A DNA stretch of 64,000 bases from Macrostomum lignano (taxonomy: Eukaryota). Each line of letters opens with the position of its first letter. Positions within the stretch are counted from its first letter, which is position 1. This document shows, piece after piece, positions 1-64,000 of this stretch. The notes under the pieces are model-generated. The model worked only from the letters and a program-made list of their open reading frames with translations, was not told the DNA's origin and did not search any database. The translations under genes were made by a program, and so were the position numbers. The stretch lies in the NCBI GenBank assembly GCA_002269645.1, contig NIVC01002120.1, positions 139,788-203,787 on the forward strand, written 5' to 3'.

Positions 1-714
1 CAGCAAAGATGCGCGCCGCCTGCACCTCCGGGATCTCGTAGGTCACCATTGCGTTGGCGCCAAGATCCCCGTCCGTGGCGCGCACCCGCAGCGGCGCCCG
101 CCCGGACGCATCGAGGACAAGGCTGCTGCTGCTGGACAATTTGCCGGACAGCCGGCCGGCAGTGGACTCGAACTCGGGACGGTTGTCGTTGGCATCTTCG
201 ATGAGGACGGAGAGGTCGGCGGCGCCGGTCCGGCCGGTCCAGAGGTCGCGCGCCGTGACGCGCAGCCGCCGCAGGTCGCCGCCCGCAGCCTCGCGGTCCG
301 GAGCGCCGGTCGCAGCGGAGATGAACAGCGCGGCGGAGGCGGGGGTGGCCGGGCCGGCCAGCTCGGACACGCTGAGACCGATCGGATGTCCGGGCGGAGC
401 TCCGGTGACGTCAACAATGGTTAGAAAAGCGCGCAGCTGATCGGCGGCCTCCGAGACGGCAACCAGGGCGGACCGGGGCGACACCGTCAGCGGCGGCTGC
501 GAGCTCCATGGCGGTGACTCCTCAGTCGGCGACGGTGGCGACGGCGCTGCGGCGATGGTCAGCGGGTAGCTGGCGGTCAGAGGCGGCCGGCCACCGTCCG
601 AGACGGTAACAGTAAGGCGGTGGGGCACGGTCGAGACCGCGGCTGGGTTGACCGGTAGAGCAGCGCGGATGCGGCCGGTCAGCGGGTCGATGGCGAAGAG
701 TCCAAGCTGGTTGC
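1..714 (-). CDS. Fat-like cadherin exon 8 (open to the window edge)
   Basis: Acceptor tactaactggcag|GC AAC. Splicing gives YDIQSGNQLGLFAIDPLTG, then VSDGGRPPL, EDANDNRPEF, ATDGDLGANAMVTY with no stop before position 1. Confidence 0.88.
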
Positions 715-3700
715 CTGCCAGTTAGTAGGGGGTTCACTAATAATCCTTCTCTCAGAAGCTGGGTTCCTTTCCTGAAGCTCCCATCGCCCTGAAGCTCGAG
801 TCCCATCGCCCTGAAGCTCGAGTCTCACATTCCTGAAGCTCGAATCCCACCTCACTGAAGCTCGAATCCCACCTCACTGAAGCTCGAATCCCATCTCACT
901 GAAGCTCGAATCCCACCTCAGTGAAGCTCGAATCCCTCCGCCCTGAAGCTCGAATCCCACCTCACTGAAGCTCAAATCCCACCTCACTGAAGCTCGAATC
1001 CCACCTCACTGAAGCTCAAATCCGACCTCACTGAAGCTCGAATCCCACCTCAGTGAAGCTCGAATCCCATCGCCCTGAATCTCATTCTATAATTCGTTTT
1101 CCTGGGATCTATAGGGAACTAAAAAACTGAAATCCCCATCTGGTTTTTAAACTCAACCGAGAGTCTCCCCGGATGCCCAGTCTGTACTCAGTGAGCTCAG
1201 AAACCCCCTTGCAATTAGCGGGGCACTTCAAGGCCGTATGACGCAGAAAAACTAAAAGAAAAGTACTGCGGGCGGCGCCGAGGCACCGGTGTTCAACAGG
1301 GGAACTCCCAGCCTGCCGCGAGTCCCTGGAGCCGGACAGCCCGCGGGGGATCAGTCCCGGCTCAGTCCGGCTCGGATTAGCATAATCCTTTTACGGGAGA
1401 GAGCTGGAAGGCAGAAGTGCCCAGTGTGGCATCTTCGCTACATTTCTTCATACTGAGGGCCGGCAGGGATTCCCAAATTGCTGGCTGAGTTCGATCCCCC
1501 GAGCCGGCTTGCTGGGGGGGGGGGTAAAAATCCGCACTTGCCTGCGCCACGTGACCTGCAGCGCCGGGCTGAGAGTGGAATAATAATTATTTGATGGCTC
1601 TCAAGACTTCGGCTCGAGTGAGTGCAGGTGACCGCTCGTATCCTCGTATCCTCCCTCTCATTTCTCCTCTCATTCCCCCCTCATTCCCCTCTCATTTCTC
1701 CTCTCATTCCCCCTCTCATTCCCCATCTCATTCCCCATCTCATTCCCCCTCTCATTCCCCATCTCATTCCCCATCTCATTCCCCATCTCATTCCCCCTCT
1801 CATTCCCCATCTCATTCCCCCCTCATTCCCGCTCTCATTCTCCATCTCATTCCCCCTCTCATTCCCCATCTCATTCCCCAACTCATTTTCCATCACATTC
1901 CACGTCTCATTCCTATCTTATTTCCTGCCCCATGTCCCATCTCGTTTCCCCTCGTTAGGTTTATTTTGCTAACATCAATGTTGTCATTTCCTTTCCAGCC
2001 AGCGTTCTACCATGGGATGCTGCTGCAACCACAAAGCAGCGCTGATTCCCAGAGGCTTCTCTGTTTGCTATGAAAATAATTTCTGCTTTTGTGGAAGCCG
2101 CAGTCAGGACTCAGTTAACAGGCATTTAAGAAGATTGGTGATTTGATGACTGCAAAGATGTTTTGTGAGTTTCTGCACCTTTTCTATTCCTGTCCTATTC
2201 CTGCCTTGTTCCTGTTGTTCCTGTTCTGTTCCTGTCTTGTTCCTGTTCTGTTCCTGTTCTGTTCCTGTTCTGTTCCTGCCTTATTCCTGTTGTTCCTGTT
2301 CTGTTCCTGCCTTATTCCTGTTCTGCTCCTGTTCTGTTCCTGTTGTTCCTGTCTTGTTCCTGTTCTGTTCCTGCCTTGTTCCTGTTCTGTTCCTGTTCTG
2401 TTCCTGCCTTGTTCCTGTTGTTCCTGTTCTGTTCCTGTCTTGTTCCTGTTCTGTTCCTGTTCTGTTCCTGCCTTGTTCCTGTTGTTCCTGTTCTGTTCCT
2501 GTCTTGTTCCTGTTCTGTTCCTGTTCTGTTCCTGTTTTGTTCCTGTTTTGTTCCTGTTCTGTTCCTGTCTTGTTCCTGTTCTGTTCCTGTTCTGTTCCTG
2601 TTTTGTTCCTGTCCTGTTTTGTTCCTGTTCTGTTCCTGTTCTGTTCCTGTCCTGTTCCTATTCTGTTCCTGTTCTGTTCCTGTCCTGTTCCTGCTGTTCC
2701 TGTTCTGTTCCTGTTTTGTTCCTGTTCTGTTCCTGTTCTGTTCCTGTTCTGTTCCTGTCCTGTTCCTGCTGTTCCTGTTCTGTTCCTGTTCTGTTCCTGT
2801 TCTGTTCCTGTCCTGTTCCTGCTGTTCCTGTTCTGTTCCTGTTCTGTTCCTGTTCTGTTCCTGTTCTGTTCCTGTTCCTGCCAGTTTGATGGGCGGAGCA
2901 AAAGCAGAAGAGGTATTTATGGAGTGACGCATTTATGAAGTCGAAGGGGTTGCGACAGGCGCCGCAAGAAGTCCAAGCGCCAGACAAAAACGCAAAGCAA
3001 AGCCACCCAGCGGAGAGACAATAAAGGTAAGCAAGATTTTTCACTTCCACAAAAAGGGGAAGCCAGTTTTAGCTCCGGGGGCTAATTGCTGTGCCGTCGC
3101 CCGTATCGCCCAGAGTGATCTTGGGATTCTTGTTCGATCTGCCGCCCCCGAACCGTCTGCACTTGCAGTCTGCAGTCTGGGCACCAGTGCCTTCCTACAC
3201 TGCCGGTTCATGGGAAAGGGAATTCCCGTGCTGCCTGTCAATGGGGAGTTGCAATCCAGACATGGGAACTCTACGGCTGCCCACTCCAATATCGACTGCG
3301 CCCTTTCGATGCCAAGAGTGCAAACGCCTGCTGTAGCCGCTGATAACAGACTTAGGAAATTAGGCTAATTTATGAATTTGCTGTACCTGCGCCTTGTTAG
3401 TTGGCGGTGTCTGATAGGTTTATTGGCGGGACCACCGCATACCTAAAGTGCCTGTCTGGCAAGTATTCCTGGAATCTCACTAATTAACCATATTGACCAC
3501 AGTTTTGATTCTTTAAAAGAACATTATGAAGCTGCTTGTAATCCCACCTGACTCTCTTGGTCTCACCTGACTCTTTCAGCCTCAACTTAATTCTCCCAGT
3601 CCCACCTGACTCTCTTGGTCTCACCTGACTCTTTCAGTCTCAACTTAATTCTCCCAGTCTCACCTGACTCTCTTGGTCTCACCTGACTCTTTCAGTCTCA

Positions 3701-6700
3701 ACTAAATTCTCCCAGTCTCACCTGACTCTTTCAGCCTCACCTGACTTTCCCAGTCAAAACTTTGACTCCCTCAGTCTCACCTGACTCTCAGTCTCACCTG
3801 ACTCTCGGTCTCACCTGACTCTCGATCTCACCTGACTCTCGGTCTCACCTGACTCTCGGTCTCACCTGACTCTCGTCCCACCTGACTCTCTCAGTCTCAC
3901 CTGACTCTCGGTCCCACCTGACTCTCTCAGTCTCACCTGACTCTCCCAGTCTCAACTTGACTCTCTCAGTCTCACCTGACTCTCTTAGTCTCACTTGACT
4001 CTCTCAGTCTCAACTTGACTCTCTCTCTCAGTCTCAACTTGACTCTCCCAGTCTCACCTGACTCTCGGTCTCACCTGACTCTCTCAGTCTCACCTGACTC
4101 TTTCAGTCTCAACTTTGACTCCCTCAGTCTCACCTGACTCTCAGTCTCACCTAACTCTCAGTCTCACCTGACTCTCAGTCTCACCTGACTCTCGGTCTCA
4201 CCTGACTCTCGGTCTCACCTGACTCCCTCAGTCTCACCTGACTCTCTCAGTCTCACCTGACTCTCTCAGTCTCACCTGACTCTTCCAGTCTCAACTTTGA
4301 CTCCCTCAGTCTCACCTGACTCTCAGTCTCACCTGACTCTCAGTCTCACCTGACTCTCAGTCTCACCTGACTCTCGGTCTCACTTGACTCTCTCAGTCTC
4401 ACCTGACTCTTCCAGTCTCAACTTGACTCTCTCAGTCTCAACTTGACTCTCTTAGTCTCACTTGACTCTCTCAGTCTCAACTTGACTCTCTTAGTCTCAC
4501 TTGACTCTCTCAGTCTCAACTTGACTCTCCCAGTCTAACCTGACTCTCGGTCTTACCTGACTCTCTCAGTCTCACCTGACTCTCAGTCTCACCTAACTCT
4601 CAGTCTCACCTGACTCTCGGTCTCACCTGACTCTCTCAGTCTCACCTGACTCTCAGTCTCACCTAACTCTCAGTCTCACCTGACTCTCAGTCTCACCTGA
4701 CTGGATGTCGTACACCAGCTCGCCATCGCCCTCGACCTCGCCCGCAGCATCGGAATCGAATCCGCGCAGCCGGCCCAGCGGACGGCCTGCCTCGGCGCCA
4801 GCCCGCAGCTCCGCCAATCCGACGGAGGCCGCCAGCGCCGGCGCCGCCTCGTTGGCGTCGAGAACTCGGACGGTCAGCCAGGCGAAGCCGGCGCGCCGAC
4901 GGCCAGGCGCACCGTACCGAGGCGCCGCGACACGCAGCAGTAATCGGTGCCGGCTGGAGGTCTCGAAGTCCAGACCGTCGGCCGAGGCCGCCAGCGACAC
5001 GGCGCCAGTCAGCGGGTTGATGGAGAACAAGCGGAGGCTGGCCGACTGCTCAGCCGAGTAGATGGAGAACTGCAGAGGCAGAGGCTGGAACAGCTGCGAC
5101 TCCGGCTGCAGTAGCGGCGCCGGGTCCGGGTCCACCGCCGACACGGTCAGGAGGTCCGCGCCGTCCACGGGAGCCGCCTCGGACACTTCCAGTTCGTACT
5201 TCGGCAGCGAGAACTGCGGGCTGCGGCCTCGGCCCGGCTGCAGCGAGACCTCAAGCTGTGGGGTTACGTTGGAATGCGGCAATCAGCTGCTCCTAGCCTC
5301 TACCCACATCCATTCAGAGCCTCATCATTGAATACCAGCCTCTACCCACATCCATTCAGAGCCTCATCATTGAATACCAGCCTCTACCCACATCCATTCA
5401 GAGCCTCATCATTGAATACCAGCCTCTACCCACATCCATTCAGAGCCTCATCATTGAATACCAGCCTCATCCATTCAGAGCCTCATCATTGAATACCAGC
5501 CTCATCCATTCAGAGCCTCAGCATCAGCCCCAAGCCTCATCCATTCAGAGCCTCATCATCAGCTCCAAGCCTCATCTATTCAGAGCCTTAGCATCAGCTC
5601 CAAGCCTCATCCATTCAGAGCCTCAGCATCAGCTCCAAGCCTCATCCATTCAGAGCCTCAGCATCAGCTCCAAGCCTCATCCATTCAGAGCCTCAGCATC
5701 AGCTCCAAGCCTCATCCATTCGGAGCCTCAGCCTCAGCATCAGCTCCAAGCCTCATCCTCACCGTCCTGCTGGCCACCCGCAGCCCGTCAAAGCCGACCA
5801 GCCGCAGGCGGTAGCGGCTCCGCCGGCTGCAGTTCAGCCGCCTAGCAACGGTCAGGCGGCCTCCGAGCTGGGGCAGGTAGAAATCTTCGCTGCCGGCGCC
5901 TGAAAGTGAGGATTTTTTAATCGGCTCTAAAGCACCTGATCCCTTCTGCTCCCCATGATCCTCATCTAACCAGCCTCTCATCTCCATCGAATCAGCTTCT
6001 GTTCCCTGATCCCCATCCCAGATCTTTAGTCCAGCTTCCCCCCAAGAGCCCCATCCTACCAGTCAGTCTGAGCAGCACAGCGACGGCCGGCCAGCCGGCG
6101 GCGGGCACCGCGATGGCCCCGGGCACGGCGGACCCCGGCAGCGCGTCCTCAGGCAGCGGAAACACCACGCCCTCCGGCACGCCAAGGTCGATCATTTCGT
6201 GGCCGTCAGGCTTCGACGGCATCTGCTGAAGGCTGTCGTCGGCCCGGAGCAGGGTGACCTGAACGTTGGCGCTGGCCGAGTACTCCGGACGGCCGGGATC
6301 CACCGCGATGGCCAGTGCTCTGATGATGGCCGTCCGCTGCCAGCGCGCCGAGGTCCGCGGCCGCAGCCACAGCTGGCCGGTGCCCCGGTCCAAGCCGAGA
6401 CTGGCAGTTGCCGAATCCTCGCCGCCGTCGACCAGCGAGAAGGCGATGGCGGAGTTGTCCGGGTCCGAGTCGGGATCGGCTGCGGCCAGGCGGCCCAGGG
6501 GAATCGCTGGTGGAGACGCAGATGACTGTCGGACACTGGAGCTGGCCGGCGCTGTGGGTCTGGCCGGGGGACGGTAGAACTACATGTACAGATATAGTAA
6601 AGGCACCCAGCAACAGCTAGCCCGAAACTTCATCAACCGGTTGGTGATCAAGATTGTTACGCTCAAAACACTCAGCATCCTTGATCTTTGAAGCTACGAC

Positions 6701-9700
6701 GTAAAATATCCTGTTTTACAGCGTATAGGATAGGAGTAGGGGCACTTGGTATTCTGAAATTACTCGGAATAGGCTTAGCAATCAAATGGGGTTTTTAAAT
6801 CACAGAGACGGTCATGCATGAGCCCCTCTTTCGATACGACATAAACAACTAACAAGGATTTAAATTCCAGAGATGGATACACAGCACATAAAATTTCTGA
6901 AGTTTGAACTGAACGGATTGAAAGTGTACTTTAGTTGATCGCAATGTAACAATAATGCTGGCAGCTAAACAAATTAAACACGTCTATCTGATATTTAGAA
7001 GGGGTTAAGTCTTTTAATTTTGTCGATCTTCTCGTTTTACCAGAGGCTAGCTTAGAAGAACAGAGGAATGGGGTGGGGGTGGGGTGGGGGTAAGAGGGAC
7101 GCCCGCAATGTACATACAAGTAAATTAACGCTAGCTATCGATTGGGTTGGGGCTGTGTTTGGGGTTGGGTGGGGCAGAAAAGCCCCGCCCAAAAGATAAG
7201 GAATGTACACTTGATATATAGCCTACGTGTACTTTCAGGCTATTAATATACTACAAATGTCAGACAGGATTAGTAAATTCCTGCCTATTGGCTAATAGTC
7301 TATCTGATATTTAGAAGGGGTTAAGGTCTCTTAATTTTGTCGATCTGCTGCTCGTTCTACCAGCTTAGAAGAACAGAGGAATGGGGTGGGATGGGGGTAA
7401 GAGGGACGCCCGCAATGTACATACAATTAAATTTGCTAGTTATCGATTGGGTTGGGCTGGTGTTTGGGACAGTAAAGCCCCGCCCAAAGATAAGGAATGT
7501 ACGCTTGATAGCCTACATGTACATTCAGGCTATTCATCTACTGTGTCAGGCAGGCTTAGCTAAATATTGAGTCACAGCAGCAATTCAAAAACGATAAAAA
7601 AATCTAGTGACATTTTCTTAATGCTGCATAAAATTATAAAATGTACCTTAACAGACTAAGTCTAAAGTACATTATTGCACAATACTGCCTTTGTTGACGA
7701 TTTGAATTAAACTCACGCGGACGCCCTCGGATGAACTAACTACCCAAGCAAGTCCAACCAAAGCCCGACTTGACAATGAGAATCCGTCACGGAAGGCCGG
7801 CTAGAGGAGCAGAAGAGCCGGGCAGGGCATCGGCTTTCCTGCCGGCTGCTCAGTACTCACCCGGGACGGATTGGACTCAGTGAAAATGGAGACCAGCGCT
7901 GGGGCTGAGGCGCCCTGCCGGAATACAATTAATTATCCGCGCCTACTTCGAGCGGCTCATTAGACAAAAAAATCGACCCTTCTCACAATCCGGGTTGGAT
8001 TTTAAAGTTCAGGTAGGTCAGTCACGCCTTGCCGCGGCGCGGGGGCGGAGTTCCCAGTTTTCAGCATGATTTTTTTGTGCGTTTTTTAAGCTCAGCAACC
8101 GAATCCCCGCCTGTCAGATCCCATCAGCTGCTCACATCCGTCGGGAAGGTTCTCCCAATCGTCCGGCGCCCCGTCGAACGCGGCGAAGCTGAACTGGCGC
8201 TCCAGGAAGCTGGGTGGCGAGTCGTTGATGTCGAGCACCTGGATCTCGATGAGTACGGGACTGGTCAGGGCCGGGCTGCCCTGGTCTGTCAGGGACACCA
8301 CCAGCTCGAATCGGTCAGATGCTTCTCGGTCGATGGTCACATTGGTTGTGGTCAGGCGTCCTGCAGGGTGTTGGTTTGAGGTTCGCTATAGACTGCTGAG
8401 AACTTGGTTAAGAATTGGGGTGAAGTAGGATTGGGAATAGGGGACTGCCACCTCATGTACAGGAACACAGCTACCTCGTGTACAGGAACACAGCCAACTC
8501 GTGTACAGGAACACAGCCACCGCATGTACAGGAACACAGCCACCGCATGTACAGGAACACAGCCACCGCATGTACAGGAACACAGCCACTGCATGTACAG
8601 GAACACAGCCACCGCATGTACAGGAACACAGCCACCGCATGTACAAGAACACAGCCACCGCATGTACAAGAACACAGCCACCGCATGTACAGGAACACAG
8701 CCACCGCATGTACAGGAACACAGCCACCGCATGTACAGGAACACAGCCACCGCATGTACAGGAACACAGCCACCGCATGTACAGGAACACAGCCATCCAT
8801 AATAGCCATACTAATAGACAGGTCGGAACTCATAGCGTATCACGCAGCTGAAGTCAGCTCACTCAGTGGCCAATAAAGTGCAAGATGAGTCCCGCTCTCA
8901 GCAACGAGGCTGTAAAATAGCGTTAGGGTTGGAAACAGAATTTACTCCAAAAACTTTCGCCTCCAGTAGTTGCCATCGCGGAAAAATGTGGACCCCCTTG
9001 GACCTTCTTGACAGGCAATCTGCCATAAATTTGAGCAGCTCTGGCCCCGGGAATTTGCGCGGTGTCCGCGGATTCTCCCCATATGGGATACCCGCCTCTC
9101 GGCATCACTATCCCAGCTTCCTCGCCTCTCTGAGCTTTGGCAGGTTTCTGTGCTCCCCCTCCCTCCCCTACCCGCCTTGCACAAGCCGGAACGCTGGCGA
9201 AAGTCAAAGGGGATAAAAAATGCTTCGTTAGCCTCGCCTTGTCTCTTTTTATCCCATCCACTCCCCGCTACACAGCGCGTGAAAGATGCTGGCCGCCTTG
9301 CGTGCTCCCCACCCCATCCCCCTCCCAGCAGACCCCTGTCAGGCGTACTGCGTTCCCCTCCAGAGGATAACGCTGGTTCATCCCCTCCACCGGTCAGCTC
9401 GGCCGGATCAGCTCGACCGGATTTCAAGTGGGTTTTGAGGGGAAATCTTTGAAGTGAGTAAAGTAGGACATTGGGGGAGAACAACTGTTGGGCGCCAGTT
9501 TGCGCTCAGTGTGGGGTCAGGGTGTGGGGTCAGGGTGTGGGGTCAGGGTGTGGGGTCAGGGTGTGGGGTCAGGGTGTGGGGTCAGGGTGTGGGGTCAGGG
9601 TGTGGGGTCAGGGTGTGAGGTCAGGGTGTGGGGTCAGGGTGTGGGGTCAGGGTGTTGGGTCAGGGTGTTGGGTCAGGGTGTGGGTTCAGGGTGTGGGACC

Positions 9701-12700
9701 AGGGTGTAGAGCCAGGGTGTGAAGCCAGGATGAAGGGCCAGGTTGTGGGGTCAGGGTGTGGGGTCAGGGTGTGAGGTCAGGGTGTGGGGTCAGGGTGTGG
9801 TGTCATGGTGTGGGGTCAGGGTGTGGGTTCAGGGTGAAGGGTCAGGGTGTGGTGTCATGGTGTGGGGTAAGGGTGTGGGGTCAGGGTGTGGGGTCAGGGT
9901 GTGGGGTCAGGGTGTGGGGTCAGGGTGTGGTGTCATGGTGTGGGGTCAGGGTGAAGGGTCAGGGTGAAGGGTCAGGGTGTAGGGTCAGGATGTCGGGTCA
10001 GGGTGTGGGGTCAGGGTGTGGGGTCAGGGTGTGGGGTCAGGGTGTGGGGTCAGGGTGTAGGGTCAGGGTGTAGGGTCAGGGTGTGGTGTCATGGTGTGGG
10101 GTCAGGGTGTGGGGTCAGGGTGAAGGGTCAGGGTGTAGGGTCAGGATGTCGGGTCAGGGTGTGGGGTCAGGGTGTGGGTTCAGGGTGTAGGGTCAGGGTG
10201 TGGGGTCAGGGTGTGGGGTCAGGGTGTGGGGTCAGGTGTGGGGTCAGGGTGTAGGGTCAGGGTGTGGGGTCAAGGTGTAGGGTCAGGGTGTAGGGTCAGG
10301 GTGTGGGGTCAGGGTGTTGGGTCAGGGTGTGCGGTCAGGGTGTGGGGTCAGGGTGTGGGGTCAGGGTTTGGGGTCAAGGTGTAGGGTCAGGGTGTAGGGT
10401 CAGGGTGTCGGGTCAGGGTGTGGGGTCAGGGTGTGGGGTCAGGTGCGGGGTCAGGGTGTAGGGTCAGGGTGTGGGGTCAAGGTGTAGGGTCAGGGTGTAG
10501 GGTCAGGGTGTGGGGTCAAGGTGTTGGGCCAGGATGTGGGGTCAGGGTGTGGGGTCAGGGTGTGGGGTCAGGGTGTGGGGTCAAGGTGTAGGGTCAGGGT
10601 GTAGGGTCAGGGTGTCGGGTCAGGGTGAGGGGTCAGGGTGAGGGGTCAGAGTGTGGGGTCAAGGTGTGGGGTCAGGGTGTGGGGTCAGGGTGTGGGGTCA
10701 GGGTGTGGGGTCAGGGTTAGCTCAGAGCCGGCCGCACTCACCAGTCAGCGGGTCCATGGCAAAGTGGCCGTCCTCATTTCCGACCGCAATTTCGAATCTC
10801 ACTCGACCATTGGCCGGATCCGAGTCGCAGTCCTCGGCCGGAATGGCGGTTAGGAGTTCGATTCCTGGCAGGGCGCCCTCCGCTAGCAGCAGGCGGTAGT
10901 GGGCGCGGTCGCTGGCCACGGGTCGGCAGTCGTTAACGTCCAAGATGGTCACGTGAATCTCGCAAGTGGCTGCCGGTGCCGCCGCAGAGGCCGCCACGGT
11001 TAGCCAGAGTCCCCTCGGGTGGCGTTCCCGGTCTAGGGGTGCCAGGGTTCGAATCTCGCCTGCGGGCGGCACAGTTTGAGACACCAACTTCTTGTATTTT
11101 GGATGCAGTTGGCAAACCACCCCAGCCCTCCCTGTCAGCCACCCCAGCCCTCCCAGTCAGCCACCCCAATCCCTTCCAGTCAGCCACACCAACCTTCCCA
11201 GTCAGCAACACCAATCCCTCCCAGTCAGCCAACCCCAACCCTTCCCAGTCAGCCACCCAACCCCTCCCAGTCAGCCAACCCCAACCCTTCCCAGTCAGCT
11301 ACCCCAACCCCTCCCAGTCAGCCACCCCAATCCCTTCCCAGTCAGCCAAACCAACCCCTTCCAGTCAGCCACCCCAGCCCTCCCAGTCAGCCACCCCAGC
11401 CCTCCCAGTCAGCCACCCCAGCCCTCCCAGTCAGCCACCCCAGCACCTCCTAGTCAGCCACCCCAGCACCTCCCAGTCAGCCACCCCAGCACCTCCCAGT
11501 CAGCCAACCTAACCCTTTCCATTCAGCCACCCCAACCCTTTCCATTCAGCCACCCCAACCCTTTCCATTCAGCCACCCCAACCCTTTCCATTCAGCCAAC
11601 CCAACCCTTTCCATTCAGCCACCCCAACCCTTCCCAGTCAGCCACCCCAACCCTTTCCATTCAGCCACCCCAACCCTTCCCAGTCAGCCACCCCAACCCT
11701 TTCCATTCAGCCACCCCAACCCTTTCCATTCAGCCACCCCAACCCTTCCCAGTCAGCCACCCCAGCACCTCCTAGTCAGCCACCCCAGCACCTCCCAGTC
11801 AGCCACCCCAGCACCTCCCAGTCAGCCAACCTAACCCTTTCCATTCAGCCACCCCAACCCTTTCCATTCAGCCACCCCAACCCTTTCCATTCAGCCACCC
11901 CAACCCTTTCCATTCAGCCAACCCAACCCTTTCCATTCAGCCACCCCAACCCTTCCCAGTCAGCCACCCCAACCCTTTCCATTCAGCCACCCCAACCCTT
12001 CCCAGTCAGCCACCCCAACCCTTTCCATTCAGCCACCCCAACCCTTTCCATTCAGCCACCCCAACCCTTCCCAGTCAGCCAACCCAACCCTTTCCATTCA
12101 GCCACCCAACCCCTCCCAGTCAGCCAACCCCAACCCTTCCCAGTCAGCTACCCCAACCCCTCCCAGTCAGCCACCCCAATCCCTTCCCAGTCAGCCAAAC
12201 CAACCCCTTCCAGTCAGCCACCCCAGCCCTCCCAGTCAGCCACCCCAGCCCTCCCAGTCAGCCACCCCAGCCCTCCCAGTCAGCCACCCCAGCACCTCCT
12301 AGTCAGCCACCCCAGCACCTCCCAGTCAGCCACCCCAGCACCTCCCAGTCAGCCAACCTAACCCTTTCCATTCAGCCACCCCAACCCTTTCCATTCAGCC
12401 ACCCCAACCCTTTCCATTCAGCCACCCCAACCCTTTCCATTCAGCCACCCCAACCCTTTCCATTCAGCCACCCCAACCCTTCCCAGTCAGCCACCCCAAC
12501 CCTTTCCATTCAGCCACCCCAACCCTTCCCAGTCAGCCACCCCAACCCTTTCCATTCAGCCACCCCAACCCTTTCCATTCAGCCACCCCAACCCTTCCCA
12601 GTCAGCCAACCCAACCCTTTCCATTCAGCCACCCCAACCCTTCCCAGTCAGCCAACCCAACCCTTTCTATTCAGCCACCCCAACCCTTCCCATTCAGCCA

Positions 12701-15700
12701 CCCCAACCCTTCCCTGTCAGCCACCCCAACCCCTCCCAGTCAGCCACCCCAACCCCCCCAGTCAGCCACCCCAACCCTTCTCAGTCAGCCACTCCAGCCC
12801 TTCCCAGTCAGCCACCCCAGCCCCTCCCAGTCAGCCACCCAGCCCCTCCCAGTCAGGCTAAATCCAGTCGGTGCAGACACCTGAGAGCCAGTCAGTCTAA
12901 GCCATCTGATCAGTTTACACCTTGATTTTGTTCCTGACAATTCCCTGAACTCGCAGTTGCCCATGTGATCGAAGCAGTCTTTTAAAAACAATTGGGGATC
13001 GCAGCAGCCGCAGAGGGAATATCGACCCGCTGGGGGGGGGGGGTTTAGACACCCCCTGCGGATGCCGAGCCAAATGAGACAGGGGATTAGAGTAAAGCCG
13101 GCTGGGACAGAGAAGATTATTGGCAGTCTAAAGTGGCTATCTTGATCTCAGGCCGCCAAGCAAGACTGCAGCTTAAGTATCGCTGCTAAGACAGCCCCGC
13201 AAGGAGGAAAGAAGAAGTTTGGAAAGCCAGAGACGACAACAGCAAGGCAAGCCTGCAGTGTCTTCTCCCTATTCTCCTGTAGAGTAAAAGTCCAGCTGTG
13301 CTGGGGGCTCAGCCAGCACCTCGCATGCGATTGCAATAAAAAAGCTGGCACCGCAGCGGCTCCAGCTGCTGGGTTTTTGCCGCGGCCGGCCGGCTGCGTG
13401 ACTCGCAGCGGATGGCGTCCCCAGGTTTTTTGCCGCCAGCCTGTCAGCCCGCCAGCCTCTCCGTGTGGAGGCAAACAGCCAGAATGAAAAACCTGCCAGG
13501 TCGGCAAGCCTACAGAGAGTCCCCTGGCGGAGAATTCCCATGACTCAAACCCGCTGGCTCCAGTTGGGACGCGGAGGCGTTGAAATTCGATTCAATGAAG
13601 TGTCACTTAAACCGGGGATTTAAAAACTCCAGAGGGCTTTGGCGACAACAAGCAAGAGCTGCTCGCTCTGCTTTGATTTTGGATTCTTGGAAAAACAACA
13701 GCTCACTGTGAACTCTGGTGAGATTCTATTGTGAGACTGAAAGTCTGGATTTACAGTATCTGCCGATTCTCAAGCTCAACCTCACTCACAATGAGTTCTG
13801 AACCCCATGGGATCTGGAGGGGAAATCCAAGTAGCTCAAACGCCGAGGCTCACCGCCACTGTCTATGGCAAAGAGCCGGCTCCCTCCGAGAATCTTGTAG
13901 TCAGCGACGGCGTCGGGATCAGTCACGTCGTCGGCCGCGGCCACCACCTGTCCCACCGACTGTCCGGCCGGGAGCCCCTCGGCCACCTCGAAGTCGTAGG
14001 CAGGGCGCGCGAACTGCAGCAGCAGCGACGCCTCGGCCGAGAGAGGGGCCGGCCGCCCGGCTGTCACCAGGACGAGCAGGTAGAGAACGGACTCGCGCGG
14101 CGCCGGCCTGCCGTGGTCGAAGGCCACCGCAAACAGCCGGTAGGGCGCGGCCGCCGCAGTCAGGCAGCGACGAAGCCGAAGGCAGCCGGTACGCCGGCTG
14201 ATGGCGAAGGTCTCCAGGGCGGAGGGCAGGCCGCGCAGCCGGTAGGACACCCGGCCGTTGTCCCCGGAGTCGCCGTCAGTGGCGATCAGGGTGGTCAGCA
14301 CCGAGCCGGCGGGCAGCAGCTCTGGGATGCTCAGCGTCAGCTGGCCCGGCTGGTCGCGGTTGGTGGTGCGGAACAGCGGGCGCTGGTCATTGACGTCGTC
14401 GAGTTCAACGCGAAGGTTTAGCTGGGCGTCGAGCGGCGGCTGGCCGCCGTCCTCGGCGAGCAGCGTTAGCTCCAACGCTGCGACACCACCGGCGGCAGCC
14501 CGCAGTCCTCCAGCGCCGACTTGCAGCCGTCCAGTTGTCGAGTTCAACTCAAAGGCGGCGGCGATGGCGGCATCCACGGGGTCGGCGAACCGATAGCTGA
14601 CCGTGCCGTTGGCGCCGGCGTCCGGGTCAGCGGCTTTCAAAGCGTAGACTTCGGCGCCGGGCGGGGCGTCCTCTGCTAGGGTGACGAGCGCTGCCGCGTG
14701 GGCTTCGGCGAAGACCGGCGGGTTGTCGTTGACGTCAGCCAGGCGGACGAGGGCGCGCAGCGGAGGGCCGGAGCACAGCGGCGGCCGTCCGCGGTCGCAG
14801 ACGCTGAGCAGCAGCCGGTGCTCGGCCCGGCGCTCGCGGTCGAGTAGAGCGGACGTTGTTAGCGCGAAGTACCGACGGCGGCGCGAGCCGAGCTCCACGA
14901 CGGTGGCGGCAAAGGAGCTCCCAGACTGGGAGTCGGGCTCCTCAACGACCGCGCGGAGAAGGCCGTTGTACCTGAGGAGTCAAATTTGATGGTGGTGGGG
15001 GGGAAATATCAAATTAGCGATACTTTTCATTCATTTCATTTCCATCTATGTTAGGACATTCGTAATTTTAAAAACATCTACTATATCAACTCATTTTTTC
15101 TAAGAAAGATAAGAAACTAGATGAAGCATATATTGAAAGATGATGAAGAGTTCCTATCTTGCAAGTGAAGTCTCCAGACACGGACAGCTGCCAGCACAGA
15201 CAGACAGACACACCAGTCTCCAGACACAAACAGCTGCCAGCAAAGACAGACACACCAGTCTCCAGACACAAACAGCTGCCAGCACAGACAGACACACCAG
15301 TCTCCAGACACAAACAGCTGCCAGCACAGACAGACACACCAGTCTCCAGACACAAACAGCTGCCAGCAAAGACAGACACACCAGTCTCCAGACACAAACA
15401 GCTGCCAGCACAGACAGACACACCAGTCTCCAGACACAAACAGCTGCCAGCACAGACAGACACACCAGTCTCCAGACACAAACAGCTGCCAGCAAAGACA
15501 GACACACCAGTCTCCAGACACAAACAGCTGCCAGCAAAGACAGACACACCAGTCTCCAGACACAAACAGCTGCCAGCACAGACAGACACACCAGTCTCCA
15601 GACACAAACAGCTGCCAGCAAAGACAGACACACCAGTCTCCAGACACGGACAGCTGCCAGCACAGACAGACACACCAGTCTCCAGGCACGGACAGCTGCC

Positions 15701-18313
15701 AGCACAGACAGACACACCAGTCTCCAGACACAAACAGCTGCCAGCACAGACAGACACACCAGTCTCCAGACACAAACAGCTGCCAGCACAGACAGACACA
15801 CCAGTCTCCAGACACGGACAGCTGCCAGCACAGACAGACACACCAGTCTCCAGACACAAACAGCTGCCAGCACAGACAGACACACCAGTCTCCAGACACG
15901 GACAGCTGCCAGCACAGACAGACACACCAGTCTCCAGACATGGACAGCTGCCAGCACAGACAGACACACCAGTCTCCAGACGCAAGCAGCTGCCAGCACT
16001 GACAGACACACCAGTCTCCAGACACGGACAGCTGCCAGCACAGACAGACACACCAGTCTCCAGACGCAAACAGCTGCCAGCACTGACAGACACACCAGTC
16101 TCCAGGGTCCGGGTCTTCAGCCGCTAATGTCGCCACGTGAGTCCCAACCGGGGCGTCCTCCGGCACTGTCAGCAGAGTCGCGTCTGCTTCATCTGTCAGC
16201 CACGTCAACCTCGGCGATCGGTTGGCGGTGAGGAAGCCGTCGGGGAAGAGCTCGGCCTGCTGGGCCGCCTGCAGCTCCGCCAGGGCTCGGCGGTGGCTGC
16301 TCCGGGCCCGCCGGTTCGCATCCGCCACGGCTGACGGCGACGTCTCTCGGCTGGTGCTAGGCTGGCAGCTCCGCTGAAGGTGAACGCCGTCGCCGCTGTG
16401 GCCGCCGTCAGCACCGACGATGTGGAAGGTGATAGGCAGCGGCGGCGACTCCAGGCCGCCTTCGTCCCGCGCCACCAGCGAGAGCGTCAGCGTCAGCGGC
16501 TCCAGCAGCTGGCCAGGCGCCCGGCCGAAGGCAGCCGGGAATTGGCTCTCCAGCCGGCAGGCGAGCCGCAGCTCCCCGGAGCCGAGGGGCGACGCCAAGG
16601 CAAAGCAGCCGCGCGTCGCGTCGTCGCGAACCCGATAGGCCAGCGGGCCGGGCGGCGCGTCCAGGTCCACGGCGTCCAGCCGGCCGGTGCTGAAGCCGCC
16701 GCCGCCGACCACAACGCGGAAGGCGCAGGCGGAGAAATCAAAGCGCGGCGCGAACTCGTTGACGGGCGCCACTGAGACGGAGTACAACGCCAGCGACTCG
16801 CGCGGGAACGGCCGGCCGTCGTCGATTGCGCGGATTCGCAGGGTGAACTCCGAAGCCTGAGTTTCGCTGTCCAGCGGTTGTCTGAGCAGCAGTCTGCGGC
16901 CCTCCAGGATGAACGGCTGAACTTGATTTTCGTCGGTTTCCATGACAACAGCCACCGAGTCGCCGTCCGGATCTACGGCATCCACATCGAGGACGACGGC
17001 GCCAACCTGCGCGGCCTCGGTGAGGACAACTGTGGTGCGGTTGTTGCGCACAACCGGCTCGAACTCGTTCAGCGGTGCGTCAGCCGCGAAGTCCTCAAAA
17101 TGCGCAGCCCCCTCGACCAGCGGCGGCGCGGCAGAAGGCGCAGCTTCGTCTGGCGGCCGCAGCCTCGGGTTTGTCGGGTCCAGCAGAAAGCTGACCTCGC
17201 GCCTGGCCGCGCGGCGCCGATTCCAGGTTGAGTTGCCCGTGAGAATGACGGCCCGGACCGTCAGCGGCCCGTCTGACGGCCTCAGGTCGCGCGCCAGCGT
17301 CACATCAATAGCACCGTCGCCGGCCGCAACTGGCGCCGCGTCGAACACGGCGGAGGCCGGCCAGAGCAGCTGCACATCGGCGATGGCGACCGGACGGCGA
17401 GGCAGCAGGCGGGCGCAGACGGCGCCAGCACGACCCCAGCTGTCGATGTGGCTTGGGCTGACCACGTCAAAGTTGGGGGCGTCAGCGCCGGCCGTCGCAA
17501 CGGCGACATGCACGGTTACGGCGGCGGACTGGAAGCTCAGAGAGGCGCGCGGGGAGCAGGGCTCGCGGCTGAGCCGGCGCAGGAGCACCCGGAGACGCCA
17601 GCGGCCGGGCTGGGGCCGGCCGGTCAGCAGCAGCGCCCCGGAGTGCGGCTCCAGGCCCAGCCAGTGCGGCAACGGCCGCTGCTGCGGGTCGCCCGAGAGC
17701 TCCAAGGCAAAGGCGCCGGCGGTGCTGTTGGCGTCAATCTCGTCGCCGGCTGCCTCTGGACGGCGCCCGATGTCAACCGGCACGACGCCGACAAGAATCG
17801 GCCGGCCGTCCGAGTCGGCATCGGCGTCGGCCGGGACGGTGAAGGCAAAGGTGTCGGCGAGGAGACGCGGGCATGGCGGTGGCCGGGCGCCTGGGACAGC
17901 GACACCCAGATGGTGCACACGGCGTTGCCCTGCAGCCCTGCGGCCCGGGCCACCACTGGCAGCTTCAGCTCGCCGCCGATGCGGCCGCTGAAGGCGGCTC
18001 GATGCCGAACTCTCGCGAAAACCAAACCGCCGGCCACAATGGAGTCGACGTCAAACTGCTTGGCGAGGCCGGTGTCGGGAATGGTGAAGGCGACTCTGTT
18101 GGCCGGTGCACCGGCCGCCAGCCGCACTGGGCCATCGAGCAGCAGCAGCGGCCTCGGCGGCTTCGAGGCGTGGAGCTCTTCGTCGGCGCTGACGAAGGCG
18201 ACGGCCGAGTAGGCGGGGCTGGTGAATTGAAGCTCGGCCTGTTTCGAGTTTGAGCAGCGGAGCAACGCGAGTAGCAGCAGCAGCAGCAGCAGAGGTGCTT
18301 CAGCATGTTGCAT
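1..18313 (-). CDS. Fat-like protocadherin gene (probably FAT1-3/kugelei type), multi-exon, 3' part outside the window
   Basis: Signal peptide (MQHAEAPLLLLLLLLALL) followed by successive cadherin repeats (DRE, DxNDNxPxF, AxDxDxGxNG, DxGxP). Exons joined by GT-AG with consistent phases: 18313-16096, 14971-13854, 11059-10742, 8360-8136, about 6551-6060, 5899-5763, 5255-4697, 714-<1. Subfamily assignment is from recalled domain layout, not a search. Confidence 0.9.
771..1080. repeat. 22-bp minisatellite (CTGAAGCTCGAATCCCACCTCA)n
   Basis: Direct reading; lies in cadherin intron 7 near the acceptor. Confidence 0.95.
1655..1900. repeat. 12-bp repeat (CATTCCCCATCT)n
   Basis: Direct reading. Confidence 0.9.
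2185..2880. repeat. About 11-bp repeat (GTTCCTGTTCT)n
   Basis: Direct reading; source of several spurious ORFs. Confidence 0.95.
3545..4700. repeat. 17-21-bp minisatellite, sense unit TCAG|GTGAGACTGAGAG
   Basis: Begins at the exon 7 donor and contains it. Confidence 0.95.
4697..5255 (-). CDS. Fat-like cadherin exon 7
   Basis: Acceptor ccccacag|CTT GAG. Encodes PQFSLPKYELEVSE, AVDPDP, LDFE, LDANEAAP. Donor TCA G|GTGAGA. Confidence 0.88.
5295..5757. repeat. About 35-bp minisatellite family (CCTCATCCATTCAGAGCCTCAGCATCAGCTCCAAG and a variant unit)
   Basis: Fills most of cadherin intron 6, in two sub-arrays. Confidence 0.9.
5763..5899 (-). CDS. Fat-like cadherin exon 6
   Basis: Acceptor ctttcag|GC GCC GGC. 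Encodes GRLTVARRLN...YRLRLVGFDG. Donor ACG|GTGAGG (phase 0). Confidence 0.8.
6060..6551 (-). CDS. Fat-like cadherin exon 5
   Basis: Encodes GRLAAADPDSDPDNSAIAFSL, AVDPGRPEYSASANVQVTL, LPEDALPG. Donor ACT G|GTAGGA. The acceptor is uncertain: cacag at 6552, or an in-phase ccaccag about 45 nt downstream. Confidence 0.75.
6982..7565. repeat. Imperfect tandem duplication, period about 316 bp
   Basis: GTCTATCTGATATTTAGAAGGGGTTAAG at 6982 and 7298, colinear for about 270 bp. Confidence 0.85.
8136..8360 (-). CDS. Fat-like cadherin exon 4
   Basis: Acceptor cctgcag|GA CGC CTG. Encodes IDRE, TDQGSP, LDINDSPPSF. Donor GGA T|GTGAGC. Confidence 0.85.
8456..8795. repeat. 23-bp minisatellite (CATGTACAGGAACACAGCCACCG)n
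   Basis: Direct reading. Confidence 0.95.
9507..10717. repeat. 13-bp G-rich minisatellite (TGTGGGGTCAGGG)n
   Basis: Direct reading; starts about 22 nt after the exon 3 donor. Confidence 0.95.
10742..11059 (-). CDS. Fat-like cadherin exon 3
   Basis: Acceptor ccgcag|GC GAG ATT. Encodes LDRE, LDVNDCRP, EDCDSDPANG. Donor ACT G|GTGAGT. 318 nt, phase 1-1. Confidence 0.88.
11120..12857. repeat. 22-23-bp C-rich minisatellite (CAGCCACCCCAACCCTTCCCAGT)n
   Basis: Direct reading, with higher-order block duplications; ends about 60 nt before the exon 3 acceptor. Confidence 0.95.
13854..14971 (-). CDS. Fat-like cadherin exon 2
   Basis: Acceptor ctcctcag|G TAC AAC GGC. Encodes LLDRE, DVNDNPPVF, AADPDAGANG, DDVNDQRPLF. 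Donor GGC G|GTGAGC. Confidence 0.9.
15171..16104. repeat. 42-bp minisatellite (about 22 units), sense unit GGAGACTG|GTGTGTCTGTCTGTGCTGGCAGCTGTTTGTGTCT
   Basis: Period 42 (CACCAG at 15211 and 15253); starts at the end of exon 1. Confidence 0.95.
16096..18313 (-). CDS. Fat-like cadherin exon 1 (1-nt frameshift near 17870)
   Basis: ORF 17624-18313 (signal peptide, LQFTSPAYSA) continues in ORF 15117-17918. Restoring one C at 17869-17871 gives HRHAPRLLADTF. Ends EDPDPGDW at the TG|GTGTGT donor (phase 2). Confidence 0.8.
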
Positions 18314-20924
18314 TGCTTCACCTGCGTATTGTGTTGCAGATTTTGGATTTTATATTTTTTAAAAACATATTTGCATTTCAAGAAACTCAATTACGTAATT
18401 TTAATGAAGAGGAAGGCTAGTTAGATTATTGATATTAACTGTGTTGTCTTTGACGAGAGGCTTTCAGATATTTTATTTTGGCTTTAAGAAAAGTGTAAAA
18501 ATAAATTGAAATTTACTGTTTTAAATACCACAAATTAAATCTAATGTAAAAACATGGCAATAGAAAAATAATTAAAGTAAATGTTTAAAAGAAAGAAATA
18601 ATTAATTACATTTTGCCTTCAGTAGTTTTTAAAAGCTCTTTAGAGCATATGTGACTGTAGAAATAGAAAATTTATTTTTGGCTTATGGGTGGCAGAACAT
18701 TATATTTTCTAAGTGTAGGTTAATTCATGAAAATTATCACTAGGCATTAATTAAAAACAGGGAAAGAAACCTGAAAATTAAACTAATGATAAAGAAAAGT
18801 TTAGCCAATCATTATATAAATTATTTTTCTGATATACAGGAAGTTGATATGAATTAATTAGTATAAAAAACAAACAAGACTTCGTATCTTTTCAAAACTT
18901 GTTAAATACAACTTACTTGTACCTCCGTAATTTCTTCATTCCATTTCATTTAATGGTCTTTAATGCATGTACGAGTCGAAAAATATAAGCGCTTCTTCGT
19001 TTGTCACTACTTTTGTGACAAAAAAGGAAAAGCTGCCGAATCGGCGAGTGCGTTAAAAAGTATTTGCTGAATAATATAATATATCAGTCACGTTTTCTCG
19101 ATTGGGATCATAATTTAAAATATTATCGTGAAGCAACATTGTTAGAAAAACAAAATAAAAAGTTAAACTGTTAAAATAATAAAGTTGCTAGTATATATAC
19201 CCTTCGCTGCAAATAGGAGTTCGAAATAAAATGCTAAACTGCCCCAAAGCTAAATTAATTTTTTGTTATCCACATTTCGTACGATTAGATAACGTTTTAG
19301 GATACAGCCATTTAGATTTTTTTCTACGTAGCTACCGAACAAATTTTGATATTTCACATATTTTAAACGCTGTACGGTTCACTCACGATTTTTTAAAAAG
19401 GAACATATATGAACGTATTTAGTTTGGACCTGTTTGGTTTCCAATCAAAGAGCATTCCTTCACTGTTACGTATTATCGATTTTTTAGAAGTTACGATAGA
19501 AAAACGCTGATTTTTAGCGTTTTTTAGCGCGCTGATTTAATGCTCTTATAGTCTATATGATACTAATATCACAATAGACTTTAGAAACACCAAATTCCAG
19601 ATCACATGGAATACTCGTATAAACTGAACTTCACAATGCTTTGGCATAATGTACCTGCATGATTGACAGTCACTGTTCTAGAGCGTACATGTACATGTAC
19701 TACTAAATGATGAGCCTGCTTTACTTCGATAGTGTGGCTGGCTGCCTCGACTGGCAAGTCCAGCGCGTACTAACCGCGGCCCTCTCTCCTCAGGTCAAGG
19801 CAAAATTAGATCGTTCATGTAGTTTATCATAAATGTAGAGGGCTTTTAATGCCCGGCGATTAATAAAAATTAACAAGCCAAAAACACGCGAAGCCATTAT
19901 AGAATTATAATTAACAAATATAGACAATTTGTAAGGCAAAAACTGCCCTTAAAGGCTAAGCCAAAGTCGCAGCATATCATGGAAGATAAAATAAAGTTTA
20001 ATAAATGATTTAAATAAATATATTTATTAATAAACTCATAGGCAGTTCACAAATCGCACCAGGAATGCAAAACGCGTCAGACGAACCGAAAAAACTGGAG
20101 AGTTTTGATTAAAATAGGCAACAGTTAGCAGATTGGCATACTGGTGGATGAGCTAATCAGCGGATTTAAATAAATAATAAAGCAGTGCAGGTTGGGAGCT
20201 GTAAAACTGTATGTAAAGCTGTAATTCAAGAACACAGCAGGACACAAGGGAAGTGATGGATCTTCAGCAGCTTCAGGCCTTGGGGAGTCTCAGTGAACTC
20301 CAATATTAATATCAGGCAGGTGTGCACAGGAAAGTGAAATATGAGCTAACGGTATTTACTTATATACTACTAAAAGTAACAGTATGTACACAATACACAA
20401 ATGTACAAGTTCAAATGTACGGAAGCCAGCAAGGTCAGCGCCAGTGTCGGACAGACAAAACAGATGTTTCTAAAAAAGCTTGTACTTAAAAAACACCCAA
20501 GGAAGCGCAGGGGCTCAAAAACTGCCTGTGCGCGCCGTGGCAGCGATGGGCAAATAAGACGGCTGTCAAGAAAGCTCACGAATAAACAATTTTAATGAAC
20601 AAAAAATAAATAAGTAGAAAACAATAAAAGTCAGCACGCGGACTGTCGTTGACATGAGCGGAGAGTTCAAAGACAAATTTTGGCCAGCCAGAGAGCGCCT
20701 GAGGGAGAACTGCGATTCGGGAATAACGTGTGTGGGGATAAATGAACAGAGCTTGGGATAAGAGAGATTGTGCACTCACGCACAAAATTATCAAGGTTGA
20801 ACAAAATTTAAGAGTAAAAAATATACAAAACATACTACTGAACTCGATGAGGGCCAGTAATCGGGATCGACTCAACTCCAGTTTGCAAAATTTTGATAAT
20901 AACAAATTAATCTAATCTGGGATC

Positions 20925-21140
20925 GGATCAGAGCTGGGATCAGAGGTGGGATCAGGTGGGATGAGAGATGGGATCAGAGGTGGGATCAGAGGTGGGATAA
21001 GAGATGGGATCAGAGGTGGGATTAGAGGTGGGATGAGAGATGGGATCAGAGGTGGGATGAGAGCTGGGATCAGAGCTGGGATCAGAGCTGAGATCAGAGC
21101 TGGGATCAGAGAGGGGATCAGAGAGGGAATCAGAGAGGGG
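20925..21140. repeat. 12-bp repeat (GGGATCAGAGGT)n just downstream of the DGK stop codon
   Basis: Direct reading. Confidence 0.9.
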
Positions 21141-21161
21141 AGCAGAACTCGTGAACTGGGA

Positions 21162-24100
21162 TCATTCTTCGCTGCCGCCGCCACGATGGCAGAGCAGGCG
21201 GCGGAGGCCGGACGGCCGGGCGGGCGGTGGGGCGGCCAGCACAGCGGCCTGGCCGGCGCGGCAGATGCTGACGGTGCCAGCGGGCTGCTGCCAGGGCTCG
21301 CCGTCGATCTGCATGGCAAAGCTCCGCCTCGTGCGGATGACGATCTCCGAGCACTGCGCCAGCCTGCGGCCGGAGCTGGGGAAGCCGCCGGCCACCAGGC
21401 CAGCGTGGACGGCGCCTTTTAAAGCCACGACTTCCAGCAGGCCGTCGCCCATGTCCTGCCTGGCGAACTGGCGGTGGCCGGGCCTGTCGGACCAGAGGCT
21501 GCGGCCACCGTACACCGAGGCGATGTTCAGCACGGCGACGCCTTCAAGCGGCGGCCCGTCGGCCAGGTTCAGCACGCGGCCGTCGCAGACGATGTCTAAG
21601 TCGCGGTGGAGGTTCTTGCAGGTGGCGCCGAGCAGCTCGGAGGCGCCGATGCCGGCATAGTAGATCTTGTTCCGCAGCCGCGAGTTGAACTGCTTCGGGT
21701 GGCGCTCCCGGCTGAGGTGCCACCGGCGGGCGATGGCCGCGTCCACCCCGATGCTGAAGTAGTTGTTCACGATGCCCACGGGCGGCCGGCCGGACTCCGC
21801 CGCCTGCTGGGCGTCCCCGCCGGCCGGCTCGGTCGAGAAGTCGATGCGCCAGCGGTCCAACCGGACGGCGGTGCCGGCGGCAACTCGCTGTAGGATGCCT
21901 TCCAACGGCTCGCCTTCGTAGCCGCCGCCCCAGCCGAGGCAGCGGGCGAGGTCGTTGCCGGTGCCCAGCGGCAGCACCGCCACAGGGGGCCGGTCGCAAG
22001 GCCAGTCGAAGGTGTCCATCGCCTCCAGCAGCCAGCCAGCGGTGCCGTCACCGCCGCAGACCAGCACGCGGAATTGCTGCAGCTGGTGAAACAGCCTGAG
22101 GCCGCGCTGGTAGCCATTTCGGGGAAAGGGTGGCACAATGCTGAATTGTCCCCCGATGGCGAATCCACCTTGTTACTATTTTAGACCACTATCTGAGGAA
22201 AAACCATTTTCATATCGCACTTATCACAGCGAATTGTGAATCCTGTTCTATTTTTAGACCGCATACTATGGTGAATCCCGTTTGTTTTTATTTTTAGACC
22301 ACACACAATATGGTAAATCCTGTTTCTATTTTTAAACCGTATACTATGGTGAATCCTGCTTGTTTCTATTTTTAGACTGCATACTATGGTGAAGCCTGTT
22401 TGTTTCTATTTTTAGACCGCATACAATGGTGAATCCCATTTGTTCCTATATTTAGACCACACATAAGATTGCCTGGCAATGCTGCAGCAGCTCACCATGG
22501 GGCCGCCATCGCTGATCAGGTCGTACACCTGCCTGGGGTTCAGCAGGTAGCGCAGCCTGCGCAGCACCCGGGCACCCTGCCGGCCGCCAGATTTCGGATT
22601 GACGAAGGCCAGCACTGGCACGCAGTCGGGCGGCGGCACCAAGCGGAGGGTCAGGGAGGTCGGCCGGCCGTCCAGCACGGCAGGATACAGGGCGCCTGGC
22701 GGCAGGAGCTGTTGGCGGAGTGGGCCGAGGTCGCAGGCCTGGTCGGCCCATTGCTCGGCGCAGCGGCCGTGCAGGCAGACTTGGCACCAGCGGCAGCGCA
22801 GGTTGGCGAGGCTGCGGCCCAAAGTCCGGCGGCACCTGCCGCAGCGGGCGCCAGCGCAGTTGCCCTCCGTCCAGTGGTGCTGCGGCTGCTGGCAGTCCCG
22901 GTGCTGCTGAGGCCCGGACTTCGCGTAGGTGGCGATGCAGGAGGCCGGCGCCCTGACCAGGCACTTGTCGTGAACAGTGTAGCGGCACAGCATGCAGCGC
23001 AGGCCCTGCAGTTGAAATCGGCATGATAGACTTCGACTGGCATGATTATGGAGCTGCCTAATTGCGTAATTCAATAACATAGGTGTTGCGAATTGCATAC
23101 AATACTACTGACAGTATGTACACGACTGATATTAGCATAGGCAGCAAAAATTGATTACACCTGACCTAAGGTGCAGATGTGCAACCGACAGCTCAATTAC
23201 GCAAATTGTTCCAGTGGCATCGGGAATCGAACCCCCGACCTTTCAGTCGTGAGCCCAACGCTTTAAACACTAGGCTACAACCCCCAGATAGCCAGCAGGC
23301 GCACAACTAACCAGCTTGTTCAGGCCAGTCAGCTGCCTCTGGCACGCATTGCAGTGCCGACCCTTCACGAACCGCCGCAGCCGCCATTCGTGGCTGCTGT
23401 CATCTTTAACGCTGGCGTCCAGACCGAGCAGCGGCAGGATCGGCACTGAGGAGGCGCCGCCGCGGAGCCAGTCGGCCAGGCTGAGCCGGCCGTCACCGTC
23501 GGAGTCCAGCCGCCACATCAGGTCTGTCAGGATCTGCGGATGCACAGGTTGCAGAGCTTCGGACTTATAAAATAAACTGTCTCAGGTTAAATAAATAATG
23601 GCTGCAGGTACAGTCAGATACAGGTGAGTCAGCTGCACGTTCGGACAGGTACAGGTGAGTCAGCTGCAGGTACAGACAGATACAGGTGAGTCAGCTGCCG
23701 GTACAGACAGATACAGGTGAGTCAGCTGCAGGTACAGTCAGATACAGGTGAGTCAGCTGCAGGTACAGTCAGATACAGGTGAGTCAGCTGCAGGTACAGA
23801 CAGATACAGGTGAGTCAGCTGCAGGTACAGACAGATACAGGTGAGTCAGCTGCAGGTACAGTCAGATACAGGTGAGTCAGCTGCAGGTACAGTCAGATAC
23901 AGGTGAGTCAGCTGCAGGTACAGACAGATACAGGTGAGTCAGCTGCAGGTACAGACAGATACAGGTGTGTCAGCTGCAGGTACAGACAGATACAGGTGAG
24001 TCAGCTGCAGATACAGTCAGATACAGGTGAGTCAGCTGCAGGTACAGACAGATACAGGTGAGTCAGCTGCCGGTACAGACAGATACAGGTGAGTCAGCTG

Positions 24101-24622
24101 CAGATACAGACAGATACAGGTGAGTCAGCTGCAGGTACAGACAGATACAGGTGAGTCAGCTGCAGGTACAGACAGATACAGGTGAGTCAGCTGGAGATAC
24201 AGACAGATACAGGTGAGTCAGCTGCAGGTACAGTCAGATACAGGTGAGTCAGCTGCAGGTACAGTCAGATACAGGTGAGTCAGCTGCAGGTACAGTCAGA
24301 TACAGGTGAGTCAGCTGCAGGTACAGTCAGATACAGGTGTGGGCGAAGGCCAGCTGTAACTCACAGGCCGCAGCTCCGCAGTGTCCCAGTCCAGACTGGC
24401 TGCCACCTGCACCATCTGGCCAATGATGGCGCCAACCTCCCCAGCATCCAGATAGCCCTTGTCGCCAGTGTCGAACAGGTGAAACAGTGATTCTAGTGTC
24501 TGCTCTGGTGACTTCCCCAGCTCCAGGTTGCTAACGCAGCGGACCAGACTCAGGTCCACGCCAGCAATACCAGCATTGGGGGATGCACTGTTAGTGTGCT
24601 GTCCAGCTGACATGCTATTCAC
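21162..24622 (-). CDS. DGK: Type I diacylglycerol kinase (alpha/beta/gamma family): EF-hands, two C1 domains, catalytic and accessory domains
   Basis: Exons about 24622-24365, 23533-23312, 23005-22496, 22106-21162, with three phase-0 GT-AG introns. Motifs FVNPKSGG, CGGDGT, LPLGTGNDLAR, NNYFSIGVDA, QIDGEPW and C1 Cys/His patterns. The 5' end is uncertain; a possible acceptor cctttcag lies just upstream, so further exons may exist. Confidence 0.93.
22180..22465. repeat. Degenerate repeat of about 40 bp (about 7 units) in DGK intron 3
   Basis: Recurrent TTTCTATTTTTAGACCGCATACTATGGTGAATCC. Confidence 0.85.
23210..23285 (-). pseudogene. tRNA-derived sequence (SINE head or tRNA-Val(CAC)-like pseudogene) in DGK intron 2
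   Basis: Box A TAGCCTAGTGT, box B GGTTCGATTCC and anticodon loop CT-CAC-GA. Acceptor, D and anticodon stems are mispaired. Confidence 0.7.
23601..24338. repeat. 31-bp minisatellite (CAGGTGAGTCAGCTGCAGGTACAGACAGATA)n, about 24 units, in DGK intron 1
   Basis: Direct reading. Confidence 0.95.
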
Positions 24623-26430
24623 GATGGAATGCCTACTGAAAGGTTATTGACCAAACCTTATTCAATGGAAATAGTTTCATTTTTTAACGATTTTTTTACA
24701 AAATAGTTGTTCTATTAAACAACAATATGCAATATTGAATGTCATTTTTAATACAATTTTTGAAATTTGTCATTTGTCATTTGTCAAATGAAAGAAGTGT
24801 TTTGGAAGGGTTTTGGTTAATTAAATTTAAATCAAGCTATTAGAAAAGCATTCAGTAAAGAGCAGAGTTGAATATAACAAGGATGGTTTCTAATCTTGTA
24901 CTTGGATTTCAAAGAACTCTCTTATATATGCTGTAATGATTTGTACAATCAACTTAAACTAAAATATCTATTAATTAGATTAAATAATTTTTCTGATTAT
25001 GATTTATACTTAGTTTTATTTGTGTATAGTTAATATTCCCTAACCTATATACAATGATTTGATTATATTTTGTATGTCTTAATGTTGACCTTTAATTCCA
25101 CATTCTTATTGCTTTAAATTATTATTATCTCATTATTGCTTTAACAAGCTTGCACTGACATTTTAACTATTTATCTACCTAGGTCCCTAGGCTAGGGTCA
25201 TATTATAAGGATATATTAGATTTATTTATATTAATAAGTCAGTATATTTAATTAACTTTTTGACTTTGTGCTAACTTTTTCAAGATTGGCTTTTTCAAGA
25301 CTACTTTAATGTGGCTTAAGTTACAAGAAGAAACTTAAAAGCCAATGCTTTTTTGAGTCAATGACAAAAACTTAAGTACTTGCTAGATTGAATACATCAT
25401 AGGGCATATGATATTATTAATTATTATATGATAGTTCTAGTAAAAGATCTTGGAAGAAAGGGCTAATGACACTATGCTCTCTTTAGTCAGCTAGGGATAA
25501 TAAGTTTTGGTTATCCTTTTGCCTTTTTTTTTACCAATTTTTTGACTCAATAATAATTTAGAAAAGGCTTTGGCTTAATATAGTATAAAGTATAAGTTTT
25601 AGTTAGAGTTAAGTAGTAGTTATAAGTAGTGGTTAGAGACTAAAAGAATTTCCCTTAAAAAACATTAATCCTAACTTTCTTCACTACCCAACTAAAATAT
25701 GCATATGATGTAAAAACTGTTGTTTAGCTTCCAGGATATTTTGTCAATTGGCATTTTATTAACTAGTACTGTCAACCAGACTAAACATTATTGCAACTAG
25801 ACATTTAGTTCAAGCCAAAATTATTCATTTGTCATGTTAGCCTATTACATATTAGCTATTCATCTGCACTAAATTACTAATTACATCTATATGTACAATT
25901 ATAATTACTTATCTCTTAGAACTTAGTGCATCCTCCTGCATATATCACTTATTTAATATTCATACATGCGCAACCTTAGGAATCACTCAACCATTTCTAT
26001 TGGCAACCCATACATGTAAGTCACTATTGGCTGAGAGCAGTCACATGATTACTATTCTATCCAATAGCAACTTACATATGTGTTGCCAATAGAAATGGCC
26101 AGGTGAATCCCTAGGTTGTGCCTAAGCATGTTAATATTTAAAGGAATGTCTAAAATATTGCACCAATATTGAAGGCATGGTGAAACCATTTCCTATAGCT
26201 ATCACAGTCCAATCTGTCATTATCATCATTGACACCCTTTCAGCAAACAGGGCATTTTGGAGCTTGCCAATGCTTACGAGGCATTGTTCAGCTGCATGAT
26301 GCAACCCCAAGCCCAAGGTGCAACACTATTGAGGACCAAACATTGCTACAAAATCTACTAAGCTCTATTGGAATAAGTCTTCATTTTGCAGATGCCTATC
26401 TGGCGTGCCTGAGAAATTTGGTAGGTGCAG

Positions 26431-26981
26431 GGGGACGCTTTCATAAGACCTAAATTTCACAACGCCTAAAACCACCACACTTCACAACGCCTAAATTTCA
26501 TATCGCCTAAATTTCACAATGCCTAAAATATTTGCACGCTCTTTCACATCGCCTAAATTTCATATTGCCTAAATTTCACAATGCCTAAAACCGAAAATGC
26601 AGAATCCTTCACAACGCCTAAATTTCATATTGCCTAAATTTCACAACGCCTAAAATCTTTGCTTCTCTCCTTCACATTCAGTTTTAGGTGTTGTGAAATT
26701 TAGGCGATATGAAGTTTAGGCGATATGAAAGAGCATGCAGATTTTTAGGCGTTGTGAAATTTAGGCAATATGAAATTTAGGCGATATGAAATTTAGGCGA
26801 TGTGAAGGAGCGTGCAGAAATTTTAGGCGTTGTGAAATTTAGGCAATGTGAAATTTAGGCGTTGTGAAGGAGGCTGCATTTTCAATTTTAGGCGTTGTTA
26901 AATCTAGGCATTATGAAATTTAGGTGATGTGAAATCACGTGCTTTAGGCGTTGTGAAATTTAGGTCTTATGAAGCGCCCCC
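26431..26981. mobile_element. Foldback/MITE element with arms built from tandem subrepeats
   Basis: Left end GGGGACGCTTTCATAAGACCTAAATTTCAC mirrors right end GTGAAATTTAGGTCTTATGAAGCGCCCCC. Both arms repeat an AAATTTCACAACGCCT-like motif. GGTGCAG is duplicated at 26424-26430 and 26982-26988. Confidence 0.85.
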
Positions 26982-29825
26982 GGTGCAGGTGCCGCAAATA
27001 TGTGCATGCACAGGCACACTTATAAGTGTATCTGCATGTATATATGGGTGCACATGCACATAAGAGCATAGACCATGCTAAACTTACAAAATAAAAAGGC
27101 AAATTTAGAAAACTAGAAATGTGTGTAATTCAAAGGGTTTCTAGTCAATCTTGCAACAAGATAATCTAGTGACAGACAATCCAGCAACAATCAATCTGGT
27201 GACAAAGTATAATAAAAGGCTGTTATATTTAATTCATTTTTTTGGCATTTAAACAGATGAGAGAGTTTTGATTGTTTTAATTATATATTATTGTTATTAA
27301 TTATTATTATTGATATTTATTTTTTAGAATATATGCAAAAACAATTTTAAGGATTAGAATTTAGTGGGTTCAAAATGTACAGATTTTGATCAATAGCTTC
27401 TTTTCTTATAATGATAATATTGCTTTAAAAAAGGGAAACTGCATTTATAAATAGATATCTTCTTTCTTTATTTTTACTAAGGGCTGCATACTAGTTTCAT
27501 AATCAGATACATGATTACATTACAAAATCGGTCACCAGATTGTCTATTGCCAAGCTGACTGTTGCTGGATTGTTTGTCACCAGATTGTCTTGTTGCAGGA
27601 ACTTAGGAAGCCAATTCAAAGTCTTAACATTCAACATTCTTAGCCAAATAGTTTTATTGTTTATCAATTATTTTCATCTAATGCAATAAATACTTAGCTA
27701 CATAAATTTACCCATAATTACTTATAAATGTAAATATAGTACAATTGTTACTTAATAAAATTTGTTAAACTGTCAATAATTTCTAGAAATCACATATGCA
27801 CAACTGCCAACTGCTGGCCAACCTGATTGATTTGGCTACCATAAATTATGGTAAACCAGATATAAGTCACAAAAATGCCTACCCAAAAAGAATATAGAGA
27901 TGGTACTAATTAGATGATGAGGCATTTAGCTTTAATAAGATAGTCTTAGTTATTCTTGCTATTTACCTAGTCACTTGAGTAACTTCTCTTTTTAGTCTTT
28001 TGCACAGGAATGCCAAAGCCATTTATTCAAATAGGGCTGCATAGGTGTGACCGTTTGAAGTATGCCTGCGTGGCATTCAGGGGTTTTGGTGAAATTCTAT
28101 TCCAATAGGGCTTTTAAGAAATGTATATGTTTTAAACAAATTTGACATTGCAATGCTATTTCTCATATTCTCTGGCTAGTGCAGCTATAATAATCAGCTA
28201 CAATTTACTAAGTTGCCATAATGTCTAGTTGACAAAATGCCAAATTGCCATTTGATAAAATGTTCAGTCACCATTATTTAAATCCCTAACCCTAAGGACT
28301 TAAAAGCTCCCCTTGAAAATGAAAATATTAATCTAGACTTTTGCCTTTATTACCCAAATTCAATATTGATATAGCATTAAAAATCTTTATTATTTGACTC
28401 AAATTCTAGGGCAGTGTTCCATTGTAGCCGTAGCTATGGCTATAGGATCCTAGAGCAAATATGGTAAAATAGGTGCCTACTGTAGCTATAGATATACCTA
28501 TGGTAGCTAGCTGCTCTTATGGCTACGACTACAGAAATATGGTAATTGCTATCACATTCTGTAGATTCCCATAGCCATAGTTATTACTTTAAAAAATTGA
28601 AAAAATATTAGAAACAGTAAAGTTAAACAAAGATACTTTAATAAACTGTATTATCAACTTAGAAACTTATAGAATATATCTAATAAAGTACAATAAAACA
28701 CTAACAAACTCTAATTTTCATTAATGTGAAAAGTTTAGTATTATTACTTTTAGTAGCAATTTCATTTTAGTATATGGATTAAGTATTGTTAAAAGATGAA
28801 ATATAATCTTACAAAGATAATCAAGTATTTCTTTAATTTTCTAACTTAATTTGCAGTTGTTTAAGTGCTAGTTTATCTTCTTGATTAAAAATATTTTGTT
28901 TTCTAGACTTTGTTAAAACTATGGCTACAGCTATAGGAACTATCTTATATCTAAAGCTGAGTGGATCGATCGACCGGCCGGGTTTAACGCGTATCTCCTC
29001 CTAGACGGCTGGCAACTCAAATGCGGGACTTACATATATATATCAATGCAGAATTTTCCTACGCAACAAATAGGCTATTTTAATGTTGAAATTTCCAAAA
29101 TTAAGTCAGTTAAAAAAGCAGAAAACTGTTTTCTTAACCTTCTTTGGCCACTTTGCCTCTCCAGTGGAGGGGTAGTGGCATAATTGTAAAAACAACCACC
29201 CCAACCTCCTCCCGCGGGTCGCTGTGTATTGGAGGGGTGGGTGACGCGTGTTCTGGGTTCAATGCTAATAAAACCCCCGCGTGTTGGGGGTGAAGTAAAA
29301 TTTAATGATTCCCCCGGAATAGGGGGGTTGGTTTGGGCTGAGTGTACATAGCAATGTACTGTGTAAACAGATAGATAAGGACTGTGTCGAGATTCAATTG
29401 GTTTTATTATCGGCGTCTTTCAAGACTGTATTTAGCTGGGCAGCTAAATTCAATGAATAAACTTGCGAGCCTCTTACTAGCTAGCAGGCAGTGAATGTAC
29501 ACTCGATAGATACTTCAATGCTTTAAATTGGGAAGTTCAAACGCTAACTGTTCCTTGAGTTTTAAGCTTTGAGAGGAGAGAATTTGTATTGCTGGAAAGA
29601 TCTTGCAACGCTGAGTTTGGGGATATAAGTTATTTGTTTTAAATGAAAACAAAAAGCACAGCATTGAAAAAACGATTTCCATACTTTTAAACTTTCTGCC
29701 AAGATTGTAGTTGGGGGGGAAGGTTGCGTACACAAATTCAAGCCAGCTATCATTTGAGTAATTTCAGTAATGGAGGAGGCGGGTGATAAATTTCAATTGG
29801 TTTGATTATCGGCGCTTTCAGTCCG

Positions 29826-30256
29826 TCAGATAAGAGAGTAGAGAGAAGAGATTTCAAGGAGAAGAGAGGATAGAAAGATGATGGAAAAGACAGTAGATAT
29901 GAGAGCTGTGAGATTAAAGACGAGTCGACGACAGAGGGGAGAGAAGAGGGGAGTGAGGCAGGAATGATGAAGAGAGAGAGCGAAGAGAAGAGAATGTAGA
30001 GGGAAGAAAGGAGGGGAGAGAGGAAAAATGAGAGAGCAAAGGAGGGAGGAAAGATGGGAGGAGAGAGGGATAAGAGAGTACAGAGGAGAGAGAAGAGAGA
30101 AGAGAGAAGAGAGATGAGACAGGAGACGGTAGAGAGGAGAGGGGAAAGATGAGAGATGAAAAAGGAGAGGGTAAGAGAGAAAATAGGAGTATGAGAAATG
30201 AGAGCAGAGAGAAGAGACGAGAGAGAAAAGAGAAGAGGGAGAGAGAGAGAGAGAGG
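29826..30256. repeat. GA-rich polypurine low-complexity tract (similar tracts at about 34333-34810, 35090-35650, 58230-58780, 59520-59690, 59810-60110, 60300-60900)
   Basis: Direct reading; all are purine-rich on the + strand. Confidence 0.9.
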
Positions 30257-30325
30257 AGGGCGCCTCCAATCTCAGGCACGGACGCGGTACATGTAAAAAG
30301 GACAAACAAGTCAAGATGATTTAAG

Positions 30326-30366
30326 TTGCCGATATTTCGAATTAGGTAAATTCTTCGTCAGGGCAA
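30326..30366 (-). ncRNA. Minimal type I hammerhead ribozyme motif in the PLE 3' region
   Basis: Minus strand TTGCC-CTGACGA-A-GAA-tttacctaa-TTC-GAAA-TAT-C-GGCAA: 5-bp stem I, intact core, 3-bp stem II, palindromic ATAT stem III, AUC cleavage triplet. Confidence 0.8.
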
Positions 30367-30970
30367 ATGAAAAGTAGCGACAAGTGGTGTTGTAAAAGTT
30401 ATTAAATAGGCGGGTTAGAGGGGAGAGAGAGTAGGCAGGTAGATAGAGAGCGTACGGTATGTACACTTGGTGTGAGTCGATAAAACACTATTAGAGTTGA
30501 AAATGCAAAATAAAAAACAGTGCACAAATAAAGTGAACCGCACGTGGGCTGCAGCGATCCTACACACGAAATAAATAATGGAATAGTGCGACTGCACCGG
30601 TGTCTAAAAAGGGGAAAGAGTGACTCTAAGCACTTTACAAAATTGACCTCAATAAATAAATAAGCAGTAAATCAATAAATAAATAAATAAGGTGAAAGGC
30701 CCTCAAAAACTTAAAAAAGAGCAATTGTACGATAAGCAAAAGAGTAAAAGTAAAAAGTGTAATAAAAAATACAGGGTGTCAAGAAACAATAGAAATGTTG
30801 ATGCAGAATAAATGCTGAGAATATACAAAAGCTGTGCTTGGGCTAGCGATGAGAATAAAAAAATTTCTAAGAAAGGAGCAACAAAAGGCTTGGTAGGTAC
30901 CGGCACGGTCTGACAAAGGTAAGTAGAAGGGAAAGTGAAGTAAAAAATCAAAAGGAAAAAATACAAAAAT

Positions 30971-31774
30971 TCAATCAGTGGTGGACTCCAGTCGACTGGG
31001 ACAGAGCAGCTGCCGGAGGTTCCGCCCTTTGGTGTAGGCGGGCAGCACCGGCGCCTCGCAGCACCGGGCCACGCGGTCCTCCACCGCGGCCACCAGGGCG
31101 TCCGACCTCGCACAATGGGGCAGGATCAGCGGGATGGCCGGGTTGTGCAGCGTGCCGGCAAGCTCGTTGACGCCGTGCGGGGTTTGAGTCTTTAACACCT
31201 CGATGAGCTTGGCCTCGTGGCGCTGCCGCCGCTCGTTCGCTCTGGGTCCCGTGCCGTCACGAGACCAGATGCCGGTGAAGGCGAAGTCCGCCAGACTGTG
31301 GCCATCACTGGTGAAATGGCGGGCCACCGGAGTGTCACGGGCGTGCCGGATGTCGCCGATGTGCGCCAGCATGCGGCCGCGGATGCTGTTGGCGGTCTCG
31401 CCTACGTAGATCGTGTGGTCGCACCGGCGGCAGAACACGGCATAGACGGCGTTGGTGGCGTTGCAGTCGATCCGCTGACTGATGATGAGCTGGACTGTCG
31501 TGGCTGCTGATCCGGGGCAGACGGAGGCGAACCTGGCGTGTGCCTGGCAGCACCTGCACAGCCGGGTCGGGTTGCACGGCAGAAAGCCGAATTCCCACCG
31601 TCTCGTCGGGTAGAAGCCCAGCTCCGTCAGCATCTCGTACTTGATCGTGCGCAGGAACCGCCGATTGTAGCCCTGGTGTTGCACCAGACTTGAAAACAGC
31701 CCGGTGCACGCTGCGTCGAAATCGGCCATCAGGGAACACCGCCGGGCGTATCTGAGGAGCTGGGACTTCACCAC
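30971..31774 (-). CDS. PLE thumb, Cys-rich linker and GIY-YIG endonuclease
   Basis: VKSQLLRYARRCS, PCNPTRLCRCC, NAVYAVFCRRC...IYVGET...RMLAH...PVARHF...E...PHGVNE. Confidence 0.92.
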   Translation of the reverse strand: MVKSQLLRYARRCSLMADFDAACTGLFSSLVQHQGYNRRFLRTIKYEMLTELGFYPTRRWEFGFLPCNPTRLCRCCQAHARFASVCPGSAATTVQLIISQRIDCNATNAVYAVFCRRCDHTIYVGETANSIRGRMLAHIGDIRHARDTPVARHFTSDGHSLADFAFTGIWSRDGTGPRANERRQRHEAKLIEVLKTQTPHGVNELAGTLHNPAIPLILPHCARSDALVAAVEDRVARCCEAPVLPAYTKGRNLRQLLCPSRLESTTD

Positions 31775-33171
31775 GCCCTGGAACGTCCGCTTCGGGTGGA
31801 AAGAGTCGCGGTGAATGAGCGTTCGGCTGTCGGTCGGCTAAAAAAAACCTTAGTTGCCAGGCGCTTAACGTCACCCTCGCGGTCCCAGAAGACGGTGGTG
31901 TCCAGGAAGTTGACCTCGGTGCTGCTGTAGCTCAGCTGCAACCTGATGTTCGGGTCGAGGCCATCCAGGAGCTCGTGGAAGCGGACCAGCTCGTCTCTCG
32001 TTCCGTGCCAGACGCCGAAGATGTCGTCGATGTAGCGCAGCCACAGGGCGGGCTTCTGCGGGCTGAGCTCCAGGCCCCGCTGCTCCCAGTAGCCCATGTA
32101 GATGTTGCTGTAGCTGGGCGCAAACGATTTTCCCATGGCCGTGCCTTTCACTTGCAGAAAAAATTTGCCATCGAACTCGAAGTCGTTGCGCTCCAGGTTC
32201 AGCTTGAGCAAACTGAGGAGGCTCGCGTCCGGGCGCCGGGCGTCCGGGTGCTCTCTGAAGGCCCTCTGTACGCACTCGAGTCCGGCCGCGGTCGGGATGT
32301 TGGTGTAAAGGCTGGCGACGTCCATGGTGAACAGAAAGGTCTCGCCCCGTGCCGGGCAGGTGATGTCTCTGATGGCCGCCTGGAAATGATCGGTATCCCT
32401 GATGAAGCTGGGCAGCTGGATGACGATCGGCTGCAGGAAGCTGTCGATGAAGCGGCCGCTGGCATATGATTCGCTGTCCACGTCAGACACGATGGGCCGG
32501 CCTGGCGGGATGTCGCCGAGCGGCCACGACTCGGCAGGCTTGTGAATCTTTGGCAGGATGTAAAAGCGTCGCGTCCGGAACTCCTCCTTCGGACAGAAGG
32601 CGGTGAACTGGCGTTTGTCGATAAGCCTGCGGTCCAGTAGCGACTGGAAGACGGCGCGGATTCTCTGGGCCGTGAAGCGGTTGATCGGCTCGTTCAGAGG
32701 CCGGTAGAAGGCCGGGTCGTCCAGCTGACGCAGGCATTCACGGACATAGTCCTGCCGGTCCACGATGACCAGCTGGCTGCCCTTGTCGGCCGGCTTGATG
32801 ACGATGGACTTGTCTGCCCGTAGATCTCGCAGTGCCTTCGCCTCCGCCTGACTGATGTTAGGAGCGTTCCTGCAGTCCCGGATGTTCTCCCTGACGTCGT
32901 CCAGCTCCGCCAGAGCGGCTTGAATTTCGGGCCGGAGGCGGCTCGGATCGATGCTGGCCGTTGGGCGGCGGGGAAGCGGCGGACCGTCGTTCACCGTCAG
33001 TTCGCGCTTGAAGCCGCGAGCCGCCGACACGGCCAGACGCTCGCCAAAGTCGCGGACGCCGGACGCCAGTGACTCCGCCGAGGTGCACCGAGGAGCCACT
33101 ACGAAGGACTGGCCGCGCTCCAGCAGTTGCAGTTCAGTCGGTGCGAGAGCGCGGCTGGAGAGGTTCGTCAC
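31768..33171 (-). CDS. PLE reverse transcriptase
   Basis: IKPADKGS, FYILPKIHK, GRPIVS, MDVASLYTNI, GTAMGKSFAPSYSNIYM, WLRYIDDIF, VNFLD. A missing A at 31840-31847 (KVFF-KPTD) separates it from the next ORF. Confidence 0.93.
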   Translation of the reverse strand: MTNLSSRALAPTELQLLERGQSFVVAPRCTSAESLASGVRDFGERLAVSAARGFKRELTVNDGPPLPRRPTASIDPSRLRPEIQAALAELDDVRENIRDCRNAPNISQAEAKALRDLRADKSIVIKPADKGSQLVIVDRQDYVRECLRQLDDPAFYRPLNEPINRFTAQRIRAVFQSLLDRRLIDKRQFTAFCPKEEFRTRRFYILPKIHKPAESWPLGDIPPGRPIVSDVDSESYASGRFIDSFLQPIVIQLPSFIRDTDHFQAAIRDITCPARGETFLFTMDVASLYTNIPTAAGLECVQRAFREHPDARRPDASLLSLLKLNLERNDFEFDGKFFLQVKGTAMGKSFAPSYSNIYMGYWEQRGLELSPQKPALWLRYIDDIFGVWHGTRDELVRFHELLDGLDPNIRLQLSYSSTEVNFLDTTVFWDREGDVKRLATKVFFSRPTAERSFTATLSTRSGRSRAW

Positions 33172-33209
33172 CCTCAGTTGGGGGGGCCCATGGCTCGCCC
33201 CCGGCCCGC

Positions 33210-33793
33210 TCAGTTTTTTGGAAGGTCGCCCACCGTCTCCAGGGTGACGGCGAACGCCCCATCAGCAGACTGTCGCTCCAGGCTGATCTGGTCCCGTCGG
33301 AATGTCAGGACCTTGGTGTCCAGCGAGATCAGGCTGACAGATCGGTAGCTGCTCAGGAGCTGGTTCGTCTTGCGACAGTTACTCTTCTGGAGCGCCGGCG
33401 CATCGGGGGGGGGGGGCACACGGTCTGCACCACCCAGATTGACGCGCCGGGGAAAGCCTTCCTGATGTTGGTCAGGCTCATCTTCCAGAGCTTGGCGATG
33501 GAGAAGTCGAAGCTCTCACGGTGGAGGTCGTTGTTGCCGGCCCAGACGATGACGCGGCCCGTGTCGGGACTCGCATTCTCCACCTTGCTGATGTTCTTCA
33601 GGTAGTCCAGCGTGAGGCCCGGGAAGCAGTGCACCTCTAGGTCTGGCGAGGCCAGCTTCACGAATTCCACGTTCTGGTCAGCGATCACCAGAGTGGGCTT
33701 CTGCTTTGACCTCAGCTTCCAGTGCTTCTTGGCTCCGTGGTGGTAGATGACTTTGTTCTCCCGTAAGCTTCTGGCAGTCTTCGACGGTTGCAT
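33210..33793 (-). CDS. SGNH/GDSL-hydrolase-like ORF upstream of the PLE RT, split at a 12-G run (33405-33416)
   Basis: TLVIADQN (block I-like), VHCFPG, VIVWAGNND (block III GxND) and FRRDQISL (block V-like). The usual catalytic Ser and His positions read Q and S. Confidence 0.6.
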
Positions 33794-34019
33794 GAGGCTC
33801 CCGGAATCCGGAGAAGCAGATGGGGGCCTCTTCCTGGTGGCCGCCGGGTTCCAGAGTCTGTGGCATCTTCGCTTGTCCGGGCGGTGACAGTCTCTGGGAC
33901 ACCAGTAGACGTAGTCATGGGGAGGGATACCTCCCTGTTTGTCGGAGTCTCAATTGAGGCACAGTCCTGTGCGGATGGCGCCGTAGAGTTCTCTTCATAA
34001 GCCGTCGAAGCTGACGAGG

Positions 34020-34330
34020 CCGCCGATGAAGCCGCCGGTACAGTCGCCGCCGATGAAACCGCCGGCGCAGTCGCCGACGAGGCCGCCGACGAAGCCGCCG
34101 ATGAAGCCGCCGGCGCGGTCGCCGACGAGGCCGCCGACGAAGCCGCCGATGAAGCCGCCGGCGCGGTCGCCGACGAGGCCGCCGACGAAGCCGCCGATGA
34201 AGCCGCCGGCGCGGTCGCCGACGAGGCCGCCGACGAAGCCGCCGATGAAGCCGCCGGCGCGGTCGCCGACGAGGCCGCCGACGAAGCCGCCGATGAAGCC
34301 GCCGGCGTGGTCGCCGACGAGGCCGCCGAC
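34020..34330. repeat. 48-bp GC-rich tandem repeat at the truncated 5' end of the PLE
   Basis: GCCGCCGATGAAGCCGCCGGCGCGGTCGCCGACGAGGCCGCCGACGAA units, stop-free in all three minus-strand frames. Confidence 0.9.
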
Positions 34331-37300
34331 AGGAGATGAGACAGGAGACGGTAGAGAGGAGAGGGGAAAGATGAGAGATGAAAAAGGAGAGGGTAAGAGA
34401 GAAAATAGGAGTATGAGAAATGAGAGCAGAGAGAAGAGACGAGAGAGAAAAGAGAAGAGAGAGAGAGAGGGCAGGGTAGAGGAGAGGCGATAGATAAGCG
34501 AGTAGAGATGAGAGATGGGAGAGAAGAAGAGAGATAAGAGAGAATTGAGAGAAGACAGGAGAGAAGACGGGAGAGAGAGAAGCGAGAAGAGAAGAGAGAG
34601 AGGACTCAGGAGAGAGATGAGAAAAGAAATGAGAGAGCAAAGGGAAAAGATGAGAGAATAGAGATAAGAAAAAAGAGATAAGAGCGCAGAGAGGAGAGAT
34701 GAGAGATGGGAGGTGATTGATAAGAAAGTAAGAGTAGAGAGGAGAGAGGAGATGAGAGCAGAGAGAAGAGATTAGATAAAGGAGCAAAGAGGAGAGAGGA
34801 GACAGGAGAGAGTCTCAGTCTGGACCTGGCAGTCAATTTTTGCAAACAGGGAAAACATGCTATGATATTTGAGGTTTTATGGAGGATTTTTTTTAATTTT
34901 TTGACGTATATCCAGACAAGTAAAAAGCATATTTTATAGACTTCAGTTTCATAGTCTTGAGTGACTGAAATTTGATAGAGATAATATTTTTTTAAATGAT
35001 GGATTGTAGCTTGAAGGAGATGATACACGCTGGATTGCATTTAACGGAGATGATTTTGATGATATCTGTTTCATAGAGAGGATGAAATGGCTAAATGAAA
35101 GGGAATAGAGAAAAGAGAAAGGAAAGAGTGAATAAAATATTAGAGGAAAGAGAACATGAAAAGAGAGAATCAAAAGGGCAGATTAGAGAAAAGAAAAAGA
35201 GAATAAAGGCGAGAGAAGAGATGGGGGAATTGAGAGGAGAGAGGAGAGGGGGTAAGAGAGGAGAAAGAGGAGACAGGAGGGAGTAGAGCCAAAAGACGAG
35301 AGAGAAGAGATAAATGAGTAAAGATGAGGGGAGAGAGAGGAGAGAGAAGCGAGAGGATAAGGGAGAGAGGAGAGGGGAGAAAGTAGAAAGATGAGAGAGC
35401 AGAGAGGAGATAAAGGAAAGGAGAGTGAAGAGATAAAAGAGAAGAGAGGAAAAAGTAGAGGAGAAAGTAGTGAGGAGAAAGAAGAGAGTCTAGATATGAG
35501 AGTGCAGAAAGGAGAGATAAGAGAGTAGAGATGAGAGATAAGAGATGAGATGAGAAATGATTGATAAACGAGCAGATGAGAGCAGAGAGGAGATAGGAGA
35601 GATTAGAGATGAGAGAGCAAAGAGGAGAGAGGGACAGATGAGAGTCTCAATCTGGACAATGGCAGGCAGTCAATTTTTGCAAACAGGTAAAACAACATGA
35701 TTTTTGGGGGGTTAATAGAGGATTTGGAGAGGATTTGGACGATGGGATTCGTGTCATTGGATTCAGCTGATGGATTTCAGAAAATGAAATTCTGGCGATA
35801 GGAGTTCTTCCCCTTACTCCGCCAACGGAGGAGTTGGCCTCGTAAGAATATAGTAATATTGGGGTTCCTACAGCTATGGAATAGAAAATTGGAATAAGCC
35901 ATAGTTTTGCTTATGGCTAAGGCTATGGTTTGGTACATGGACTCTCCTTATGACAGAAAACTTCTAGGAATTTAAAAAATCTCCTTACATTAAAACTAAT
36001 AATATTAATTTATTCTTACTAGCCTATCTCCATTAAACAAATCAATAGTCAATAGGTCTAATGGTCTTTAAGTTTTAGTTGAGTAATATTAAATAGATGT
36101 AATCCTAAATATAGAAAATATATGTTCCTTCAATTCATTACCTATAGCAATAATAACAAACTATGCCTATAACAACCCTAGGTAAGCAATAATTTTAGGT
36201 TACTATAAAAATACTATAAAAAGGCAAGTATAGGCCTAGTTGACAAAATGTAGACTTCTAATACCCACCAAGCTGCCTACACTATAACTAGCAAACTAGA
36301 GGCCTATATTTATAAATAATTTTGTTTTGCCAAAAAAGCTTTGTAGGCCCATCTGTAGGGCCTAACTTTCTATAGCCATATCCACAGGCCACAGCTATAG
36401 TAGAACTCTAGTAGTAGATTTAGACAAAGGGTAGTGGGTAGGGCCTTACTTTTTTCTTTGAATTAAAGTTTTTTATCTTTTTATATTAATATAGCCAGTA
36501 TACTGGATAGTATAGGCCTAGCCCAAGTAATATATTATCAAATAAATTAGAATAAAAAACAAATATACCCTAACCTTACCTTTACCCTAGTAATAGGCCT
36601 ATTCTGCATCCCTCTGTCTGGCTTTGGCTCTATTCAATATTTTCTGGATCCTTGCCTATACTATAGTATAGTAGCCTAGGCTCTGACTATAATAATAATA
36701 ATAGTACATGTAGGTTGCCTATCTTAAATTTTCTAAATCAATGCTTGAATAGTTTATAAATTATAGCATAGGCCATTATTTTAAGTTTCAATTAATAATA
36801 GGCCTATAATATATTCTTAATAAAAATTATATTATTATATTAGACTATTAGTTTTGAATGACTACAAAACCAAATTCCGAAAGGGGATAGTTGTTTTCGA
36901 CCACTTGGCACTTGGTAAAAATACTATGCGCGTACAACTGTAATATACCATGATCCAATTAGGTCTAGGCCTCTTATCTAGGCATAGAACTAACGACGCT
37001 ATATATTACAGATAGGAATAAATATGATTATAACTACGCTCGTACAGCTAACTTAACTAGCATTAATAGATGAACTAAAAAAGTAAAAAACTAACGGTAG
37101 TACACAATTATGGATCGAACATTATCGATTGTGACATCAGATCAGTCACAGTGACCAGACGCACTTAAAGCCGCAACTGCGTCTAGAGTTCAAACTCTGC
37201 GCATAGAAAATGATTGAGTCACGATAGCTCATTCTATACTCCCATTTAAGGCCTGTCGTCGTCTCTTAGTAGCATAGCCAGCCAATCAGCGAAACCGAAA

Positions 37301-37350
37301 CCGACAGTGCTTATAGCTAATTTTAGATAAGATTAGATTTGATCATTACT

Positions 37351-40118
37351 GGGTCTGTATAAAAGCAGGGCACCATTGGCACATTGGACACCCCTTATGT
37401 TAACAAAAATCGAGTTTTGATCGTTGTTTTGCTTGAATAAATATACTTTGGCTTTCGAATAAAAATGTAAATATTTATTTATAATTGCACTTTTTCATAT
37501 ACTTCTAACAACCATGAGATTGGTAGTATCAACAAGTTTTATTCTACATTTAAATTCATTTCTTATCTTGCTTTATTGTCGAACTACTTTCGGTACGTCA
37601 TTTTCATTTACCTAGTTGGTGCACTTACAGAAAACATAGAAACATTAAATGCCATTTCTTGTCCTCAATAAACGTTGGAAAAAGTGAGCAGCAGACTAGT
37701 TGCAGAATTTTATTGCCGGACATGGCATATTTGACTATTTGCAGCTGCTCTGGCTTGTTTACTGCCTTTCCATAAATCAACAGCAATGGTGAAAGTGAAT
37801 CTAATCCTTCTCTCTCTCTCTCTCCCATAATGTTAATGTTTGATTTGCTGTTAATATGGATTTTTAAAATCCCCCGTGTCTTAAATAAAAAAACGAATAA
37901 TTTTTTAAGTTGTGATTTCCATCAAAATGCAATTAATTAATGTTTTAAAAACATTTAAACTCAATAAATTATTTATTCTCTTATCAAATAGAATCCAACT
38001 CTAGAATCTTTTTCAAGGAAGGAATACTAACTATCCTTAATATTCAATATGCATGATAATAAAGCAGTGCATTACTTTTTCAATTTAGAGAATCTAACAA
38101 GGAAATAAATATAATTTAGTACAGTACCATTGTAAGCAAAAAACCATAAGTTTACAGGTACAATTTTTTGTAAAGATAGATACAGCGGAAAATTAAAATT
38201 TGACAAAAGAATACCACAAACACTAAAAATGGGGAGAAAAAGTATTACAAACATTGGCATTAATAAAAAGTAATAAATATTGCAGCCGAGCAAATGAAAT
38301 TAGCAATTAAACAATGCAATGAGTTAAATGATAAATAACAAAGAAATGCTAAATAACATCTAGCAATGTATATTAAAGCAATTGAAGTGCACTCTGAGTT
38401 GAAAGGCTTACAACTCATAAAGTACAGTTTAAATGCAATGTAACTTTTTATTTATTTGTAACTTTATAACAATAGAAATCATTACCATAAGCAATTGTAT
38501 GAAAAGTTGCTTTTAATAGTCTTATGTACTTTATCTCTACTCTAAGAGCTAACTTTCTATAAATATATATGATTCCTTGTATAAAATTAGGGATTCTTTA
38601 AAAAATTCATGCTGCGATATGCAGATATCACACTCTTGACCCAAGAAAATTATTGAAAGTGGTCAACCAATTAGCACAAAAAAATTATAGACAGGGCTGT
38701 AATGGTGCAAGTGGTGTTTCGGCACACCACTTAAATTAAAGTTGAAATTTTTGGAGCAGTTACACTAAAGAAAATTATTATTTTATAAAATTAAGAGAGG
38801 CTAATAAAATTAGTAGGGCTTGAATTGAATAATATGCTGTGAAGACTCAAACTTGTAAGCCAAGAAGGCTAGAATTAGGGTTAGCAATTAGGCAATTAGG
38901 CGAACTATAGATATTAAGGAATGTGTAGGTATTAAATACATAAATCATGCAGGTGCTAATAGTAGCTTAAAACCTATCACTTGGTCCCTTAGAACACCAT
39001 AATTTTAGACATTAGAATTAAAAAATCGTGTTTTAATGATTGGGAACTTGTTCTTATTGGAAAACTTCTCATAAACATAGAAATATTAATATAAACAATA
39101 CTAATAAATTTGCCTATTAAAACTTTGTGTCATTTGTAGGATTTTAGAAGAAGGAAGTATACCCTGCAACATACGTGCAGAATATTTAATGTGCTAAAGG
39201 ATTTAGGTCTGAAATAAATGACAATTAATGTTATGTGAAGATGGTTTATATGTTGTTTATTCAAAGCGTCACATATAACTTTTCAGTAAAAAGACTTCTT
39301 GGTCTGTAGGGTAGATTTTTTACTTATATGCTTGCATTTTTTAACTCATAATTTAAATGATTAGCACAATTTCTTAAATATCATGACTTGGCAAATTATT
39401 CATAATAATAAAGGTTTTCTTAAAAGGATTGTATATAAAGAAGAGACTGTAATTTGAACTTTCACTGAGTAGCTATTCCTTTTTTGTTGGTTGAAATCAT
39501 ACAAAAAGTAATTGAACTAATAAAAGAAGAAGCTTGGAAATTATTAATATTTTCATCATCTTTCAAAGTAAAAAAAACTTTTTGGGTGCAATTTTTTCAT
39601 CAAATAATCTGCCAATGTATTAACTATTTTATTATAGAAATACTTGCAATTTGGAATATCCAAAGTTCGTTCTTCATGAAGTAATCCTAACAAAATAAGT
39701 TGTGGTTTTTTGATAAGAGCAGAATGCTTCATCATTTTATGGAGAATTGAGTTCTGACTATTAGTTTGATCATTTCATATATCAGGCATATTTAGCATTA
39801 AATCGGTACGCCTGTAGTACAGAACCTTCGGGTAGTAAAATCACAGAGTAATAGCATTGCAAGCTGTACAGTTTTTGCATGTGCGATTATTTTAAAAAAT
39901 CGAATGCCAAATTAAACATGTACAAAAAACGATAATACAAAGAATATTTAACAAATCATTTATCACAAAAGCAAGGATGTCATTTCTATTATTATCATTT
40001 TTTTTTAATTTTTTAAAAGTAGCTCTGCAAGTTTATTTTGCATTTTCATATCTAATTTTGTTATAAAAAGGGGTGTCCAATGTGTCCAATGTGCCAGTGC
40101 CAGCTTTTATACACACCC
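37351..40118. mobile_element. Non-autonomous Mutator-like DNA transposon
   Basis: About 60-bp imperfect TIRs starting GGG (GGGTCTGTATAAAAGC...CATTGGCACATTGGACACCCCTT), perfect 9-bp TSD ATCATTACT at 37342-37350 and 40119-40127, AT-rich non-coding interior. Confidence 0.82.
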
Positions 40119-42029
40119 ATCATTACTAAGGTCCGGAAGAAACTGGTAATTTAAAACAAAAATACGCGATTATCTAGACAATTTAAGACTAGAAACAAGA
40201 AGAAAAGAATTTTTTTAAAAGCTGTATTTTAATAGGCAATAAGTTTGTTTCGGTGTCAATTTATGCGATTGCCCGCCAGCGCGTACCTGCGTAGCCGATC
40301 GACTTCAGCTCCATTCTAAACTTAGATCTCACCATAGATCTTATCTTAAAATAGATCTTTGAGTCTCGATAATTTTTCGACCATCTTGTTAATTGTTCTT
40401 GGTATTTCGTTGTGTAACGTGACTGAGTGTTAAAAAACTCGCAAAATTTCACTTTAATTCACAAATCCTAGATTCGGAAACCGAGATTTTGTTCCTAAGT
40501 TAGAATTTTTCTAAAAAATAATAGTTAGAATTCAATAGCTGCGTCACAGTAGATTTTCTTTTTAAATCGATCGTTAAATCAAATTATACGGCATGTACTC
40601 GTACGCTCGTAGCAAGATTCTCTCCGATTTTGATCCAACCGATCGATACTCATATGACAACTGTTGTAGGCTGCGTTCTTGATTGTACATGTATTGCTTT
40701 GCTTGCTTGTATTAATTCAACTCGAAAATAGTGGGAGACTAATCAGATATACGAAAATTGATCTAATCGAATGAAGAATCGATAGCAAAGGCACTCATGG
40801 GCAGCGGCAGCTGGTCAGCTAGATGGGTCACAGCGGAGAGTGCAAATTCTCGGTATAAAAAATTATGCAAATAAGATGCACATAATTTGAGGCTCCAAAT
40901 TCTAAAAAATGTGCATTAAAAATGAGGAAAGTAAAGTAACGCAGACAGGACTGACTACTCATAGGCCATGTTCAGGCCATTCTGGCACGGTAATCGCAAT
41001 AAAACAGCACAATTCTGCACAATTTGTATAATTAAATTTTAACACAGGGTTTAAAAAACTAAGCTCACACGAGACACCAAGGAAAGAGCAGCTGCAAGTT
41101 TCGATTCTGAAACAGCATTGCATTTTTCATAAATATTTCATCAAAATAATTATAAAGCGACAGCAGACAGCACAACTGGAAAAAAGATAAACACTCAAGG
41201 AGTAGGGGAGATCAGGACATCAGAGAGTTCAGGGAATGAGAATCATCACGGGATGAGGAGGCTCGGGAGAGATGAGGAGAGGATCAGGGGAGGATCAAAG
41301 GGAGAATGAGGGGAGGGAGGACGAGAAGGCGATTAGGGAGGGAGGAGGGTCAGGGGAGGATAAGGAGGGGTCAGGGGAGGATAAGGAGGGATCAGGGGAG
41401 GATAAGGAGGGATCAGGGGAGGATAAGGAGGGATCAGGGGAGGATAAGGAGGGATCAGGGGAGGATCAGGGGAGGATCAGGGGAGGATCAGGGGAGGATC
41501 AGGGGAGAATCAGGAGAGGATCAGGGGAGGATCAGGAGGGATCAGGGGAGGATCAGGGGAGGATCAGGGGAGAATCAGGGGAGGATCAGGGGAGAATCAG
41601 GAGAGGATCAGGGGAGGATCAGGAGGGATAAGGGGAGGATCAGGGAGGATCAGAGGAGGATCAGGAGGGATCAGGGGAGAATAAGGGGAGGATCAGGAGA
41701 GGATCAGGAGAGGGAGGATCAGGGGAGGATCAGGGGAGGATCAGGAGAGGATCAGAGCAGGATCAGGAGAGGATCAAGAGAGGGAGAATCAGGGGAGGAT
41801 CAGGAGAGGATCAGAGCAGGATCAGGAGAGGATCAAGAGAGGGAGAATCAGGGGAGGATCAGGAGAGGATCAGGAGAGGATCAGAGCAGGATCAGGAGAG
41901 GATCAGGAGAGGATCAGAGCAGGATCAGGAGAGGATCAGGAGAGGATTAGAGCAGGATCAGGAGAGGATCAGGGGAGGATCAGAGCAGGATCAGAGCAGG
42001 ATCATAGTAAGACAAAACTCAATACTACT

Positions 42030-42067
42030 TGCGACGCGTTTCGGCCAAAACCAGCCATCTTCAGGCA
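42030..42067 (-). ncRNA. Minimal hammerhead ribozyme motif, left arm of a palindrome
   Basis: Reverse complement reads TGC-CTGAAGA-T-GGC-tggttttg-GCC-GAAAC-GC-GTC-GCA. Confidence 0.72.
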
Positions 42068-42104
42068 CTATCGAACAGAATTTATTTCAACCTATTAACG
42101 ATAG

Positions 42105-42142
42105 TGCCTGAAGATGGCCAGTTTCAGCCGAAACGCGTCGCA
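42105..42142 (+). ncRNA. Minimal hammerhead ribozyme motif, right arm of a palindrome
   Basis: TGC-CTGAAGA-T-GGC-cagtttca-GCC-GAAAC-GC-GTC-GCA, with palindromic ACGCGT stem III and a GUC site at 42139. Confidence 0.72.
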
Positions 42143-43634
42143 AACAATATTGAGTTTTGTCTTACTATTATCTGTTAAGAGTGCTTCTCTACCGCAAGAG
42201 CAGGATCAGGAGAGGATCAGGAGAGGATTAGAGCAGGATCAGGGAAGGATCAGGGGAGGATCAGGAGAGGATCAGAGCAGGATCAGGAGAGGATCAGGAG
42301 AGGATCAGGAGAGGGAGGATCAGGGGAGGATCAGGAGAGGATCAGAGCAGGATCAGGGAAGGATCAGGGGGGATCAGGAGAGGATCAGAGCAGGATCAGG
42401 AGAGGATCAGAGCAGGATCAGGAGAGGATCAGGGGAGGATCAGGAGACGATCAGGAGAGGATCAGAGCAGGATCAGGGGAGGATCAGGGGAGGATCAGGA
42501 GAGGATCAGGAGAGGATCAGGAGAGGGAGAATCAGGGGAGGATCAGGAGAGGATCAGAGCAGGATCAGGGGAGGATCAGGGGAGGATCAGGGGAGGATCA
42601 GGAGACGATCAGGAGAGGATCAGAGCAGGATCAGGGGAGGATCAGGGGAGGATCAGGAGAGGATCAGGAGAGGATCAGAGCAGGATCAGGAGAGGATCAG
42701 GAGAGGATTAGAGCAGAATCAGGAGAGGATCAGGGGAGGATCAGGAGAGGATCAGGAGAGGGAGAATCAGGGGAGGATCAGGAGAGGATCAGAGCAGGAT
42801 CAGGGGAGGATCAGAGCAGGATCAGGGGAGGATCAGGGGAGGATCAGGGGAGGATCAGGAGAGGATCAGAGCAGGATCAGGAGACGATCAGGAGAGGATC
42901 AGAGCAGGATCAGGGGAGGATCAGGGGAGGATCAGGAGAGGGAGGATCAGGGCAGGGAGATTCAAGGGAGAGAAGATCAGAGTGGTCCCACATGCGGGCA
43001 GCGATAACCAAGGAAATGCAACAATTGTAGACAAAGACTGCACAACAGAAAAGGGCGCAAATGTGCTGCCACAGATGGACACACACAGGACACAGACAAG
43101 GGGAGGCGGCCACTAAGCGGGGTCACAAAAGCGGAGACTGGCATCAAAGTCAACAACACAGAAGACAGCAGGCGGACACACAAAATCAGATGGCTTGCGT
43201 TCAGATTCTATTGGTAAAGAATAATCAACCAGCAGGCATGGAATTTGCAATCCGTGATACCGAATAATACAAGTGGGAAAATAAAAAGTGCATAATAACT
43301 GCAGGAAAGTATCTGAGCTGCTGAGCATTAATCTGATTGGCTTGCTTGAACGGCGGCACACAAAAAAAGCGTACGGACTTGACGGAAGCCACGACAGCCA
43401 ATCAGAGACACTTTGCACATTTTTTATCGATTGCACAGTAGACTGCATTACACTACTGAATAGTAAGCACGTAAGTAGGCGATCGGGGGGTTTGATTGCA
43501 AAATATAAACGGCATAAAAAATGGAATTAAGAGGGAGGAGTTTATTAGCAGAGAACCAATCAAGACTGACACCAGCAGAAATTGATAAAACTAATTTTTA
43601 CACGCCGAACCCCCTTCCCCCAGCAACCGCCAAG

Positions 43635-45445
43635 TCAGCGCTGGTTCGGATCGAACTGCAGCAGCCTCACAATGCTCGGATCCGACTTGGCGCCCTCGAT
43701 AAATTCCTCCATCGACAGCCGGCCGTCCAAGTCTTTGTCCATTTGGCGAAATATTTTATCCGTCCGCTTCTCTGGGGTCGCCTCGTCCTCCGGCATGCGC
43801 ATCACCATGCCAACCATGCTGTAGATGGCCTGCGGGCGGCGGCGGTGACTGTCCAGTTGCAGTTTTTTCTTGCAAAATGCGTTTACTCTACTGTCTTTCG
43901 GGCATATGAATGCGCATGGCTATCTAAATTTCTATGCCTCGTCATTAATTTTTTCTTGCAAAATGCGTTTACTCTACTGTCTTTTGGGCATATGAATGCC
44001 CATTTTGCTATCTAAATTTTTATGCCTCATCAGAATTTTTATTTCAAAAAAAAACATAAATGCAAGTTGGATTGACTCGATCGTAATGCAATCTGGTTGG
44101 TGGCTCAGCAACGGCAGACATGAGCACGGATCACACAAGATTGGCGTCATTCGTAGTGCCATGATTAAGTGGTGCGGCAAGGATGTTTCGTTCGGGAGGT
44201 GGCCCTGGGGTTGTCGTGAAATTCACAGCCATGAGGGTTAACTCCAAGACACAGGGTGTAAATGCCTGACAATTAGAAAGTCGGGGCCGCTGTACACCCT
44301 GAATGAGCGACGAGCATGTGTACGAGTGCGTGCCTGCATACAGTATCCGCCCAGGATGGGCAGAAGTCATGTCCTGCTGCTGGAACGTTAAAACAAAACG
44401 CAATGCCACTCAAAATGCCTGTGTCGGACCTGTAATGAGGCGCTGAGTACCGCGGAACCTGCCGGATCAATAAGGGTTCAAGAGGTCCTGTATTTGCCTC
44501 CTGGGAGAGAATTATCGATTTCCGCAGAGATTTCCCCTGTGTCTTCGCATTTTGCCCCGGCCGTACCGGCACCCAGCGCCCGCTCGCTCTGGGTTCCGCC
44601 GAGACCGCCCCCGGTTCCCTTGCCGGGTGACTCCATTAATCCCGGGAGTTGGAAAACAGAATAACAGCCGGCCCAGACAACCAGCTGTGACAAGCAATGC
44701 TAGCACAGGCCAGCAACTGCACTGATTCCGCACCTGAAAACTCTGCAATTGCAGCTCATAGGCGCCCCGCTCCATTGTCCCTTTGATTGGCGAAATCAAT
44801 AAAATGAGCGGAGCGCACGATAATATTATTGTGTGGAATTTCTTCAGTCAGTAAGTCTACCCATGCTCTAGATAAATAAGTTTATTATGTACTCCTGCAC
44901 AATCTTCAGCACCCTCTGCACAATCTCCAGCACCCTCTGCACAATTTCCAGCACCCTCTGCAAATTTCCAGCACCCTCTGCACAATCTCCAGCACCCTCC
45001 GCACAATCTCCAGCACCCTAGAGCACTCACCCTTCACATAATATCCAGTATCCTGCAGCGACTCACCCTCACAATCTCCAGCATCTCCTCCCTGCTGATG
45101 AAGCCGTCTCCATCCAGGTCGTACATGGAGAAGGCCCAGGACAGTTTCTGCTCCAGACGGCCCCTGGAGGTGACGCTGAGAGCGCAGATGAACTCGCGGA
45201 AGTCGATGCGGTCGTTGCCGTCCCGGTCGAAGGTGCGGAACACGTGGTCAGCAAACTTGGAGGCGTCTCCATAGGGAAAGAAGTTGGCGTAGATCTTCTG
45301 GAACTCGGGCCTGCTCAGCTCGCCATTCGGGCAGTCTTTGATGAAGCCGCCGGTACCAGTCCTGCAGCTCCTCCTCGGTGAACTGCGTCTGCTCCACGAG
45401 GTCGTGCAGCTGCTCTGGACTCAGCTTTGAGGATTTCGATCCCAT
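43635..45445 (-). CDS. Nca: Neurocalcin/hippocalcin-like neuronal calcium sensor (N-myristoylation motif, EF-hands)
   Basis: Exon 1 45445-45067 ([42 protein letters not shown]) with one extra base near 45350. Donor AGG|GTGAGT, acceptor ccgcag|GCC ATC TAC. Exon 2 43829-43635 ([20 protein letters not shown]...[12 protein letters not shown]). Confidence 0.93.
44896..45019. repeat. 21-bp minisatellite (about 6 units) copied from the end of calcium-sensor exon 1
   Basis: Sense unit AGAGGGTGCTGGAGATTGTGC shares 14 nt, TGCTGGAGATTGTG, with the exon end. Confidence 0.9.
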
Positions 45446-45983
45446 ATCTACTGACCAGCTGGCGAGGTCTGGGCAGACGAAGAGGAAGCAGTTCTAGCAG
45501 AACTTTGCTATGGGGATTTGGAAAGCTGGATTAAGAGGGCCATGGAAAGGGGAGAAGGGAGCGGGGGCTCGAGGCCAAAGCCTGGCTGCTTCTGATTGGC
45601 TGGCCGCATGAAGAAAAGAGAGATTAGCAACTGGCTGAGAATTGTTTTTCTATTTCAGTATTGAGTAAACTATTAGCACAAAGCAGAATACAACTGGCAA
45701 TTAATTGAAAGAAAAGCACCAATCCATGCTAATTCATTCTATTAAAGCCCACTGAACATGTGTGGCAGAAAGTGCTATTTATTTTAATCTTGCCTACGCT
45801 CATTTATTTTCTCCACTACGCTCATATCACTTTCAGTGTGATTTTGTTTCTAGCTTGGAGTGATTTTGCTAGCTCTACCTTTTTCATTTCACAGCCGCTA
45901 CAACAGCACAGCGACGGTAAAGATCAACCCTAAATTGACTCTAATTCAACTACATGGCGCCCAAATGGAGACAGGCACAGCTG

Positions 45984-46218
45984 CTCAAGGCTAGAGAAGA
46001 GTCTGCCGAGCAGCTACAAGCAGTTGCTCAAGGCTAGAGAAGAGTCTGCCGAGCAGCTCAAAGCAGTTACTCAAGGCTAGAGAAGAGTCTGCCGAGCAGC
46101 TCAAAGCAGTTACTCAAGGCTAGAGAAGAGTCTGCCGAGCAGCTCAAAGCAGTTACTCAAGGCTAGAGAAGAGTCTGCCGAGCAGCTCAAAGCAGTTACT
46201 CAAGGCTAGAGAAGAGTC
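45984..46218. repeat. 43-bp tandem repeat (about 5.5 units)
   Basis: CTCAAGGCTAGAGAAGAG at 45984, 46027, 46070, 46113, 46156 and 46199. Confidence 0.95.
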
Positions 46219-47832
46219 GGCTGTTCAGATGACTATATTGAAAGAACCTTGTCTATTGCTGGATCATCTTGTGAAACTACATCTATTTAAATCTGCGTCA
46301 TTAATGCACCAAATGGAATGGGCAAAAGGTGTTTCGCGAGATCCATCTACAGTAAATACTGCAACTTGGCTTTTGTGCTCTGTTTTGATTTTCCACGCCT
46401 TGTGACTCGAAAATCGGACAGCAAGTTTACCATGGCGCAGGTTGAACTCTATGCTTTACTTCTGGCAGGATTTTTTTGTTTGCCAAGTTTTGCATTCGAC
46501 GATGTAACATATTGAGAAGCTAGTTCTGTTGACTGTACAGGTTCAGTATGTTACAAGTTGATGGCACTTTTGTGTGCAGAATTGGACTCGCAGCCGAAAG
46601 AGCGCAATTTCTATTGTCGTCAGGGATGGAGAGTACTTGGGCTGTTTCCCGAGGCCAGTTTCTTGCATTCAGCTTAGTTCTGGTGACTGATTTGGATATT
46701 CAGATTTCTATTGACACTCTGTCGAGATCGACCCGCAGAAAAGAAAAGAAAGTGTTTTCGACTGATGGGCCTCTCGAGAAACCAACCAACTCCGCACCCT
46801 TGATGTAGCCATGTACGTACCTCTTACCCTCTGAGCCAGTCAAAGAACTGGCTCACATGATCATTGAGGTTTGCAAAGAATTTCCTGACACTGCCATAAT
46901 CTGCTAGAGTGACAGCATGGATGCATTGTGGTGGATAAAGTCAGAACACAAGACTTGAAAGGTGTTCATCTAGAACTGCATTGTGTTTATCATCATCTGG
47001 TCAGCAGTTCCACTGGACGGTTGGAGGCATTGCCCTGGAAAAGAAAATCCTGCTGGCATTGCAACTTGTGCCATCACTCTGGAATTGCTCAACAGCCGCT
47101 CCTGCAGGTTTTGTAGACCTACTTGGCTGTGGTCTGACTCTTCAATATGACCGGTTTAGTCAGATTTTTTGACAAGTCTAGCTTGGATGACAGCTCTATT
47201 CATTGTGTAACTGTAGAAGCCAGTGGCCCTCTGGAACCTTATATTTGGATAGACAAAGTGATACACTTGAAGAAATTCAGCACTTATGTAGAGGCTTCTC
47301 CGAGTGTCAGCATGGGTCTTCCACTTTGCCATATCACTTTAGATCCAGGGTTTGCCATGCTGGGGCTGTTGCCCCCAGGACCCCGGGTCCTGCACGTAAT
47401 GGCGTGGTGAACTATCTGTGCAGTATGAGACTGGTATGGCCTTTATCCCAGCCAGCGATGCTCACACCTGCCTCCCCTGGCGGGCTGATAGCTCTAGAGA
47501 CTCTGTCTCCTGATTTTCACCTTGCAAGGCGCACTTCGAAGGGTACTCGTCCCGTGGGTGTTAAGGCAGGCCCCCTTGGGCGCTGCCGAGCTGATTCGTT
47601 GGCGCCGGGTCCTGGTGTGACCATAAACGCACCCTCTAATGTCCCAGTGTAACTCCGTGCTGATGGACGCTTGGCCAGGGAGTAGTCTGGTCGCTAACGG
47701 TTCCCCTTGCGCTTTTGGGTCCCCCGCAGGGTGGTATTTTGCTTTTTGGGGCCTGCCGCTTGGTTTGGGGTTGCGGCCTTGCGGCTCTTTGCCTGTGTTC
47801 TGCAGGAAGTCCCACCTTTTTACTTCCAGCCA

Positions 47833-49299
47833 ATGGCTTCTAACCGAAGTAACAAACCGGCTGTGGATGACACAGTGCCTCCGGCCTCGGCTGGGGCCGT
47901 GGACTCCTCGGCCATACCACCTGCTACCATCGGGGACGCCTCGGCGAGACCCGTGGAGCCAACTCTGAGCGGTGCCTCCGAGAAGACACCTGCTACTCCA
48001 GCTGCTAAGAAACGCAGCACCACCTCTGGAGCTGCCCGCCGTCGACTTAACAAGGCGAGGCGGGCCAAGGAGGGCGGAAGCCAAACCGGTGCCAGGGGCC
48101 AACGGCCCGCGGCAGCGGAAGCTTCCCAGTCTGGGGCGGTGGCGGAAGAGGGCCTCGAGCCCACGGAAGCCCCTGCCCAGGATAGGGAGGCCGATGCAGC
48201 CGGGAGGGTGGACAGCCCACCTGAAGAAAGCTCCACTGACCCCCGGGCCTCCTACGCTGATGCGGCAAAGAGGCAACCGGCGGTTGTCATCCTGGGAAAG
48301 GACGCGCGCCTGTCTCCCGATCAGCTGAAGCAGGTGAGAAGTGCCGTTGATGGCCTCCTGTGGAAGCAAACTCTGAAGGGCACGCCTCTGAACATTCATT
48401 CGAATGCGACGAGGGACTCGTGCCTTCTCATTTGGCCCAGTGATGCTGACTCGGGTCGGCGGCTCCTTGAGCTGCTGCCCGAGCAGAGCTGGGACCTCAA
48501 CCTAGCCTTCTGCAGAGCGGACGAGCGCCCCCGGACCAAGAGGCATCGAATCTGGGTCCCGGCCAGGAGCGTTGTTACCTCTGCTGACGAGCTCCGGAAA
48601 GGACTGTTAGCAGTCAACCGGGAGCTTCCCGCCGCGGGCCTAGTGGTGCATGACACCCTTAAGCGCACCGACGGCACTGGCTTCACAGCCATCCTGGGGC
48701 TGTCGGACGCCTGGATGAGGCGTTATCCACACGGCAGCTTCATCAACGTCGGCCTTTGGAAGCTGCGCATCCGCTCCTACGAGGCCGACCCTCCCCGTGG
48801 CAGTGAGCAGGGCGGGCGGGATGCGGAGGCGGCCGGGGCCGAGGCGCAAGCCTCTGCTCAGACTGCCAAAGCAAACCGCCCTGCCCGGCAGCACGGCCGC
48901 GCGGGCAAAGCTGAGCGCGCTGCTGAGGGCGGAGGCGACCGACGCCCGGCGCGCAGCACCAAGCGGCGCGGCCTGTACCAGCGTGCAGCTGAGGCAGTCC
49001 GTACCGCCAAAATCTCCCAGCTGAGGCGAGAGGTCGCCGGGACGCCTAGGCGCACCAGTTCGTCCAGGGAGGGTGGGGACGTCCCAGCTGGGCCCAACCC
49101 CTCGGGGCAGGGCCGACTGGAGACGGACCCGCCTGCCCAGGCGGCTGGCTGCTCCAGGGCATTGGGCCAATCTGAGGCGGAGGACCCCATGGATGGTGGG
49201 CAAAGGGCGGCGAACGCTGCCTACTGCCTTCCGGCCAATCGGGGCCTTTTGCTGAAGAAGAGCCCATGGACACCGGCGACCCCGACCCGAAGCCGGTGA
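47833..49299 (+). CDS. LINE ORF1 protein (basic, low complexity, central RHRIWVP domain, no CCHC knuckle seen)
   Basis: ATG at 47833 within ORF 47707-49299, directly upstream of the APE ORF. Resemblance to the LOA ORF1 DUF4780-type region is from memory only. Confidence 0.75.
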   Translation: MASNRSNKPAVDDTVPPASAGAVDSSAIPPATIGDASARPVEPTLSGASEKTPATPAAKKRSTTSGAARRRLNKARRAKEGGSQTGARGQRPAAAEASQSGAVAEEGLEPTEAPAQDREADAAGRVDSPPEESSTDPRASYADAAKRQPAVVILGKDARLSPDQLKQVRSAVDGLLWKQTLKGTPLNIHSNATRDSCLLIWPSDADSGRRLLELLPEQSWDLNLAFCRADERPRTKRHRIWVPARSVVTSADELRKGLLAVNRELPAAGLVVHDTLKRTDGTGFTAILGLSDAWMRRYPHGSFINVGLWKLRIRSYEADPPRGSEQGGRDAEAAGAEAQASAQTAKANRPARQHGRAGKAERAAEGGGDRRPARSTKRRGLYQRAAEAVRTAKISQLRREVAGTPRRTSSSREGGDVPAGPNPSGQGRLETDPPAQAAGCSRALGQSEAEDPMDGGQRAANAAYCLPANRGLLLKKSPWTPATPTRSR

Positions 49300-49348
49300 G
49301 CGCCGAGGAGGAGGAGGAACTCCTGGCGGCTGCAACATCCGATCTGCA

Positions 49349-52300
49349 ATGATGCCAGCGACTACCTGGTGTCTGCAGATCAACACCCAGCACTGCGTGG
49401 CGGCGTCGGTCAACCTGATGCGCACGGCAGAGCAACAGCTTCCGGGCCTGGTCTTCGTACAGGAGCCCTGGATGACTAAAGGTAAGCCAAATAATGTGCC
49501 ATCTGGCTACCACTGTTTTTGCATGGCGGGCTCTCAGCCTCGCCCAAGATCTCTGGTCTTTGCTGCAAAAGCTTTTGAGGCATGGATGAGACCTGATCTC
49601 TCGACTGGGGACATCTGTGTTGTTCAAATCAATAACCTCATTCCCAATAAACCTGTGCTGGTAGCTTCTGCCTATTTCCCGGGCGATGCCCCAGTTGTCT
49701 GCGACGCGTTAGTCAACCTTACTGACTATGCTGCGTCCCATCGGTTCGAGCTGCTCATTGCAGGGGATGTGAACGCACACCACCTGCATTGGGGCAGCAA
49801 GAACATCAATAGCAGAGGCGAGGAGCTGCTGGCCTATGTCAGCAGCACTAACCTCAACTTCTGTAACGTGGGCAATGCACCAACGTTCAATAATGGGCGG
49901 TGGGCCGAAGTCATCGACACCACCATCGCCTCACCCGGACTGCTTTCCGCAGTTACGGGCTGGCGAGTGTGGGACGAGGACTCGCTCTCGGACCACCGCT
50001 TTATCCGCTTTTGCATTGGGCCGACCAAGCAAAAGCCTAAGGTCACTTGGAGTCGGAACGTCAGGAACACCGATTGGGCCGCCTTTGGCTCGAAGCTGAG
50101 CCGCGGCCTTCGGGATCTTGACCCCCCCAGTGACCTCTCTGACTGCCAGGTGGTGGACGATCTCGCCTCCTCCCTGGGCGGGGCGATCACCACTGCCTTT
50201 GAAGCAGCCTGCCCCCTAAAGGCCTATAAAGGCAAGAAATCTGCTCCCTGGTGGAACCCAGAGCTCGGGGCCCTTCGGCGCCGAGCCAGGACCCTAAAAA
50301 GGCGAGCGCTCAAAACCAAAGACCCATCTGACAAAGAGGCCTATACCCGTGCGATCCACGAGTTTAAGGGCCAAGTCAGAAGGGCCAAGACGGCCAAGTG
50401 GCGCCAATATTGCGAAGGGCTTGAGGGCTCTCGCCCCGTAGCCCGCGTGGTTAAGGCACTCACTAATGACCGTTTTTCTAAACTCTCTGTTGTGAAGAGA
50501 CCTGACGGCTCGGTCACAGAGAGTTCGGAAGAGACTCTAGAGCTCATGCTCAACAGTTTTTTCCCTAAATCTCCGACTCAGCAGGGCCCGCCCGACCACA
50601 CAGTGGGAGGGCAAGGCCTAGCAAAGTCTATGATCACCAAAGACCGCATTATTAGAGCGGCAAGGTCCTTTAACCCGTTCAAGGCGCCTGGGCCCGACGG
50701 CATCTACCCAGCGTTCTTGCACGAGGCGGTGAAAAACCACCGCTTCCTGGACCTGCTCTGTCGTCTCCTCGAGCTTGTGTGGAGCTGGGCTATGTACCAG
50801 TTGCGTGGAGAGAGGCCCGGGTGGTCTTTATCCCCAAGCCTGGAAAGAGCGACTACCAATCGGTGAAGGCCTTCAGGCCTATCAGCCTCACTTCTTTCTG
50901 CCTCAAGCTCCTCGAGAGACTGGTGCTTTGGCGCCTACTTTCGGTCGAGCTGAAGCGCTTCCCACTCTCGCAGAACCAGCACGCCTTCCGCGCGGGCAGG
51001 TCAACCGAGAGTGCTCTCCATGTCATTGTTGACTTCCTGGAGAGGGCCGTTCTTGGCAGCGGCTTTGCCCTCTCGCTTTTCCTGGACATTGAGGGGGCCT
51101 TCGACAACGTCATCTTCGAGGCCTTTTGCAGAGCCCTGGAATCCAGGGCCACGCACCCTCACCTTGTCCGGTGGATCATGTTCATGATCCGAAACCGCAC
51201 TGTTGTGGCCCACCTGAGCGGCAGCTCTCTTTCGGTGCCTGTCCTGAAAGGGGGCCCCCAGGGCGGCGTTCTCACCCCCGTTCTCTGGAACATGGTCATG
51301 GATGAGTTGCTTTGCAGTGATCTCCACGACCCCATTCTCAAGGTGGGCTATGCCGATGATGTGACCGCGATATGCGCGGGCCCCTCGGTTGATACCATCA
51401 GAGACCTTCTGCAGGGCTTTCTGGGACGAGCGGAGCGTTGGGCAGACCAATGTGGCCTTAGACTCTCAGAGTCGAAAACCACAGCAGTCATGTTTACCAA
51501 CAAACTGCTCTGGACCATTAAGCCCCTCACCCTCTATGGAAAGAACATTTCCATGGAGAAGCAGGTCCGCTGCCTGGGCCTCACTCTGGACCACAGGCTT
51601 AACTGGACTCCGCACATTCAAACTAAAGCCAAAAAAGCCCTGGCTGTACTGGCTCAGATCAGGCGCGCCGTGGGCACCACCTGGGGGCTCACCCCCAGGA
51701 AGCTGTGGTGGATTTACACTGCCATCATCCGCCCCTCGATCAGTTACGCCAGCCTCGTGTGGGCTAGCGGCCTGAGCGTCAAGAGCAACCTCGACGCTCT
51801 CTACAAAATCCAGGGCAGAGCCTGCCGCATGACTATGGGCGCTCCACCCTCTACTCCTTTTGAAGGCATGAATGCCTTCCTCTGTGCCCCTCCTTTGGAT
51901 ATTTATATCAAAGGAGAGGCGGCGAAGAGCACCCGGCGTCTTCTGGATGCTGGGGTGGCCTTCAAGAAAGTGCGGGCCTTTAAGAAGCGGTCGCTTATCC
52001 CGCACTCTGACCTCTGCCTCAAGGCTCTCGAGGAGTGTGGCGGGCTCAACATCCTCACGGACTCGATCCCAGCCACCCTTCTCCTGAGCCAAAGGTATAA
52101 GGTCACCATTCAGCCTCGACACGAGGCGAGTGACAGCTGGAGCGACTCTGAAGTCCACTGTTACACTGACGGCTCTATGAGGCATGGTCTTTCAGGCTTC
52201 GGAGCTTGCGTCTTCTTCAAGGGAGAAGTGGTGTGGAACTACTCCCAGCACACTGGGCTCAACTCCAGTGTTTTTCAGAGCGAGGTGCTTGCCATCAGCT

Positions 52301-53052
52301 CCTGCGCGGCAGAGCTGCGCCGAAGGCAGCTTAGCGGCCGGAAATTTATTTTTCACTCTGACAGCCAAGCAGCCCTTCGGGCCCTCTGCCGCAGCACCGC
52401 CAGCTCCAGGTCCGTCCTGGACTGCAACACCCAGCTCAACGGGCTTGCGCTAGGCAACCAGGTGGAGCTCAGATGGATCCCGGGCCACGCCGGCTTCCTC
52501 GGCAACGAGCGCGCTGACCTGCTGGCCAAGGCTGGCTCCGCCGGCGCGCTATTGGGGCCGGGCCCGGGTGCCCCCATCCCCGCCTCGGTGATCAATTCCC
52601 GCGTTAAGCGCTGGGCTGACTCCGAGCATCTCCGCAGGTGGCACGACACCCGGAATTGTAGGCAATCCCGTGCTGCCGTCCCCTGTCCCTCTCCTCTCCT
52701 GCGTAGAGCCCTCCTCAGGCTCAACCGCAGAGACCTCAGAGCAGTTAGCATGGCCCTCTCCGGGCATGGCTGCTTCTCTCGCCACCGCTTCCTTCAGGGC
52801 CAAGTACCCGAGGAGCGGTGCCCCTTCTGTCGCTCAGGCAGTGAAAACGCCGAGCATTTTATCTGCCACTGCCCGGTTTTCACCAGGGCCAGGCTTACTC
52901 ACCTCGGGCCAAACCCGGTTCTCTCCGACGTTTGCAGGCCCGAGAGCATCCCGCTGCTCGCCCGGTACCTCAGGGACACCGGACGAGCTGATTTCTTCCC
53001 CACCGTCGGTGAGGAGGACCGCGCTGCAGGCGAGACCGACAGGTCCCGCTGA
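49349..53052 (+). CDS. LINE ORF2: APE endonuclease, RT, RNase H, CCHC finger (1-nt deletion near 50770)
   Basis: LQINTQH, QEPW, GDVNAHH, SDHRFI; KAPGPDGI; FRPISLTS, LDIEGAFD, PQGGVLTP, YADD; YTDGS, SDSQAAL, WIPGH, GNERADLLAK; CPFC...EH...C. Adding one C restores LLRACVELGYVP. Confidence 0.93.
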
Positions 53053-55958
53053 GCGACACCACTTCAACGGAAGTCGTTGGTCGCCAGGGGCTAGCGGAAT
53101 GGGCGGTCTCCTCCGCCTCCCCGCTGCATCCGCTGGACGCCCCCTGCAGCTAAGTCAAGTAAGTCAGGGTTTGCCATACAAAGTTGGTTAGCAATCACAG
53201 TTGCTCCTGTCAAGAGTTAAGTCGCTAAGAGCATTCTAGCATATTGGCCTAGACTACTATGGTCCACTTCTCTACTATGGGGGAAAAAGATGGCCAAAAG
53301 CCTACATCCTACTTTTTGCTTGCATGAGCACCCAAGCGGTCTATCTTGAAATGACCACAGATTTGACTACTCAATCATTTCTTTAGTCTTTGTTGCTTCT
53401 ATGCGTATTGCAGGACTCTATCAATAATTCCTGAAAAATTCAAGACTTTCCATCCTACAGGGTGACTACTAGATGCCCAAATTGTGCCCTTTCAAATCAT
53501 AGGAGGTCAAGAGTTCTTAGCCACCAAAAGAATCTACTGGTCATTTATCCTAGAAAAAGCACCATGGATAGGCAAATTCTATGAGCCATTGGTTGGTGTT
53601 GTGAAGTCAACTTTGAAGAAGACTGTCTGCAAAGCTTTTCTTACCCTAGACAAGTTGACAACAGTTTGTGTGCATAGTGGAAGCAGTTGTTGATTCTAGA
53701 CTACTTGGGTTGATCTTGTCCAAAGTGCATACAGAAGTAATCATGCTAAGTCATTTCCTTGTTCTTAATTGGCTGACAAAAGAACCAGAAGTGAATCTAG
53801 AGAGCCAAACAGTTCTACCTCTTCTAGAGTAGCTGAGCTAAGTGTGGCAGTTGCTGACTAAATTCTGGTAAGAATAGTTATGCTGAATAAGTACAAAATA
53901 GCCCTGTGCAAGTATTTGGCAAGGAAGGAAAGCCAAATGTTTGATCATGTAATCAAGGTTAGAAATGTTGTTTTGGTAATGGACTCTGGTGTGCCACGGC
54001 TGTAGTAGAAGCTGTTGGTTGTAGAAAAAGTATATCATACTAGGTTGTACATCCTGAGGTTAGCTAATCTATATTATAATCATGCCACTTTGCATTTCTG
54101 ATAGCTAGTAATATTGCTAATTCCTTTAGAGGTCTAAGATTATGTCCTATCTTTGATCTTGTTTCATGCTATCTTATTGTCAATCTTTTAGTCTTTTTTG
54201 TTGCCATTTATATTATATAAAAATATTCTTCTTAACATTAACCTGTCTTACCTTAACAACATAATGAGCAAATGCCAGGGTCATTCCACAAGAAATTCAT
54301 ACTTAGAAAATCTCTAGATTACACTTTAAAAGATAATAAAAATTTTTGTTCTTTAAGAATTAGACCATGTCTATTTCATTACAATTGTACCAGAAAATGA
54401 CTAGTATAAATTGAGAAAAAAAGCCTTGGCATAAATCCCTGGCATACGATTTGGTTAAAAATGGATTGGAATAAATGGCTAACATAAAAAATAATTATAT
54501 GATCTTTTGCCATATAAAAAATTGTGTAACATATTTCATATTTGAATAAAATAGAAAAGTTAAATAACTATAAAATTTTATTATTTATATAAAGTTAAAA
54601 TGAAGTTTCAAATCTAGAAATTATACTATAATGCAAAATTTTTATATATTTTTTTAACTTATATATTTAAAAAGTTTGTGTAGGGCACCTCTTGATTCTT
54701 TTACAAAATTGATATTAGTATAAATTATTTTGAATGCATGCCAAATCTAGAAAAACATATTTTTTATAATACATATATTCTTCATAATATTTTATGCAAA
54801 CTAATTTTTGTTTAAACTAGCAGTAAATTTTAGTATGAATAAAAACATTTTTGGTGGATTTTGTATCTCTGGTAATAGAATGAACAGAGACCTCGAATTA
54901 ATTGCTGATTAACCAGGCCAACAGAATGCTTGGCAGCAAGGAAGAGTATATTTGTAGCAGTAAGGGATTAGGACGCAAAGAAGAGAGAGCCATAGTCTTG
55001 GTTTTAGTACAGTATGAGTGTTTCGATTTATAGCCTTGGGGATGTGCGAGAGAAGTTTCTAGAATGCTATTCTTAGTATAGCTAGGGGGAGAGTGCAGAA
55101 GTTTCCAGAAGAAGCTACATTAGTAAACATTATTTTATACTAACTTTATACTGTACTGGAAACATATTCGTATAGTCTCACAACAATGGAGGAGAGACCA
55201 ACCTTGTGCTTTGCAGTTCCTTAAGAAATAAAGCCAATATTGAATAGTAAGAGTTCCAAGTAAAGGTTATTAAAGATTGTTTTCTAAGTTGATTTATTTT
55301 CTAAAGTGAAGTAAAGTAGACAGAAGTATATTCAATATATACTATACTGAGAAGTGGAAGTAGTAAGAGAATTCAAAGTAGATCCTAAATGAATACATGT
55401 AAGAATAACTAGAGGCTATGACCCTCTGATCTTGGTAACACTCTGGACTAGAAATACTAGAAATACATAAAGTATATATACTAGTAGACTAATATACTGC
55501 TTAGGCTGAATTACTAATAGAATGCTATTAGAATAATAGAAAAGGCTACTGGAATAATAGGAGAATAATACTTGTAAGGGCTAAATAGTATTCTAAGAAC
55601 AATATACTCAAACAAATTCTCAAATATACTTAAACAAATGCTCAGATATATACTTAGACTTATTCTAAGAAACATTTTTCAGACATTCTAAGATTAATAA
55701 ACATATAATTTATTAATGGAATATAGTCTTGGTAGCAGCTACCAACATTTATAAAGATAGAAATTAAGCCCTGTGATAACTTTGGTGACATTTTGGAATT
55801 ATTTGTAGAGATAGTAGTTAACCCCTAACATAACTTTGGTAACTAAGCAGTGAGATTTTGAGTATAGGCCTACAGGAAATATGATAAATATTTGCATAAA
55901 CTGCCCCATATCCCTATTCCTAGTCTAGGCATTATACCTAGACTTAATGCTTAGACTT

Positions 55959-58900
55959 GGTGTAAGACCAAGATGGCCACACACCAAGATGGCCACAGCT
56001 GGGGTAGGGGTCACGGAAAATGACAGCTGGTTTACTATTGGATAGCTTCGGGTGGGGAGATGTGGGGTTGCAATGGGGGGGTTTAGACAGGCAGTCAAGA
56101 TTTTATTAGCATATTGCAGGGCTAAAGACAAAAATGGTCACGACTCTTAATTTCCTACTTATAGTAGGGCCCTAAGAGGTATAAACGTATTTTGCATTAA
56201 ACAAATCTCTTCTTCATATAAAATCTGGTGTAGCTTTTTTCCATTTCTCTTATTGGTCGAGACTAATTTACTTGTTTAAAGGGATAAAAACTGGGTAAAT
56301 TTCATGCCCTGTTCAAAATTCATCTGTCTCATTCACTGACAGCAGTCTAAGCACTTAGATACAAAATGGCAGGCGCATATCCATGTGTGGTCTGTCTGCA
56401 GCCAGTTTGCGATGGACAAGAAGCAATTGAGTGTTCTCAATGCTTGAATTGGCAGCACCGTGCATGTGATAGTCGCGTCACAATCGATCAGTATTCTGCA
56501 ATGAGAAATGTCGGTGAGTTTTTCTGTCTTTGCAATCAATGCAATAGACGGGCTCCTGCAGGTAACTTAGCAGTGTCTCAAGCTGCAGATGCTGCAGTGG
56601 TACATGTACAAGCCCCGAATTCTGGACCAGCGGCTGTTTCTCTGCCTGCTGAAAATCCAGAACCAGTGCAATTGATTCCGGCACAAGCAGAAAATTTTCT
56701 TTACCAGTATCCAGATTTCAATGACCCTGATCCAGCTCTGGAAGAATCCATTCAAATTCCTCTAGCAGAGCTTGCACTGCCCCGCAGCCCACCTCCCCAG
56801 CCCTTTGAGATTCTTACAGGTGCAGGATGCAGTCACGGAAAAGACCTTCTAGTGCAGTATGCCCAACGAGACCTTGGCCATCTGATGGATGCAAAAACGC
56901 GGCGAAATGGCAACACGTACTATCGCTGCACTAAGTGTTTATCACTGCACTGTCATGGCTCCGCAGTCTGCCGTACTGATGGAACCATAGAAGCCCTTGC
57001 TCCGCACACGTGCGATCCAGTTGATCGGCCAGCTCAGAAGAGAAAGGCAGCAAAGGAGGTAAAGGAGGGAGCAAAGCGCATGTTGTTTCATGTCATCTAT
57101 CCATGCCACCCGTACCTTATTGCCATTTCAGATCATAACGAGTTAAAAAAGCCAAAAAATCTGCACACTTAGTTGCTGCACCCAATATAGCCCTGGAGCA
57201 TATTTAAGAATCACCGTGCACATTTCTTGCCAGATATTACACTTTGTTTTACGCTCAAATTTGGGATGGGGGGGTTCATTGCGTCGCACTTACAGAGCAA
57301 GAAGCCTTTACTTGGGCTAGTCACTGCATGTTTGTGTGACTCAGTGCACTTCTGCCTCCGTAATTCATCATCATCCCATCATCCCCATCATTATGCCTGA
57401 TATTATATGAGCTACGTATACAAGCTATTAAAATGCAGATATGAGATACCTTTTGCACCCACGTTCGCAAAACAGGCCTGATGAAAGATTTCATAGAAAA
57501 ACAATTTATTCATTGCTACAAACTGCTGTCAATCCGTTGGTATCAAGAAATAATATGAAATATCGTGAATGGGTGGCAACTGATGCAGTTTTTTATTTTT
57601 GATTTCCACTTGTATTGAGTTCACATACGAGCCGTATTCTGTTGTTTGAGTTGAATACAAAGGTAGGCAGGGTTGCTGTCAATTCAAGCTTGAATGAGCA
57701 GAGTTAATTTATGGTCAAACAGTCCTCACACTGCTCCTCTAGTGGTGGTGATGCCTCACGGATCGTTACACTCAAGCCAACCCTAGAGCAACATTTTTTT
57801 CAATTGTGGCCTGTACTGATACGATACGATTGGAAGTCATAAATACAGTCTAAATAACTGACTGGCTTGCGTGGAGATAAAAATCTATCTATATAAAACA
57901 GCTCACCTCAAATCAGCCATATCGTTATTTTTCGTTGCAATCTTTTTTCAGTTTTAACATTTTTAGCCAACTGCTATGGTTGGTAACCATAATAACAATT
58001 TGGCTATAAATAAATAACTCAATATAGTGACTTTGCATGCAGCACTTAGCATGAAGCCTCAGATTTATTTATGTAAATATCATTTGTACTCTTTATGCAC
58101 TGCGGCAAATTTGCACAGATATGAGATGCATGTATTTTTCAGCAAGTACTGATACCCAAGAAACGCAAGGCTTCAATCAAAGTCTAACAATTCTGAAATC
58201 TCGTCAAAATAAGCCGAACCTCTAAATACATGTACAGATACAAGTCTGATACAAACAGAAGAGAGAAGAGATCAGATAGGAGAGATGAAAGAGGAGAAAG
58301 GAGAGATGAGAAAGCAGAGACGAGAAATGCGACAGTAGAGCTAGAACAGAGGAGAGAGGAGAGGGAAGAGATTATAGAGACGAGTGGGGAGAGAAGAGAA
58401 ATGTGTGAGAGCAGACATGAGAGACAATGGAAGAGAAGTGGAGTGAAGGAGAAAGGAGAATAAAGGGGGAGAATCGAGAGGACAGGAAGAGAGGGGAAGG
58501 GAGAGAAGAGAGATAAGAGGAAAAAGAAGAATGGAGAAGGGAGAAAGTAGAAAGGAGAAGAGATATGGGAGAGCAGGAGAGATGAGAGATGAGAGGGAGG
58601 AGAGAGTAGAGAGGGGAGGTGAAAGAGTAAAGGGGAGAAAGTTGAGAGAAGAGTTGGGAGAGTTGGGAAAAAGAGCAGAGATGTTAAAGGAGAGTACAGA
58701 TGAGAGATGAGAGAGAGGAGTTAAGACAGGAAATAAATAATAGGAGAGAGGGTCGAGATGATAGAGGAGATAGAATAGAGAATTTCGCACTGACCTACGA
58801 GGTGCGAACAAACACGAGAAATCAAACTGCGATGTGCTAATTTTAACAGTCCCAGACTTCCATTGTTCCTACAAAATTTTAAACAGCAGGGCAGGACCTC

Positions 58901-61282
58901 CTGCGGGGCAGACCCATAGAAATTTTTCTGGTTTCCAAGATATTATTGACTTATAGGGAATAAACACATACCGTACAAGCTCAAATTTGAGTTCAAAGTT
59001 CGAGCTCAAATCCTAGATATTTAAACATCGCCACATGAGCACGGAGTCACAACATAGTTTGAATATAATGGAAAGCGCACGTAAATAAGCGAAAAGCGGT
59101 ATCCAACGGGGCAACACGAGCAAACTTTCAATACGCTAATTGGGAGGGGATTAAGCAATCACAGGCTGACTACCATTCTGCCACTCAGCGGGGGTCAAAC
59201 GGGAGACTAACTCCTAATAAATAAATTTTCTCAGTCCTATAATCTTTAATGACATGACACGGCTTCACACATGGGCTCCAAGGCCTCCATGCTCCTTCCA
59301 GTGATTTTTTTAGAATAGTCTGGCTCTTAGCAAAGACAGCGCACTGCCCCCATCCACCAGAAGGTGGGTGGGCACATTCTTGATTGGATACTCTACAACA
59401 ATATCTCTCCCACGTTGCCTTCTAGCTGGCCTCAGCTGGTACAAGTCGGGCACTTTTTCAAACATAGGCTTCTTTCCTATGTTTGCTATCTATCTTTCCT
59501 ATCTTTTCTTCTTTCCTAAGGGGAGAGAGTGGAGACCAGAGATAAATGAGAAGAGAGAGCAAAGATGAAAGAGAAGAGAGGTGAGGGAAGATCGACGAGA
59601 GAAGATGGGAGAGAGGAGATAGGAAAGAAGAGAAGAGAAGAGAGAGAGAGAAGAGAGAGAGAGAGGAAACAAAAGAGAAGATAGAAGTTTCAAAGGATCC
59701 GAGGGACATAGAGAGACAGCAGGCCAGAGATTTTGCCGATACATGTTTTCGAAAGACAAGTTTTTGTTCGAGTATGATTTCAGATTTTAGAACTAGATAT
59801 AAGCTGAGCTGAGAGAGAAGATGAAAGTAGAGGCTGAGAGTAGAGAGAGGCTGAGAGCAGAGAGGGGCTGAGAGCAGAGAGGGGCTGAGAGTAGAGAGGG
59901 GCTGAGAGCAGAGAGGGGCTGAGAGTAGAGAGAGGCTGAGAGCAGAGAGGGCTGAGAGCCGAGAGGGGCTGAGAGTAGAGAGGGCTGGGGATAGAGGTTG
60001 AGAGTGGATAGAGGCTGAGAGTAGAGAGAGGCTGAGAGTGGAGAGGCTGAGAATAGAGAGGTTGAGAGTAGATAGAGGCTGAGAGTAGAGAGGTTGAGAG
60101 TAGAGAGGCTAGTTCACGTTGTTCTCAATCCCATTCCACTATACATGTAGTTTTTATCTAATGTGACTAAGCCAGGTGCTTTTAGTGCAGGGGTTGGCAA
60201 ACTTTTTACCTCGATTGAGAACCCAGCTCATGACTGCCCTTCTAGTCCGCTTCGTTGGCCCCCAAAGCGAAGCGAGGAGTCCTGATGACAGAGCGGGCCA
60301 GAGATGAGGAGAGAGGGTAAGGAATAGAGAAGAGAAATACAAGCATAGGATAAAGGAGAGGCAAAGGAATAAAGGAGAAGAGAGTTGATGAGAGGAGAGA
60401 TTAAATACGAGCGGAGAGAGAGGAGAAGGGAGATTAATGGAGAGGAGAAAGGAGGAAAAGGAGAAGAGAATGAAGAGGAAAAGGAAGATGAGAGCAAAGA
60501 GGTGAGGAGAGAGAGGAGAGAGGAGAGGAGAGAGGAGGAGAGAGGTGGGAGAGGAGAGAGGAGAGGGCAGAGATGAGAGAGAGAAAAGATGAGAGGAGAG
60601 GGCAGACATGAGAGAGAAAAGATGAGAGAAGAGGGCAGACATGAGAGAGAGAATAGATGAGAGAGGAGAGGGCAAGAGATGAGAGAGGAGAGGGCAGAGA
60701 TGAGAGAGAGAGAGAGAGAAAAGATTAGAGACGAGAGGGCTGAGATGACAGAGAAAAGATGAGAGACAAGGGCAGACATGAGAGAGAGAATAGATGAGAG
60801 AAGAGAGGGCAAGAGATGAGAGAGGAGAGGGCAGAGATGAGAGAGAGAAAAGATAAGAGACGAGAGTGCAGAGATGAGAGAAAAGATGAGAGACAAGAGG
60901 GCACTCCAATTTTTGCTTACTTCTATCATAACTAATACCTTTACACTCTACCTTTAACTTTTAACATATACAAAAAACATGTCAGTTTTAGTATATTGAG
61001 ATAGGTTTGAAACTATTATCTATGATACAAAAATTAAATGTCTTGTGCTAGTAGTGCTACTAGCTTTAGTACGTAGTAATACCTGCTGTAAAGGGAAGTG
61101 TTTTTTGTTTTACTTAGTCTAATTTCACCAACGAAATCTGTTTTCTCCAAGACTTGAAGCTATGTCATACCCCACCCCAATCACAGCCAATAGGAAATGA
61201 GGAAATATATAGACCTATTCCTATCCAAGCAGCCATTCAGAGCTGTGGCCATCTTGGTGTGTGGCCATCTTGGTCATGCGCC
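55959..61282. mobile_element. TIR DNA transposon, Mutator/Phantom-like, carrying a PHD plus FLYWCH-like ORF
   Basis: Perfect 34-bp inverted core ACCAAGATGGCCACACACCAAGATGGCCACAGCT (55967-56000 and 61241-61274), GG termini, 8-bp TSD TTAGACTT (55951-55958 and 61283-61290). Confidence 0.78.
56366..57172 (+). CDS. PHD finger plus FLYWCH/WRKY-like zinc finger protein, probable transposase N-terminus
   Basis: CVVC...CSQCLNWQHRAC...CNQC (C4HC3) and GKDLL...YYRCTKC...C...HTC. No DDE catalytic domain visible downstream. Confidence 0.72.
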   Translation: MAGAYPCVVCLQPVCDGQEAIECSQCLNWQHRACDSRVTIDQYSAMRNVGEFFCLCNQCNRRAPAGNLAVSQAADAAVVHVQAPNSGPAAVSLPAENPEPVQLIPAQAENFLYQYPDFNDPDPALEESIQIPLAELALPRSPPPQPFEILTGAGCSHGKDLLVQYAQRDLGHLMDAKTRRNGNTYYRCTKCLSLHCHGSAVCRTDGTIEALAPHTCDPVDRPAQKRKAAKEVKEGAKRMLFHVIYPCHPYLIAISDHNELKKPKNLHT

Positions 61283-62192
61283 TTAGACTTAATACCTCAG
61301 ACATAATAGGCCCATATAGCTATATTATATAGACCTAATTATTACTAATATATAGACCTAATTAATACATAATACATAGACTAAGTCTAACATGAATGAT
61401 GAAATTTCATCAGTTTCCTTCTGGCATAACTCTAAGTGTGAAATGGACTATGGGAATTAGGTGTAGGCCTATTTATACAAAAAGCCAATTTATTATTTAT
61501 GATTTATTTGAAATCAAAAATAAGGACAAAGGTTTTATAGCATTTTCATTTAACTTATTAGCTAAGATTCACTCAAAATATACTCAAAAATGGTTGGCAA
61601 ACTACTACTACTATTCATTACTTTTAGCCTTTGGCTTTGTCTTTGTTGAAACTTTAACAAAGAAGTATAAAGATCCCTTTTATTGAATGCATTTTTAAAG
61701 ATAGAGCTAAAAAATAAGAACTAGGCCTAAACTTTAAATTTCCATTTGAACCATTGGGAGACAAATTTGTTACAACCAGGATGTTACAGCTGACGCTGAG
61801 ATATTAGAAAATAAAATCATAGTAGCCATTGAGTCATTGACTTAAAATGGTGATTTTACTGATCTACCTTTTGAAACTAGGCCTATTTAATTGATAATTT
61901 AATAAATTTCCACTAGCTTGCCTTTTGCAAATAACATACTTGATATACTTAGTAGAATATACTGACTAAAGGATAAGAATACAAGACTATTGAAAATAGT
62001 AATCTAATGTAGGTATCATTTCATTGCCTTCCTTGGTAAATACTAAATAGTGTTTTTTATGTTAACTACCCGCATAGAAAATTGAAGCCATATTCCTAAA
62101 GTACAGGAAATACGCATTTGTTTCCCCATTGATATTCGCATTGATATTCGAATTTTAACAAAAGCAAAATACTAAAAGCAACCCGTAGCATG

Positions 62193-62875
62193 AAACTTTA
62201 CACAGAGTAAACTGCAACCGCGAAACGACTATTGGTCAAGTTTCAGCTCGATATGTAACTTTGGCTCTGAGCAGGAGCGATTTTCGATGTGTTCCATTTA
62301 AAATACATGTGATTCCAAAATTCGTATTGATATTCGAGTACAGGTACTTCTGCTTCACTGATCTTGACGAAACTTTACACAGAGTAAACTGCAACCGTGA
62401 AACGACTATTGTCAAGTTTCAGCTCGATATGTAACTTTGGCTCTGAGCAGGAGCGATTTTCGATGTGTTCCATTTAAAATACATGTGATTCCAAAATTCG
62501 TATTGATATTCGAGTACAGGTACTTCTGCTTCACTGATCTTGACGAAACTTTACACAGAGTAAACTGCAACCGTGAAACGACTATTGGTCAAGTTTCAGC
62601 TCGATATGTAACTTTGGCTCTGAGCAGGAGCGATTTTCGATGTGTTCCATTTAAAATACATGAGATTCCAAAATTCATATTGATATTCGAGTACAGGTAC
62701 TTCTGCTTCACTGATCTTGACAAAACTTTACACAGAGTAAACTGCAACCGTGAAACGACTATTGGTCAAGTTTCAGCTCGATATGTAACTTTGGCTCTGA
62801 GCAGGAGCGATTTTCGATGTGTTCCATTTAAAATACATGTGATTCCAAAATTCATATTGATATTCGAGTACAGGT
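62193..62875. repeat. 177-bp tandem repeat (about 3.9 units), last unit cut by the LINE
   Basis: AAACTTTACACAGAG at 62193, 62370, 62546 and 62723. Confidence 0.95.
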
Positions 62876-64000
62876 GGAGGAGATGGCGCAACGTGACACA
62901 GTGGTCATTCTCGGAGACCTGAACGCAGTTCTGCGTAGGTCCGAGCGATCGCTGTTTGTGACAGCTCGCGAGAACGGCAACACCGGAGCGCTAGAGGACT
63001 TCCTGGAGAGAGAGGACATGGTGTCGGCCAACACCAGATTCCGCAAGTCACCGGGCAGGCTCGCGACCTTCGTCGGCTGCAAGCAGAGGCGGCGGAACGC
63101 ACGCGGCCGGAACGCTACGCGGAGGCTGGCACAGCTCGACCACGTGCTTATGCGCTTTCGTGAGTGCCGCCGCGTCACCAACTGCCGCACCATTACGCCG
63201 CTGGCTCTGCTGTCCGACCATCGGCTGCTCATCTGCGACCTTCGGCTTCGGGACCCGCTCTACCGTCCGCCAAAGCGGCCACCGCGGCGCTACTACCGCG
63301 CGCTCAGGGACGCCGAGACGCGGCGTCGCTTTGCCGGTGTCTTTTTCACTGCGCTGGGCGACAAGCGTGGAGGAGCCGAGTACGCGGAGGTGAGCGCTGC
63401 AGTTCGAGCCGCTGCGGAGCAAGCAGTCCCGCTGATGCGACGCGCCCAGCGCGGGCAGCCGGTCTGGCAGGACGACCCGCGATCGACGAAGCGAGGGAAG
63501 ATCTGGAGAGGCTCCGTCTGAGTGGGCGGCAAACTCGCGAGGCGGAGGAGGCTCTGGCGGCTGTCTACCTGCAGCGGCAGCAGTCCGCTGTCGATGACGC
63601 CATCCAAGCCGTCTCTGCCGCAGGGCCCGATGCCAGAGGGCGCGTGGCCTGGTCGTCATCAACACTCTGACGGGGCGAAAGCGGCGCATCGCGCTCAACC
63701 AAGCAGGCGACATTCCGGATGAGCGCAGGAACGAGCTGCGCGAGTTCTTCGCCGCCATTGTCAACGCGCCGCCCCCTCCGCTTCCAGAAAATCTGAGGCT
63801 GCCGCCGGAGACGCGTTGCGGCGGAGGAGAGCTTCAACGTTGCCCAGTCAGCACAGCCGACGTTGTGAAGTTCGCTCGGCAGTCGCCGGCGCAAAGCGCT
63901 TGGTCCAGACGAGGTGCCCACCGAGGCGCTGCGGATCGACTGCGTGGCCACTGAGGTCGCCCAGAGTGATGAACCGCGTGCTTTCCGGTGAGGTGGCGCC
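62874..64000 (+). mobile_element. 5'-truncated, frameshifted APE-type non-LTR retrotransposon (RTE-like), continues off the window
   Basis: ILGDLNA, SANTRFRK, QLDHVL, LSDHRLL (C-terminal half of APE) and KALGPDEVPTEALR near 63890 (start of the RT region). Several indels. Confidence 0.8.

What the first reader, a model, noticed from the sequence alone, without database searches (positions are those of the whole stretch)
42004..42196. Palindromic cassette with two inverted hammerhead ribozymes inserted in a satellite
A 165-bp hairpin (arms of about 70 bp, 25-nt AT-rich loop) plus a 28-nt tail interrupts the GGATCAGGAGA array. Each arm encodes a minimal type I hammerhead (CUGAAGA, GAAAC, palindromic ACGCGU helix III, GUC), one per strand. 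Arm mismatches fall mainly in the stem II loops and just outside stem I, while the cores are identical, as expected if the fold is constrained. Either transcript carries one ribozyme and its own antisense inhibitor. It differs from the PLE hammerhead at 30326, so it belongs to another family: an inverted solo pLTR, a retrozyme-like element or a new ribozyme-bearing MITE.
Basis: partly seen in the sequence, partly recalled or inferred. Interest (0 to 1): 0.78.

Follow-up and report, generated by a model that had tools for sequence, protein, structure and literature searches.

The report
Twin inverted hammerhead retroelement stub
A 192-bp hairpin lodged in a satellite is most likely the dead stub of a Penelope-like retrotransposon insertion, two head-to-head truncated copies each with a minimal hammerhead ribozyme; this is a known pattern, with one unexplained bias in how the two copies differ.

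Summary
At 42005-42168 two 70-nt arms (7 mismatches) flank a 25-nt AT-rich spacer, and a 28-29-nt extension sits on the right side only. The whole interrupts an 11-bp purine-rich array. Each arm carries a complete minimal type I hammerhead, one per strand, both pointing outward. A stem-aware descriptor finds such motifs 0.003 times per shuffled window. Stems I and II covary with hammerheads taken from tandem Penelope-like elements (PLEs) and from ten metagenomic contigs.

Head-to-head 5'-truncated copies, a tail at one end and insertion into simple repeats are the published signature of PLE insertions. I found the same twin hairpin four more times in unrelated hammerhead families. The best reading is therefore a very short, dead-on-arrival PLE or PLE-mobilised insertion. 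Its ribozymes are locked in a -110 to -128 kcal/mol hairpin.

No parent element or second copy could be found.

One oddity remains. All 7 arm differences are transitions, and all keep G·U pairs in the minus-strand hairpin (post hoc P about 3e-4). That hints at editing, selection or consensus error.

Verdict: new member of a known kind, modest interest.

The parts
41265..42004 (+). Left part of the host array (11-bp purine-rich units GGATCAGGAGA / GGATCAGGGGA / GGATCAGAGCA); last unit ends ...GGATCA at 42004
42005..42073 (-). Left arm: 5'-truncated copy in minus orientation, with its 3' end at 42005 and no tail. Carries stem I, the hammerhead and 29 nt downstream of the cleavage site
42033..42064 (-). 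Minimal type I hammerhead of the left copy: CUGAAGA, unpaired U, stem II GGCUG/UGGCC (two G·U), GAAA, palindromic ACGCGU, C17. Predicted cleavage is 3' of C at 42033
42074..42098 (.). 25-nt unique A+T-rich spacer (hairpin loop). Presumably element sequence just upstream of stem I from one of the two copies, i.e. the turning point
42099..42168 (+). Right arm: 5'-truncated copy in plus orientation
42108..42139 (+). Minimal type I hammerhead of the right copy. Stem II is reduced to GGC/GCC by C·A and A·C mismatches. Predicted cleavage is between 42139 and 42140
42169..42197 (+). One-sided 28-29-nt extension ('tail') continuing the right copy only
   Evidence: PLE tail described in PMC8557442 and PMC11167929
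42198..42941 (+). Array resumes in phase (GAGCAGGATCAGG...). AGAGCAGGATCA occurs on both sides (41993-42004 and 42197-42208), so a target-site duplication of up to 12 bp cannot be told from the array period
30263..33171 (-). Context, not part of the cassette: a nearly full-length PLE of another family. The RT and GIY-YIG ORF runs 33171..30989 with a frameshift near 31840. Its own minimal hammerhead is at 30361-30331, and its 3' end abuts a GA-rich array

Best explanation
The cassette is a relic of one retrotransposition event by a hammerhead-bearing Penelope-like element, or by a short non-autonomous RNA that such an element mobilises.

Reverse transcription started in the 3' region just downstream of the hammerhead, at the longer of two start sites. 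That left the 28-nt tail on the right. Synthesis stopped only about 10-35 nt upstream of the ribozyme. A second, inverted copy of the same short stretch was then made. This happened either by the cDNA snapping back on itself or by priming on the other DNA strand at the shorter start site.

The result is two head-to-head 70-nt copies around a 25-nt turn, inside a purine-rich minisatellite.

Shown here: the anatomy, the hammerhead motifs and their agreement with PLE hammerheads, and the recurrence of the architecture elsewhere.
Inferred: the parent element and the order of events.

In this context the ribozymes should be inert. There is no same-sense partner for the dimeric helix III, and each is paired to its antisense arm. 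Any transcript would be a long double-stranded hairpin.
For: 1. Complete hammerhead cores with stems in both arms. The stem-aware descriptor gives 3 hits in the window against 0.003 expected.

2. The same layout occurs once per unit, in sense, between the ORFs of tandem RT/GIY-YIG elements L012-L015. That layout is one unpaired base 5' of stem II, a 3-6 bp stem II, a palindromic mini helix III and a short stem I.

3. Covariation. With the PLE-locus hammerheads, 84.3% of cells pair, against 23-48% when partners are slid, and 10 of 11 pairs change on both sides. With the metagenome set the figure is 81.8%, and stem II reaches 92.9%.

4. Cervera and de la Pena 2014 (PMC4209133) describe these traits for PLE minimal hammerheads. 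They also note pairs of motifs close together on opposite strands, attributed to truncated PLEs.

5. Craig et al. 2021 (PMC8557442) describe PLE insertions as strongly 5'-truncated. These often have an adjacent inverted 5'-truncated copy and a 30-40 bp tail at one end only, and show a microsatellite bias.

6. Frangieh et al. 2024 (PMC11167929) show that both DNA strands are cut and extended, and that the tail is the stretch between two internal RT start sites.

7. Four further twins carry hammerheads of unrelated flank sequence. They are L002 (29-nt spacer), L004 (22-nt and 0-nt spacers) and L009. With the window's, all five are head-to-head.

8. The window holds another hammerhead-bearing PLE whose 3' end also abuts a GA-rich array.
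Against: - No parent element or second copy was found. There is none in the window, none in prokaryote or viral collections, and no similarity to the window's own PLE 3' end.
- The source genome is not represented in the protein collection, so homology to a pLTR is untested.
- The ten metagenomic contigs with the same core show no RT. The link of this exact subtype (U bulge, ACGCGU) to PLEs therefore rests on architecture and the literature.
- The tail is 28-29 nt, just under the published 30-40.
- The target is not the AT-rich type cut by the Anolis enzyme.
- The arm differences do not look neutral (7 of 7 of one class). A plain dead relic does not predict that.
- Rfam hammerhead models give no hit. 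They also miss the hammerheads in real PLE loci, so this counts for little.
Confidence: 0.72

Rival explanations
1. The source was not a truncated autonomous PLE. It was a short non-autonomous hammerhead repeat (an animal 'non-LTR retrozyme' or solo unit) copied by PLE machinery, and the cassette is close to its full length.
For: The arms begin exactly at the 5' end of stem I. The two copies end within 25 nt of each other, which is easier to explain if the template RNA was itself short. Retrozymes are reported as pLTR-derived and occur as solo monomers (bioRxiv 10.64898/2026.07.22.740005).
Against: There is no direct tandem repeat here, which is the defining arrangement of retrozymes. The ends do not coincide with the ribozyme cleavage sites. 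No other unit was found.
Confidence: 0.2
2. The hairpin is, or was, a functional minus-strand hairpin RNA locus. It would be an hpRNA, siRNA or miRNA-like precursor born from a PLE twin insertion and kept paired by selection.
For: All 7 arm differences are transitions that leave G·U pairs in the minus-strand fold. That fold is a continuous 69-70 bp stem at -128.3 kcal/mol, against -109.5 for the plus strand. The four other twins have 48 transitions among 85 mismatches, about 0.28 per strand class. On that basis, 7 of 7 in one class has P about 3e-4. Long-hairpin miRNA models score up to 68.7 bits (mir-2513).
Against: The test is post hoc, on seven sites in one locus. The miRNA hits are below gathering score and generic for any long hairpin: L002, L004 and L009 hit other miRNA models in the same way. 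There is no expression data and no conservation data. A burst of editing or consensus errors would give the same pattern.
Confidence: 0.1
3. It is a DNA transposon of the MITE or foldback kind that happens to carry hammerhead motifs in its terminal inverted repeats.
For: Long inverted arms with a short spacer resemble foldback elements. Another foldback-like structure exists at 26470-26942.
Against: The ends are asymmetric, with a 28-nt tail on one side. A target-site duplication cannot be shown. There is a single copy in 64 kb. The arms are entirely accounted for by a hammerhead plus its 3' flank. The same head-to-head arrangement recurs in unrelated hammerhead families.
Confidence: 0.04
4. 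The palindrome is secondary or artefactual. Either a single solo fragment was duplicated in inverted order by a replication template switch, or the palindrome or its seven differences were created by assembly or consensus errors.
For: Palindromes are error-prone in long-read consensus. Four of the seven differences sit at putative CpG sites.
Against: The arms are diverged rather than perfect, there is a unique spacer, and the array is in phase on both sides. The same architecture appears in independent metagenome assemblies.
Confidence: 0.05

Closest known systems
Minimal (dimeric) type I hammerhead ribozymes of Penelope-like elements (Cervera and de la Pena 2014, PMC4209133)
   Same: Full conserved core, one unpaired base at the 5' end of stem II, a short stem I with a poorly defined loop, and helix III reduced to A15.1-U16.1 around a palindrome. 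A stable helix III can therefore form only between two copies. Pairs of motifs on opposite strands were already noted there.
   Different: Here the bulged base is U and the palindrome is ACGCGU; the PLE loci I fetched have A and ACGU. The two motifs are only 43 nt apart, inside one perfect hairpin, rather than 100-700 bp apart. Activity is untested.
PLE insertion architecture: 5'-truncated copy, adjacent inverted 5'-truncated copy and a one-sided 30-40 bp tail (Evgen'ev and Arkhipova 2005; Craig et al. 2021, PMC8557442; Frangieh et al. 2024, PMC11167929)
   Same: Head-to-head inverted copies with 3' ends outward, a tail on one side only, and insertion in simple-repeat DNA.
   Different: An extreme miniature: 70 nt per copy, no coding sequence, and a tail of 28-29 nt. 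The parent is not identified. The target is a GA-rich 11-bp array rather than (TA)n, (CA)n or AT-rich DNA.
Animal non-LTR retrozymes (Cervera and de la Pena 2020, PMC7229834; Li et al. 2026 preprint)
   Same: Short non-coding hammerhead-bearing repeats related to pLTRs. Solo monomers exist.
   Different: Retrozymes are direct tandem repeats processed into circles. This is a single inverted pair whose ends are not at cleavage sites.
Hairpin-RNA (hpRNA) and endo-siRNA loci formed from inverted duplications (from my own knowledge, not tested here)
   Same: A long, nearly perfect inverted repeat with G·U-only imperfections on one strand.
   Different: No expression, processing or target evidence. 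The stem is only about 70 bp.

Membership tests
Hammerhead ribozyme, type I, minimal/dimeric PLE variant | Conserved core C3-U4-G5-A6-N7-G8-A9, G12-A13-A14, A15.1/U16.1, H17 | tested here: met
   Both arms read CUGAAGA ... GAAA-CGCG-U-C
Hammerhead ribozyme, type I, minimal/dimeric PLE variant | Helices I and II flank the core in register, with open ends at helix I | tested here: met
   Stem II has 3 bp (right) or 5-6 bp with G·U (left). Stem I has 3 bp plus 5 bp beyond an internal loop. The columns covary across 11-14 hammerheads: 82-84% paired against 23-48% when slid. The rows were chosen with a descriptor that demands the inner 3 bp.
Hammerhead ribozyme, type I, minimal/dimeric PLE variant | Unpaired base 5' of stem II, and a palindromic mini helix III allowing a dimeric helix | tested here: met
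   U at 42115 and ACGCGU at 42133-42138. Every comparator has the 1-nt offset. Described in PMC4209133.
Hammerhead ribozyme, type I, minimal/dimeric PLE variant | Match to curated covariance models (Rfam Hammerhead families) | tested here: not met
   No hit at gathering score or at E<=10. The control shows the test is blind to this variant: hammerheads in real PLE loci and in the metagenome contigs are missed too.
Hammerhead ribozyme, type I, minimal/dimeric PLE variant | Self-cleavage at H17 | not testable with these tools
   Needs in vitro transcripts. The hairpin (-110 to -128 kcal/mol) dwarfs the isolated-arm folds (-9 to -13).
Penelope-like element insertion (pLTR-derived fragment) | 5'-truncated copy with an adjacent inverted 5'-truncated copy, 3' ends outward | tested here: met
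   Four more head-to-head twins elsewhere.
Penelope-like element insertion (pLTR-derived fragment) | 30-40 bp tail at one end only | tested here: met
   28-29 nt at 42169-42197, absent from the left copy. Slightly shorter than published.
Penelope-like element insertion (pLTR-derived fragment) | Sequence homology to the pLTR or 5' region of an RT/GIY-YIG element of the same genome | tested here: inconclusive
   No similarity to the only PLE in the window. No other copy was reachable. A peptide read from the arm has no homologue. The full source genome was not available.
Animal non-LTR retrozyme | Direct tandem repeats of a 150-400 bp unit, each with a sense hammerhead | tested here: not met
   Only an inverted pair; no direct repeat of the unit in the window
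MITE / foldback DNA transposon | Symmetric terminal inverted repeats, fixed target-site duplication, many copies | tested here: inconclusive
   The ends are asymmetric because of the tail. Any duplication is masked by the 11-bp period. One copy in the window. Genome-wide copy number is unknown.
miRNA precursor families (mir-2513, MIR6440, MIR6274 and others) | Score at or above the Rfam gathering threshold | tested here: not met
   Best is 68.7 bits against 89 required. The hits are of the generic long-hairpin type.

The most novel reading that the evidence does not exclude
The seven arm differences are not neutral decay. They would be either the footprint of a nucleic-acid deaminase or the result of selection.

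Deaminase options:
- C-to-U on one continuous snap-back minus-strand cDNA, which would also argue that PLE twin copies arise by self-priming rather than by two primings.
- A-to-I on a minus-strand hairpin RNA that was then retro-copied.

Selection option: selection keeps a PLE-derived minus-strand hairpin RNA paired, i.e. a young small-RNA locus aimed at its own parent element.
Probability: 0.2. Interest if true: 0.55.

Novelty: new member of a known kind. Interest (0 to 1): 0.3.

Why it matters
As it stands, this is a clean miniature example of how Penelope-like elements insert: inverted twin, one-sided tail, simple-repeat target. It is useful for annotation. Such hairpins can be mistaken for miRNA precursors or MITEs, and Rfam does not flag their hammerheads.

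The two copies stop within 25 nt of each other, and spacers in three of the four other twins are equally short. That is hard to reconcile with two independent truncations. It points to a fold-back step, which bears on the still unresolved PLE integration mechanism.

If the one-directional transition pattern proves real, it would add either an editing footprint or a case of a retroelement stub turned into a hairpin-RNA locus.

Tried and rejected
- **Rfam.** No hammerhead hit at gathering score or at E<=10. I rejected this as evidence after the controls showed the models also miss hammerheads in real PLE loci and in all comparators.
- **miRNA hits.** The sub-threshold hits (mir-2513 and others) are generic long-hairpin matches. 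One literature hit on mir-2513 was irrelevant.
- **Bare core pattern.** It is at chance level, so I replaced it with a stem-aware descriptor.
- **Search for the parent or other copies.** None in the window. A family-specific 21-base pattern found nothing in prokaryote genomes or viral contigs. The core pattern gave one hit in prokaryote genomes, in a high-GC bacterial MAG, probably chance. The metagenome scan returned only other families.
- **ORF-start idea.** A9-U-G10.1 forms an ATG that opens a frame through the arm and tail, reminiscent of the Anolis element whose ORF starts at stem II. The 28-aa peptide has no homologue by word-indexed search or exhaustive search. The frame closes quickly in other U-bulge hammerheads. 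I dropped it.
- **PLE coding capacity in the metagenome contigs.** No tblastn hit and no Pfam RT in L005 between its two direct hammerheads.
- **Host identification.** The PLE RT is at most 49% identical and the DAGK exon about 50% identical to anything in the collection. The host is only 'a metazoan'.
- **Covariance model from independent hammerheads.** Abandoned because MAFFT misplaced the helix III length difference. I used N-padded fixed-column alignments with pair counting instead.
- **Thermodynamic folding of single arms and homodimers.** It does not recover the hammerhead as the minimum-energy fold. This is uninformative for minimal hammerheads.
- **Inverted partners near PLEs.** None around the window's own PLE or in the tandem PLE loci.
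Full report
**What is there**

The region 41265-42941 is an array of 11-bp purine-rich units: GGATCAGGAGA, GGATCAGGGGA and GGATCAGAGCA. It is interrupted at 42005-42197 by unrelated sequence.

The repeat finder reports one inverted repeat there: arms 42000-42073 and 42099-42172, 74 nt, 89% complementary, 25 nt apart. The outer 4-5 nt of that call are array sequence. The real arms are 42004/5-42073 and 42099-42168, 70 nt with 7 mismatches.

The spacer AACAGAATTTATTTCAACCTATTAA is 76% A+T. To the right of the right arm lie 28-29 further non-array bases (TATCTGTTAAGAGTGCTTCTCTACCGCA). These have no counterpart on the left.

Joining the flanks shows that the array continues in phase. Because AGAGCAGGATCA is present on both sides, two readings are equally possible: no target-site duplication, or one of up to 12 bp.

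**Are the hammerheads real?**

Read outward from the centre, each arm is:
- CGAUAG-UGC
- C-U-G-A-A-G-A
- one unpaired U
- stem II
- G-A-A-A
- C-G-C-G
- U-C
- GCA, then five bases, then UAUUG

All conserved core positions are present. H17 is C.

Helix III is only A15.1-U16.1 around CGCG. ACGCGU is therefore self-complementary and can form a 6-bp helix only between two copies.

Stem I has 3 bp next to the core and 5 more (CGAUA/UAUUG) beyond an asymmetric internal loop.

The bare core pattern proves nothing: 6 matches in the window against 5.0 expected. A descriptor that also demands stem II of at least 3 bp, stem I of at least 3 bp and a palindromic helix III finds exactly three sites. These are the two arms and the motif at 30361-30331 (-). 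The expectation is 0.003 per dinucleotide-shuffled window.

**Independent comparators**

A scan of metagenome contigs used the two conserved blocks with a free 8-18 nt gap. It returned ten contigs, L001-L010. Their flanks are unrelated to the cassette. In all ten, the free gap folds into a hairpin closed next to the core.

I also fetched three loci that encode relatives of the window's PLE protein. Two are tandem RT/GIY-YIG elements. The descriptor finds one sense hammerhead per unit in the non-coding stretch between ORFs. It has the same layout: one unpaired base before stem II, stem II of 4-6 bp, palindromic ACGU, and stem I of 3-6 bp.

I placed these in fixed columns and counted the pairs. 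With the metagenome set, 81.8% of cells pair, against 29-43% when partners are slid, and stem II reaches 92.9%. With the PLE-locus set, 84.3% pair, against 23-48%, and 10 of 11 pairs change on both sides.

There is a caveat. The rows were chosen with a descriptor that requires the inner three pairs, and the first pair of each stem was fixed by the search pattern in the metagenome set.

Rfam's hammerhead models give no hit at gathering score or at E<=10. They equally miss every comparator, including those in real PLE loci. That negative result therefore carries no weight.

These traits are the ones Cervera and de la Pena (2014, PMC4209133) gave for PLE minimal hammerheads. They include the unpaired base at the 5' end of stem II, the short helix I, and the small palindromic helix III that implies dimeric action.

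**What the cassette is**

The published picture of PLE insertions (Craig et al. 2021, PMC8557442) has four features:
- strong 5' truncation
- often an inverted 5'-truncated copy directly adjacent, forming inverted repeats
- a 30-40 bp tail often present at only one end
- a bias for microsatellites

Frangieh et al. (2024, PMC11167929) showed in vitro that an Anolis PLE protein cuts and extends both DNA strands. They also showed that reverse transcription starts internally at two nearby sites. The stretch between those sites is the tail.

The cassette matches point for point:
- two copies, 5' ends facing each other
- 3' ends outward
- one copy ending at the short site (42005)
- the other copy 28-29 nt further on (42197)
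- a simple-repeat target

The same window holds a nearly full-length PLE of another family. Its ORF runs 33171..30989 on the minus strand, is 40-49% identical to RT/GIY-YIG proteins, and has a frameshift near 31840. Its 3' end, about 68 nt past its own hammerhead, also abuts a GA-rich array. Its 3' region is not similar to the cassette beyond chance.

**The architecture recurs**

Among the metagenome contigs I found four more head-to-head twins with hammerheads:
- L002: arms of at least 71 nt, 29-nt spacer
- L004: 167-nt arms with a 22-nt spacer, and 116-nt arms with no spacer
- L009: 228-nt arms

With the window's, all five have the ribozyme 5' ends facing the centre. Cervera and de la Pena had already noted pairs of minimal hammerheads close together on opposite strands and attributed them to truncated PLEs.

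So this is a known kind of object in an unusually small version.

**Mechanistic inference**

The two copies stop within 25 nt of each other, and spacers in three of the four other twins are 0-29 nt. Two independent truncations along a multi-kilobase template would rarely coincide so closely.

I therefore favour a fold-back: the first-strand cDNA, primed at the tail end, turns and copies itself. Two separate primings on a very short template RNA would also do. This step is inference.

**Function**

Neither transcript has a second same-sense ribozyme to complete helix III. Each ribozyme is also complementary to the other arm.

The full hairpin folds at -109.5 kcal/mol on the plus strand and -128.3 on the minus strand. 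The isolated arms fold at only -9 to -13.

The ribozymes should therefore be silent, and any transcript would be a 70-bp double-stranded hairpin.

The seven differences lie at right-arm coordinates 42119, 42120, 42125 and 42126 (stem II pairs 4 and 5) and at 42144, 42145 and 42147 (internal loop of stem I). Seven differences missing about 17 core and helix III positions out of 70 has P about (53/70)^7 = 0.14.

In the right copy the changes break stem II (C·A, A·C). In three of the four other twins, one arm has lost core or helix III bases. I see no evidence that the ribozyme fold is under constraint here.

**An unexplained pattern**

All seven differences are transitions. All are oriented so that the minus-strand hairpin keeps G·U pairs while the plus strand gets A·C.

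The other twins show 48 transitions among 85 mismatches, about 0.28 per strand class. On that basis, seven of seven in one class has P about 3e-4. Local tandem arrays suggest a transition share near 0.4 (rough). The test is post hoc and rests on one locus.

Possible causes:
- Selection for pairing of a minus-strand RNA.
- C-to-U deamination of a continuous minus-strand cDNA. This fits the tail marking the RT start. Four of the seven changes would be at CpG, which is not significant (P = 0.27).
- A-to-I editing of a minus-strand hairpin RNA that was later retro-copied. All seven derived G have a 5' U or A (P = 0.04).
- Consensus errors in a palindrome.

An outgroup copy and raw reads would settle this.

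**Limits**

No parent element or second copy was reachable. The source genome is absent from the protein collection, and the host can only be called a metazoan. A peptide read from the ATG formed by A9-U-G10.1 has no homologue.

**Verdict**

It is wrong on the constraint argument, and the MITE idea has no support.

This is a new member of a known kind, with one small unexplained oddity.

Noticed in passing
window 42025-42053 and 42119-42147: All 7 differences between the arms are transitions, and all preserve G·U pairing in the minus-strand hairpin only. Under scenario B (the G of each G·U pair derived from A), all 7 derived G have a 5' U or A. Four of the seven sit at putative CpG sites.
   Followed up: partly
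window 42114-43007 (+): A9, the bulged U and G10.1 form an ATG. It opens a 297-aa frame through the arm and tail and on into the satellite. In the Anolis PLE the ORF is reported to start at stem II, with the cut site 26 nt downstream, and here C17 is the 26th base from the A. No protein homologue was found, so this is probably an artefact of the stop-free array.
   Followed up: yes
window 30263-33171 (-): Nearly full-length Penelope-like element (RT and GIY-YIG) with a frameshift near 31840. Its minimal hammerhead is at 30361-30331, with A as the bulged base and AUAU as helix III. The 3' end abuts a GA-rich array at about 30000-30262. No upstream pLTR hammerhead and no inverted partner.
   Followed up: partly
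window 26470-26942: Foldback-like structure. Two blocks of about 22-bp subrepeats (TTTCACAACGCCTAAATTTCATATTGCC...) lie in inverted orientation, giving arms of 110-129 nt at 88-92% complementarity.
   Followed up: no
window 49349-53052 (+): Non-LTR retrotransposon with an apurinic-type endonuclease ORF followed by RT and RNase H.
   Followed up: no
window 21162-22136 (-): Uninterrupted 324-aa diacylglycerol-kinase reading frame (catalytic and accessory domains). It is only about 50% identical to any animal DGK, so the host has no close relative in the protein collection.
   Followed up: partly
window, whole: Extreme density of mini- and microsatellites: 33 TRF rows scoring at least 200, and my rough sum of distinct arrays from that table is about 20% of the window. 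There are also sharp G+C swings (0.28-0.70 per 2 kb). One example is a 177-bp unit repeated 3.9 times at 98% identity at 62192-62875.
   Followed up: no
L004 299-530 and 648-1003: One 2.2-kb metagenome contig carries two different hammerhead families, each as a head-to-head twin hairpin, about 120 bp apart.
   Followed up: partly
L005 567-600 and 3079-3113: Two direct, sense hammerheads of the U-bulge/ACGCGU type lie 2.5 kb apart, which is pLTR-like spacing. No recognisable RT lies between them.
   Followed up: partly
window 42027-42145 (-): The Rfam mir-2513 model scores 68.7 bits (gathering 89) and shares CUUCAG/CUGAAGAUGG with the arms. Probably a generic long-hairpin match, but it shows how such twins could be mistaken for miRNA precursors.
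   Followed up: partly
L011 5112-5151 (-): The hammerhead core pattern, with some stem pairing, occurs once in a high-GC Acidimicrobiales MAG chromosome. Most likely chance.
   Followed up: no
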